Of a stretch of 64,000 nt of DNA, positions 1 through 64,000 are shown piece by piece; the stretch's first letter is position 1; each line of letters starts with the position of its first letter. A program made the position numbers and the translations under genes. Under the pieces are notes generated by a model that was not told the DNA's origin, ran no database searches, and saw only the letters and a list, made by a program, of their open reading frames with translations. The stretch spans positions 71,532 to 135,531 of the forward strand of contig BCKZ01000005.1 in NCBI GenBank assembly GCA_001600815.1, written 5' to 3'. The stretch comes from Alloascoidea hylecoeti. Its lineage: Eukaryota.

Positions 1-1296
1 AAGCCTTATATAAGAGAATTTATTATATTTTATTGATATTATTAAAACAAATGATATTCCAATTTTAGGAGATCTAGATTCAATTTTTAAAAGATGTTAT
101 TGTTTTTGATTCAGTTAATCTTTAGTTTAAGCTAAATGAAGATAAAATTAAGGTAAAAATAACGTTGAAGCTATTCCCAGGAAGATGTTTTGATTTCGAT
201 GATCTCTAGCATAAGCTTAAATAAATTAAGCTACTAATAACCTTGGAGATATTAAATTCGGAATGGAGTTACATACTCTTCATGTTCTAAAGCTTTGGAT
301 AAAGATAATTTATTTATTCTCTTTTTGATCCTCGAATCCTTTTCGGTAGGCAGTAGTTATTTTTTTTATATACTGTTCAAACTTTTAATATCGTGAATAT
401 TTAATTACTGGGTGATAAGAATAGAATAAGAATGAGAATAATAAGTCAACCTGGTTAACTTCGGGTAATACCGCCAGTGTCCGATCAACTTCCGACATGA
501 ACTATAAAATCACTATCATTAGACTATAGTCTAATAAATATCTATTTTTATCTAGCGATTAAGCTTAGCTATATTACAGTATGTATGTACTCAAAGGGAC
601 TTACATTCTTATCGCGCTTTATCCGAAATAGCACCTCCACGCAACAAGGAGTGAAAGAATTTTTTTTGCTATTGTAGGGAAAAATAATAGTTAAGGTTTT
701 ATGAAAGTTGAAGATATTTAGCCACAGGCGGCGATTACTGAGGGAGCCACCAAAAAAATTGATCAGAGGTACTAGACTGCTAGTCTAAAGACTAGACAAT
801 GAGGTTTCTGTAATGTGTAAAGTGTACTTATCTTGCGTTGTTAATGTATTTAAGGTTCCTTTTCCGGAGCATCTAGTGCAATATCACACCCACAATGTAA
901 TACACCAACCACAACTACTTTTAAACCCACACATTTAAATGTTGTAACCGTATTGTTCAAGGTTATTTAACTTAACTTCGGTGTAGCTAGTTAAAATCTA
1001 AGATTTACATTTAGGTTTACAGTATATCGCTAATTAAAACGTTAATTTTGAGCTCAGATAATTAAACCGTTATGTCACTTTTTCTTATTTTTACGCTAAA
1101 GGTTGTGATAGAAACATTTTGAAATTTCGGAGTGATTACAAGTATGAGTGAAGCAGTACAAAATTATATCGGTAATTCAAATCAAAGCATAACGTCAAAA
1201 ATCAAATTGTTTATGATGGTTAACATATAAATGGGGTAACATTTAATTTTAATCACAATGTATTACTTTTATTTGTGGTTAACGTTTTTCTATAAG

Positions 1297-1344
1297 TTTT
1301 ATAATTTTATAGTTTTATGGTTTTATAGTTTTATAGTTTTATAG
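1297..1344. repeat. 8-bp tandem repeat (TTTTATAG)n, about 6 imperfect copies
   Basis: ttttataa ttttatag ttttatgg ttttatag ttttatag ttttatag read directly. Confidence 0.8.
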
Positions 1345-2136
1345 ATCTAGATTTTACTGTTGGTAACATAATTAATTCCTCATCTTTTTTTTCGTATTAG
1401 TAATATTATTATAAAAAAAATTGTTACACAAAAAGAAAAATAATTAATTAATCTTTTTCTATATTATTGTAAATTTGTGAATTGCAAAATGGAAAATAAC
1501 AATTGCAATTGTAGGTTAAGTTGAAAAGATTTTATAGTTAAGTGATTTATTTTTTTTCAATTTTATTTTATTCATTTTTATATTTATATTTCATTTTTTT
1601 TTTTTTTTTTTTTTCTCATTTTTATCTCGAATTCTTTATTATTAATTAAACAAAAACAAAAAAAAGAAAAGAAAAGAAAGAAAGGAAAGAAAAGGAAAGA
1701 AAAATTAACAACTAACAATAATACCAATAATAAAAGATAAAAGATAAAAGATTAAAGATAAAGATAAAAATAAGAAATATAAAGGATAAGGAAAGTAATA
1801 AGGATTTGGTTGTGACGATTAGTAGATAGGTTATAACAATTTATAATTAGTAATAACAATAAAATAACGATAACGATAAAGCAATAGCAAAATTAAAAAT
1901 AAAAAGTACTAGTAAAAAATTCAAATTAAAAAGACATAAAAAAAAAAGTATTATGTTATAGGTATATTTATGATTAGTTGTATGGTATATATATCATTGT
2001 TTCTCTCTAATCCTCAGTTATTATAATTTTTTTTTTTTTTTTTTTTTTTTTTTTCATTAATAAATTTAAAGAGTAGAATTATAATAATAATCAAAAAAGT
2101 TGAAATTAACAAACAAAATGATTGATTTGATTAAAT

Positions 2137-2859
2137 TTATAATATAATACACTTCTTCTTTTTCCTATGTTCTAACTGTTTTTTTCTTTGAACTTCTTGT
2201 TTTGGAGGAGATAGAACAGCATGAATTGCTTCATCAAATACACCTTTCACGCCAACTTGAGTGTAAGCAGAGCATTCTAAATATTTCACAGCACCAATTT
2301 CTCTTGCCAATTGTTGACCCTGTTGAAAAGAAATTGGATGCTGACCTTTTTCTCTTAAAATATCGATCATTTCTTGATCTTCACGTAGATCTAATTTTGT
2401 ACCAATTAGTAATATAGCAGTTTGGGGAGCATGTTGTTTGATTTCAGGAACCCATTTTGCTTTCACGTTATCGAAAGATGAGGGAGAAACGATCGAGAAG
2501 CATATGAGGAAGACCTCAGTTTGTGGATAGGATAAAGGTCTCAGACGATCGTAATCTTCCTGGCCAGCAGTATCCCAAAGGCCAAGATTGATGGGCTGGT
2601 TGTCCACCATGACATTAGCGGAGTAATTGTCGAAGCTGCGAGAGTTAGAAAGTTAGAAGGAGGAGCCGGCAGAGCAGTATTGGAGGACATACACAGTAGG
2701 GATGTATTCGCCAGGGAAAGTGTTTGTGGTGTAACAAATAAGAAGGCAGGTTTTACCGACGGCACTGGGTTGGGAGAGTTAGCACGGCACACACAGGGGG
2801 AGCAGAGCAGATACGTACCCGTCACCGACGACGACACACTTAATGCCACGCATGCTCAT
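2137..2859 (-). CDS. RAC1: Rho-family small GTPase Rac1; 3 exons (2859-2819, 2764-2693, 2635-2137)
   Basis: Splicing GTACGT..GCTAAC..CAG (2818-2765) and GTATGT..TCTAAC..CAG (2692-2636) gives [49 protein letters not shown]...[21 protein letters not shown]...TKLD...ECSA, a polybasic tail and CAAX CIIL. A second possible ATG lies at 2853. Confidence 0.93.
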
Positions 2860-3240
2860 TTTGTCTGTGTGGGAGAAGGGAAAAGCAGTGAGCCAGCAGA
2901 CGAGCAAACTGAGCGAAATCCGAGGAGCGCGTTACCCGGCCGCCGCCGCCAGAGCCGGAATGTACGCCTCAGCGGCACGTGGTCGGCACGTGGCGAGAGC
3001 GCACGTGCTGATCCCGTCCAGATCACGCATCTGCTTCTGCTTCTGCTTCTGCTTCTGCATGCTCGTATGTGAGGCAGCCCTCAGGAATGTCGCCTCCGAA
3101 CCTTAACTCTCCGCTGCGTTTCTCGCGTCTGTTGTGCTGCCCGCACCGGCTGCTCCCTATAAAGCTGCCCTGTTCCCTCCTCTTTTCTCTCCCCAAAACA
3201 CTCTCTCTTTACTACTCTTAACCAATACACTCTTTTAACA
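2860..3240. promoter_or_regulatory. GC-rich bidirectional promoter between RAC1 and the wall-protein gene
   Basis: CACGTG at 2976, 2987 and 3002; GGAATG near 2957 and 3084; (TTCTGC)n at ~3030-3058; TATAAAG near 3158 followed by a CT-rich leader. Confidence 0.6.
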
Positions 3241-3552
3241 ATGCAATTCTCCATCTCTGCCATCCTCGCCGTCGCCGGTATTGCCTCTGCTGCCGTCACT
3301 GTCGTTGACACCGAAGTCGCTACTTCCACCGACATTGTCACAATCACCTCCTGCGCTCCAGAAGTCACCGACTGCCCAGCCCGCCACAACAGCACCATCC
3401 CATCCGCTCCATCGTACAACAGCACCTCTTCCTCAAACCACACCTCCCCATCCATCCCAGGCTTCACTGGTGCTGCCGCCATGGGCTCTTCTTCTGGTCT
3501 TGCCGTTGCTGGTGTCGTCGCCGCTGTTGGTGTTGCCCTCCTCGGTTTCTAG
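3241..3552 (+). CDS. Small GPI-anchored cell wall mannoprotein, Ccw12/Sed1-like
   Basis: Signal peptide MQFSISAILAVAGIASA, TITSCAPEVTDCP cysteine motif, N-glycosylation sequons (NST, NHT), hydrophobic GPI signal FTGAAA...ALLGF, strong C-ending codon bias. Confidence 0.85.
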   Translation: MQFSISAILAVAGIASAAVTVVDTEVATSTDIVTITSCAPEVTDCPARHNSTIPSAPSYNSTSSSNHTSPSIPGFTGAAAMGSSSGLAVAGVVAAVGVALLGF

Positions 3553-5951
3553 ATCATTTAATATCATTTAGTCTCGTGGATTCTAACAACTTGGATTCCT
3601 ATTTTTTAATTTTACAACTTCATATATCCGTTACATTTACATTTCTATTTTCATCTTTTTTGAATTTTAACTCATCATCAATCATATACAATTTAATCCA
3701 TATAAATATTGTTGATTATGACAGGAGGTTCCTTTTCAAAGATTATAAACGTTACATTATAAAAAACACTTCAATTTATATTGTTACATAAATCAACTTT
3801 TTAATTGTTATATTTTAATATATAATAAAAAAACCCAAAACGTTTTTTTCTTCTTTTCTTTTGTTCATCTTATCTATATTTTATTGTCTTGCAATTCCAA
3901 CTGTATACTTTACTTTTTCATTGTTATTGTCATTAAATTATTTAATTATAGATTAGAATTATTACTTTCATTTTTGTTACTTTTTAATGCTATATTATAT
4001 ATCCTTAATTCATATATTGATGATTATAATTATATTCTCTATCTTTTTCGGTGTTCTTTTAAACTTGTATTCAAAATATAATGAGAGAGAATGTTTAATA
4101 AACGTTAACCTTAAAGTGGCCAGTTTCTGTTCTGTTACCGCCTATCTATATATAGGATCTAAGATTAGAATATTTATTAATCATAGTAATACTATTATCT
4201 ATATGAGCTATATGAACATAACATATATATGAGTAATAAACACGATGAGAACGGATTTGTTATAAACTCGTATATGCGTAATATTTCGTATGCAATGCAT
4301 TGATCTCTTGTATGCATACCTCTATTACGGTATTACCTCATCAAGTAATAGCCACACTAAATAGAGATACAATCATCTCACATTAATATTCGGCACTAGA
4401 AGAAAAAGATATTCAGTCCTTAATGAGTACAGATGAGCCTAATGTGGTATAGCGCGATGAAGATAGATATTCATTTTAAATACTTTTAGCTTAATCGCTA
4501 GCTAACTAATTACTAATTACCAATTATAGTTCATATATTAGATGATGTTTACATTCTTATTTTTATTTTTGAACGTCTTTTATAAATTAAACATCTCTAT
4601 ATTGTAATCTTGAGGGGTAAACATAAATATAAATTACAAATGTGTGTGTATGGAAAAAATTAATAAGTGAAAGGAACTCAAAATAAATTAATCTCATTCA
4701 AAGCTTTTAGGCTTTAGGCACAAGAAGAGAAAAAAAAAAAAAATAATAATAACAATAATAATAAATATATGTTATACATCGAGAACTCTATTTAATAATA
4801 GTTAACATTCGAAATTCAATACTGGCTTTTAATTGAATTTAGATTAAGCTAAAAGATCATCGAAAACAAAAATACAACATTTTCCTGAAATGGGAATATC
4901 TTCAAACGTTCCTAGTAACTTAATTGAATTTAGCTTACAATAAAGATTAATTACATCAAAAAACATAACATCTCCTAAACAATGAAATAGCCTAAAATTG
5001 ATGTATCATTTGTTTCAATATAATTATTGATTTATACATGTATTGGCTCCACCATTTCTGGTAGTTAATTCTTTTATATATATATATTAAAGGTTTTTCA
5101 ACGTCACTTTTTTTAAATGGTAATATCATCGGATATCTGTTGTATTATATAAGGTTATAAGTACGTATATTGTCACCAGAGTCACCATCATACGACCAAC
5201 ACATGTGGGAATGGTGATGTGACATATCCTATCGGAGCATCGGCAGTGGAACCAATATGATGTGTTGTATGAATATAATTAATATACCGTTGAAGTCAAA
5301 AGAAAATCTTTAAAGGGGTTTCATAATTTCTGATACCAACACATCCGTACACCCACATTTTAAAAAGTACTTTGATCAGTAATAGATCTCCTAACATTTG
5401 ATTAACAACAGATTGGTAGTAATTTGGTAATCTGATATTTTAATTGATCGTATAAACTAAAAATCCAAAAATAACTCACCAATAAGAAGCTGTAAAATTT
5501 TAAATTTTAGAGTAGTCTTGTTTGTAGAAAAGATAGCGGAACACAACTTCAACACGTTTTGGATATTCATAGAGTTAAAAATCAAGAATAATCACCTGAA
5601 TTGTAGAATAAAGCCTTAAATGACCCCAATTAAGATATAAATTATTCCACTCATGAATATAAACCCCATAATAATGACGATCTAAAGTCTAGTTTTAAAA
5701 TGCAGGTACTTTTTATGCCCAAAATATGGTTAATAGTAGTGGTTATGCCATTATCCTTAAAATTATATTATGAAAAACTTTATAAATATCCAATATCCAA
5801 TATCGTTAATTATAAAATAAAGAGATCTCAACTTAAAAGTCGATCATTAATCCCCTATAAACAGTCATAATTGTGATTACTTCTCATTTCTTAAAAGAAT
5901 ATTAACATTTACCTCCGCATTATCCTCATTATACTTTTATAAATAAAGATA

Positions 5952-7496
5952 ATGTCAGAAAAACCTATTAATAGTGATAACGATAGAGATAGTCTTGACG
6001 ACAAAGACCCTTTAGCTACCACCCCTTCGTTAACAAACCCTGGACTTAATAACGACAATAATGCCAATGATATAGAAAGTGCAAATAGTGATGTATTGCA
6101 ATATCGCAATTCGTCGAATGGAAATCTTGGGTCTCTTAAACGAACTGAAACTACAGCATCAAAAGCTATGAGTGCTATAAGAAGGGCAAGTTCAGTTGTT
6201 GTCGATGGTGTAGTACACATATTTGATGCCTCACTAATGGAAGATCATCGAAAGGTTTTTGTTAAATTCTTCCCTGTTGTTATATTGATGTCTTCTTTGG
6301 TTTTAGGGTCACTGTCAGTATTTTGGGGAAGTAATTATAAAAGAAATGAAAGATATCATAAAATAAATATATGGGTTATTGATTGGGATCAAGGATATAA
6401 TGGTTCTGATCCAATTGTTGGTCCTAGTTTAACTGCGACCACAAACTTTTTCACCGGAGATAGCATTGTTAACTTTGATATTAAAAATATTAATTATACT
6501 GAAGATGGTTTACAAAGGATTCGTCATGATATAATTGAAGAAAAAGCATGGGGTGCAATTGTTATAAATCGTAATGCTACTGAGTCTATTCTAGCTGCTA
6601 GGGAAACATTTAATTCCTCTTTTACTTCAGATTATTTGATACAATATATTTATGCCCAAGCACGATTAGAAACGACCCATGCTATTATCTTATCTCAAAT
6701 TAATGCTTTAAGTACAGTATTTGTCAAATCATTCACTAACGCTTTTATTTCAAATATAGCACAGAATTCCACAGATTCAGAACAGGCAAGATTTCTAAGA
6801 GAAGTGCCACAACTAATATCAAACCCCGTTAGTGTAACTGTTGTCAATGTTCTTCCTTTTATAGGCGATGTGTCACAGGTTATTGTTTTAACTGGTCTTG
6901 TTTTCATAATTGTTATTTCATTCTTTCAATTCTTATTTTTTCATCAGATTCATTTGATAATGCTAGGAAAAGTCCCATTTTTTGAATATGTTCTTTATAG
7001 AATCTTTATTAATATTGTTTCATATTTCTTCTTATCACTTGCATTTTCAATAGTTTCTTTGGCTTTTCAGGTTGACTTCAATCATAAATACGGAAGAGGT
7101 GGATTCGTGGTATTCTGGATGATGAATTGGTTAACTATGTGTGCTCTTGGTGGTGCTACTGAAAATTGGTCACTATTAATATTTCCACTATTCCCACCAT
7201 TAATAGGTTTTGGTATCATTACTTGGGTAATGTTGAACTCATCTGTTGTCTTCGCACCATTTGAGTTAATGCCTGGTGTTTATAAATATGGTTATATGAT
7301 GCCTTTATATCAAGCTTCTCATACAAATAGAACCATTTTGTTTGGCGCAAAAAGTATCATTGGTAGAAGTGTAGGAATTCTATTTGCTTGGATTGTGGTA
7401 AATACTATTCTACTAGTATTTAATTTAAAATATGCTATGTATCAGAAAAGTAAAACTGCTAAAATGAACGAGGAAGAAGCCATGAAAACCATATAA
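5952..7496 (+). CDS. SNG1: SNG1-family (DUF3533) multi-pass membrane protein
   Basis: 514 aa; one N-terminal TM, a lumenal domain with WGAIVIN..AT, a C-terminal TM bundle with FQVDF..KYGRGGFVVFWM and YKYGYMMP. Confidence 0.75.
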   Translation: MSEKPINSDNDRDSLDDKDPLATTPSLTNPGLNNDNNANDIESANSDVLQYRNSSNGNLGSLKRTETTASKAMSAIRRASSVVVDGVVHIFDASLMEDHRKVFVKFFPVVILMSSLVLGSLSVFWGSNYKRNERYHKINIWVIDWDQGYNGSDPIVGPSLTATTNFFTGDSIVNFDIKNINYTEDGLQRIRHDIIEEKAWGAIVINRNATESILAARETFNSSFTSDYLIQYIYAQARLETTHAIILSQINALSTVFVKSFTNAFISNIAQNSTDSEQARFLREVPQLISNPVSVTVVNVLPFIGDVSQVIVLTGLVFIIVISFFQFLFFHQIHLIMLGKVPFFEYVLYRIFINIVSYFFLSLAFSIVSLAFQVDFNHKYGRGGFVVFWMMNWLTMCALGGATENWSLLIFPLFPPLIGFGIITWVMLNSSVVFAPFELMPGVYKYGYMMPLYQASHTNRTILFGAKSIIGRSVGILFAWIVVNTILLVFNLKYAMYQKSKTAKMNEEEAMKTI

Positions 7497-8029
7497 CTAA
7501 TGTTTATCTATATCTTATACATATAATTTATATACGAGAAAATTAATAGTGATATCTAATTATTCTTATAATCGAAATAAGTATTTAACTGACGGTTTCA
7601 AATATCTGAACTTTCGAAGTCAAGGAATGATGTTATATACATTATCTCTTACAGTATAACTATCGATCCTTTGAGATTTCAGGCAAAGTTCTTCTTGATT
7701 ATATAAATACTTTTTTTTTGTTCTTCTAGTTTTAGTTTTATAATTACTATACTTAGTAGTTATCTATGATATCGTTTTAAGATCACCAATCAGTCATTAA
7801 TTGTTCTATAATATAGTATATTAGCACATATATATTTTTCACTCATATAATATAGCTTTTACTTTACATTTAAAAAAAATAATAGTGTTAACGTTCATAA
7901 AATTGACAGAATTAATAAAGAAAGGAGCGAAAACCAAACGATAAGAAGATGATCCCAGAAGTGGAATTTCCTTTATACCCATGAGAAGATAAGCAGTCCT
8001 TTTTTGGCCTTAATTATTCATAGAGTCTC

Positions 8030-8917
8030 TTGCCTCAGCGACAGTTGATAACCCTCCTCCAAATCATATACATCATGATATCAATTGCAATCACCAATCT
8101 AGCATGTCTATATGTTATGAATTCCACTCTTTTGGGTGATCCCCCATATCCGGAGGTTTCCACTCATATATTCCGGATTTACGGTTTCTATGGTCCATTT
8201 TTTGGAAAATTTAGGTAAGTGTGTGAAAGTCATTGCCTCCTTTAGGATACTCAAGCACAAAATGTCCATTACCGCATACAGCAATAGACAAAATGTTCAT
8301 TATCTCATACAATAGTGGACATTTTCTTCCATAAAGTTTATCCGATCACCTCAGAATCCAGATGATAAGGTCAAAGTAAATGAAGGAATTAAGAATAATA
8401 ATACAAAGTATTGGTCTAAAATCTGGTAATTCACAAATTATACAAGACCCATCCCATGAACTAGAAACTAAATATTTATCATTAATATCTAAACATGAAA
8501 TCTGATCTAAACGAAATTTAGTATCAATGTCTTTTATTAATTTCGATCTTTTCAATAGTGAAGATTTTTTTATAATTTTTTTTTCCTTCTTTACTTAATA
8601 ATTTTGAATATCTCAAAGTTTCATTATCCCAAATATGTATTGTACCTTTTTTTGAACGAGTTATAATCCATTTTTTTAAAAAATGAATTAGTACATAATA
8701 TATATCTTTTACATTTATTAATTTTAAAAGATAATTCATACCATGAATCAATTTCTGAATAATCATTATAATATTTCCAAGATTTTTTTAGAAACTCTAT
8801 TACAATTGAGTAAAGTTATTGGTGATAAATTCAAGAAGATTATTTCTAATAATTCATTGGGAAAATAAATAACCAAATCGATTTTAGTTTCATGATTGTA
8901 TGTAAGGACCCTTCCAT
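8030..8917 (-). pseudogene. Frameshifted F-box/WD40 protein remnant
   Basis: Minus-strand frame near 8880-8780 reads IDLVIYFPNELLEIIFLNLSPITLLNCNRVSKK (F-box). Other frames read WIITRSKKGTIHIWD and ISCLDINDKYLVSSSWDGSCII (WD40). The pieces are separated by frameshifts and stops; the 3' limit is uncertain. Confidence 0.7.
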
Positions 8918-9677
8918 TGTAAGTTAGATGTTTACATACTATAGAAGATTATTAAAATATTTACATGTACTTTCGCAGCTCATCAACTCTTCACAACCAT
9001 GCGGGCATTGACTCTAAAATGTTAATGGGAAATTAAGCATTGTAACAAAATTTGTTACTTGTAAACAAGCCTCTGAAAAAGACATTTGAGGAAACTGTTA
9101 TAAGAGGGTGACTATCTATCTCATGAAGAGTTTTGTGGGGTACACGAAATCATTTACTACGAACCTTTTCATTGACTAATACAAGGCCCTTACCATGTTC
9201 TTAGTGCGATACAGCCTATAAATAGTAGCGATAATGATGATAAAAAAAAACAGAGCAGAGTGACCTCAAAAGATCAACTCGTTATTAAAATTCATCGATT
9301 TTTAGAATTAGGGGGAAATGAAGAAGATAATACTGAAACTCTTGGAAACAGACCTGACATTACCATTCAAGAAGGCAAGAATATGGAAATAGTAAATATT
9401 CTACAAAGTTCAAAAATGGGTTTCAATCAACAAGAAAATGAAACACAAAGAGATTCGGAATAGTGAAGGCTGAAGAAATAATATCATCTGATTTGGAAGA
9501 ATCAGAAAATACTGAATATGTTCAATTGTCACTTCAGATAAATATTCTAACAAGGAACCAGAAGGAAAGAAAAGAAAAGAAAAGTGGATGACACTGAAAA
9601 TCATAAAAATTTACAGGCTCCTTCAATAATGAAATTGATTTAAAGACCATATATGGTACTGAACTCAAAGCTTAAAT

Positions 9678-9728
9678 ACAAGTAGCTTCAAAACAAGTAG
9701 CTTCAAAACAAGTAGCTTCAAAACAAGT
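9678..9728 (+). repeat. 15-bp tandem repeat ACAAGTAGCTTCAAA x3.4
   Basis: Three perfect copies plus a partial one; translates as QVASK repeats. Confidence 0.9.
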
Positions 9729-10345
9729 CCATGGATTACCAAGAACTAATTCTAAACAATCTTATTAAGCTTATGAGAATATACCTAATAAATGGATATA
9801 ATATAAGGCTTACATGTGTGTACTAAATGGCCAGCCAAATAGCTGACAATTATACCATATATTTCACTTTTTAAATGTGGTCATCGCAATAATAACGATA
9901 GATTAGATAGCTGTAAATATTTATTATAAGATCTTAATATTCTATTTAAACATTTTATATATAAATTAAAAGTAGTTACATACAAATAGTAAATCCAATA
10001 TGCACAAAAATCAAGCTGAATTTAGTTTAAATCAAAAATAGTATTAAATGAAACATTTATAGATTGATAACGACCACATTAAAATGCGTAATGGCTAAAA
10101 AGTTTCAGAAGTATAGACAAGATGATAATCCTTCTTTATCCATAATTTTAAAGTTAGTAAAGATTTATTTTTAAATTTTTCTTCTTTCCCTTTCTTTTTT
10201 CAATAAAATGTGTATGAATTATTAATTGTCATTCATTAGAGTTTATATATTATTTGGGGGTTCAACAAAGACGATAATGATAATGAAAAAAAATAGAATA
10301 AAATAAACCTTGAGCAAGAATAATATTTTTTCTTTATCAAGCAAT

Positions 10346-12109
10346 TTATAAGATTGCATAAACAGTTCCAATAGTACCAAGTATTACACTGATAACAATT
10401 AAAACATAACAAAAAATAGTTTCAATTTTTGAAATTTGACCATGATAAATTTTAAGATAAAATGAAAGTGGTAAAATCATACAAATTAGGAAACAAATAG
10501 ATGATCCTAATAAAGCAATAATTTTTTCAAAATCTGGGAAAAGAATTGCTAAAAATATAAATAGAAAATTAACAAATAATTTTATAAAAATATCTAAAAA
10601 AGTTTTAAAATAATTTTTTGTTAATTTAAATTGTTTCTTTTTATTTTGTGAAGTTAAAAGACTTGTTTCATTAATTGAATCTTCCTCAATAACATTATTA
10701 TTTTTATCATCAATTGCTTTTTTATTTAAACCAAATAAAATTTCCAAAGTTGAAATAATTGGTCTTGCATTTAAAGGAGTTTTTGCAACTGGTATAATTG
10801 CAATTAAAGCAGAAATTAAACCATAAATAAAATTTGGATAACCTTTTGTTATTAAAATTGATTTTGTGACTTCATCTTTAACGGTATTTCCAAACATCAA
10901 AAAACCCAATACTGCCATTGATGCATCAGTGAAAAATGTAACTGAATAAGTTACTTTTAATGATTCATAATATTTATTTGGATGTCTCATATCTCTATAG
11001 ATATTTGGAAATATAGCATGACCTCCCCATGGAGCCATTAATAAGCCTATAGCAATTGGGATATTTCCCCAAGATTGTGGGAAGAACCAAGTTTCTTTGA
11101 TATCAATTAAGGAACCTGGTTGGTCTACTTTGGTTAAACCACAAAATCCTACCAATAAAATTAATGTTAAAACACTACTAATTCCAAAAAGACTGAAAAA
11201 AGACAAAATGTTTAAGGATAAAAATGATGGAGGAGTTAAAATGAAGAAAGCAATGATTTTAAAAGTAGTGGTAGATATTGAAGGAAACAAAGCATTTAAT
11301 GAATCTGCAAATAGAATAATTAGTGAGACACCGGCACCTAATAAATCAATTGAGAATAAAATTGATATGATAATCCTTGCCTTAGGGCCAAAAGCAGCAT
11401 ATCCAATATCAGCATATGTAACTAAAGTGTTATCAGTATCAAGGCATTTTGCCAACAAGCCCGCTGTATAATAAGTACCACAGGCGCATAATGCCAATAG
11501 AGGAAGACCAAACCATCCAGCGTACTTTAAACCCAAAGGCAGAGCCAATAAGCCAATGCCCACCAAGACATTAACCGAATTGAAAATGGTTTGGGGAACT
11601 GTCGACTGACCCGCCAATACTGTCACGACAGTACCATCAGGTTGTTCAACTATCTTCACAGGAATTGCAATCTCTTCATTTGATTCATTTGTGATGTAAC
11701 GAGTAATACTATTCTGAGTTACCGAATTTCGGAAATCATAAAGAGAATTTTCATCTATAACATTGGAATCTAAAAAAGATTCATCATCGGGGAGTCTTTG
11801 ACTTCGGATACTTGGACGATGTTGAAGTACCGTGGATAAATGTCTACCGTAAGAGGAAGGTACTAAATTATTAGGATCAATAATTTCATCTTCATCGTCG
11901 AAAAATGAGCGACTTTTTGTAATGATATTTGACAGGGGAGCATCTATATTTCTAAAAGATTGAGCTCTTTGATAAGAAGATGCGAAATGGTCAATTGAAT
12001 TAGGACCACGAAAAGATCCAAATACATTTGATAACCGACGAGAAGTGGATTCCCTTAATTCATCATTTCCACGTCCTGGAATAGGGCGATTATCCGATGG
12101 AGAGGACAT
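10346..12109 (-). CDS. AVT1: Vacuolar amino acid transporter (AAAP/Aa_trans family), Avt1-like
   Basis: NSIDHFASSYQRAQ N-terminal motif, GQSTVPQTIFNSVNVLVGIGLLALP, GGHAIFPNIYRDMRHP, about 11 TM segments. Confidence 0.88.
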   Translation of the reverse strand: MSSPSDNRPIPGRGNDELRESTSRRLSNVFGSFRGPNSIDHFASSYQRAQSFRNIDAPLSNIITKSRSFFDDEDEIIDPNNLVPSSYGRHLSTVLQHRPSIRSQRLPDDESFLDSNVIDENSLYDFRNSVTQNSITRYITNESNEEIAIPVKIVEQPDGTVVTVLAGQSTVPQTIFNSVNVLVGIGLLALPLGLKYAGWFGLPLLALCACGTYYTAGLLAKCLDTDNTLVTYADIGYAAFGPKARIIISILFSIDLLGAGVSLIILFADSLNALFPSISTTTFKIIAFFILTPPSFLSLNILSFFSLFGISSVLTLILLVGFCGLTKVDQPGSLIDIKETWFFPQSWGNIPIAIGLLMAPWGGHAIFPNIYRDMRHPNKYYESLKVTYSVTFFTDASMAVLGFLMFGNTVKDEVTKSILITKGYPNFIYGLISALIAIIPVAKTPLNARPIISTLEILFGLNKKAIDDKNNNVIEEDSINETSLLTSQNKKKQFKLTKNYFKTFLDIFIKLFVNFLFIFLAILFPDFEKIIALLGSSICFLICMILPLSFYLKIYHGQISKIETIFCYVLIVISVILGTIGTVYAIL

Positions 12110-12483
12110 TCTAATCTGAATGGAGAAGAAGAAGAAAAAGATACAAAGAAAAAAACAAAATTATGTACTCGCATGCTTATTTTTTCCTGGGATTTCGCAT
12201 TATGAAAACTTATTTAAACATACAAAACTAATGCTGAAATACATGAATATTTACGTAAAAAGTCCCTTGAAAATTCATATAAAATCATATATAGTTACTT
12301 AAAACCATAAAAAAGGTTATGAAATAGAAAACCCCACGGAAATACCGAGTAAAACATGGATATTCTTGTAAACATCCATTGTCGCCTATTTTATTTTTGA
12401 AGCCATACATACAGTAAACACTAGGGACCAACTAAAAACACCTAACATCCAAACCAAACAACTTAAATTACTACCGACGAAAA

Positions 12484-14534
12484 ATGACATCTGTCAGTAT
12501 AGGCAACGAACTGAAGGTATGGATGTCATTTATACTCCGCTTTTTTGAAAATACTAACTGATTCAATAGGACGGGTTTAAAATCACCGACAAATGGGTAT
12601 GCTCATTCTTTTGTACTGCAACACACAAACACAACCGGTTATTGAAACAAAGGCTACTAACAGAACTGAAACATATATAGGTCGCAAATGGAGCTAAATG
12701 GCACGAAGAAATTCAAGCCTTTTTCCGTGAAAGAGCTTCCATCGAGGCAGAATATTCCCAGAAACTGAAAAACTTATGCTCGGAATATTTCAAGAAAAAA
12801 TCCAAAGTATCACCATCCTTATCGGTTGGAGACACGCCACAAATAACCCCTGGTTCTTTGGAAAATGCCAGTCTTGTCACTTGGAATGAAATATTAACAC
12901 AGACCGAACTTGTGGCACAAGAAAAACTAAAGTTTTCTCAAGAATTAACACTTAAAGTTTCCGATCAAATCCGTAATAGTGGTACCAAGTATGATGATAT
13001 TAGAAAGCGATTTGAGGTCGTTAATGATAATATCACCAAGGAAAGAGATAATTATTATGATGAATTAAAGAAATCGAAAACTCACTATCATGATACTTGT
13101 CAATCAGTGGAAAACAACCGTGTTAAAATATCGAAAGCATTTGATACCAAAAGGGAAAAGCTCGAAAAAAAGATGGAGGAAAAGGAAACAGTGATGAACC
13201 TTGCTAAAAACGAATATTTAATAAAAATAAATGTAGCCAATCGATTAAAGGACAAATATTATGTCCAGGATATACCTGAATTATTGGATAATCTACAGGA
13301 TACAAATGAATCAAGAGTACGAATTTTAAACTCTTGTTGGTTGAAATCGATCACATTAGAAACTGAATCTCAGAACAGAATCAAAGAAAAATTGGATAAG
13401 ATATCATCCACAATTAATAAAAATGATCCAAAATTAGATTCAACAATGTTTGTTAAACATAATGTTTCTCAATTTACCTCACCTACCGATTTTTATTATG
13501 AACCAAGTCCAATATGGCATGATGATGAAAATTATGTTACAAATAATCAAGAAATTTTAAAAGATTTTAAAAAAAAATTAATTAAATCAAAAGATGATTT
13601 AAACAAATATGAAGATATTGTTGAAAAAGAAAAAGAAGAATTGAAAAAGTTATATGATTTAAAAATGGATGTTAAAACAAATGGGAAAGACATTTCAAAA
13701 TATGATGATTTGATTAAAAAAAGTTTAATGCTATTAGAAAAATTTACATCTGATGATGGGAAGAGAACAATTGCAGAAGTTGAAGTTGAAAGTATTGAAG
13801 TAGCAGCTGGTGAAACAGATCTTAATTCGATTAATATTGCAAATGAAAAGAAGAAAAAACATGGCTTATTTGGATTTGGAAGTAGTAGAAAAACAGTAAC
13901 TATTGATGATTCTAAATCACAAGTTACTTTAACTAAAAATCCTTCTACAACATCTTCTACAAAATCATCTAAAAATAGAAGTTCAAGACTATTTGGCTCT
14001 GTTTTGGGTTCAATGCATGGTAAACGAGAATCAACTTCAAATACTACAGTTACCATCCAATCATGTACTGCCTTATATCCATATCAACCACAATCAAAAG
14101 ATGAGGTATCATTAAATCAAAATGACGCAGTGGAATTGTTGGAACCTGATGATGGATCAGGTTGGGCGAAAGTACGTTCAAATGATGGCACTGAAGGTCT
14201 TGTACCAGCTTCATATTTATCCGAACCATCAATGAAAACAATTCCTGTGAAAACAAGAGCGAGAAATGATTCAATCATATCAATTGCAACAACACATTCC
14301 CGTAATAGTACTGAAAAACGTAAAGGACCAGCAGTTGCTCCTAAAAGAGGAGCTAAAAAGATCAATTATGCTATTGCTTTATATGATTATACTGCCCAAG
14401 GTTCCGATGAGTTATCTGTTAAGGCCGGTGATAAAATTGTTATCAGTGAAAAGGATGATGGCTCTGGTTGGACAGTTGGAGAATTGAATGGGGAAAAGGG
14501 CGTTTTTCCAACAAGCTATGTTAAAATTGAATGA
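12484..14534 (+). CDS. BZZ1: F-BAR plus two SH3 domain protein Bzz1; 3 exons (12484-12516, 12570-12596, 12681-14534)
   Basis: Introns GTATGG..TACTAAC..TAG and GTATGC..TACTAAC..TAG join MTSVSIGNELK-DGFKITDKW-VANGAKW...ERASIEAEYSQKL in frame with the long ORF. Two SH3 domains (ALYPY...DDGSGW...GLVPASY; ALYDY...DDGSGW...GVFPTSY). Confidence 0.92.
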
Positions 14535-14728
14535 TAATAGTTAATTAAATACTTTTATAATTATAATGCAAAAACTTGATCTTTTATACATGTATATCGA
14601 TATTTGATCATGTGATATATCGAACGTTTTATTATTGCAATTGTTTTCACACCACCTTCGCCAACGAAATTCATCTCATTATAACTTTATAAATAAAAAC
14701 GTAAATAAGTTATCAAGCTAATATTTAA

Positions 14729-16369
14729 ATGGGAGCTTTAATGTTAAAACTCTCTACGAAAAGTATTCAAATTGGCAAAACAATTTCACACACACCTTCA
14801 ATTCCAATAATTCAAAGACAATATCAAACTTTACCAACTCATTATAATTCTTCATCTTCAATAATATCGAAAAATATGCATTTTCATTTAAATCGTTTAA
14901 ATATAGCTGCTGCTTCAGGCCTAATTCTTGCCGCTGGTCTCATAAAATCTGGCACTATTAGAATTCCAAACTTAAGTACTATTAGAGGTTTTTCATCTTC
15001 AAACACGATATTTCATTCAACGAATGAACAACAACCACAACAATTGAAAGAAGATAATGAACAACATTGGTTTGTTTTCTTACCAAGTGAAGGTGTTGAG
15101 TATCTTTTGCAAGAAAATCAACAGAGCTTTAACATAAATAATGTAAATGGAATTACACGTTATGATACTTGTCAATTTGCAAGTAATGATCCAATGGAAG
15201 ATGAAATTGACTTTAAAATATATTCAAAAAATGATAGATTATCATGGGGTATCTTTGATGGTCATGGGGGTGAAACTACAAGTGCTGTATTAAAAGATAA
15301 ACTACTTGATAGAGTAAATAATGATTTAACTGAAAATAAAAATGAAAATGAAGATTATATTATAAAAAATGCATTTGAATCACTTGATAATGAAATCGTT
15401 TTTGAAAACTTAAAAAATGAAGTTTTAAATAAAGATAATAAAAAACAATCAATTAAAAAAACACATTTATTAAATGCTGCTTTATCAGGATCTTGTGGTT
15501 TAGTAACAATTTATAATCCAATAAAAAATGAATTAAAGGTTGCAGTAACAGGAGATTCAAGAGCAATTTTAGGTTCTAAAACTAATAATAAAGAATGGAC
15601 AGTTAGATCATTGTCTATTGATCAAACGACCGATAATAAAGATGAAATAGCTAGAATTAAAAGCGAACATAAAGGCGAAACAAATGTGATTTCAAGAGGT
15701 AGGGTACTTGGTTCATTAATACCAACAAGAGCTTTTGGTGATTCACATACGAAATGGTCAGATGAATTAACAAAGAAATATTTACACCTATCAAATAATT
15801 CATTTCCAAGATTAAAATCTCCTCCATATATTACTGCAAAACCTGAAATCACAACAACAATAATTAATCCCAGAAATAACGATTTTATTGTAATGGCAAG
15901 TGATGGATTATTTGAGTTATTATCAAATAAAGATATAATATCTTTAGTCGCTCAATGGATGAAAGAAAACAATTTAGAAGAATTAAATACCGGTTCTTCC
16001 TCATTCCCAGCTGTTGTTGATTTAACACCTGGTTTAGATAATCCCCACATTGAGAAAATAACTGATTTAAAGTCATTTACCGTTAAGGACAAAAATGTTG
16101 CAACACATCTTATCAGAAATGCTCTTGGTGGGAGTGATAGAAGGATTTTAGATGAATTTGTAAGCTATCCACCAAGGGTATCACGTCGTTTTAGAGATGA
16201 CATTTCGATAGTTGTGATATTTTTTGGTGAAAATCATAATAATTACGACAATGAACCACCAAAAATTATAGAGAATTCCATTGGAATGGGAATAAAAGAT
16301 GAAAATATCAGATTGAAATATAAAAGAGATTTTAGTGAAGCATTCAAAAAACAACACAATATTGAATAG
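14729..16369 (+). CDS. PTC5: Mitochondrial PP2C phosphatase, pyruvate dehydrogenase phosphatase Ptc5-like
   Basis: ASNDPMED, GIFDGHGG, VAVTGDSRA, RAFGD, MASDGL, ATHLIRNALGG, RDDI motifs; basic Ser/Thr-rich N-terminus. Confidence 0.8.
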   Translation: MGALMLKLSTKSIQIGKTISHTPSIPIIQRQYQTLPTHYNSSSSIISKNMHFHLNRLNIAAASGLILAAGLIKSGTIRIPNLSTIRGFSSSNTIFHSTNEQQPQQLKEDNEQHWFVFLPSEGVEYLLQENQQSFNINNVNGITRYDTCQFASNDPMEDEIDFKIYSKNDRLSWGIFDGHGGETTSAVLKDKLLDRVNNDLTENKNENEDYIIKNAFESLDNEIVFENLKNEVLNKDNKKQSIKKTHLLNAALSGSCGLVTIYNPIKNELKVAVTGDSRAILGSKTNNKEWTVRSLSIDQTTDNKDEIARIKSEHKGETNVISRGRVLGSLIPTRAFGDSHTKWSDELTKKYLHLSNNSFPRLKSPPYITAKPEITTTIINPRNNDFIVMASDGLFELLSNKDIISLVAQWMKENNLEELNTGSSSFPAVVDLTPGLDNPHIEKITDLKSFTVKDKNVATHLIRNALGGSDRRILDEFVSYPPRVSRRFRDDISIVVIFFGENHNNYDNEPPKIIENSIGMGIKDENIRLKYKRDFSEAFKKQHNIE

Positions 16370-18523
16370 ATTAATGATATATTTTAATTTTTTCTTCAAA
16401 TAATGATTTATCTGATTTCTGTTTCTGTGTAATTATTCTGTAAGTATTAATTATTAAAGATAAAATTTTATATTTTTTTTTTTTTCATTTCCCAATAATC
16501 ACAACGACTCTTGCTATTCTATAAGATGCACTCTACTACATGTACACAAGATTAGTATACTGAATATGTATGACTTATAATTACATTTACTTATAGGCCT
16601 ATATTTAAGAACTAGTGTAGGAAACTGGAGTTTGGAGTTATATATATATATAGTTCCAAGTTAAAACGATCCCATATCAAACGGTGAATTGCTTAGTACC
16701 GATACACCTTCAAAACTATTATATTTATCTGGCATAGATTCAACATGTTTTTGTGGATCGACTGACTACCTTGTAGGAATGATCAACAATGTCGTAGAAA
16801 TATCCATTCGAAAGAGTAGAGGGCTAATTCAAAAGATAAGTTGAACGTTGAATAAAAAGTTTTACAAGTTCTTGACAATATTGAGAATCGATGAATTTGA
16901 GACGCCTGACAATTATTTTGAATACTGACAATTTCTAACCAAAGTTCAAGCGGAAGTGAAGTAGATTTATTAATTTCTTTTTCAACAGCAAGTTGTAAGT
17001 CTCTTTTTCATTTTTGTTTCCACCATGGGTAGAGCTTGGAAGCGTAAAAGTTTTGCGATCAGTTTCATTCATGATAAAACAATAGTTTTCCTATAAGATT
17101 TGTAACTGGAATGCTTGAGTTCCGCAATATAAACTAAATTTAAACCATCTTGATATGACAACATTCCCTGGGCCTATAATTAATACTTTTACCTCAGGAA
17201 TTCAGTCAAATGGTAACCTATGGTATGTCTTCGATTCATGGAGTTGTAAGTGGGAAACTACATGGTAGTAATAATAGTACACTTTCAAAAAATACGCGTA
17301 AAACTTACATAATTAAATTCGTTTTCGTTTCGTATAGACTTTGAAAAGGGCAAAGATAACATTCAATTATGGTTCAAACACTGATTAATATAAATTCATA
17401 AATACAATATTTACATTACAGATGAGACTGGTTGTCTATGCTGGGGGTATTGGAAAGTCCAGGTAGGAACGGCTCAAGTGGAATATCCCTCAATTGCTCC
17501 CTCCTTGAAAGGAAACTTGTCATAGGTTTGCTCCCTCTATAGTTATTCTTAGCCAAAAAACAACGTCCAGATCCAGATTTCATGGTCTAAAGATATCAGA
17601 GAGAAGGAGAGGAGTTAATGGTTCGTTGTTGTGTTTAAATAGTAGATATATAATTCTATATAAAAATACTTCTTATTCTCGATGGGCATTCCTCTAATGT
17701 AAATATTGAATTCACAGATAGTTGTAAGAAATGTATGATACACTTGTTGGATCTCCTAGCACATAAATCGGAGATATCACAAGTTCTTGATATTTCTTAC
17801 TTTTTTCTGTTGAAAAAATTACAGCCGACCAAGCGATAAAGTTATGCCTTTTTTGTAAATTCTCCACAACAGTCAAAGTTATTCTTATCATATGAAATTC
17901 TGGGCCTGTGAGTTTCATAGTATGGGTTGAAATTTTGAAAGTAAGCCCTGCTTCACTGTATAGAGTGATTGAGGATATTAATCGTAGAAGAAAAGGTTCT
18001 ACCCCATGTTCCTACATAAAACTTCTGGAAGAGGCGATTGATGGGGTTCATGAGGGCCTCATATAAAATCAGGAGGGAATATCTATGCATAGAGCTAAAA
18101 TCACGATGTTTTGATTTTGTGGAGAGGAGATAGGGGTAGAGTGGGATTTGGATGGCCAGAAGTTCAGAACCCAATTGAGTGAGTGCATTTGGAATTATAA
18201 GGGTGCCAACACTAGGTATTCAGCTTACGATTCAATTCATTTATACTGATATACTCACTATGATTTAGAGAACATTATGCACTATTTTAAGAACAGTTTA
18301 AGGCTTTTATAGAATATAGATTATAATATTCTGACTTCTTGCTATCCTACAATGGAATCGAATAATTCCAAACAACAAACTTCATGGAGAGATTTCTCAA
18401 GAAACTGAGAACTAAGGATAGTTTCAGCTTATACATTTACTTTATTATAATTCATATCAATATAGCAAAAATCATTATTTATAGTTTATAGAATATATAT
18501 GATATTAAATGTTAAATATGTAG

Positions 18524-21499
18524 CTAAAAGAACCAGTGCTTTTTTTTTTTCTTCTTTGTATCTTTAACTGAAGATTGTAATTGGTTTGTTTGAATTCCCA
18601 TCTTCATCATTTTATTTATATTCATATCTTGTCCTGCTAAACCTAATCCAACTCCATTTAATCCTCTTCCGATTGATCGCATTTCTTTATCTTTTTCTCC
18701 GTTGACTTTTTCTGTTTCTATTGGTTTAACTTTGGGTTCAAAAGTAGGAATATTAGATGACGTGGTAACTTTTACCATTGCAGGCTCAACTTTAACAGAC
18801 TCAATTACAATTGGTTTTTCCACAGCTCTTTGTCCAAGTTTTGAAGATGATGGTTTAGGATCTATAGGTGTCGGTTTAGTTTCAAAAGGCCGAATTAAGT
18901 CATTAGTAAGCTCAATCGGTTCTATATTTGCAATTTGATTTGATTTTGATTTTGATTTTGATTCCGTAACTGGTTTAGCTGAAAGAATTGGTATTTTGAA
19001 GAAATTACCCTTAGTTAACTTTGGTTGAATTAATTTTTTTGATCTCACTGTCTCTTCAGGTCGATCTTTAATAACAGTGTCAGATATTGCCACCGATATA
19101 TCATTTTTTATTTTTGTTGTATCATGATCAGTGATAAATTCTGTTTCTTTTTTTTTATTCACATTTCCCTTTTCCTTTTCAACAAGTTTTGAAATATCAT
19201 CTTTCTGATCAGTGTTAATTTCTTTCTCATCATATTTCTTGTCAACAATACCTTTCCCACTTATAATATCCTTCTCTCTGATACTATCTTTTTCCTTGAT
19301 ATCATCTTTTTTAACAATACTATCGTTCTCCTTGATATTATTTATGTTATTAATAACATTACCTTTTTCATTCCCATTATTATCTTTCTTATCACCACTA
19401 ACTATCAAACTAACCACGATAATAATCACCAATAAAACCATAATAATAAATTCAAAACTATCTTTTATTCCACCATTATTATTAATTAATTGTTTTTCAT
19501 CATGTTTTGAACTTGTTATAAATTCAATTATTTTAAATAAAATATTTTTAATTATGATTATTATTAACATTGTCAAAGCACCACCAGCATATGAAATAAA
19601 ATTAAATTGAAAATCATTATCATTATCATTATTGCTTAGTATTGGTGTTAATTTAGTTGAATCGATTTTAAAAATATCATCAGAAGGTCTAATAGAACTT
19701 GTATTTGTATTTGTACTTGTATTCGATCCTATTTTCTTCATTGAAACAGAATCTAATCTTAATTCATTATTATTAATGCTTCTCCTTTTAATGCTATCTG
19801 TTTGAAGTTTAACATTTCGAAATTTTTTAACTGGAGTTGGCGCCGGAATTGGAATTGGAAGTGGAATTGTAGCTGGAGTTGGAATTGGTATAGTTTGTAT
19901 ATTACTATCATTTAATATAGGATCATTATTAAGTGTTTGCAATGATATATTACAAGTTTCAATTGTATTTTTAATTTCTTCCTCAATTGTTTGAGATATT
20001 GAATCAGATAGTATCGGAACTTTAATAATTTCTTTTGGTACAATGGGATCTGGTTCTTGTAGAGTTTGAATTATTGAATCATATACGATCGGAAGTTTTT
20101 CATCAACATTATTAGTTTGAATTACCGAATCATATACTATTGGAAGATTTTCAATAATGTTGTTGGTTTGAATTGATTTTTCTTTTGTTAGAATAACTGG
20201 AGTTTCAATTGGAGATGTGATTGGATTTAAGTTTACGTTTAAATTTAAACTATGATTATCATTTTTTCTTAATATTTCCGATGTTCTTGTAGTAACAGGT
20301 GAAGGAGTTTCATGTTCATTTATATCATCTTGTAATTGTAAATTCTGAAGTTCCAATTGTTCTTCATAAGGTATTGGAATTTTTGGTGGTAATGGTGGAG
20401 CATTATTAAAAATACTTGAATCACTAGCAGAATCGGATTCAACATAACTATTATCATCATCATTATTATCAATAGTATTAATATTAATTGATTTTTCATT
20501 ATCTTTCTTTAATTCATTTTCAATTGTAATTGGGAAATTAAAGCTTTGAAGATTTTGTTGTAAAATTGAATCATTGTTATCATTAAACTCATTGAACTCA
20601 TTAATATTTTCCATGTCTTGAATTTGCTGAAAGTTTGATTTTGTATCTTTATCTAAGTTTAAATCCGATTCATAATCATAATTGTTTGTATTTGAATTTA
20701 TTGGGATCATGTTAATTATATTTGAACCTTGTACTTGCATGTTTTTATCTTCATGTTCATGGCCATTATCATGCTCAACTCCATGTTCATTTTCCTTTTC
20801 TTTCTCATGTTCATATTCATATTCATTTTCATCTTCGTCTTCATCTTCTAATTTAAACTTTTTCTTTTTATTTCTTGTTGTTACATTAATATTTGATAAT
20901 TTATTACCGGAATTAATCTTTTTCTTTAAAATATTTTGTCCAGAATGTAAATTTTTTGATTCTTTTTCATCATATAATAATTGATTATTATTCAATGGTG
21001 ATTGTAACACGTAATTTTGATCATGTTCATGATCATGTTCGATTGCAGCAGAACTTTTCGCTCTATTATGATTTATCAAACCTTCTTGAGATAAATCACT
21101 GTAATTGTAATTATGATAATCACCAGCATAAGTTTTTCTTTTAGCTAACTTACTTTGTTTTTCTGAAGTTGAAGGTTTGTGAAGGGATGAACGTCTTGAA
21201 GGTTCACTAATATCAGGAGATCCAATGAAATGGCGCAAGAAGTCCTTATTATATTGATCATTCAGAGAATTTATCTGATGGTGACGACGATCAGGTTTAC
21301 TTAAAGAAGGAATTCTTGAAGGAAGTTTTTTTGGTTGGAATTTGACAGGAATTGAAGAACCATGTTGTCTCCTTTTAGAAGGTTTATCGTGTGTTAATAT
21401 AACAGCTCCTCTTTCGCCAGAATCGACCAGCTGATCATCACTGCCAATTTGCAAAGAATACGATTTGTCGATACTTTTATTTTTACGGTGAGTTCCCAT
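18524..21499 (-). CDS. Large low-complexity orphan protein with two TM helices and a QT-motif array
   Basis: Uninterrupted ORF of ~990 codons from ATG 21499; two hydrophobic segments; no recognisable folded domain. Confidence 0.75.
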   Translation of the reverse strand: MGTHRKNKSIDKSYSLQIGSDDQLVDSGERGAVILTHDKPSKRRQHGSSIPVKFQPKKLPSRIPSLSKPDRRHHQINSLNDQYNKDFLRHFIGSPDISEPSRRSSLHKPSTSEKQSKLAKRKTYAGDYHNYNYSDLSQEGLINHNRAKSSAAIEHDHEHDQNYVLQSPLNNNQLLYDEKESKNLHSGQNILKKKINSGNKLSNINVTTRNKKKKFKLEDEDEDENEYEYEHEKEKENEHGVEHDNGHEHEDKNMQVQGSNIINMIPINSNTNNYDYESDLNLDKDTKSNFQQIQDMENINEFNEFNDNNDSILQQNLQSFNFPITIENELKKDNEKSININTIDNNDDDNSYVESDSASDSSIFNNAPPLPPKIPIPYEEQLELQNLQLQDDINEHETPSPVTTRTSEILRKNDNHSLNLNVNLNPITSPIETPVILTKEKSIQTNNIIENLPIVYDSVIQTNNVDEKLPIVYDSIIQTLQEPDPIVPKEIIKVPILSDSISQTIEEEIKNTIETCNISLQTLNNDPILNDSNIQTIPIPTPATIPLPIPIPAPTPVKKFRNVKLQTDSIKRRSINNNELRLDSVSMKKIGSNTSTNTNTSSIRPSDDIFKIDSTKLTPILSNNDNDNDFQFNFISYAGGALTMLIIIIIKNILFKIIEFITSSKHDEKQLINNNGGIKDSFEFIIMVLLVIIIVVSLIVSGDKKDNNGNEKGNVINNINNIKENDSIVKKDDIKEKDSIREKDIISGKGIVDKKYDEKEINTDQKDDISKLVEKEKGNVNKKKETEFITDHDTTKIKNDISVAISDTVIKDRPEETVRSKKLIQPKLTKGNFFKIPILSAKPVTESKSKSKSNQIANIEPIELTNDLIRPFETKPTPIDPKPSSSKLGQRAVEKPIVIESVKVEPAMVKVTTSSNIPTFEPKVKPIETEKVNGEKDKEMRSIGRGLNGVGLGLAGQDMNINKMMKMGIQTNQLQSSVKDTKKKKKKHWFF

Positions 21500-21682
21500 A
21501 ATAAAAAAAGGAGATTTAATAAAAAACACACAGTAATAAAGAATATATTTATATTAAGGTACGGTGGCAGCCATCTCACGTGATCTCAATTTATATAATC
21601 GTATTTCAACCTCCAAATTTCATTTTCTCTTTCATATATTTATTTTTACTTTTAGATTATTGTTATTGGGGTTTTCATTGAA

Positions 21683-23398
21683 ATGGATCGTCGCAGCAGA
21701 GTAGCAAGTTTTGTCAAGCAAACAGTCTCTCAGGTATCTCAGTATTATCCATCAAATGAAAATGGAGCATCTTCCCGGACATTATCATTCTCTTCGATAA
21801 CAACTTCCTCAACCTCAACCACTTCATCATCCTTACCGGCATCCGAAAATACTGAACTACTGCTATATCCCGCATTTTCCCATTATGCTCCAAATGAAAA
21901 TAATTGGAAAACTCATATTTATGGTTGGTTATTTATACCAGGAACGATGAACAGAAAAAATCGATTAATTTACACAATAATGAAACAATTAGTTGGTATA
22001 AATCAACAAAATTCTTATCTTGAACCGACTTTAAAAGAACGTTTTTCACCTTTTATTGCTAAATATTTACCAAATGTTGATCTTATTTTAATGACTGATA
22101 ATAATGAGGATAGTTTTAACTTATCTTCACAAGACGGGTTTTTTCATCATACTATAACAACAACAAAGAAACCTAACATTTTATGTATAAAGACAAGGGA
22201 TGAATTAGTTATAAGTCCATCAACTCAAGTTTATAATATGAATAATGCTGGTATTGGAATAATATCAGATATTGATGATACAATAAAAGATTCTGGTATA
22301 TTAGGTGATAAACGAACATTATTACGAAATATTTTTATAAAAGATGTTAAAAAAGGTATAATTGATGGAGTTTTAGATTGGTATAATTATTTAAATACAG
22401 AATTTCATGATAATATATCATTTCATTATGTTTCAAATTCTCCTTATCAATTAAGATATCAATTAACAAATTTTTTAAATTTAAATGGTTTTCCTAAGGG
22501 TACATTAAATTTAAAAAAATATGCTTTAAGTAAACCAATACAACAAATTAACTCATTATTTGAACCAAGTCATGAAAAGAAAAAATTAGCATTATATAAA
22601 TTATTAAATGATTTTCCAAATAAAAAATTCTTATTAATTGGTGATTCTGGTGAATATGATTTAGAAGCTTATATTGATTTAGCAAATAAATTTCCAAAAC
22701 AAATCTTAGGTATTTTCATTCATTTATTAAAAATTGAATCATGGGATGGGCAAATGATTTGGATTGATGGTGAAGATGGTTTATCAACAAATGATGTTTT
22801 TTATAAACCTTTAGATATTGAAATTGAAAATAATAGTACTACTAATGATTTAATTGATTTAAATTCATCATCCTCACCTTTACCTTCAAACGAAAATGTT
22901 ATTAAAAAGTTACCACCGAAAGTCCCTAAAAAACCATCAAATTTTAAATCGGTACCAACTAGAAAACCCCCACCTTCATATCCAAGCTCAATTTCAACTT
23001 CAATTTCAAATCCAAATCCAATTTCATCAACACCACCTCAATTACCACCACGACGGCCATCTACAGTACCACCTCTGCCACCCCGACGGGTACAAACAGA
23101 AACGGCTATAAACTTTTCAAGTAATTTAAATCCATCATTAACATCAAATCATATTTATCGTTCACAAACAATTGTAGAAGAATCACCAAAATCATCATCA
23201 TATGTATCATCAACATCAACAAATGAATTACAAGATAATCTTGAAAAATATGATTTAGATTATGATCAAGATGAATTAGATGTTGACAAAAGAATTGAAA
23301 ATTGGAAAAGAAGAGTTTCAATTGCAAAAAGAGATTTACCAAAAGGTATTAAATTAAAATTTTGGATAAATGGTCAAGAATGTATTGGAATATTATAA
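21683..23398 (+). CDS. APP1: Phosphatidate phosphatase App1 (actin patch protein)
   Basis: IISDIDDTIK (DxDxT), FHYVSNSP, LIGDSGEYDLEAY; proline-rich PPLPPRR C-terminal region. Confidence 0.88.
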   Translation: MDRRSRVASFVKQTVSQVSQYYPSNENGASSRTLSFSSITTSSTSTTSSSLPASENTELLLYPAFSHYAPNENNWKTHIYGWLFIPGTMNRKNRLIYTIMKQLVGINQQNSYLEPTLKERFSPFIAKYLPNVDLILMTDNNEDSFNLSSQDGFFHHTITTTKKPNILCIKTRDELVISPSTQVYNMNNAGIGIISDIDDTIKDSGILGDKRTLLRNIFIKDVKKGIIDGVLDWYNYLNTEFHDNISFHYVSNSPYQLRYQLTNFLNLNGFPKGTLNLKKYALSKPIQQINSLFEPSHEKKKLALYKLLNDFPNKKFLLIGDSGEYDLEAYIDLANKFPKQILGIFIHLLKIESWDGQMIWIDGEDGLSTNDVFYKPLDIEIENNSTTNDLIDLNSSSSPLPSNENVIKKLPPKVPKKPSNFKSVPTRKPPPSYPSSISTSISNPNPISSTPPQLPPRRPSTVPPLPPRRVQTETAINFSSNLNPSLTSNHIYRSQTIVEESPKSSSYVSSTSTNELQDNLEKYDLDYDQDELDVDKRIENWKRRVSIAKRDLPKGIKLKFWINGQECIGIL

Positions 23399-23568
23399 TA
23401 AATCATCCTAACTTAATTATCAAATTAATATTTACCGGTATAAACAATCATTTGGCATTTTTTAATTTTTAAAAATTTTTAAAATTTTTGAATTTTTTAT
23501 CATTTTATATTATAATAGAAGTATTTATTGTGAAAAAATAGAAGTAATATATATTAACCTAACCGAAC

Positions 23569-24444
23569 CTAACCATCTAAAGCACGTAAAGCTTCTTCCA
23601 ATCGTTTCCTACCCTCTTGTTGTTTAACATTATCATTTCCAGAACATACGTCAAGTGCTAATCTTGATAAGGAATCAACAATGTTATCTAATAGTTGTTT
23701 ATCTCTTGTGTTTATATCTATTCCTTCAAATTCTTTCCCTATTGCTGTATCGGTTTTGGGATGGCTGCGATGACGATGCCGTTTCGATTTTAATTTTGAT
23801 TTTGATTTTTCTGATTTTGTGGATTTTGAATTCAGAGAGTGTTTTGATTTTACAAATTCAACAGATTTCAAATTCGAAGATTTTTCTGGTTTTGTAGATT
23901 TAAAGATTTTAGTATTGCTATCTGTATCTGTAATCATCCTTGTTGACGTCCCAGCCTCAATTTCACCCTCCGAAAACTCAACAACCGGTCTCAATTGATC
24001 TGTAAAATCAAATTGGCTTCGACTCTCCGGTAAAGAATCAGTTGTGTTCATGGAATAATAACTTTCAATGGCTCCTCGATTTTTACTGGTTTCATTTTCA
24101 ACATAAATACCAACTTTTTTAATTTTTGAAGCTGAATATTTAGATATTAATAATTTCTGTGCATCTGTTATTGCTGAATTAATAACCTGATATGAAGATA
24201 TATCTGAACATATAGAACTTCTAACTGAGTTTCTGACAGAATTTCTAACAGGAGGATCTAAAATTCCATCCTCGGAGGAAATAGAATGGTGCTTTCGCTC
24301 TGGTCGTTGTATTTGTCTTTGTCTTTGGATCATTTTTTGAACGAGAAAGATAGTTTGAAGTGATAATCGAAACTTAGCCTTAGTATCCATGAACTTCCTA
24401 ATCGGGGTATGAAAGCAGGGTAACTTACATGCTATCGCAACCAT
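23569..24444 (-). CDS. Hypothetical protein with a helical C-terminal motif
   Basis: 291-codon ORF (alternative start MDTK at ~24390). The C-terminus DKQLLDNIVDSLSRL...EGRKRLEEALRALDG looks conserved, with a tentative resemblance to Nba1-type bud-neck proteins (from memory, unverified). Confidence 0.55.
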   Translation of the reverse strand: MVAIACKLPCFHTPIRKFMDTKAKFRLSLQTIFLVQKMIQRQRQIQRPERKHHSISSEDGILDPPVRNSVRNSVRSSICSDISSYQVINSAITDAQKLLISKYSASKIKKVGIYVENETSKNRGAIESYYSMNTTDSLPESRSQFDFTDQLRPVVEFSEGEIEAGTSTRMITDTDSNTKIFKSTKPEKSSNLKSVEFVKSKHSLNSKSTKSEKSKSKLKSKRHRHRSHPKTDTAIGKEFEGIDINTRDKQLLDNIVDSLSRLALDVCSGNDNVKQQEGRKRLEEALRALDG

Positions 24445-25875
24445 GCATATCTAACCGCGGCCTTAAGCGGTTTCGTTTATGGTGCGCGTCACTTAAATTG
24501 AACAACGTTTAGGATCATCAAAAAATTTTCAACAGCCCTCGCAGAAATTGTAACCAGACCACCAAATATCACTTCTATTATTTATGAAGAACGTCAAAAG
24601 GTAGATAAATGGCAAATTTAAACACTTCCCTTTCAAATTAATTTGTGGACTTCTGTGTCAAATTATTTGTCCCTATTTCTCAACTATGGAGGCCTCCAGG
24701 CTTCCCAGTCATACAAATAGTTAAGGAATACGGTCATGTTTGCATACAATGACGTGAAAAATAACAATGAAAACTACTTTATCCAGATAAGTACATGCAT
24801 ATGTAATATCATGTATCCTGCGATATTTCCTCATTGCCTAGTATGTACAGTTGCATGCATATGTGAGAGAAAAAGGTTGTTCATTTTAAGTGACGCGGAC
24901 CATATTTTACATGTTTTATGTGAATTTATAACAATTTAAATTGATCGAAATATGACCATGTTGGTATAAGAATATTGGACTTTAATTTTTAGGAATCCCT
25001 CCAAAAAACCCATCTTTAAGAATATATCATAGAATGCAGATGGCTTTTAGAATTCCGTTAAGTGAGATTTCAGGTAATTGTAATTCTGAAAATCATCGGA
25101 TTGAAATACAAGGGGATCGAAATATGTATATGAATAATTAAACATGGCTTATCATTTACTGAAATAGGCAAAAGGCTTAAGCTTTATACTAATGCTAACC
25201 CCTCAAATCTGCGGTTCACTGGAAGGAAATATGCGAACAACTCTTTGGGCGCCAAGGCATAACATGTAGCCCTAAGACTACACCTTCTTAAATATCTAGA
25301 AAGCCTGAAAAACTTACTGAAAGGGCGACAGATCAAAATCTGAGGATTTAATTTGTTTCATGAGCAACGCAAAGCAGTGATTACAAGTATACGCATATGA
25401 GCCTTCCACATGGTGTAGCAGTGAATAAAGATCTAATTTTTGAGTTTCTTTCAAAATATTGGGTCAGGATCTCATCGATAATATAATTGAGACCTCGTAG
25501 ACTAGCAGCCGTTTATATATGAATTAATAACTACAAATATAATCTATTATTCAAATCAGAATTAAAATTTGTGGCATATATTTGAATACTAACTAGATAT
25601 TTGATCCAATTGAAATTTAAAAGAATTTTCGAATTCTGTAATTAGAGACGAGAAACTCTCTCACAATGTAATATTCTAATTAATTCTTCTTTAGTACTAG
25701 TAGAAATCATGTCTTCTTATTTAATAATTTTTCTGAAATATCTTGGTCATGTTGTTGTTGTTGCTGTTGTTGTTGTTTAATGAGAATATATATATATAAT
25801 TAGTTCTATTAAAACTTCGAATGGAGCTAGTTAATGTAAGTCACTGATTGCCAAAAGGTAATCAATAAGTAAAAA

Positions 25876-26919
25876 TTAGAAATAAATAACATTTTGAGGA
25901 ATATACGACTCTTCCAAGTATTCGATCTCCTCAGTACTAAGAGAAACTTTAAGCGCTTCAACAGCCTCATCAATTCTGATTTCACTACTGAATCCAATAA
26001 TCGGACACATTCCTTTTGAAATAACATAAGCTGTTGCAACTTGAGACATTAAAACTCCTTTTTCTTTGGCTACCTTTTCAACTCTCCTATGTATTTCATC
26101 TAGGGAGTCCGAAGTATTCTTCAAAGATCCTTTAATCACAAAATCAGTCTGACCGCGTAAAGAATTTTCTTTCTCTTGAATAGGACGTGCTAAGATTCCT
26201 CTAGCAAGTGGGGACCAAGGAATCATTCCAACCCCAGTTTCATTACAAAACGGAATCATTTCTCTCTCTTCTTCTCTATATATTAAATTATAGAAATTTT
26301 GCATAGAGATGAATTTTGTCAAGTTATGTTTCTCTGCTATGAATTGTAATTGTGCAAAGTCAACGGCTCTCATACTTGAAGCTCCAATGTAACGAGCTTT
26401 ACCCGATCTGACGATATTATTCAAGGTAGTCATGATCTCTAAATTTGGTTTCGTGGGTCCAATCAATCTATGAATCTGATACACATCAATATACGTTCCA
26501 AGTCTTTCAATGGAGTCATCTACGGCATCCATCAAATGCTTCCTTGATAATCCAACTTGATTAACATATTTCTGTTTTGGATTGACAGGCCCAGATCCTG
26601 ATTTAACCAGATCAGTGGCAGGTGGTTTACCAACAGGATCGGAAATAAAGAAACATTTGGTTAAAATAACAACAGTTGATCTTTTAATTGAATACCTTTT
26701 AAGGAATTTTCCTAATAAGATTTCTGATTTCCCGTTACTATAAGTATCTGCAGTATCATATGTTCTAATACCAACATCGTAAGCTTTCTTCATTAACGAT
26801 AATACTTTTTCCTCGTTTTCAATTACCCATTTGAACCATGATTCCTCACCATATGACATACAACCCATAATAATTTTAGAGATCTTAAGACCTGAATTTC
26901 CAAGATTTTTATATTCCAT
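25876..26919 (-). CDS. Aldo-keto reductase, aryl-alcohol dehydrogenase-like (YPL088W/CSH1-IFD type), copy 1
   Basis: LGNSGLKISKIIMGCMSYG, DTADTYSNG (catalytic Asp/Tyr), ILTK (Lys), QIHR (His), GKARYIGASSM, IPWSPLARG. Confidence 0.9.
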   Translation of the reverse strand: MEYKNLGNSGLKISKIIMGCMSYGEESWFKWVIENEEKVLSLMKKAYDVGIRTYDTADTYSNGKSEILLGKFLKRYSIKRSTVVILTKCFFISDPVGKPPATDLVKSGSGPVNPKQKYVNQVGLSRKHLMDAVDDSIERLGTYIDVYQIHRLIGPTKPNLEIMTTLNNIVRSGKARYIGASSMRAVDFAQLQFIAEKHNLTKFISMQNFYNLIYREEEREMIPFCNETGVGMIPWSPLARGILARPIQEKENSLRGQTDFVIKGSLKNTSDSLDEIHRRVEKVAKEKGVLMSQVATAYVISKGMCPIIGFSSEIRIDEAVEALKVSLSTEEIEYLEESYIPQNVIYF

Positions 26920-28007
26920 TTTTCAATTGATTCTATAAGATTTATATTTTGTTTGTGAATGTTTTAATGTGCAATTCTTTAATTTGATTGATTCAATCTT
27001 TAAACTTGCTAATGAAAATGAATTGATATCATATTTATAAGTTTTATTATATACTATACCTTATACTAAAAAGATTTGAGTCGATTTTTATGTATCGAAA
27101 ATTTCTTTAAATCCTGTAAATCCATATTTTTATATATGCACCCAAGAATTGTTATTTCCTAACTCCGTTTTCACTTATTATCAACTTCAATTATTTAGTT
27201 ATAATAGATCTTGAATATTATGATTATTATTAAAAATTTTATTTTAGCTCGAGACCTAGACCTTATATAATTATAATTAGTTTAGATTCTCATTGAAGTA
27301 CGAATAATGTTTTCTCGTCCTTACCCGAACATTTAATCCCCTTTATTCCGAAACCACACATACACACAACGAATATTTCCCTCTGCCATACCGAATTGTA
27401 TCTTTTTATAGGTTATTTAATTAATATTTTAGGTTCTTTCTTAAGTTAATTTTCATCATTTTTAGCTCTTCTAATGAGCTTTCTGACGCTATGGTATTTA
27501 GCACCCCTTGAATTTTCTGATGGTTTTGCTTAAGCTTATAGCTAACTATATGAATCTTCTATTTTAAATCCAGACTCTACTTCTGAGAATCTGATACATA
27601 GTACCATAAGGTGTTATATTAATAAACGCCTGAGAACGGATATCATCACTAATCGTAATATACCCCCTTCTTTATGTAATTTTTATGAATCAAGCAAACG
27701 ATATTTCAAGAAGCATTCATATTTCTATGGACGAACTACAATATTGAGATTTGACAGTAACACTTGATAAGCATGTTCATAATAGTTGCTCCTGAAATTG
27801 GTTCTAGATCTACTTTTACTTTTGATTAGGAATCACAACTATGCAAAGTCAGTATGGCTCGAGATTCCAGAAGAATGGCTAAAATTTTCATAAATGATTC
27901 ATATATTAATGAATTATCCATTAAATAGCATCAATACTCAACTGTAGTTAATATAGTGATAACTTATATATCTAACTTATATATCTAGGCCTATACCGGT
28001 ATATAAG

Positions 28008-29045
28008 TCAAAAATGCCCTTTAGGAGGCTGTGGAACATAAGGTTCTTCCAAATATTTAATCTCTTCGTCTGTTAACTTAATTTTCAAAGCAGCAAATGC
28101 ATCATCAACTCTTGATTCGTTATTCAATCCAACGATTGGTGAAGCACCTTTATAAATAACCCATGCAAGAGAGATTTGTGACATTGGTACATTTCTCCTT
28201 TTGGAAATTTCCTCTACTCTACCAATAATTGTATCTCTTGGTTTCGATTCGTCGCTGTAAAGGTATGAGATTGTTACACCTCCACCTCTCTCAGTAGATA
28301 ATTTTTCTGATGCCGGACGTGCTAAGAGGCCACCTGATAATGGAGACCAAGGGATTAGACCAACTCCAGTTTCTTTACAAAATGGAATCATTTCTCTTTC
28401 CTCTTCTCTATCAACTAAATTATATAAATTTTGCATTGATATAAATTTGGACCATCCATTTTTTTCTGCAATAAATTGTAATTGAGCAAATTGATATGTC
28501 CACATTGATGATGCTCCAATATATCTGACCTTTCCATTTTTAACAACATCATCGAGAGCTTTCATTGTTTCTTCTTTTGGTGTTGAAGGATCGAACCTAT
28601 GAATTTGAAGAACGTCAATATAGGTGCCTAATCTTTTAACTGATGCATCAACAGCATCCATAATATGTTTTCTTGATAATCCATATTCATTTAAGTAATT
28701 ATCATCCAATTGACCGTTATGTGCTAGCTTTATCAATTCTAGTTGATCGGGATTCTTTTCTGGATTACAAAGAAAGAAAACTTTTGTTAAAATAACAACA
28801 GTCGATCTTTTAATATTATATTTCTTCAAGAATTTTCCTAAGATAACTTCTGATTGTCCATTACTATACGTATCAGCAGTATCAAAAGTTCTCATGCCAA
28901 GATCATACGCTTTCTTTAAAATTGAATAGACTTTTTCTTCATCTTCAAGAACCCAGGAACTCCATGACTTCTTACCGAAAGACATACACCCCACAATAAT
29001 TTTTGAGATCTTAAGACCTGAGTTTCCAAGATTTGTATACTCCAT
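28008..29045 (-). CDS. Aldo-keto reductase, aryl-alcohol dehydrogenase-like, copy 2 (tandem paralog)
   Basis: Same motif set with intact QIHRFD; diverged from copy 1. Confidence 0.92.
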   Translation of the reverse strand: MEYTNLGNSGLKISKIIVGCMSFGKKSWSSWVLEDEEKVYSILKKAYDLGMRTFDTADTYSNGQSEVILGKFLKKYNIKRSTVVILTKVFFLCNPEKNPDQLELIKLAHNGQLDDNYLNEYGLSRKHIMDAVDASVKRLGTYIDVLQIHRFDPSTPKEETMKALDDVVKNGKVRYIGASSMWTYQFAQLQFIAEKNGWSKFISMQNLYNLVDREEEREMIPFCKETGVGLIPWSPLSGGLLARPASEKLSTERGGGVTISYLYSDESKPRDTIIGRVEEISKRRNVPMSQISLAWVIYKGASPIVGLNNESRVDDAFAALKIKLTDEEIKYLEEPYVPQPPKGHF

Positions 29046-29206
29046 TGTTATTGTTTTGATATAATTGAATTGATAATCAAGATTTCTTTAGTATATTTTA
29101 GTATTCAATTAAACTAATCTTTTCTTTTGAAAGGATTTGGTTTAGGAACCCTATCATATTTATACATATTTAAGTATATTATTCCAATGTTTATGGATTA
29201 TACTGT

Positions 29207-29285
29207 TTATTTCCCTTAAAGCCATATTACCTTCTTATTTCCCTTAAAACCATATTAACTTCTTATTTCCCTTAAAACCATATTA
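29207..29285. repeat. 28-bp tandem repeat x2.8 in the AKR copy 2 promoter
   Basis: TTATTTCCCTTAAAACCATATTAACTTC units start at 29207, 29235 and 29263. Confidence 0.88.
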
Positions 29286-30361
29286 TAAGTTGTTATAATA
29301 ATTCTTATTCATTATTAATACAATTGAAATTAATATAACAAAATACCTCCTTGTTATCAAATTCTATACCCTTATTAATTTTGGCATGTTCAAGTCCACC
29401 CGCAAACTTCCATATGAATTCATATAAACATTTAATAGGTGAGGTTGGTGTCCTGATAATAGGTATGTTATCACATATGGAGCTTCTCAACAGTCTTCTC
29501 ATAACTGGTGGATTCGACTTATACTGGTTTGTTGCAGTCCAATCATTTGTGGAATATTTATATAGGATATTATTGTTAAAGATTCCTGGAAGTTTTGAGG
29601 AATAAAATTTCGGAATACTATAAACATATTGCAAGATAATTTCTTGCCCTGACGATTCTTTTAAATCTGAGTAAAGCTGCGTATAATAATATGAGAAAGT
29701 AATAATAATAACATTTTGAGTTCTGGTTCAAATTATATTTGTAAATAATCAACTATAAGATTATTTGTTTGAGGAGAACCAAAAACTTCGCCATTTTATT
29801 TTGCAGAGCCTTCTAGCGTTTTCGTCGTACATGGGAATTCACCAAACTGTAAGAATCACAGCAACTCTCATAATTAAGTAAGATGGTAGCGAAAAGATCC
29901 TCTAGAGGGCAAAGGCAAGTTTCCACTTATGTATAGCTATAGGTGAATATATTACAAAGAAGATTAGCTGGCTTCTTTAATTAATTCAGTTGGATCAGTC
30001 TACGGTACGTGGAGGTCGCGTGAGCTTGGGGTCCTGTTGTGAGCTGATCTTCACAACAGATTCTAAACTTTATAAAATTTAATTACCAAGTTCGAACCGT
30101 CCTGGAAAATCTAACATCAAGAGGAGGAAAGATCAAGATGTTATTGCCCCATACACACCGAGAACATTATCTCCAACAAAAACAACAGATCCTAAACCTA
30201 ACCATAGAATTCGAACCCCTGATTTAGCGACGCGACTTTGGGACCGCTTGAAAAAGGCAACGAAAAAAGTTGCATCCAAAAAACCACGTATAAAATCCCA
30301 GAATTCCCGTACAGAGCGACCACACAGGCGGAGGTGCAAAAATAGAAAAAAGACAAAAAAA

Positions 30362-30385
30362 TGCGAACTCTGTGGATCGAACACA

Positions 30386-30427
<42 letters not shown>

Positions 30428-30434
30428 AGTCCGC
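30362..30434 (-). tRNA. tRNA-Phe(GAA), intronless
   Basis: GCGGACTTAGCTCAGTTGGGAGAGCGTCAGACTGAAGATCTGAAGGTCCTGTGTTCGATCCACAGAGTTCGCA, 73-nt cloverleaf followed by an oligo-T Pol III terminator. Confidence 0.97.
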
Positions 30435-31368
30435 TGGGGTTACTGATGTGACCGTTCCTCTAGATCTTTCCCTATTTTTTACTCTTCTGCATCTCATGGT
30501 CTAGGTACATAAGAAGGGAAGAAAGAAGAGTGTCAAGAATACACAAAAATAAGAAGAATAGAAAGAGAGGTTTTTATTTCACTATATATAGTAGAGATTT
30601 CCTCAGAATTTACATAGTTTCTAGTTATATAATTTAATTGGAAAATATATGAAAAGTTAAAAAAAAATATAGAATCTTACAGTTATAATAATGTATAAAA
30701 GTCAATATAACACTTTCATGAATTCGCGATATTTCACCGAGAATTAATTAATGCGTAAGTTATAATGGAGACGAAAAAGATTCGCATACGGCACATGCAT
30801 AGAATCACATATTTTCAATCTCAAAATTCCAGCCTGCCCAACAAACAGAACGCTGGAAATATCCAACTATAGTTATTAATCAACCTTTTTCACGATAAAT
30901 ATAACATCTGTTGATTAATAGGTCACCAATTAATAATTGGTTATAAGAAGGTAATTAATTGACTACAATATATTATATTATAACGATCGAGCAGAAAGAG
31001 AAGTTCTTAATTAATTGGCTAATGTAAATGTTAGCGCTATAGCTAGAACTAGATCTAGAGCAAAGATATAAGTTATGGGATAAATATTTATAATTTAGCT
31101 TTATACTTATTATTAATAGTTGTCTCCCTGTAAATTTAACAATAATTTTTTATGCATTGTGGCTATAATTAATTTTACACCCATTTTTACAAGTCTATTT
31201 CAGATTCTAGCTTGGAATTGTAATTATTTTCAAAATGTGCTATTATTGTTTTGTGGCTAATTCACAAAAAGGATTACCTTATAATTGCAAAGATGTATCA
31301 CCTCCTTTACCCATTCATACCCCAGGATTTCGGGAAGATTCTCTACGTATATATTCGATCATTGCTTT

Positions 31369-32001
31369 ATGAATTATTTAAAATACTTCGGAGAATTTAT
31401 TAACCATTTAATAGGACAAATTGATCAAATGAGTTTAGATATAAATATGGTATTAGAAAAGTTAGATAAAGACCAAATGCTAAGATGTTCAAAATTTGAA
31501 TCGTTGATGACACAGAAGGACAATTACGAGGCGCACTCTAAAAGATACCAAAATAACTCTGATATTAGAAATATCGAAAGCAATAGTAAAAACAATATCA
31601 CTGAATATGAACATTCAAATTCCAATTCTACTTCTAATTCTCTCGCAAGATCTGGTACAAAGAAAATTGGTTCTGATACCACGTCTAATGATATCTCTCC
31701 AGCTAGTAGTAGTACGGCGGTTAACCCCGGGGATTCAATATTTACAAATTTTACACCACACTCCAATATAAATGATACCGACTCAAATCTAGAACAGTTA
31801 GAAAGGGGATTGATCATATCAAGTCCAGTTACAGCTGAAAGCCCCTCAACGGCTATTTGGAGTGATGTTTATGAAGAGCTAGATGTAGCAAGACCGTTCA
31901 AATGGGACACTGAAAGCATTTGCTTGACTATTGTTTTTTTTATATTAACCGTTTGTATCATTTTGTTATTATGCTTCTTATTTTACTATATATCCAAATA
32001 A
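31369..32001 (+). CDS. Hypothetical tail-anchored membrane protein
   Basis: ~210 codons from the first ATG; Ser/Asn-rich middle; single hydrophobic helix at the extreme C-terminus. Confidence 0.45.
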   Translation: MNYLKYFGEFINHLIGQIDQMSLDINMVLEKLDKDQMLRCSKFESLMTQKDNYEAHSKRYQNNSDIRNIESNSKNNITEYEHSNSNSTSNSLARSGTKKIGSDTTSNDISPASSSTAVNPGDSIFTNFTPHSNINDTDSNLEQLERGLIISSPVTAESPSTAIWSDVYEELDVARPFKWDTESICLTIVFFILTVCIILLLCFLFYYISK

Positions 32002-32143
32002 ATTATAATAACAGTCTAAGTCTTATCATCGTATGGGATGAGATGAGTCAGCGTAAAACACGTGAAATGTGAAGTGGACGGTATAAATTAATAGTGCCTT
32101 ATCATCTCTCATTCTTCTTCTTCACATATCCTTCGCTCATATC

Positions 32144-33754
32144 ATGAAATTAGCTACTCTCATTTTACCTGTTTCATTTTCTGTTTTTGTCCAAGGAGCA
32201 AACATTCCAGTCAACTCTGAGGATCCTGACGTTAACTCACCTCTTGCCATTTTTGACCAGTTGAATGAAGCGAATTGGAAATGGAAATGGCCTTGGCCGT
32301 TTCCTGGTAGAAAGCCAGAAATTGACTCTGAATCTTTACAAGATCTTATTACAATCGGCGCCTTAAAATCGCGCGCTGATACGCTATATAAGATTGCTCA
32401 AAAATCTGTTAAGGAATATGGCAACCCCACTCGTGTTATTGGATCACCAGGCCATTGGGCAACTCTTCGTTATATTTTTGATACACTAAACAAACACCAA
32501 GATTATTACAATTTATCAAAACAAGATTTTGATGCTGTTTATGGTAAAGTCTACAATTCGAGTCTTGAATTTGATGGGGTTATTTCTAAATCTGCTTCAC
32601 CTTTTAGTTTAACACCTTCAACTCCAAATAATGAATCTGTTTCAGGTAAGCTTATTCATATTCCAAATAATGGTTGTGATGAAATCGACTTCTTAGCAGT
32701 TGCTGATGACTTAAAGGGTAACGTTGCTCTCATTCAAAGAGGTATCTGTCCATTCGGTAACAAAACTGCTTTAGCTGGTAAATATGGTGCAATTACCGCT
32801 ATCGTCTATAATAATGAAGATGGTGATATCCATGGTACTTTAGGTGAACCAAATAAAAACCAAATTGCCACTTTTGGTATTTCTCATCAGGAAGGTGTAA
32901 AACTTATTGCTAAACTTGAAAATGCTAAAACTGTTAAAGTTAAAGCATATATCAGGGCAGTTGTTGGAAATATCTCAACTTTTAATATTGTTGCTCAAAC
33001 TAAAAAAGGTGACCAAGATAATTGTGTTGCTTTAGGTTCACATTCAGATTCTGTTGGTGAGGGCCCTGGTATTAATGATGATGGAAGTGGTACAATTTCT
33101 CTACTCGAGGTTGCAACTCATTTAACAAATTTTACTGTTAATAATTGTGTTAGATTTATGTGGGTTGCAGCAGAGGAAGAAGGGTTACTTGGATCAACCC
33201 ATTATGCTAATCATTTAACACCAGAAGAAAATCAAAAAATTCGTGTTTTCATGGATTATGATATGATGGCTTCACCCAATTATGCATTCCAAGTTTATAA
33301 TGCAACAAATTCAGAAAATCCAGAAGGATCCGAAGAATTAAGAGATCTTTACATTGATTACTATACAGCTCATGGATATAATCATACTTTAATCCCATTT
33401 GATGGTAGATCTGATTATGTTGGATTCATAGAAAATGGTATCCCAGGTGGTGGTATTGCAACTGGAGCAGAAGGTGTTAAAACTAAAGAAGAAGTATCGT
33501 TATTTGGAGGTGAGGCTGGTCAATGGTATGATCCTTGTTATCATCAACTTTGTGATGATACAACCAATATTGATGATGAAGCGTGGATTGTTAATACTAA
33601 ATTAATTGCACATTCTGTTGCAACATTTGCAAAATCATTTGACGGTTTCCCAAAAAGAGCTATAAAAGGAAACGGTACTGAAGAGATCAAATCTAGCAGT
33701 AGTGTTAAAGACTCCCTTAAATTTAAATATAGAGGTCCAAAAGCTATTTTGTAG
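32144..33754 (+). CDS. APE3: Vacuolar aminopeptidase Y (peptidase M28 with PA domain)
   Basis: Signal peptide, PTRVIGSPGH, ALIQRGICPF (PA), GSHSDSV, GINDDGSG, AEEEGLLGS, DYDMMASPN, YDPCYH. Confidence 0.93.
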   Translation: MKLATLILPVSFSVFVQGANIPVNSEDPDVNSPLAIFDQLNEANWKWKWPWPFPGRKPEIDSESLQDLITIGALKSRADTLYKIAQKSVKEYGNPTRVIGSPGHWATLRYIFDTLNKHQDYYNLSKQDFDAVYGKVYNSSLEFDGVISKSASPFSLTPSTPNNESVSGKLIHIPNNGCDEIDFLAVADDLKGNVALIQRGICPFGNKTALAGKYGAITAIVYNNEDGDIHGTLGEPNKNQIATFGISHQEGVKLIAKLENAKTVKVKAYIRAVVGNISTFNIVAQTKKGDQDNCVALGSHSDSVGEGPGINDDGSGTISLLEVATHLTNFTVNNCVRFMWVAAEEEGLLGSTHYANHLTPEENQKIRVFMDYDMMASPNYAFQVYNATNSENPEGSEELRDLYIDYYTAHGYNHTLIPFDGRSDYVGFIENGIPGGGIATGAEGVKTKEEVSLFGGEAGQWYDPCYHQLCDDTTNIDDEAWIVNTKLIAHSVATFAKSFDGFPKRAIKGNGTEEIKSSSSVKDSLKFKYRGPKAIL

Positions 33755-34200
33755 TTCTACAAAAGTAAAAATTGAAAGTTCTAAATTTAATACATAATCT
33801 AATAACACATATCATTGGTGATTTTAATAAATTCAAATGTCTTATCATAAATGAATTCCCTGTAATTGATTATAATCGTAGATATTGTGTTCATAACTAC
33901 AAAAATTCACTTATCGTGGTGTCTGGATGTAATTATTATAATATGCTTTTTCACCGAGTCAAACTATTCCAAACTTTGGAGAAGACTCAGAAGAGAATAA
34001 AAAAGCATTATATACTTTCTGTGAGCCGAGCCGATATTTGACATATATCGATTTATAATTATACCGTTCCAATAATTGCGCAGAAGTATATAAATATAAA
34101 TATATATGCTATAATTTAACTTCTGGATCCAGCTCAGTACTGATATCGATATATTGAAAAAGCTCTCATCAGTATATTAGTATTACTATAGCTAAATATA

Positions 34201-35925
34201 ATGACATCAATTCATAAATATCATATCTCATATGATATTCTCAAAGCATTTTATCTTGCATTATCTCAAAAATCAATACATCAATATTTTATTGATAATT
34301 TTATACTAACCCCAATTGGTTCAATAATTATATTTATGATATTATTTGGAATAAATAAGCTAATCTTAAAAATTGGGGTTGAATTTCCTTCTTCAGTTTT
34401 ATTAATGATTTTATTATATTTTACTTTATTAATATTGAGTAGTAATAAATTAATTGGTTCAAAAAAGATCAAAATATTTTTAATAAATGATAAAAACAAT
34501 TTTTTAATAAAATCAATGAATTTTGCATTAAGATGGATAAATGTTTGTTTCATACCATCTTTTGTTTCATTACCATTGGCAAAAAAAGTTGGAATCATTG
34601 AAGCTGTTATAATTGCTGCTGTTTTTATAATAGGATATGTAATTGGTATTATATTCGTATGTTTTACTGTTAAAGGATTACAGATGGTTATTGGTAAACC
34701 AAGAAGAGCATTAGTTGAAAGAGATGAGGTTGAAATGGAAACAACCATTGAAGATACAACAAATGATGAAACAAAATTAAGATTAGAATCCGAAAATAAA
34801 CAAGTTGTTGATGAAAATAAACAAGAGCAACACACAAGAATTAATTCATACGATACAATTGAAACTATAGAAATTTCAGAACCTCCAAATGCAAGTGTAA
34901 TTGCAAGAGCCAGATCTTCTATAATTAATGATGATAATATATCGCGATCGGTTGTGTCATTACAAACAACTCCAGGGATTGATTTTGAACAACTACAATT
35001 CCAACATAATAATACAATAACACCTAGATGTATTGCATATTCGTCAATAATTATAAGAAATATAGATTGGATAATTTATTCAGTTTTCACTTTTATTGGT
35101 ATCATCATTTATTTCACCACCTCTTATAGTATTATACTGGATTTAGGTATAACAATGCTGACATATTTCATTGCATTGAATATCCCTTTAAAAATAAGAA
35201 GAATTGCTCATCCAATTATTGTTTCTGCTGCAATGACTGTACTAATTATATTCTTATTGGCATTAGTGAAAACACAAAATATTTCAGATTTTTTAAAGTC
35301 CATCGAGAAATATAAAACTGGCAGAAATTATCTACATCTTTTTGATAATGATAGTAAAATATTACCAGGTGCAGGAGACGTTCTATCATCAATGATGGAT
35401 ATTTCAATTGTGTCTTTATCAATTCCAATGTACACGTATAGAAATGACTTAAAAAAGCATTTCTTGACATTAATGATACCAATCTTAATTTTTTCATGTA
35501 TGACTTTTTTTCTATATCCAATAATTTGTTTTAATATTGGTATATCAAGTACGAATTCACTTGGATTTGTTGGAAGAAGTGTTACATTGGCACTAGGTAC
35601 ACCACTAATAACATCAATTTCAGGATCTGTTACTTTAATGTCAATAACAACTCTTTTATCAGGTATCTTAGGTGTTATTCTAGGGCCCTTTATGTTTGGA
35701 CCATACATGCTTAGAGTTGCTCCGGATGATTATGTTACGAGAGGTATAACATTAGGTGTTAATGGTGGTGCTGTCTCTACTGCTTATCTACTAACAATTG
35801 ATCCAAGGGCTTCTGCTATGAGCAGTCTTAGCTTCGTCATTTTTGGAACTGTTCTGCTTATAATGGGAGCGATTCCTTCTATAAGGCAAATAATTCAAAA
35901 CTATGTCGATATTAATGCTTCATAA
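34201..35925 (+). CDS. Fused LrgA-LrgB family membrane transporter (PLGG1-like architecture)
   Basis: N-terminal LrgA-like block (FPSSVLLMILL...WINVCFIPSFVSLP), hydrophilic linker, LrgB block (IVSLSIPMY, RSVTLALGTP, SGILG, RGITLGVNGGAVSTAYL). Confidence 0.8.
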   Translation: MTSIHKYHISYDILKAFYLALSQKSIHQYFIDNFILTPIGSIIIFMILFGINKLILKIGVEFPSSVLLMILLYFTLLILSSNKLIGSKKIKIFLINDKNNFLIKSMNFALRWINVCFIPSFVSLPLAKKVGIIEAVIIAAVFIIGYVIGIIFVCFTVKGLQMVIGKPRRALVERDEVEMETTIEDTTNDETKLRLESENKQVVDENKQEQHTRINSYDTIETIEISEPPNASVIARARSSIINDDNISRSVVSLQTTPGIDFEQLQFQHNNTITPRCIAYSSIIIRNIDWIIYSVFTFIGIIIYFTTSYSIILDLGITMLTYFIALNIPLKIRRIAHPIIVSAAMTVLIIFLLALVKTQNISDFLKSIEKYKTGRNYLHLFDNDSKILPGAGDVLSSMMDISIVSLSIPMYTYRNDLKKHFLTLMIPILIFSCMTFFLYPIICFNIGISSTNSLGFVGRSVTLALGTPLITSISGSVTLMSITTLLSGILGVILGPFMFGPYMLRVAPDDYVTRGITLGVNGGAVSTAYLLTIDPRASAMSSLSFVIFGTVLLIMGAIPSIRQIIQNYVDINAS

Positions 35926-36260
35926 AATATTTTATTGGTAATGAATTTAAATTATGCCCTAAAGCCCATAGTTAAAAAGAAACGAAACCCTAGCAAACTA
36001 AATTAGTTATTCGCTGAATTGTACTGGTTAATATAGTCAACATAACTCCCATTGCTGCACGAAAGCATCTTGTTTTTATACGAAATGTATTTCTCAGCAG
36101 ATACGAATATCATAATATCAAGGATCATCGTAGGACAGGAAAACAAAATATTCGGCAAATCATCCCCCCGAGAAATATGAACAAATAAAATCTTATAAAT
36201 TTAGCGCGTAACTCTCTGTACCTTCGGATTCAAGTTTATATTTTAATCATACACAAAAAA

Positions 36261-37181
36261 ATGAGATTCGCACCACCTCGTGGAGTTTGGGTTCCAATAC
36301 CTACCTTCTTCAAGTCAGATCGCTACACAATTGATTTTGTTACTCAAGTTAATCATGCAAAATATTTAGAGGATAATGGAATAAGTGGGCTTGTCATAAT
36401 GGGGTCAACTGGTGAAGCAGTTCACCTTGTTAGAGAAGAGAGAGCAAAGATTATCTCTAGTCTACATGAAGCTGTGAAAATCCCCATCGTTGGTGGTGTT
36501 ATTGCAAATTCTGTTGGCGATGCGTTGGAAGAAATCGATAGCATCAAAGGAGCAGGGGCTTCAGCAGCTTTAGTATTAGCTTCAAATTATTTTGCAGGCT
36601 CTTTGACACAACAAGGAATTATTGACTGGTATACAATCATTGCAGATAAAAGTAGTTTGCCAGTTTTACTTTATTATTATCCCGGAGTTTCAAATAATAT
36701 TTATATTGATCCATCTACATTCAAGACTTTAAGTGCACATCCAAATATCATCGGCGCTAAACTATCGCATGGTGATCTTTCGCACCTTACAATAATAGCA
36801 TCAGATCCGGAAATCAAAGCCAACAACTTCCGAACATTTACTGGTTTAGGTCAAATTTTATTACCCTCATTACTAATGGGGGCTAGTGGCTGTGTTGACG
36901 CTTTAGCAGGAGCTTTTCCAAAGACCCTTGTTAAGATATTTAATTTAGCAAATGAGAAAAACTTTGATGAGGCCGCAAAGTTACAATTTGTTGTCAGTAA
37001 AGCAGAAGAAATTGTGGTTAAGCTAGGTGTTGTCGGTATAAAAAGAGCTATTCGAGAAGCGGCTAGATTCGGTGACATTAATGTAGGAAGAGCTCCATTG
37101 AATCAAGAGTTAGCTGTTGGAGCTTGGGAGCATTACCAACATTATTTTGAAGATCTCAAAGCATTAGAAAATTCTCTATAG
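36261..37181 (+). CDS. LRA4: L-2-keto-3-deoxyrhamnonate aldolase (DHDPS/NAL family)
   Basis: GSTGE, LLYYYPGVSNN, Schiff-base Lys in IIGAKLSHGD, TGLGQILLP; closely resembles yeast Lra4 as I recall it; clustered with LRA2. Confidence 0.85.
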   Translation: MRFAPPRGVWVPIPTFFKSDRYTIDFVTQVNHAKYLEDNGISGLVIMGSTGEAVHLVREERAKIISSLHEAVKIPIVGGVIANSVGDALEEIDSIKGAGASAALVLASNYFAGSLTQQGIIDWYTIIADKSSLPVLLYYYPGVSNNIYIDPSTFKTLSAHPNIIGAKLSHGDLSHLTIIASDPEIKANNFRTFTGLGQILLPSLLMGASGCVDALAGAFPKTLVKIFNLANEKNFDEAAKLQFVVSKAEEIVVKLGVVGIKRAIREAARFGDINVGRAPLNQELAVGAWEHYQHYFEDLKALENSL

Positions 37182-37429
37182 CTCTAGTAGTACATATACA
37201 CCAGCTGTATGGTTAATAAAAACTAAAAAATATGATATGTAAATATATATCGACCTATATTGATTTCATTCATAAGAACGATTAAATAATAAAATAAATT
37301 TTTTATGGTTATGGTACGTATTATACAAACGAGAAAAAAAATATGTACTTTTTTAAAATCATTCAAAACTTTGTAAAATTGGAGTTGGAATAGATACCAA
37401 AGTTTTCTTGTAATAGTGTTAGAAATATA

Positions 37430-40390
37430 CTACTGTGCTTTATTATTAGGATTCGTTTGATTATTAATAAGCCAATCTTGGGAAGATCTTCTACTATTCC
37501 AAAGATTATGTTGATAGAAACCAGGAGTGAGCGTTCGTTTGTTATGATTATGGATATCTTCAGGTTCTTGATTGACGTTAATATTACCATTTAGATCAGA
37601 ATTTGAAGGACCAGCCATTTTTTGATATTGAAATTGTTGGTTATTGTCAGGTGTCAAACCCAATGATTTAATATCCGAAATATTCTTAAGATAATAATCT
37701 ACTGAATCGTTAGCATTTGCTATACCATATGATCCAAGTTCTTCATTTGTATTGAGAGATTTTGGAAATTTAAACCATTCAAAAATATTTTCCAAGTTTA
37801 CAGAAGAATCAAACGATGGTAATCCAGTCGTATTATAGGGCGAAGGAGTTGCTACAACATTTTGTCCAAATTGATTGAGTGATGTTGGTATATTGGTATC
37901 TGGATATGAGATTGTTGTTGGTAAGGATGGTTGATTTTGCGATGGTAATTTTGGAGATGGTTTCACGCCTCCAGAGGAAGGTTCAGATCTGCTCATTTTC
38001 TTTGATAAAATAAAATCCAGGGTATAGGCATTATGCCTCATATCAGATAAAATTCTAGTACTGGAAGGATGAGAGCGGTCAATAATATTATTTTTTGAAT
38101 TTTCAGTTATATCAATAATACCTTCATCATCATTGATATCCTCATCCTCATCATCGCTATTATTAGATTTTGATTCATTTTTATTATGATCTAAATCATT
38201 TGATTTTTGAAGGGTAAAGGTAGTATTTTTATTCTTCGATTTATCTTCCTCATTTAATACGAAGCTTAAAATTTTGGCAAATTTTACTGATGAAGGCCAA
38301 GAAACTCCAATTGAAAATAAAGCTTTAATAAGTGTGTTTAAATCATCGGGGAATGGATTACCATTCATCACACAATCCACCAGTAATAATCTTGCTGTAA
38401 CCCATAAGGAGAAAGCATATTGAGGGCTATCTTTTATCCAAGGTCCATCCAAGTTTGATGGTTCTAAAGTTTTGACAACGTTAATAATTTTTGACGTGGA
38501 TTCTAAGCATCTCTCTCTAGCAGTATTTGAAGGTAAGAACAATTCTGATCTTGCATTTGGATAAGCAGCGCTTGAGTTTAATCTTATTATTGTTGTATGA
38601 TAAAGAGAATGTAATTTATCAATATAAGGATCATCACACTCTTTCATCGTTCCATTTACATTCCCATTATCAGGAATTGTGTAAAAAAATTGTTCAAAAT
38701 TATCATTATCTAATAATGACTGATATTTAGGTGTTAAAGTAGTTTTCCATTCTCGAATTTCATTATCTAATTTACAAAATGTCATTTGCCAATTCATTAC
38801 TTCATCTACTTTTAAAATATCAACAGGAATGCGTAAAAATTCATGAATTTTACCCAATATATGAACTAATTCCACATAATAAGAAAATGAATCATATGTA
38901 TCATCCTCTGTTCCAGTTAGAATCACATTTGGATGAGATTGTGTTCGTAACCAACGGGTCTGAGATGGAAGCGGAATATTTACAGGTGATGAACTTGCAA
39001 CAGATGGTGACTGATTTTGATATTCATTTGAATCATTATTTAACCATATTTTCATTTTAACAGGTAATAATTTATCAACTTCAGAAGTTGGAAGTTTAAA
39101 TGGAAAAGATGTTGCAACCGCTGATAAACGATCTAATATAAATATCGACCAAAATAATCGTCTTCGAGATTCATGTTCTACCCAACTATCAGGTGCACCA
39201 AGTAATTTGGCAGATATTGTAGCTATTGTTTTATGAGAAGATTTTTTCAATTCATGATCAGGACCACTAGAGAAACGATTTTCATAATTTTTTTTGCTAT
39301 GTAATTTTTCTTTGCAAAGTTGTAGTTGTATAACTCCAGCGCATAGTAAAGATAAAATGCTCCATAAATCTGGACCATTTGAAGTTCCATATAAGTCCAA
39401 AGCAAGTAAAGTAAGCGCCTGTAATTGCTGTATATTTTCGACTTTATAGCATAATAAGATGATTTTTTCTTTTAAGAATTTATATAAGGTTTCATTTTCT
39501 GCAGATGCGTCGATATATCTTAATGAACAAAGCAATATACCATACAACACAAATTCTGAATTATTTATTGCATTATTAGGAGAATGTGAGCGAGAGTGTT
39601 TAGCAGGGTTAGGTTTTGTAAAAAGTGAATGAATCGTATGGGCAGGATGAAGAAAAGGTAAATGTGGGTGGATTTTTTTAAAGAATATATTAACCATATA
39701 CCTAACGGTTGAAACAGATGGTAAGCCTGGCCATGGGAAAGAGTTATCATCATAATATGGTGAATTTTTGGCCGACTGTATTACAGGTACTTGTATTGAT
39801 AGTGGTGAAACCGGATCTGTAGAGGTCCGAGTAGCCGAATCAGCAGTGATACCATAAGTATTCACATTCATCGAGGGTTGAAATTGAAAAGAGTTTGCAT
39901 TTGAAAAAGATAATTGCAGCTGGCTATAATTGTTTTTCAAAGATGCTATTTGATTTTTCAATGATGATATTTCACCATCATGCGATGACAAAGTGACTTC
40001 CAGACGGTCTAATCGTTCGCTGTATTTCTTCCCAAACCCAGGCTGAAGGCCAGGTTTTTTCATAGGGGAGTAGACACAGTCTACACCATTTTTAGCACAA
40101 TAGGCACAACTTGGTTTTCGACCATTACACTTCACTTTTCGTGCTTTACAAGCGTCGCAGGATCTCGATATTCTTACCACATCAGGTGGATGATCCTCCG
40201 AACCTCTTTTTCGTTTATGGGGCATTGAAGTTTCAGTTGTAGGATTTGACGAGGATGGCTCCTTTGGCCCGGAGTCCGATCCTCGTGTCCCCTGCATATC
40301 CTCCGTACACTCTGTACCAATGGGCTGCACAACGGTGGACTGATGCGAAGATCCAGTCACGTGTTGTGGGGTTTGCTCAGATCCCAGCAT
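37430..40390 (-). CDS. TRC1: Zn(II)2Cys6 transcription factor, probable rhamnose regulator (Trc1/RhaR-like)
   Basis: CDACKARKVKCNGRKPSCAYCAKNGVDC zinc cluster, coiled coil, middle homology region ESRRRLFWSIFILDR. The symbol is inferred from its position between LRA4 and LRA2. Confidence 0.75.
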   Translation of the reverse strand: MLGSEQTPQHVTGSSHQSTVVQPIGTECTEDMQGTRGSDSGPKEPSSSNPTTETSMPHKRKRGSEDHPPDVVRISRSCDACKARKVKCNGRKPSCAYCAKNGVDCVYSPMKKPGLQPGFGKKYSERLDRLEVTLSSHDGEISSLKNQIASLKNNYSQLQLSFSNANSFQFQPSMNVNTYGITADSATRTSTDPVSPLSIQVPVIQSAKNSPYYDDNSFPWPGLPSVSTVRYMVNIFFKKIHPHLPFLHPAHTIHSLFTKPNPAKHSRSHSPNNAINNSEFVLYGILLCSLRYIDASAENETLYKFLKEKIILLCYKVENIQQLQALTLLALDLYGTSNGPDLWSILSLLCAGVIQLQLCKEKLHSKKNYENRFSSGPDHELKKSSHKTIATISAKLLGAPDSWVEHESRRRLFWSIFILDRLSAVATSFPFKLPTSEVDKLLPVKMKIWLNNDSNEYQNQSPSVASSSPVNIPLPSQTRWLRTQSHPNVILTGTEDDTYDSFSYYVELVHILGKIHEFLRIPVDILKVDEVMNWQMTFCKLDNEIREWKTTLTPKYQSLLDNDNFEQFFYTIPDNGNVNGTMKECDDPYIDKLHSLYHTTIIRLNSSAAYPNARSELFLPSNTARERCLESTSKIINVVKTLEPSNLDGPWIKDSPQYAFSLWVTARLLLVDCVMNGNPFPDDLNTLIKALFSIGVSWPSSVKFAKILSFVLNEEDKSKNKNTTFTLQKSNDLDHNKNESKSNNSDDEDEDINDDEGIIDITENSKNNIIDRSHPSSTRILSDMRHNAYTLDFILSKKMSRSEPSSGGVKPSPKLPSQNQPSLPTTISYPDTNIPTSLNQFGQNVVATPSPYNTTGLPSFDSSVNLENIFEWFKFPKSLNTNEELGSYGIANANDSVDYYLKNISDIKSLGLTPDNNQQFQYQKMAGPSNSDLNGNINVNQEPEDIHNHNKRTLTPGFYQHNLWNSRRSSQDWLINNQTNPNNKAQ

Positions 40391-40571
40391 ATAAAGTTTA
40401 TTTGTGTGTGTCGGATGAAAGATACGAGGTGTCGGTTCATCTTATGCCCACAGGGTAAGGGTCATCACGTGATTATACTCTATATCTTTACTCCGATATT
40501 TACACAAAATATTTGTATAAAGATAGGTAAATAGATGAAAATGTTGGTTTCATTTTGTATGTAGATCCAAA

Positions 40572-41618
40572 ATGAGCACCAATCATAAAAGAAAGACAAT
40601 TGATACCCATGTTCACTTATATGGGACCCCACAATTGAAAAATCTAGCGTGGATGAAAGAATCTGAAAATTCACCTTTGAATTCTAGTCATACTATCGAC
40701 AAATACATCACAGATGCATCAGATATCGATAATTTAGATATAGAAGGTATTATTTTTATTGAAGTAGATGTTAAATCAAGTGTCACCACTATTCCACAAG
40801 AACAAGGCTGGGAATTACCTATTGAAGAGTATGCAATGATAGGAAGAATTATTAGTGGAAAGTTAGACCCAAATGAAGGTGAATCGAACAAGAAAACAAG
40901 AAATCTTATAAAAGGTTTTATTCCATGGGCACCTATTCCTTTAGGAAAAGAAGCAGTTGATAAATATATTACTTTACTTAAAAATAAGGATAAAGAATGT
41001 TATCAGTTTGTTAAAGGATTTCGTTATCTTGTTCAAGATAAACCCCCAAAAACAATGTTACAAGATAAATTTATTGAATCTCTAAATTGGATTTCAGAAA
41101 ATGGGTTTGTATTTGATTTAGGTATCGATGTTCATAATCCTAATGGGGGTTTATGGCAATTTGAAGAAGCCTTTGAAATGTTTAGTAAAACACCTAACAC
41201 AACTTATATCATCAATCATTTAACCAAACCTGATCTTGAAGCCAATCCAAAAACAATAGAAAATTATGATAAATTTATTAAATGGAGAGAATTAATGACA
41301 AAATTAAGTAAACATGAAAAATCCTATATGAAATTCTCTGGTGGCTTTTCAGAATTACCCATTGAAATAGTTAATAATTTAGAAAAATGTATTGATTATA
41401 TTTATCCATGGGCAAAAACTTGTTTTGAATTATGGGGTGAAGATAGATTTATATGGGGTAGTGATTGGCCAGTTTGTACTCTTAAATTTGAAGGTTCGTC
41501 AAAATCAATTAACCGTTGGAGCACAATTTGTGGCAATCTATTAGGTAAGTTTGGCGTAAATGAGGAGGGAAAAAATAAAATATTTTATATTAATGCTAAG
41601 AAGGCTTACAACCTCTAG
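40572..41618 (+). CDS. LRA2: L-rhamnono-1,4-lactonase (amidohydrolase_2 family)
   Basis: IDTHVH, VKGFRYLVQDKP, FDLGID, IINHLTKP, MKFSGGFSE, WGSDWPVC, NAKKAYNL. Confidence 0.85.
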   Translation: MSTNHKRKTIDTHVHLYGTPQLKNLAWMKESENSPLNSSHTIDKYITDASDIDNLDIEGIIFIEVDVKSSVTTIPQEQGWELPIEEYAMIGRIISGKLDPNEGESNKKTRNLIKGFIPWAPIPLGKEAVDKYITLLKNKDKECYQFVKGFRYLVQDKPPKTMLQDKFIESLNWISENGFVFDLGIDVHNPNGGLWQFEEAFEMFSKTPNTTYIINHLTKPDLEANPKTIENYDKFIKWRELMTKLSKHEKSYMKFSGGFSELPIEIVNNLEKCIDYIYPWAKTCFELWGEDRFIWGSDWPVCTLKFEGSSKSINRWSTICGNLLGKFGVNEEGKNKIFYINAKKAYNL

Positions 41619-42187
41619 CTATACACTTTATAAGTTCAATATAGTATGATGGATTCCTATACTATTAATTCCCATCATATTTTAAACTAAATCGGCTATA
41701 TTATAGACTAATATTCAGCCAGATCGATGAATGATTATCGGTAATATGATGGACTAAATGCCGGTACAACTCGTTTTTGAACTCAATTTTCGGCTCCTTA
41801 ATGGCTATTCTGTGTGATTTTTAATATGTAGTGTGCAAAAAGTAACATGGTAAAAGCGCCGCTCCTGAATATACAATTGTAGATTAACATTCGCAGTTTA
41901 TCAAAGAGGTGGAACAAGAACAATTCGATAACTAACATATTTCGTGGCGCTTGACGATGCAGCATACTAAAACTACACTAATTCTCATCACCATCACAAA
42001 ATTATTAAACCCACAACTGGAAGATAAAAATATTATCAATTGCAATATATATGTATTTAAATATCAATATCAATATAAAATTAATGCTCTCATAGTTACT
42101 TGCCCTGTTTAAACAATATATTTATTCTGAAAAATAATTATCATCTTAGCCTCATGCAATATTAATTTATGAATTTATATAAATCTA

Positions 42188-44274
42188 TCAGGATAGATCT
42201 CCCTCAAAATAATCAATATGTATCTTATTCGGTAAGTCTGACTTAAAATAATCTTGCAAAGAGAGCTTAACATCATGTATCATCGAATATGGTCCACAAG
42301 TCATGACAGCAAGTGACTTCCTTTCTTTTAAAATTTCAAGATAAGAAGCTATATAAGCTCTAAGATCCGGTTTGATTCCCACATTATGATATGTATTTTC
42401 AAGCGCTTTATCAAACTCCATAGTCTGATGTGGTGGTTGTGTGCTTCCAGAGCTTTCAGAATTAATTTCAATATCATCTGTAATCAACTGACTGGTACAA
42501 AACACTTTAACTATAAGATTGTCGCATTTCTCTAATTCTATCAACTCATTCCTATACTCCTCAATGAACTCTATATTATGACAAACCCATATAAAAATAA
42601 TTGAGGTTGATTGAAGTCCCTCAAATCTTGCCAAATCTATGGCATGTGAATACGCCATTGAAAATCCAACACCACCCGCGATAAATATTGACACTTCATG
42701 CTTATATATTGGTAATGGATTCCCATATGGACCGTCCACAAATACGGGTAAAGTGCATTCTCCATTTTTAGAAGAAACATATTCAATTAATTTCTTCGAT
42801 AATCCATAATTCTTTTTAATTTTTAGTTTAATAATATTTTCTTCTTCTTTCTTTGGATTAATAATAGAAATTGGATGAGATTCAAAAAACCTTTTCCAAA
42901 ATAAAATATAAACATAATTCCCTGGAGAATATTTCCACCAACCTGAATATGGGATTTTGAGTTGAATTATATCGGTATCATTAGTATCTTTTAGAATTCT
43001 ACATTCGGCAAATAATAAACCACCAGAACGGATTATTTTAACTATTCTAAGTATAACTTCAGCGAACCATATGAAGACAGAATAATATATAAAACTTATT
43101 ATTGTATGATTGTCATCTTGCCATTTAGTTAAAGACCATCTCACATTAAAATCACCGCTTTTAAATGCATGTAAGAAATAGAATATTGCATGTAATAGTA
43201 TTAGAATTGTAGTAACTCTTGAGATCCATTTATGAAAAAAATTAAACTTATTAAAAGACCAACCAGTAATAAGAATCAATGGATTGTTTCTTGCTGAAAA
43301 TAACGCAATTACTGGTAACTGAATAATTCCTAGAATTCCAGTTTTATCAGCGGCATATACCAATATTTGGTTTGTTTTAGTTTGAAACATGTTATTTGGT
43401 TCCGATAAATCGTAACGAATTGTACAAGCAATGGTTATGATAATAATATAACATATAATAGTTAATATTGGCAGCCAATCTAAATGAAAACTGATGGGGA
43501 TTTTTATACTGTGTCTTTTGTTAATGCGAATTTCATTTTTCCCTGGTAATATGTTCAGAGAACATGAATATCGAAGTTTCAATCTTGTTATTAGTGAATG
43601 AGTATCATTAAGATTCAGAGAACTGTAGACCCAGCAAACAGTGTTATAAATGGTGCCCAGAAACACCACCATTCCCCAATAGATATAAAAAAGCGAGATT
43701 CTAAATATTTAAAATTAAAAGTATTTTCTGTTAGTAACCAAAGTTAGGGTCAATATTCCAATTATAATCAAACCAATTACCCCAAATCAATTCCTCGTTT
43801 CCTATGATTGATGAGTCTGGAAGCAGAATTGATGCTTATATTATACATTTCAGGGTCTGTACTGGCTGGATTTGATATAGTTCCATTAAAAGAAGTATAT
43901 ATTTTTGCCCATCGATAATCAACTAAATATTCAGTTGCATTTTCAAAAATCCCAACAAGATCATCAAAAGAATAATCAATCTTTCCTTGGAGTAAACATG
44001 TATTTTTTAAGAAATGATATGCCTCTGTAACAATCTCAACACTATTGGCACCATTATCTATACATGTCAGAACTGTTCCCATGAATGGTTGATTCTTGCA
44101 ACGACAAGTGTAATCGGGATCTGGTGGAGGACAATCAAAATTATAATCGGTATAGTTGTTTGCGACATAAAGACATGCTACTCCCAGCTGAGAAGTCAAT
44201 CCGAGGGCTTCAACCAAATAAATTCGTAAAAAGACCAGAATAAGTGGTGTTGTCAAACTAAAAGGGATGAACAT
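42188..44274 (-). CDS. Ferric/cupric reductase (FRE family); 2 exons (44274-43781, 43700-42188); internally shortened
   Basis: Intron GTAATT..TACTAAC..TAG (43780-43701) joins the signal/Cys-rich ORF in frame to the ORF with RNNPL, HKWISR..LHA, HPIS, DGPYG, AGGVG, CGP. Confidence 0.8.
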
Positions 44275-47200
44275 TCGTATTAAGCGCCCAATTGCAAATT
44301 GTGAAGAAGGTGAGAATAAAAATAAAAGTAAAAAGAATTAAAAAGTTTTGAACGAGAAAATACAAAACCCCATTCATCCACTCTTTTTTATGTTACTTTA
44401 TGATACTATTCTCTATTGCTCTAACTGTTATATGTATAACATAGTGGTCCTACAACACTATGGGAGTTATCAAACAAACTTGCTCATTCCATGGTAACTA
44501 CATGTATCGTTGTATGTATATTCATATATTCTAAAATTAAAAAAATTAAGGAAGTTTTGGCAGAAAATAAATAGTATATATATGATGATATATGAATCAA
44601 GCAGATTCATATCATGGAAATAATATACAGCATACTGTGTCACTATTCCGCCATATCTATTTCTGGGTAATCCTGTTACTTATAAATAGCTTATATATAG
44701 TTTCTACTTTTAATAAACCATCGAATATATTTTTACATTATATTACTAACATATTGCTCAGAGTAAAACTTTAAAAACTAACGATTAATATATTAATATA
44801 CTATAATTTAGATTCAAAGAATGAACACAATGCATTGTATTTTATTGTAGCTAATATTACAGGCAAAAATATACAAATTTGGCTACTTTAATTAAACATG
44901 TCAAGCAAAGAAAAAAAATTGCAAATATTAACAGCGATTTTAAAAAAAAAGATACCAGCCAAAGAAAAAAAGTACAATTGCAAATACTTCATGTACTAAG
45001 AGCCAATTTAATTTTTCAATTAAGGCAATATGGAAAGGGACCAGAAATAAATCGGTAACTTCCAACTAGAAAATCCCTACATGAATCGCTTGTTCTTTCT
45101 AATAATTCATAAATGGTAAAGTAATTATAAATAAGAACGAATAATAATTGAACAACGCCTAGATTTTTTATAATTAGTAGATTCAAAAAAGTAAATGATA
45201 ACAATAAGGTATTACTACAAACGTCACATACTACAAATTATGAACGAAAAATGGAAGCTAATGTAACAATCAATACAAGCGGACAAGTAAGGGCAATAGA
45301 CCTTGCTATGCTATTTTCAAGGAAACAATTCATGTTGAAACTCTCCATTTTTTTCGATAGATTGAATATTTGTCCCTTTTCTTTTATAAAGAATACATTC
45401 CTTTTTATCATTTTTAATTCTGTAATTGTTGAATTAATAACTAATGCCGAAAAAAACCGTTACACCTAATCGAAAAAATACAATCATAAATTTATTGATA
45501 TCTGATTTAGCAAACATAACTATGCCAAATATTATATTCAAAATGATTAGCATTATTGAACTAAAGGTAATAAATGTGTGCAAATCAATGTTTATATTTA
45601 AACCGCGACATAGTAGCTGACGAATCCTCATGGTGACCTATAGGTTTTCAATCAAAAATTCATTTATAACCTCCAGCAATGCAACAAAGAACCCGGTGCA
45701 GAATCTGTTTTCCGTTTCACTCATTCTGTAATGATTTTACTGGAAGTTTGAGGAAAAAATATTTAAAACATTTATAATTATACCATAGTAGTAAAAATAA
45801 CATTGGGGCTTGAACCAAACATTATATTTGATTAAAAACATGAGGGTGGCTTTAGGCGTAGTGTGTTGATAAAGATATACAGGAATCTTTGATTCCCACG
45901 ATTAAACGCTAGATCTAATCACGTAAGAAATAAACTAAGCTATGCAGAAATGAAGATATCTGAAGTTCCAATTGTTTTCTTCGCTCCCTCGTGTATTCTA
46001 CGTTCTTTTCTTATAATTATCAGTTTAAGCATTATATATTTGAGAATATCCTCATATTTTTAATACCCTTATCTATCCACATATTAATGTTGTAATCGTT
46101 TCAACTGGGTTTTGTTATTCCTTTTGAGATAGAACATGATGTACGATATCTGTGGGAGCAGGGTCTAACAGGAAATTAGGTCCTTATGAGAAGCGAACAA
46201 TTTTTCCTGTCTTTGTAGGAGAACATATACCTGCAATATTCCAATTGTACCACTAAAAGCAACTTCTCGCAATTAAAGCTTTAAGCTATAAGCCAAATAT
46301 GAAGTAGTTGGCCGATGTGGTAGAAGAATATTCGATTTCTGATGAAAGGGCTGCTCATCTGCTGCATATGTTTAAAATATATTTGAGTCGCCTCTTCATA
46401 AATGTGCCAGAGCCACCCGAAGGACTCGATCTACTTAAAATCTTGAATGGAGCATCTTCTAGGATTAGTTCAAGTATGAAGTATGAGGGTGATTTCCAAG
46501 ATTGTACATATTCTTTACATTGATGAAATAATAGAAATAGTGAATTATGTGAAGAATATACCTCCATCCTTTACGACGTATTCCACCTACTGAACAAAAC
46601 CAAATGTTTGAGCAGTCTTCAAAAAAAACTACCAGATTCTTCTGCGTCTCACCAGAGATGAGTACATTTTATGAGAACAATAAAGATGCTAAATTTTAAA
46701 AAATGGTTTAGTTTTTGTGTTCTTATACACTGATCTATAATAAACTTTGAATCCTAAGCAATAAAAATTAATTGAAACAATTCAGTAAATTTGCAAAAAC
46801 TATGAGATATAATTAATTGGCACAGTATTCTTTCTCCTGAACAATATAATATCAAATTAATGAATGTAGATGTTACTGAAATGAAAGAAGCAGCTCAATT
46901 AAATATTCACACAAGGTGTGTGTGTATAATTTAGTAAAATGCAAAATCATCATCATAATATCAATTTCTTCCTGACTCAAAGTGGATGGAAAAGACGAAG
47001 TGAACTCCAAAAAACAGCAAAAGATCTCGTGGAGGAATATTGAAAGGTTCACCCTAAATTTGCGAGGAGTTACTTATTTAGGTAGCTAAATATGGTGCAT
47101 CACGTGGCTAAATATTAAGTACTAGTCCAAAGGGCAGCCGAAATCAAGTGAAATGTTTAGTCAATTAAAAAATCATAGATTCATAATTTTATGCAAAGAT

Positions 47201-47449
47201 TTTTATTCAAAGAGCGTATATAGTAATTATAATTATAAGTTAAATTTGGTTCAAATATATGGACAAAAAGATTAAAGTTTTACCATATACACGAGTACAT
47301 TAATTAGAAATATTGATGTAACAAAAAATTATATAAAAATGGAGACAAAATATAAATATGGTAAAACAAGCTATTTCCAACATCTTTCAAATGAGTTAAA
47401 CAATAAACAATTCAAATACAAAACTGAAATTCTATTTTATTTTTTGGTT

Positions 47450-49141
47450 TTATAGCTTGTATGTAATTGTAGAAGATGTATTCTTACCTTCTTCTAAAGG
47501 TTGTGGAGCTGGGATTGTACCAACAGAAACAGGATTTAGTGGATGAATAGCAGCGGCTGGAACAGCACCAGGAACAGGAATACCATTAACTGAAATGGGG
47601 GCATCATGCCATTGTGATTTAATAGAACTATTGAAGAAGTTGTCACCGTATTCAACAACATCGGCAATATACTTTCCAACAGCTGGCAAATTCTTAAGAC
47701 CAAAGCTGAATTCACCAGTACCGAGAACAAGATTCTTATAAGATGGATGTTCACCAATAAACAAAGGCGTTGGTCGCTCAACAGGCAATGTAAGAGCAGG
47801 CAATGGGAAAATCTTGGTAGAATCGTCAACATCTTCTGTGGTAATAACAGCACCTGGAGTCTTTTGAACAACTTCAATAACAGTTTCATCACCAGCAGGT
47901 GTGGTTGTGGTTGTGGTAGTAGTAACATCAATACCAACATCCTTAGCATCGCCAGAAATAACAGTCTTCTCAGCAATAATTGTATCACCAGATTCGGTAA
48001 CAGCACCCTTAACATTATTTTCCTCATCGAAAATCAAAGAAGTAACCTTTCCTGAGACAAATTTAGCACCAAGCTTTTGTAATTCTTGTCTGATAGCTTT
48101 TAATGTATCCAATTCTTTTTCACCTTCATAGTATTGATAAGTAGCATTGAATTTTTGAGTGTCAGTGACATCATCATATTTATAAGAAGAGTATTTCTCT
48201 TCTGGAGATGAATACTCATTGGCAGCTTCAAACTTACCTCTAAAGAATGGGTCTGTTTGCCATAATTTAGCTGCTTCAACAGCAATTTCAGTCTCCTCGG
48301 TTGGCTTGACGTAAGTAGTTTCGGTCTTGACAGCAGTAGCTGGTGCAGTATAAGAAGTTTCCTCGGTAATGACAGTTGGTTCACCGTAAACGTATGGGGT
48401 TGGTTTAGGAGCAGTCCAAGTCTTCTTTTCCTCAACAACTTCAACTTCTGGAGCAGCATTGGTATATGTTGTTTCAACAACCTTTGGTTCAGTGTACACA
48501 AATGGTGTTCTTGCTGGCTTAGTGGTGGTATATGTTGTTTCGACAGTTTTTGGTTGGGAATAAACAAAAGGGGTCTTAGTAGAGTAAGTAGTTTCCTCTC
48601 TAACAACAGTTGGTGGTTGAGGTGCGGCATAAGTTGGAGGAGCGGAACCATAAGTTGTTGTTGTCTCCTTAACGACCTTTGGAGAATCTGGAGCATCAGC
48701 ATAAACAGTCTCATAAACTGGGTAAGGAACACCAGTTGGACCTTGTCTAATATAAGTAGGTTTGGGTGGTAAAGCAGGAGTTGAAGTAGTAGTGGTTTCC
48801 TCCTTTATCACTTTATTGTCATCTATGTATGTGGTAGTTTGAGAAACAGTTGGTTTTGGTGGAAGAGGTGGAGCAATAACAAAAGGAGTTTGAGCACTAG
48901 AAGGTTCATAGCTTGTAGTTTGAATGGTTGAGTAAGGGCCTTCTTCAGTTGTTGTTGTTGTCTTAACTTCCTTTTTGGTGTCAACTCCGGGGATTTTATC
49001 GACATTTGGGTCAACAATTGTGACATTTTTGTACCCTTGTCTTAAAAGCCAAAGGGATGTGGACAAACCATAAGCACCACCGCCAATGATAAGAATTGGG
49101 GCGTTTTTATCAGCAGGGGGTGTTGGAAGATCTTGAGCCAT
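47450..49141 (-). CDS. Sarcosine/pipecolate/fructosyl-amine oxidase-derived protein with a large Pro/Thr/Tyr-rich insertion
   Basis: ATG 49141 with a TATA upstream; ILIIGGGAYGLSTSLWLLRQGYKNVTIVD Rossmann motif; C-terminal EHPSYKNLVLGTG...GLKNLPAVGKYIAD; 563 codons with no stops. Confidence 0.8.
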   Translation of the reverse strand: MAQDLPTPPADKNAPILIIGGGAYGLSTSLWLLRQGYKNVTIVDPNVDKIPGVDTKKEVKTTTTTEEGPYSTIQTTSYEPSSAQTPFVIAPPLPPKPTVSQTTTYIDDNKVIKEETTTTSTPALPPKPTYIRQGPTGVPYPVYETVYADAPDSPKVVKETTTTYGSAPPTYAAPQPPTVVREETTYSTKTPFVYSQPKTVETTYTTTKPARTPFVYTEPKVVETTYTNAAPEVEVVEEKKTWTAPKPTPYVYGEPTVITEETSYTAPATAVKTETTYVKPTEETEIAVEAAKLWQTDPFFRGKFEAANEYSSPEEKYSSYKYDDVTDTQKFNATYQYYEGEKELDTLKAIRQELQKLGAKFVSGKVTSLIFDEENNVKGAVTESGDTIIAEKTVISGDAKDVGIDVTTTTTTTTPAGDETVIEVVQKTPGAVITTEDVDDSTKIFPLPALTLPVERPTPLFIGEHPSYKNLVLGTGEFSFGLKNLPAVGKYIADVVEYGDNFFNSSIKSQWHDAPISVNGIPVPGAVPAAAIHPLNPVSVGTIPAPQPLEEGKNTSSTITYKL

Positions 49142-50014
49142 TGTTAAATAGGAATGATGTATTCTATTAAAAGAGGGTTGTGTGAAGAAGAAGAAGAGTT
49201 CAGGGGAGGTTAAGTAGAAATTTATATGAGCAATTGCCAATGCCAACTTCCAGCCTCCTCCATAAATGTGTTGCAAACAAATCTCTATTATAATATATCA
49301 TAATTTTGCATCTTTTCCACGACAACTCACTCTAATGCAAATGCACATATGCATTGCACAATTCAAAGAAAATACTGCATATGGCGTAGTACATGCTGCA
49401 CTCTGCCTATTTGTAAGAATTTTCAACATCCGCCGCCTCCTATTCCCATAAATATTATTGTAATTGGCCAATTTTGTTAACTTCCCGCTTCCTTTCTGTT
49501 TTCGCTTCTTGTTTTACAATTTTCTTCTATTTACTTTTAACTGGATTCGGTACAGAGTCAACGAAACATATAGCCAACCTCTTCCTTGCCCTCCATTATT
49601 CAATATTTTGCATATTTTGTAGCATGATCAAGGGTATTGTAATGCTCAACTGCTAGCTTTATGTTATGGAGACCTCTTCATCATTAATATTGTCAAGGCA
49701 AATAAATATATAAATGCACGCGCACGCCTCTATTTTTAGCTCCTTTATAATTTTGCTGGCGATGGATTAATATTTCAAATCGATGTCCTATAGTTATAGC
49801 AAATGTAAAGATCTAGAGTAAAAAGCATGGCCACAATTACAACACATTAAAATATATCGACTGAAATAAAATAGCTTAAATTATTTATACGGAATTCATA
49901 TTACTATGATGTGATTAATAGTCAATGGTAACTACATTTAAAATTAACGATTAATTCGTTGCAACGAAAACAAAAAGAAACAAACAATATTGCAATTTCT
50001 ACTTATAATAATAA

Positions 50015-51760
50015 TTAGACTTTTTCATCAGGTTTCTTCTCCTGTTCCATGCTATCTAATATCCTCTCATTTTCTGCAGCATCCATAGCATTTAATTCAG
50101 CTTCAATTGCATTATACTTCTTAAATAATACCCAAAATATACATCCAGTGATTCCAGTAGCTATTGCTAATCCGGTATACATCCAGACCAATTGTGGATC
50201 TTTAGCGGTTGGTGAAACTGCCATTCCAAGCAATGCACCAAAAGCATTGGTGAGCAAAAACATTGACATGATAAATGACTTCATACTGGCTGGAGCTTTG
50301 GTATAGGCGTATTCAAGACCTGTAATGGAAGCAAAAACTTCAGACAATCCAATTAAAACATAGGCTGGAGTTTGAATTGCTATGTGAATTTCATTTGGTA
50401 GGGTAGAACCATCTTCTAACATTCCAGCAGGACAGTCTCTTGGATGGTCGTAACATGGCCCGGCGTTATAAACAAGTTTTTGAACAATTGCAGCATATCC
50501 CATAGAAGCAGCAGCCAATAAAAATCCCCATGTAATTCTCGTTATTGGTTTGAATTTGATACCAATCTTTCTTAATCCTGGATAAACCAACTTATCACAA
50601 ATTGGAATGAAAATGATTAATGTTATAGGATTAATATTTTGCATGATATCATTTGGAATTCCATGTGTTTGCATCGTACCACCTTGAGAAATAAAATTAT
50701 TAACCATCTGTCCATAAACTGTCCAATAAATTGGGTAAAAGCAAAATACTTTACAAGCATAAATGGCTCTCTTGACTTCTTCAACATATTGATCAGTCCA
50801 TTTGACTGGACTAGAACCATTTTCTTGTCGGATTGTTGGTTTGGCAGCTTCAAAGTTTTTATTCCTTACCGCGATAAATATAACTTTAAAAGCATCAATA
50901 ATAACTGATCCCTTTGGTGGTTTATTAACATATCGTTTTTTACCAGCAACTAAAACAATAAGTCCAACAAAGAAAAAACAAAATGGTAATAGATATGCTG
51001 ACCAAAATCCAATTTTCATTTCCATTGTTGTTGTTGCAATTGCTGATAATGATCCAACATTAATACAAAAATAAAAAATCATAAAAATTGATTGAATTGT
51101 AATGGATGGATCAACAACTACTTTTTCACCTGTTTTTTTCAATGTTTTAGTTCTATATCTAGTATTTGTATATTGTTCGGCAATTAATGGTGAAACATTT
51201 GATTTAATTCCACCTGTTCCAAGGCCGATAATAATCATTGCTGCAATAAGACCACCAAGAGAGGCACCATTTTTTTCAATAGCAGAAGGTAATGCCGTAG
51301 TAAATAAAATCAAAATACCAAATGAATAAAAACATGCAAAATAGAAGATTGTCTTGTATTTACCCCAGTAAGTATCAGCAATATAGGCTCCTAATAATGG
51401 AGTCACATAACACCAAAATTGGAAGAAATAAGATAATGCGGTAGCACCTGATTGCCCAAGTCCAAGAGCACCCGGAGGATCTTTACTACTTCTATCATTT
51501 TGCATATAATTCATAAAGGGTCCACTTAGACCATAATAAGCAAATCTTTCACACAACTCGACAACAGCAATTAGCCATACAGATAAAGGAAGCGAATCTT
51601 TGACATGACGAAGAGTAAGAAATTCTTCTGAATCTATCTCGACAATAGAATCATCATCATTTTCTTCATCATTAGTGATGGTAGCAACTGGACGTACTGT
51701 TGCAGGCAAATCCTTTGATTCCCGTACAGATGAGGAAGACCTTGAGACTCGAGACGCCAT
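50015..51760 (-). CDS. PTR2: POT/PTR family di/tripeptide transporter
   Basis: ELCERFAYYG, YIADTYWGKYKTI, GTGGIKSNV, FYFCINVGSL, GLEYAYTKAP. Confidence 0.93.
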   Translation of the reverse strand: MASRVSRSSSSVRESKDLPATVRPVATITNDEENDDDSIVEIDSEEFLTLRHVKDSLPLSVWLIAVVELCERFAYYGLSGPFMNYMQNDRSSKDPPGALGLGQSGATALSYFFQFWCYVTPLLGAYIADTYWGKYKTIFYFACFYSFGILILFTTALPSAIEKNGASLGGLIAAMIIIGLGTGGIKSNVSPLIAEQYTNTRYRTKTLKKTGEKVVVDPSITIQSIFMIFYFCINVGSLSAIATTTMEMKIGFWSAYLLPFCFFFVGLIVLVAGKKRYVNKPPKGSVIIDAFKVIFIAVRNKNFEAAKPTIRQENGSSPVKWTDQYVEEVKRAIYACKVFCFYPIYWTVYGQMVNNFISQGGTMQTHGIPNDIMQNINPITLIIFIPICDKLVYPGLRKIGIKFKPITRITWGFLLAAASMGYAAIVQKLVYNAGPCYDHPRDCPAGMLEDGSTLPNEIHIAIQTPAYVLIGLSEVFASITGLEYAYTKAPASMKSFIMSMFLLTNAFGALLGMAVSPTAKDPQLVWMYTGLAIATGITGCIFWVLFKKYNAIEAELNAMDAAENERILDSMEQEKKPDEKV

Positions 51761-53858
51761 TAGGTTGTGCAAATATATATATATATAGAAATATTTTAGA
51801 CTACTTAGAAATCTAAAAGAAAGAAAACTCTCTGTTTAAATACTTTAGTTGATATTACACGGAAGAAATATATGCATTTAAATTATTGGATCAATATTGC
51901 CAAGACCCTGCATGATTATTCGCAAGCGTATTCTTATTACGTTACATACAGCCCACTAGCCAATCTGATGATAACTCACTATTTCACTATCAATTTAACC
52001 TTCTTATTTTGCTTTCCTTTGCTATGAAGCAAAATCTAAAATATCACGGAACTTAAAAAGTATCTTGTAGGTTTTCATTGACTTAACTTGTCATTCTTAT
52101 CATTATGTTGGTATAAATGTTACAGCGGGTGTACAATCGATAACAATTAATTACCCAATCACCTTTAAGTAATGTGGTGCCGTGTGGTCTTGAATATAAA
52201 CATCATTTAGAGCTTTATATACGGCTAAATAATAATAAGGTATGCCAAAAAATATGAAGCTTAAAAGTCATGAATAAATCATGGTCGACGGAAAAATCTA
52301 TAAACTAAAAGATAATACATCAAATTTTTCAATATTTAAGATATTTGAGAAAAATTCAATTGCAAATGTTTAATTAAAACTAATGAAGTTTAGTCGCGGC
52401 AGATCCAATTAAGCTTCAATGTTGTATTGAGCTATTGCTACAAATATGAAGCAATAACATCAATTTTATAGATCTAAATACAATCCCTAAGCTTCGAAAC
52501 GATTATAATGATATTAAAACTAAGCAAAGAACAATTTTTTAAACCTGAGCTAGCTAATCAAGATGAATTTCAAGTAAGAACTAACCTCTATCCATAAGGT
52601 TAATTAATGGACAAATTCAAAAGATTATAAAAACGAATCAATGATTTTAGGTAAGTCTCATACTTAATCCTATCTTCAAATATTAATTAAGTATTGGTGG
52701 TTAAGTTCCTAGGTTTCATGGTATAAGCTTATAACTCATGGCTGCCAGGATGGCTAGCAGAGGTAAGAGATTACTCTAGATCTTATATTTTATTAACACT
52801 AACAATATTTTCACCGTTGAAAAAAAGTATTAGCATTACTAGGTGTCTTTTTGAAGAGGACAAATGAAATTTTATTACTAGGAAAGATAGCGGATAAAGT
52901 CTTTAGATTTTCCACTTATGATTGATCAATTCAAAATAGGAAGCTACTTATGAACATAGCTTTGAAATATAACATACATTAGAGTGGGTTCCCTAACTCA
53001 AGATTGAACGGTAATATAACTATATTAAATTTTTCACTTGCAATATCTACTAGTTAAATGAGTTTCACACGCAAAAAATACATTTCTAATAACGTGGAAA
53101 GAGGTATTGCTGAATGAATGAAATATCTTGAGATTTTTTAAAAAATAGTTTCATCAAAAATATGTTATGTTGAATACTGTTAACCAAATTAAAAGTATTT
53201 CGATCTCACTATAATTTTAGCAATTTCGTTTGAAGAAGAAGGAAATTTCATATTCAGAGATTAACAAATTAATAAATCTAATATTATCCTGTCTAATTTT
53301 TGCTCTTAATTGTATCAAGCCATCAAAGAGGATGCACCTACCGCGTTATCACATTGGGATGATTTTAACACCTGATAATCGTGTTTCAAAACATTCTCCT
53401 CTTTATATTTTTGTGGTATATTATAAGTATATAAGTTATAGGCTAAATGATTCCGCCATTGGAACATAATTTGCAGTAACTTGTTATACTTCTCAAACTT
53501 AAGTTTCATTATGGCAAATTACTTAGAAGATTTTTTATATTTTCTATTATTATGTGAATTCGTAATTAACAATAGGTGATCCTGCATATTTGATATTCGC
53601 TCCTTGATTATGCGGATAATTTAATATTTTAATCATTACCGGTAATAAAATATATAAAAACAAACAATAATTTCATTATATTCAGAGTTGGATAAATAAG
53701 AGAATGTATCTTTCACAAGCTAAATGTGTTAAAAGAAATTCCGTTAGGCTTGAAAAAGAAGGCTCAAGCCTGAATGAATTAGGGTGAAGAACTTCTTTAA
53801 ATTTATACATTATGATTGATGATATGAGGGTTTCTTATCATCATGATATCCATATAGT

Positions 53859-54595
53859 TTAGAATCCAACAACATTTTGAGCAGTATATGGCTCTTCCAA
53901 GTATTTGATGTCTTCAACACTAAGAACCACTTTAATCACTTCAACAGCCTCATCAATTCTGATTTCACTACTTACAAAACGGAATCATTTCTCTCTCTTC
54001 CTCTCTATATATTAAATTATAGAAATTTTGCATAGAGATGAATTTTGTCAAGTTATGTTTCTCTGCTATGAATTGTAATTGTGCAAAGTCAACGGCTCTC
54101 ATACTTGAAGCTCCAATGTAACGAGCTTTACCCGATCTGACGATATCATTCAAGGTAGTCATGATCTCTAACTTTGGTGTCGTGGGGTCCAATCTATGAA
54201 TCTGATACACATCAATATACGTTCCAAGTCTTTCAATGGAGTCATCTACGGCATCCATCAAATGCTTCCTTGATAATCCAACTTGATTAACATATTTCTG
54301 TTTTGGATTGACAGGCCCAGATCCTGATTTAACCAGATCAGTGGCAGGTGGTTTACCAACAGGATCGGAAATAAAGAAACATTTGGTTAAAATAACAACA
54401 GTTGATCTTTTAATTGAATACCTTTTAAGGAATTTTCCTAATAAGATTTCTGATTTCCCGTTACTATAACTATCTGCAGTAATCATATGTTCTAATACCA
54501 ACATCGTAAGCTTTCTTTATTAACGAAAATACTTTTTCTTCATCCTCAATTACCATGATTCCTCACCATATGACATACAGCCCATAATAATTTTT
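53859..54595 (-). pseudogene. Pseudogene copy of the AKR at 25876-26919
   Basis: Near-identical core; start region deleted, +1 insertion near 54481, 10-bp deletion near 54553, ~250-bp internal deletion at ~53971. Confidence 0.92.
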
Positions 54596-56396
54596 ACGAA
54601 TAAATGCACTCAAAAATTGGTTTTTCAAACTCCGTTTTGCTTATTGTATCAAACATTTCTAACAATCTTGATACACTTTATTTAGTCATATAAGAGGTCA
54701 TATATATAAATATTGTAAGTATGAAACGATTTATTTTAGGTATAGACCATACGGTTTATGATTAATCCTTTAGATTCTCATTGAAGTACGGAATTTCCAC
54801 CGTGAGTTCGGTATTATGGAGGGAAGTATTCGATGGATGGGTGGTTTTTCAAAAATTACCCTTTTTGATATAAAACTTACTTATCACCCAGACACCGAAC
54901 ATATAACTCCCCTTTTTCCGAAAACACACCCACTTAAGCGCCGAATATTTCTCTCCATAATATCTAGTTACACTTCTATAAGAAGTTTAATTAATATTGT
55001 ATGATAAAAATTTAACGTTTACATTATTTTTATCAGTAGTATTTACTATAATAATATAAGATAATAGCCATATATCATCCATTTTATGTTATATCGATAT
55101 ATCGTTTATCGCGTTGCTAATCAATAAGTTGAAACACCTCATTTGAAACTATAAATCGAATTAACTTAAATTATATTTATTGTAATTTAGATAAATTCAA
55201 GACTCTGTAGAGTCTCTATGTATTATATATTTCAAAGACTGGGTGATTCGGTAGATACATGTATATTTTTTATAATGGAGGCAAACTATCGGTACAAATA
55301 GGAAAATATTTAGTCACGTACCTAAATTAACTACCGGTATATATTAAAAAATCGATATATCTTTCATCTTTCATATGCATGTTTGAAATATAAAAACTAA
55401 TCCGTACGATGAAAACATACTACCAACTATATTTTGGGAAAGACTAACATTATTGCTTATAAATTAAAGCCCATAATGGAATTCGTTTCTAGTGGGTGGA
55501 ATTATTTATCTTATCGCCTTATAAGGTACCTTATAACGTTAACAATATAGATATGAATCATATGATATAAAAGGTTAAGAAATATGTTTTAATCAGAGTT
55601 ATCATGATTAGGCACTCTTACAGGCATTGAAACCTTCCCCATCATTAATGATCATGAGAAATTAGAATATACCCCCATTTTAAATTTATAATATTAACGC
55701 ATGTTGAGTAATTTTTATTATGTATATAAGCATTATATATTTTTTTTTTCACTATAGCTACATGTATACCGATATAATTTATTTCTTACTCATAATAACG
55801 GATTTATTACAGATCTAATATTAATGAATAATAAAGATTCGTACTTTTTATGAGTTCATTTATCATACTAAGAGAAAATGAAATACATGAACACCATATA
55901 TTATCGTGATCATAACCATGAAACATAATAGAAATAGTTATAAAAAATGTGAAAATAAAGATTTAAACAATTGCAAAACAGTCAGTGTGCATAAAAAAGT
56001 GAAATGAAAATGAGATTAGCTATAGTAAAATCAGGTATATATAAACAGATACTAAAAAAGATAAAAGATAAAGAGAAAAAAGGGAAGATTCAGATCTTAT
56101 GAAGAATGAAAAATATGAATAATGTTAATATTAATAGTTGAAACTATATGTAAAAACCGATAAAAACTGCGGAGATAGCCAAAATTTAGTACATTAATTT
56201 GTGATAAAAGAAAAAAGAAAAAGCAAACAAAACGATAAAAATTTATAAAGATGAGAGATATATGCAAAGAAATCAACAGAAAATAGTTCTTAAAATTCAT
56301 CGTTACTTCCAAATATCCATTTAGTTTGGAAGATAAACATGTTTTTGGTTGGTTAGTTGCTTTCCTGGGTTTAGAGGGAATACTGGAATATAAACA

Positions 56397-57501
56397 TCAA
56401 CCCCTAAGTTTAGTGCTGCCCTCATTATCGCTAGATTCTTCCTCTTCCTCTTCCTCTTCTTCATCATTATTATCCATTAAGCTATCACTTTCGTAACTTT
56501 CTAAATCATCTTCTTCCATTTCTTCCTCATCTGAGTCATACACCCAAAATTCGTCACCAACTTCTTCCTCAACCTTTGGTGGTTCAGATTCTCCCACGTA
56601 AGCAGTACTAGCTTTTGGCATTATGAAACCTTCAGGAATATCCTGTTTTGATCTTTGAACATCTAAGTCCACACGTTTTTTATATGCTTCGTGATCTTTT
56701 TTCCATTCTACAGCAGCATCAACATTTGCAGGCGAGGATATATTTGGGTCTTCTAATAACGAGACGATGCTTATTAGCACAGATTCAACACTTTGAGCTG
56801 GAGACCACGTTTCCGCATCTAGTTCTCCGCTGGTGGGGTCACCCGAAGAGTGCAAGATAGAAATGCACAAACGACCATCCCTATAAACATTTGGATGATA
56901 AATAGCTGGGGTGAATCTGAATGTTGGAGGAGAAAAGGGAAAATCCTGTGGGAATCTCATTTGGGCCTATAATAATGTTAGTTCTATATAATTAATAAAC
57001 ATAAGGGGTGGTCACACAACCACCAAAAAATGAAAATAAGATATCACATACTTTAAAGTAGCCACCGTGATAGGCAGATTCTTCATTTAGAACCATTACA
57101 CCGACATTCCTGCGTTTGGTTAGTCATATATTCTTTCAACGGAGATCTTCGTGGCCAACATACCAAATGTAAATATTGTCATCTTCCAGCTATAAACCAA
57201 AAAACAAAAATTAAACTGTTAAAAAGTTATCCCAACAAAAGATAATCAGAAATATTTAACAACATTCTCGGGCAAACTTTCATCTGCTCATCGGATGACG
57301 ATGCATCAAACGAGACAAAAGCGAAGCAAACTCAGAACAAAGCTAAACAAAGTTGAAACAAAGCCAACAAGAGCATAAGATAAATAGTAATATTAGAATA
57401 TAAAAACATACCGAAATATGGAAAGAGGGGATGGCTTTCTTCGAGTCCGTTAACTCTCTGAACTGCCTTAGCAATAAAGAAGCACTTGCTGGGTTAATCA
57501 T
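56397..57501 (-). CDS. CDC34: Ubiquitin-conjugating enzyme Cdc34 (Ubc3); 4 exons (57501-57412, 57189-57164, 57109-57052, 56966-56397)
   Basis: Three GTATGT...YAG introns give MINPASASLLLRQFRELTDSKKAIPSFHIS-LEDDNIYIW-NVGVMVLNEESAYHGGYFK-AQMRFP...HPNVYRDGRLCISILH; acidic loop insertion and acidic tail. Confidence 0.92.
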
Positions 57502-57997
57502 CGAGGAATAAAAGATACGTAAATAATCGGCGAGTCAGGATGTAAAACTAAGGTCGTTTGTTTATATTTCTGGGGGTGAAAAAAGTCTAAGCAGAGTTAT
57601 TAGGTGTTTGCAGATGGAAGGCAAAAGTCGGAGAGGAGTAGGAAATGTTCCGAGTTCTGTTATATAAAAAAGAAGAGAAGGTTTGAAGGAGGAAAAAAGA
57701 GGTTTTAGATTTGGATTTTGGTCGTTATTATTAATACGCAACACGTGATGCCTCCACATAGCTGAAATTATATTTCTTTTCTTAAACACATAAATTTTAA
57801 ATCCATCCTTTTTAACCTTAAAATCAAAAAAATATCCAGCACTATACACAAATACAAAGGAAATACGTTCATTCAAATAATTCATATATTGATAACATAC
57901 GTAGTTACAACTATGCTACTTACTTAAATAAACATCATAATTTTTGATTTTTACAATCAACAACTCATAATTAAAGTTCAAACCCTAAGCCCATATA

Positions 57998-59500
57998 TTA
58001 AACCTCCTTTCGTTCAATTGCGATTCGGACGGCCTTAACTTGAGTATAATTATCTAATGCTTCCTCGCCCATTTCCCTTCCAATACCACTTTGGTTATAA
58101 CCACCGAATGGAACTTGGTGATGGAATGCATTATATGTATTGACCCAAACAGTACCAGAATTTAGTCTATTTGCAACATCAATAGCCTTATTGATATCGG
58201 TTGTATGAATACCGGCACCAAGACCATAAATGGAGTCATTAGCCGCATCAACAACTTCATCAACAGTATGAAATTTGCTAATTGTGACAACTGGTCCAAA
58301 AATCTCTTCCCTAACAATCTTCATATTTTCTTTGACATCAGCAAAAATTGTTGGTGTAATAAAATAACCTTTTCCGTTTGGTGATGCATGTTTTTCACCA
58401 CCAGTAACAATTCTGGCACCAGCTGCTTTACCTTCTTCAATACATCCAAGAATTTTATCTAATTGAACTCTAGAAGTTTGAGCACCTTGGAAAACACCTT
58501 CCTCAAATGGATCTCCAACAACTGTATTTTCAGCTTTTTCTTTGAAAGCTTTTAAAACTTCCTCGTAAACTGTATCTTGAACATAAATCCTTGACCCGGC
58601 ACAACATACTTCACCAGAGTTATAATAAATACCAAAATGAATCCAATCAACTGCTTTTTTAAGATCAGCATCCGAAAATATAATATGTGGTGACTTACCA
58701 CCGAGTTCTAAAGTAATTTTCTTTAAATTAGATGAAGCAGCAGCTCTCATTATAAGTCTACCAGTTGCAGTTGAACCTGTAAAAGCAACTTTTTTAACCT
58801 TTTCGTGAAGTGCAATGGCACTACCAGCAGTTTTACCGAATCCAGAAATAACATTAAATACACCAGGTGGGAATCCAACCTTTTTCATAAGCTGTGCAGC
58901 ATATAATGCAGATAATGGAGTTGATTCTGCAGTCTTCATAACAACTGTATTACCCGTTGCAATAGCCGGACCAATTTTCCAAGACCACATTAATAGTGGG
59001 AAATTCCATGGAATGATTTGACCACAAACACCAAGAGGTTCTCTTCTTGTATAGTTAAAATGACTATCATTGGTATCAATCATTTTTCCGTATACTTTAT
59101 CAGCCCAACCTGCATAATTTCTAATAACATTGACAACTAATTGAACATCACCTCTTGCCCATTGTAAAGCCTTACCATTATCAAGTGATTCAATAGATGC
59201 AATTATTTCGGCATCTTTTTCAATTTCATCAGCAAGTCTGAAAAGTAAGAGTCCACGATATGCTGGGTCTGTATTTTTCCAGGTTTGAAAAGCCTTATCA
59301 GCGGCATCAACAGCAACATCGACATCTTCCGCCAAAGCTTCATAAACTTCTGTGATAACCTCTTCAGTTGCTGGGTTTTCAACGGGGAATGTCTTACCAG
59401 CTATAGATGGAATGAATTCATTGTTAATGAAAAGACCAGTTGGTTGTTCATAAGAAAGACCATTAGGTAAATTGATTGTAACAGAAAGTGGTAAAGTCAT
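57998..59500 (-). CDS. NAD(P)-dependent aldehyde dehydrogenase (ALDH1/2 type, no presequence, likely cytosolic)
   Basis: [21 protein letters not shown], catalytic Cys in [18 protein letters not shown]. Confidence 0.93.
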
Positions 59501-62500
59501 TTTGATAATAAATAAATAATAGGCTTAAACTATGTGTAGTTCTTCTCTAAAAATTAACGGATTCTCAAGGATTTTTATATATTGATATGTATTTTGCTTC
59601 CTTTACTCCACATTGATTTATAACTGATGATCTATTTTTCAGTATACCCTAAACCACACAATACGATTTTAGCTTTTCATATTGATATGCTCTAGTTTTT
59701 GAATCGAGAGTCTTAATTGGTATATTACCTTGTGGGTTAGGACAGGGCAAATGGAAAATGATTTCATAACTCTACATATAGCTAGTTATAACATTAAGTT
59801 ACTTAAGCCTGTGGTATATATTTTTGTAAAATAGAGATTATAATATAAAATACATATGCAACACTTTTATGTAAATGGAAATACTCCCCCGCCTAATCAA
59901 AACATACGAAAAAAATAAAGGAGGGGTTTTGATCCACGGCTAGCCATTTTGGTAAATATTTTATTCAATAGCTTGGAATTGAACTTTTGTGAGTCAAATT
60001 GTGACATAAGTTCTAGATCAAAGTAAAGTTCGGCAATGATGTGCTTTGCCTATTGCAACAGATACGATCGATTTCATAAATTAATCCTTTTGCTCTATTG
60101 GCAATTCTCAGTTTTGTATCAACTATGTACTGCAATGTTAACCATCATATAAGAATTGGTTTTAGTATCGATATATCCTTGCCATTGCAATTGTTATTTC
60201 CAACATTTTTCATAGAGTTTGCTTATTGTTGATTAACCCTTAATGGTAAGGCTAATTATATAATTATGCATACATGATTAATTTGTAGCAAGCTTGAGCG
60301 TTGAATGAGTCTATTTCCGTTCCACCAGACATATACATATTAATTATTCATCAATATGCTTAAATTTGTGGGGAAAATAGGGGAAATATATTATTATAGA
60401 AGTTAATAGGTTACATAGAGATTATATATCATTTATATAGTACTCCAACGATTATGGATGATTTTTCCGAAATGTTTCGGTAGATATTTTTGAATATTTT
60501 GGATGGTTTCCGGATGATATCGATAATTTACCGATTCATCGGAAAAGTATTTTGTAGGTTTTCAAGTAAATAACTTGTGTATTTCCAAAAGATTTGCCCT
60601 GATAAATTCTAAAGAATTATTCGTTTTCTTTTGAAATGTGATTTCGCCAAGCGTTTGGAAAAAGTAAGCTTTATATTTTTTCTTTATGCAATGATATGCA
60701 TCCCCCAAAATAATTTTCCCTAACAATTTTTCCCAAACAAGTCAAAATTTATTTGAAGTTACCGCGAATTAATTTTTTATTTTGTGGTGAAAACCATTTC
60801 AATAAATGGCGGAATATTTTCTGAAAAGCAAAACAAAACTTTCAGAAATACACAAAATATTTTCTGATACCCCACAAAATACTTTTTTAATAAATATGCT
60901 TTATTTCCGGGAAACACGCAAAATATTAACATAACAGCCAAAACTTTTCGGAATTCCCCATCGTATAGTGAAAGTAGACACAACATCTAGATGCAGTATC
61001 TGAATTCGAACAAGAATGTTAAAATTTTAATTACTTTACATTTACACCTATTGCAATTGGTAGCTTATTATGAGGAAGAAACTAAAATATTACAGATAAT
61101 TATTTAGTGTTATTTATAAAAGATTATTGGAAATTATAAAAATTAATTGGCGCTGTAAGGATATAGCGGTTTTATGATTGAAGAAAAGCTTGTGTGACTC
61201 TCGTGCATCAGAGATTCAGAACCTGGCAAGCGATATGCGATTTAAAAGATAATTCTATGAAATCTGAAAGGAATTAGTGAACCAACCACCCACATCCAAA
61301 TATTTACTGATTACAAGTTTGATTAGATCTCTATTTTGACTAGAAATTCATTAACGAATTATCTAAGAATTGTTTAGTGATAATCCCCAAAACTCTTCCG
61401 CAACTTGTTTAAGGATTAACTAGCGATTTAACGATGAGATCAGAAAAGCTAACGTTTCCTCAACTCCCTAATTACCTAGGCCTAGAAATTTATCAACGAT
61501 GCGTCTAGAATATTTTTAGCCCCTACATAATTATATATTAGCTATTACTTATAACGAGGGTCTTATAATCCTAGGATGTACCCTCGTTAGTTAAATCTCT
61601 TTATGTATGATATTTGATATCGATGATATATATTTAATTGTCTACAGAATGTTACTCACGGGAGTCATGGGCCATGGCTATGTTAAACCCATAACATAGG
61701 AATATTAAATAGATATGTAAAAGGACCAATGGAAATGTCCTGAGGCAGACTAATAAAATATTTATTTGGATACATCTAAAATAAGGTTATAATAATCTTC
61801 TTCTTTTCTTACAAGTGAACCAATTGCTACATTGCAATATATATATATAGTTATAAGTGCACGTGTGTAACCTCAACTAATACTAATATTGATTATCAGT
61901 AACTGGCCCAAGATTTAAACACTAGCTATAGCTAGTACTAGCATAGTAGCGATAAAGAACCTTAAGGGTTATATGTCTCGTTGTGAACCAGCTAATAATC
62001 ACTAGCTACTGGTTAGTACCGGTGTATAAGTTGTAATTTCCATAGTTAGACATTAAATTTTTTATAATGATATCATCAATGATAATTATAACTTCAACCA
62101 CTCCCGATCGTTCCCCAACTGTTAACAAATAATTTAACATTATAGTGCTTGTAGCCTTGTACTACGCCACATTGGAGGCTCCAATAATACATAACGCTCC
62201 CTACCAAATGTCCAATATGTTTTTCTTCCAATTGTATATGCAAACCGGAACAACAGAACAAGAAATAATAATAATATAATTCCTATTACTTCGAAAAGAG
62301 CGGGGATATCTATATTACGATAGTGAAGTCACATCGTGTTGTATAGATAGCCAATCAAATAACTGTAATTACTCATTCCCCGTACAAGCGATTACCCTGA
62401 AACCAAAACCGTTATAATTGTAAGGAAAAGCGTATCTCACTATTAATTATTGGCATGCTTATCTGTAAGGTAATTGTACCTGCAGCCGTGCGTCGGATAT

Positions 62501-62748
62501 ATTTTTCCTGGTTGTAGACCTAGTTGAATAACCATTAGTCTCCTCTTATTTTCCAAAAAACACCAAAATCATAACTTCGGTCAATAGGCACATTTTATTT
62601 GTTAATAATTAAGTATGAGAGTTTGATCAATTGTAATTGAAGTCAAAATGAGGGGTAGTCATATCAAAACAGAATATTTAAACTCTAGAAGTAGCACAAA
62701 GTTCTCATATCATCATTTTTATTGATTACCACTCAATTATCTTTTACA

Positions 62749-63963
62749 ATGTCCTCAACTTTAAGAACAGCTAGATTAAGCAAATCTCTACTCAAAACTC
62801 AAGCTAGATCTTTTTCTGCAACCGCTGCCGCCAATGTCCACGGTTTTTACATTTCACCAATCTCTCTCTTTGGTGAAGGTGCTGTTGAAGAAGCTATGAA
62901 TGTTATTAAGAAAAAGGGTTTCAAGAAGCCACTCATTATTACTGATCCAGGTATTGTTAAAGTTGGATTAGCTGACACTGTTGGATCTTTGTTAAAGGAT
63001 AGAGGTATTGCTTCAACCTTGTTTGGAGGAGCTCAACCAAATCCATCTATCGAAAACGTTTCAGATGGTCTTCAAATGCTCAAAGATAATAACTGTGACT
63101 CTGTTATCTCAATTGGTGGTGGTTCTTCTCACGACTGTGCTAAAGCTGTTGCTCTTGTTGCTGCAAATGGTGGAAAAATTCAAGATTATGAAGGTGTTGA
63201 TGTTTCTGATAAAGCCCAAGTTCCATTAATCTCTATTAACACAACTGCCGGTACCGCTTCAGAAATTACAAGATTCACAATTATTACCGATACTCCAAGA
63301 AAGGTTAAGATGGCCATTGTTGACTCCAATGTTACTCCAACAATTGCCGTTAATGACCCAGCTACAATGATGGGAATGCCAAAGGGTTTGACCGCTGCTA
63401 CTGGTATGGATGCGTTAACACATGCTATTGAAGCCTATGTATCAACTGGTGCCAATCCAATTACAGATGCCTGTGCCCTAAAGGCAATCGATCTTATCAT
63501 TGAAAATTTAGAAACAGCAGTTGTCAATGGTCAAGATAAGACAGCAAGAACAAACATGGCATATGCTGAATATTTGGCTGGTATGGCTTTTAATAACGCA
63601 TCCTTAGGATATGTCCATGCTATGGCTCATCAATTGGGTGGATTCTACAATTTACCACATGGTGTCTGTAATGCCATCTTGCTTCCACACGTTCAAAAGT
63701 TCAACTCCAAAGCTGTTGCAGCTAGATTAGGAGATGTTGCCAAACACTTAAAGGAATCTGAACACACAGCAGAAGCAGCCATTGCAGCTATCGAGAGACT
63801 CTCCAAGACAGTTGGAATTCCAGATGGTTTAAGAGGTCTAGGAGTTAAGGAAGCTGATTTTGAGATCTTGGCTGAGAATGCTATGAAGGATGCATGCGGT
63901 TTCACCAATCCAATTCAACCAACAAAAGCTGAAGTTATTGAATTGTTCAAACAAGCTATGTAA
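62749..63963 (+). CDS. ADH4: Iron/zinc group III alcohol dehydrogenase Adh4 with a mitochondrial-type presequence
   Basis: [41 protein letters not shown]-terminus [23 protein letters not shown]. Confidence 0.9.
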
Positions 63964-64000
63964 TCACATAGTATATTATAGCCAATTTCCTGTCTATATA

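Follow-up and report, generated by a model that had tools for sequence, protein, structure and literature searches.

Results

An intact reading frame with a long insert

The window, that is, the whole stretch of 64,000 nucleotides analysed here, is AT-rich budding-yeast DNA (the best match of its aldehyde dehydrogenase is a yeast mitochondrial enzyme, and its introns have yeast-type branch sites). A single ORF of 563 codons, running from ATG to TAA, occupies positions 47450-49141 on the minus strand and encodes a protein (563 aa; P0001) identified from the ORF list and Pfam as an amadoriase-derived pseudoenzyme. The frame was intact and intron-free, as a first-pass annotation of this DNA had described it, and every sequence motif quoted there was found in the translation. 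The HMMER comparison with DAO (PF01266) proposed at the same time yielded a match at the N-terminus (E 1.5e-11). No signal peptide was found in the 563-aa protein, the most hydrophobic stretch of 19 residues being the Rossmann strand-helix. Upstream of the gene, a TATAAAT box and, after it, a block rich in pyrimidines (49184-49226, minus strand; 45-85 nt upstream of the A(-3) start context) would constitute promoter elements; the same TATAAAT/pyrimidine/start arrangement precedes the sister gene described below. An alternative genetic code is irrelevant here, the gene having 0 CTG codons; the one CTG of the intact paralog lies at a conserved Leu/Ile site and fits Leu.

Residues ∼61-283 (48293-48961, minus strand) were recognized by composition and self-comparison as a low-complexity insert of quasi-repeats. 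It consists of 24% T, 15% P, 10% V, 10% E, 8% K, 8% Y, and 1% L (T/V/I 37%; Ser plus Thr 29%) and contains about eight elements of the type (K/T)V(V/I)xE(E)T(T/S)(T/Y) and four of the type TP(F/Y)V. An open frame of this kind does not arise by chance: when the 666 nt of the insert were base-shuffled 20,000 times, no version was free of stops (mean 11.4 stops). Its repeats are real, since the best off-diagonal self-comparison score was 111 (shuffles: mean 53.5, maximum 74; n = 60) and the spacings within seven DNA repeat families were multiples of 3 in 11 of 11 cases. Hand-picked repeat pairs inside the insert had a pS of 0.55 and a pN of 0.17 (56 codons), a choice of pairs that favours this result. 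Thus, the quasi-repeats reported in the first-pass annotation, there given as ∼240 aa, are borne out in an insert of about 220 residues; between the same anchors, the loop measures 248 residues in the 563-aa protein, 36 in the intact enzyme, and 1042 in the sister, so that the net gain over fructosyl-amine oxidases is 212 residues. Nor does the insert directly follow GxGxxG, as had been claimed; family homology continues to about residue 60 and includes a degenerate motif, G52-x-D54-x-x-K57. The insert falls in the region that PMC5459902 names loop 1 (Ile55-Ile67 of Amadoriase II) and describes as length-variable and located beside the active site. It matched no Pfam family at E<=10 and nothing in the Atlas, and no second copy was found within its own genome. 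The possibility that it is an intron, which the first-pass annotation had named as a case against its own reading, was rejected: the coding strand of the gene contains no [CT]TAAC branch site, while two introns elsewhere in the same genome have the form GTAA(G/T)T..ACTAAC..AG.

Three candidate ligand motifs lie within the insert, and shuffling of the insert distinguished between them. PPTY (residues 168-171; 48629-48640, minus strand) is the sole PPxY, and at least one copy of PPxY arose in 35% of 5,000 shuffles (P 0.35); the WW-type ligand proposed earlier is, therefore, not supported. PPLPPKP (residues 91-97; 48851-48871, minus strand) and PALPPKP (residues 122-128; 48758-48778, minus strand) fit the class II SH3-ligand type Px(L)PPKP. 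The SH3-type part of the original proposal fared better in that the pair exceeds chance (P 0.004-0.008), but a single copy does not (P 0.11-0.12), and the second copy differs from the first by mostly synonymous changes. The two are probably one motif duplicated and, as SH3 ligands, only suggestive.

Several other features of the window were recorded. A gene for a ferric reductase whose N-terminal part is CFEM-like (42188-44274, minus strand) appears split near 43700-43780; the gap is an ordinary intron, whose branch site reads TACTAAC. An aldo/keto reductase ORF of 178 aa (53968-54504, minus strand) covers profile positions 38-180 of 291 and is a partial exon or a broken copy; two full copies are located at 25876-29045. 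Genes for a DHDPS-family protein, a Zn2Cys6 transcription factor, and an amidohydrolase (36261-41618) adjoin an LrgB-like gene and look like a small catabolic cluster. The ORFs at 18524-21499, 23569-24444, and 31369-32001 (991, 291, and 210 aa) had no Pfam match at E<=0.01.

A fructosyl-amine oxidase fold without most of its catalytic residues

When compared with solved structures, the intact paralog of the same genome matched Amadoriase II best (E 3e-102). A structure search with a model of the 563-aa protein, for which the alignment of intact relatives served as a guide, also returned amadoriases (Z 23, rmsd 4.6, about 253 residues), which is the outcome of the structural check suggested by the first-pass annotation. 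The parent of the 563-aa protein is the fungal fructosyl-amine oxidase (amadoriase) branch, to which the likeness to sarcosine, fructosyl-amine, and pipecolate oxidases noted initially can now be narrowed. The protein shares FAD-binding fold and motif order with Amadoriase II (PDB 3djd/3dje), Amadoriase I (4wct/4xwz), and FPOX (5t1e). In contrast to fructosyl-amine oxidases, it lacks the oxygen-site Lys, the covalent Cys, and the fructosyl-binding Trp, Glu, and Arg, and its substrate domain is reduced by about half.

Residues 1-60 (48962-49141, minus strand) align with the family HMM as the β-α-β start of a dinucleotide-binding domain; GxGxxG (G20-G22-G25) and the terminal Asp of strand 2 (D44) are retained, while the Thr after GxG is Ala and the PxS..SAG flavin loop is eroded, with both of its Ser lost. 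The GxDxNK motif, with its flavin-contacting Lys53/57, is degenerate: the family HMM aligns G52-x-D54-x-x-K57, one MAFFT alignment places the motif at D107, and the Ser residues before it are lost. Judging from the family HMM, its Asp and Lys are probably kept as D54 and K57. Beyond the insert, family homology resumes with a helix (residues 286-300; 48242-48286, minus strand), followed by the first segment of the substrate domain, which is shortened and diverged (residues 301-340; 48122-48241, minus strand), and by the middle part of the FAD-binding domain (residues 341-399; 47945-48121, minus strand), in which the conserved Gly of the CAGA motif has become D398. The second substrate-domain segment survives as a Thr-rich remnant (residues 400-459; 47765-47944, minus strand), 61 aa compared with 122. 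Mapping of the functional residues listed in PMC5459902 showed that, within this remnant, the oxygen-site Lys (Lys274) corresponds to E423 and the fructosyl-binding Glu (Glu278) to K427, that the segment with the covalent-FAD Cys (Cys335 of Amadoriase II) is deleted, the protein having zero Cys, and that Trp235 and Arg411-415 have no counterpart. The C-terminal part of the FAD-binding domain (residues 460-512; 47606-47764, minus strand) contains GEFSFGLK (residues 476-483) at the site of the GxSGxGFK motif, exactly as described beforehand, compared with GDSGQGFK in the intact paralog; only its final Lys (K483) is retained. A Pro-rich, diverged tail (residues 513-563; 47453-47605, minus strand), lacking an equivalent of Arg411, ends in YKL, which is non-canonical and PTS1-like at best. 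Altogether, 109 substrate-domain residues (48 + 61) are left of 202 (80 + 122) in the intact paralog. The earlier statement that a Thr-rich stretch replaces most of this domain has to be corrected: about half of the domain is deleted and the rest has diverged.

AlphaFold2, run with an alignment of 38 sequences, modeled the three segments of the FAD-binding domain with confidence (pLDDT of 81-98 for the blocks of the core and, in steps of 10 residues, of 83-98 for residues 11-50), but gave values below 50 over residues 69-124 and 160-254, i.e., most of the insert, and for the substrate-domain remnants (308-339 in the first). Because the single-sequence model of the protein was poor, support for the fold leans on the intact relatives. 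What remains would be a stand-alone FAD-binding domain. Amadoriase (oxidase) activity is very unlikely in a protein that has lost the Cys for flavinylation, the Glu and Arg that bind the fructosyl group, the oxygen-site Lys, and almost half of its substrate domain; the retention of D44 and K483, and probably of D54 and K57, may still allow some binding of flavin or nucleotide.

Codon adaptation and selection

Codon adaptation was calculated with weights from the enolase, GAPDH, and EF-1α genes of the same genome. The 563-codon gene reached 0.641 (second among 20 ORFs of the window) and the sister 0.652, compared with 0.47 for the intact amadoriase, which is far lower; the reference genes, left out in turn, gave 0.58-0.76. 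The impression that the codons are those of highly expressed genes was, thus, confirmed. Among 50 distinct nonreference frames (all fetched loci, one partial duplicate dropped; a set enriched for metabolic genes), the sister ranked first, the 563-codon gene fourth, and the intact enzyme 29th. Values for the individual parts of the gene, including insert and remnant segments, lay between 0.53 and 0.74, and that for the insert alone (0.612) exceeded all 2,000 amino-acid-preserving simulations (maximum 0.601).

Over the core shared by the two sisters (184 codons), dN was 0.36 and dS 1.53; the resulting ratio of 0.235 averages two lineages over hand-picked alignable blocks with dS near saturation. 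At 51 of 100 identical core residues, the sisters use different codons. The core of the pair has been under long-term purifying selection. Glycolytic-like codon adaptation together with the core dN/dS of about 0.24 argue against decay, whereas the very long branch of the 563-codon gene (1.6-1.7 changes per site) means that constraint on it is relaxed. As far as codon usage and divergence tell, the gene has probably been maintained for long and its product is probably abundant.

An intact paralog and a sister with a different array

Searching its own genome with the 563-codon gene revealed three related genes. G000:C14 encodes an intact enzyme of 432 aa with every checked catalytic motif present, and G000:C1 a more distant oxidase in an intron-containing gene. 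(At L008:1293-5032, the G000:C14 gene lies tail to tail with a gene for a 597-aa protein that looks like a glycoside hydrolase of the GH125 type.) The third gene, G000:C3 (P0055; L007:2501-6706), is the sister of the 563-codon gene and encodes 1401 aa. Its loop 1 is expanded as well, by another array of some 1000 residues, in which 21 hairpin-like half-units have EExYK as their anchor; the units are regular, ordered, and about 30-65 aa long, and they differ from one another with a pS of 0.65 and a pN of 0.31. The two proteins are 39% identical over 306 core columns and share derived core residues as well as the expanded loop, the high codon adaptation, and the promoter layout. They differ in that the repeats of the 563-aa protein are short, irregular, and rich in Thr and Pro, and in that its substrate domain has been lost, whereas that of the sister is mostly kept.

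The sister pairing was supported at 99/98 (25 rows) and 99/99 (13 rows) under LG+C20; because the branches of both derived genes are long, long-branch attraction may have contributed. Descent of the pair from G000:C14 was absent from free trees, with an AU p of 0.02 under LG+G4 and of 0.14 and 0.21 under the mixture model. Overall homology between the two arrays was not significant (20 of 500 shuffles scored as high, and the reversed sequence higher), one 15-residue segment reaching z 4.2 as the best of 13 compared (BLAST E 0.09); therefore, the arrays grew separately or diverged beyond recognition. Similarity of the sister's repeats to the enzyme's own loop-helix junction (score 15.6; shuffle maximum 11.6, n = 30, though shuffles of other proteins reached 16.6) weakly suggests that they may have arisen from it.

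Orthologs and published precedents

An ortholog of the 563-aa protein was not found in any of the collections searched. The 7,999 candidates that were scored, 309-986 aa long, included two matches, both intact enzymes, and a further search among 8,000 gave 13, all of 416-492 aa. Searching 1.84 billion representatives resulted in 51 matches, none at E<=1e-30; no ortholog was present among the 11 of 51 that were inspected, with motifs checked at 400-520 aa, and a 1285-aa match among the 51 was an unrelated repeat protein. Two metagenome scans yielded 595 and 89 pattern matches, 0 of them confirmed, and the Atlas returned only generic DAO clusters, under 0.9, for the 563-aa protein. Three metatranscriptomes that were consulted did not contain the organism. 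For the sister, likewise, a set of 7,489 candidates (770-2452 aa) included no match. Sampling of the lineage is poor, because even the intact paralog is only 55% identical to its nearest aligned relative, and the lack of orthologs does, therefore, not prove uniqueness. No description of an amadoriase pseudoenzyme with a repeat array in loop 1 was found in the literature within scope, which took in few subscription journals. Thus, an already described family of this architecture, the other case that the first-pass annotation had set against its reading, was encountered neither among the proteins nor in the literature searched.

Clues to compartment and assembly

The C-terminal YKL of the 563-aa protein fails the fungal PTS1 pattern given in PMC11842775, whereas the SKI ends of the sister and of the intact paralog pass it, as do 19 of 48 full-length relatives. 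All four members of the family in this genome end in x-K-(L/I), an ending that only the 563-codon ORF has among the 20 ORFs of the window, and the peroxisomal-type catalase of the genome ends in VKL. No paper on YKL as a PTS1 was found in a search with the same restriction to few subscription journals; one paper lists YKL only in a table. A third catalase (L036; G000:C27:223230-224402), with a signal-peptide-like N-terminus and a codon adaptation of 0.649, is possibly secreted.

Short β-branched motifs drive the assembly of peroxisomal cores (PMC11842775) and the aggregation of adhesins (PMC4989244). No TIIV-like core motif was found in the 563-aa protein, but peroxisomal core proteins without one exist (PMC11842775). 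Residues 418-429 (47855-47890, minus strand), the remnant of a substrate-domain strand, resemble an amyloid-forming Flo1 peptide described in PMC4989244 (P about 0.004 compared with shuffles, for a segment picked post hoc).

Discussion

We are confident that the 563-codon gene encodes a dead enzyme kept by selection. The claim of a catalytically dead fold that is not a product of decay is well supported by the residue losses, the codon adaptation, the dN/dS, and the existence of a sister paralog of like design. The sister and the intact parent, neither of which was visible to the first-pass annotation, provide the strongest evidence. For the role of the protein, we tentatively favour, at somewhat less than an even chance, that of a structural protein that is abundant, assembles with itself, has the dead oxidase as its chassis, and is possibly located in peroxisomes. 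According to this reading, an amadoriase gene would have been duplicated, with one copy (G000:C14) remaining an ordinary enzyme and the other line losing catalysis and splitting into the 563-codon gene and G000:C3, each of which would then have amplified repeats within surface loop 1. The FAD-binding domain would be the chassis, still folded but inert and probably free of flavin, and the insert would be the working part, with short strands rich in β-branched and aromatic residues separated by proline-rich linkers. Made in bulk, the protein would assemble with itself, or jointly with its sister, into a dense core or scaffold, of which peroxisomes are the most plausible site or source. This reading is preferred because it explains together the dead site, the conserved chassis, two repeat amplifications in one loop, and the raised codon adaptation; it is weakened by the fact that most of the insert has no confident AlphaFold structure and by the failing PTS1 pattern and missing TIIV-like motif.

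The first-pass annotation had proposed a new adaptor or structural protein. Of the two, the structural protein is favoured and the adaptor is the weaker reading, because PPxY occurs at chance level and the suggestive SH3-type pair is probably one duplicated motif. A cytosolic adaptor, which we consider unlikely, would use a disordered insert to engage SH3 domains of actin-patch or endocytic proteins via Px(L)PPKP and an Rsp5-type WW domain via PPTY. The insert was indeed modeled mostly without structure, the non-canonical YKL means that the protein may be cytosolic, and Px(L)PPKP, improbable as a pair by chance, was kept at the protein level despite synonymous change. However, neither PPxY nor one SH3-type motif is improbable by chance, the motifs account for 18 of the insert's roughly 220 residues, Px(L)PPKP is absent from the sister, and neither abundance nor the sister is accounted for. 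Codon adaptation at the glycolytic level is unusual for an adaptor protein. It is distinctly unlikely that the protein is a noncatalytic binder of flavin or nucleotide that regulates, chaperones, or anchors another protein, for instance, the intact oxidase, even though selection kept the FAD-binding domain, GxGxxG, D44, K483, and probably K57 are still present, and FOXRED1 (PMC7887287) and PDPR provide precedents in the same superfamily. Against it stand the loss of the covalent Cys, of the Thr that follows GxG, and of the PxS..SAG loop, and the change of the CAGA glycine to Asp; moreover, because the codon adaptation of the intact enzyme is ordinary, the paralogs would greatly outnumber it, and two separate repeat amplifications would be left unexplained.

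A once-functional gene drifting under relaxed selection, with neutral in-frame repeats and deletions, would account for the very long branch, the loss of about 93 substrate-domain residues, the poly-Thr runs typical of slippage, and the lack of an ortholog in the databases searched. It has little probability, given that 563 codons are free of stops and frameshifts after several large indels, that 11 of 11 repeat spacings are in frame, that codon adaptation is high in every part, and that the promoter-like elements are intact. Least probable of the readings weighed, and barely credible, is a flavin oxidoreductase that is still active with noncovalent FAD, its site opened for a large substrate and the insert acting as a tether. 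The Rossmann core and probably K57 are retained, and several relatives are without the CW Cys motif (CWYTD or CWDAD; 4 of 48 column-level motif checks aside), so the family tolerates variation around it; yet the oxygen-site Lys is missing, together with the substrate-binding Trp, Glu, and Arg and roughly half of the substrate domain.

The preferred reading, a bulk structural protein, can be compared with known systems. A working model for it is HEX-1 of Woronin bodies and other peroxisomal cores, where a housekeeping duplicate became an abundant self-assembling peroxisomal core protein (PMC11842775, PMC2213590, and PMC7559983). The fold of HEX-1 is, however, unrelated, and the 563-aa protein has a non-canonical PTS1 and no TIIV-like motif. 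In this genome, a loose search for a HEX-1-like gene found none, only three ordinary eIF5A matches; HEX-1 itself derived from eIF5A. A bolder version holds that this lineage independently built a dense-core or plug-forming organelle, comparable in function to the Woronin body, with the two dead amadoriase paralogs as its material: the Rossmann chassis would display polymerizing loop-1 arrays, and the SKI-ended sister would ferry the 563-aa protein into peroxisomes. We regard this version as a long shot.

Reuse of an amine-oxidase-type FAD fold for binding or assembly is familiar from PDPR and Rab-GDI/REP, although we know of no protein of the FOXRED1, PDPR, or Rab-GDI type with a repeat array in an active-site loop or with a substrate domain shed in the same way. 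FOXRED1, described as an FAD-dependent oxidoreductase with a chaperone role for complex I, would resemble the 563-aa protein in this reuse (PMC7887287). The medial low-complexity domains of epiplastins and articulins resemble the insert in that acid-base dyads stand between V/I residues and Leu is scarce (PMC6212826). Epiplastin domains contain about 25% Val and 3% Thr, however, compared with 10% Val and 24% Thr in the insert, which, in addition, sits inside an enzyme fold; assignment of the protein to the epiplastins was rejected, as the near-exclusion of Thr, Ser, Gly, and Ala described in PMC6212826 contrasts with 29% Ser plus Thr.

Co-option of pseudoenzymes is already known as an event; this pair of amadoriase paralogs is a new form of it. 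One genome presents three stages of the change from enzyme to nonenzyme: an intact amadoriase, a sister with an array of 1000 residues, and a gene whose substrate domain has collapsed. In both derived copies, codon adaptation has risen from an average value to that of glycolytic genes, which is the signature of crystallin-like or HEX-1-like co-option; for this enzyme family, the literature searched contained no report of such a case. The set allows a direct test of how a metabolic enzyme turns into a bulk structural protein. Loop 1, located at the substrate entrance in an enzyme family used in diagnostics, can naturally carry 200 to 1000 extra residues.
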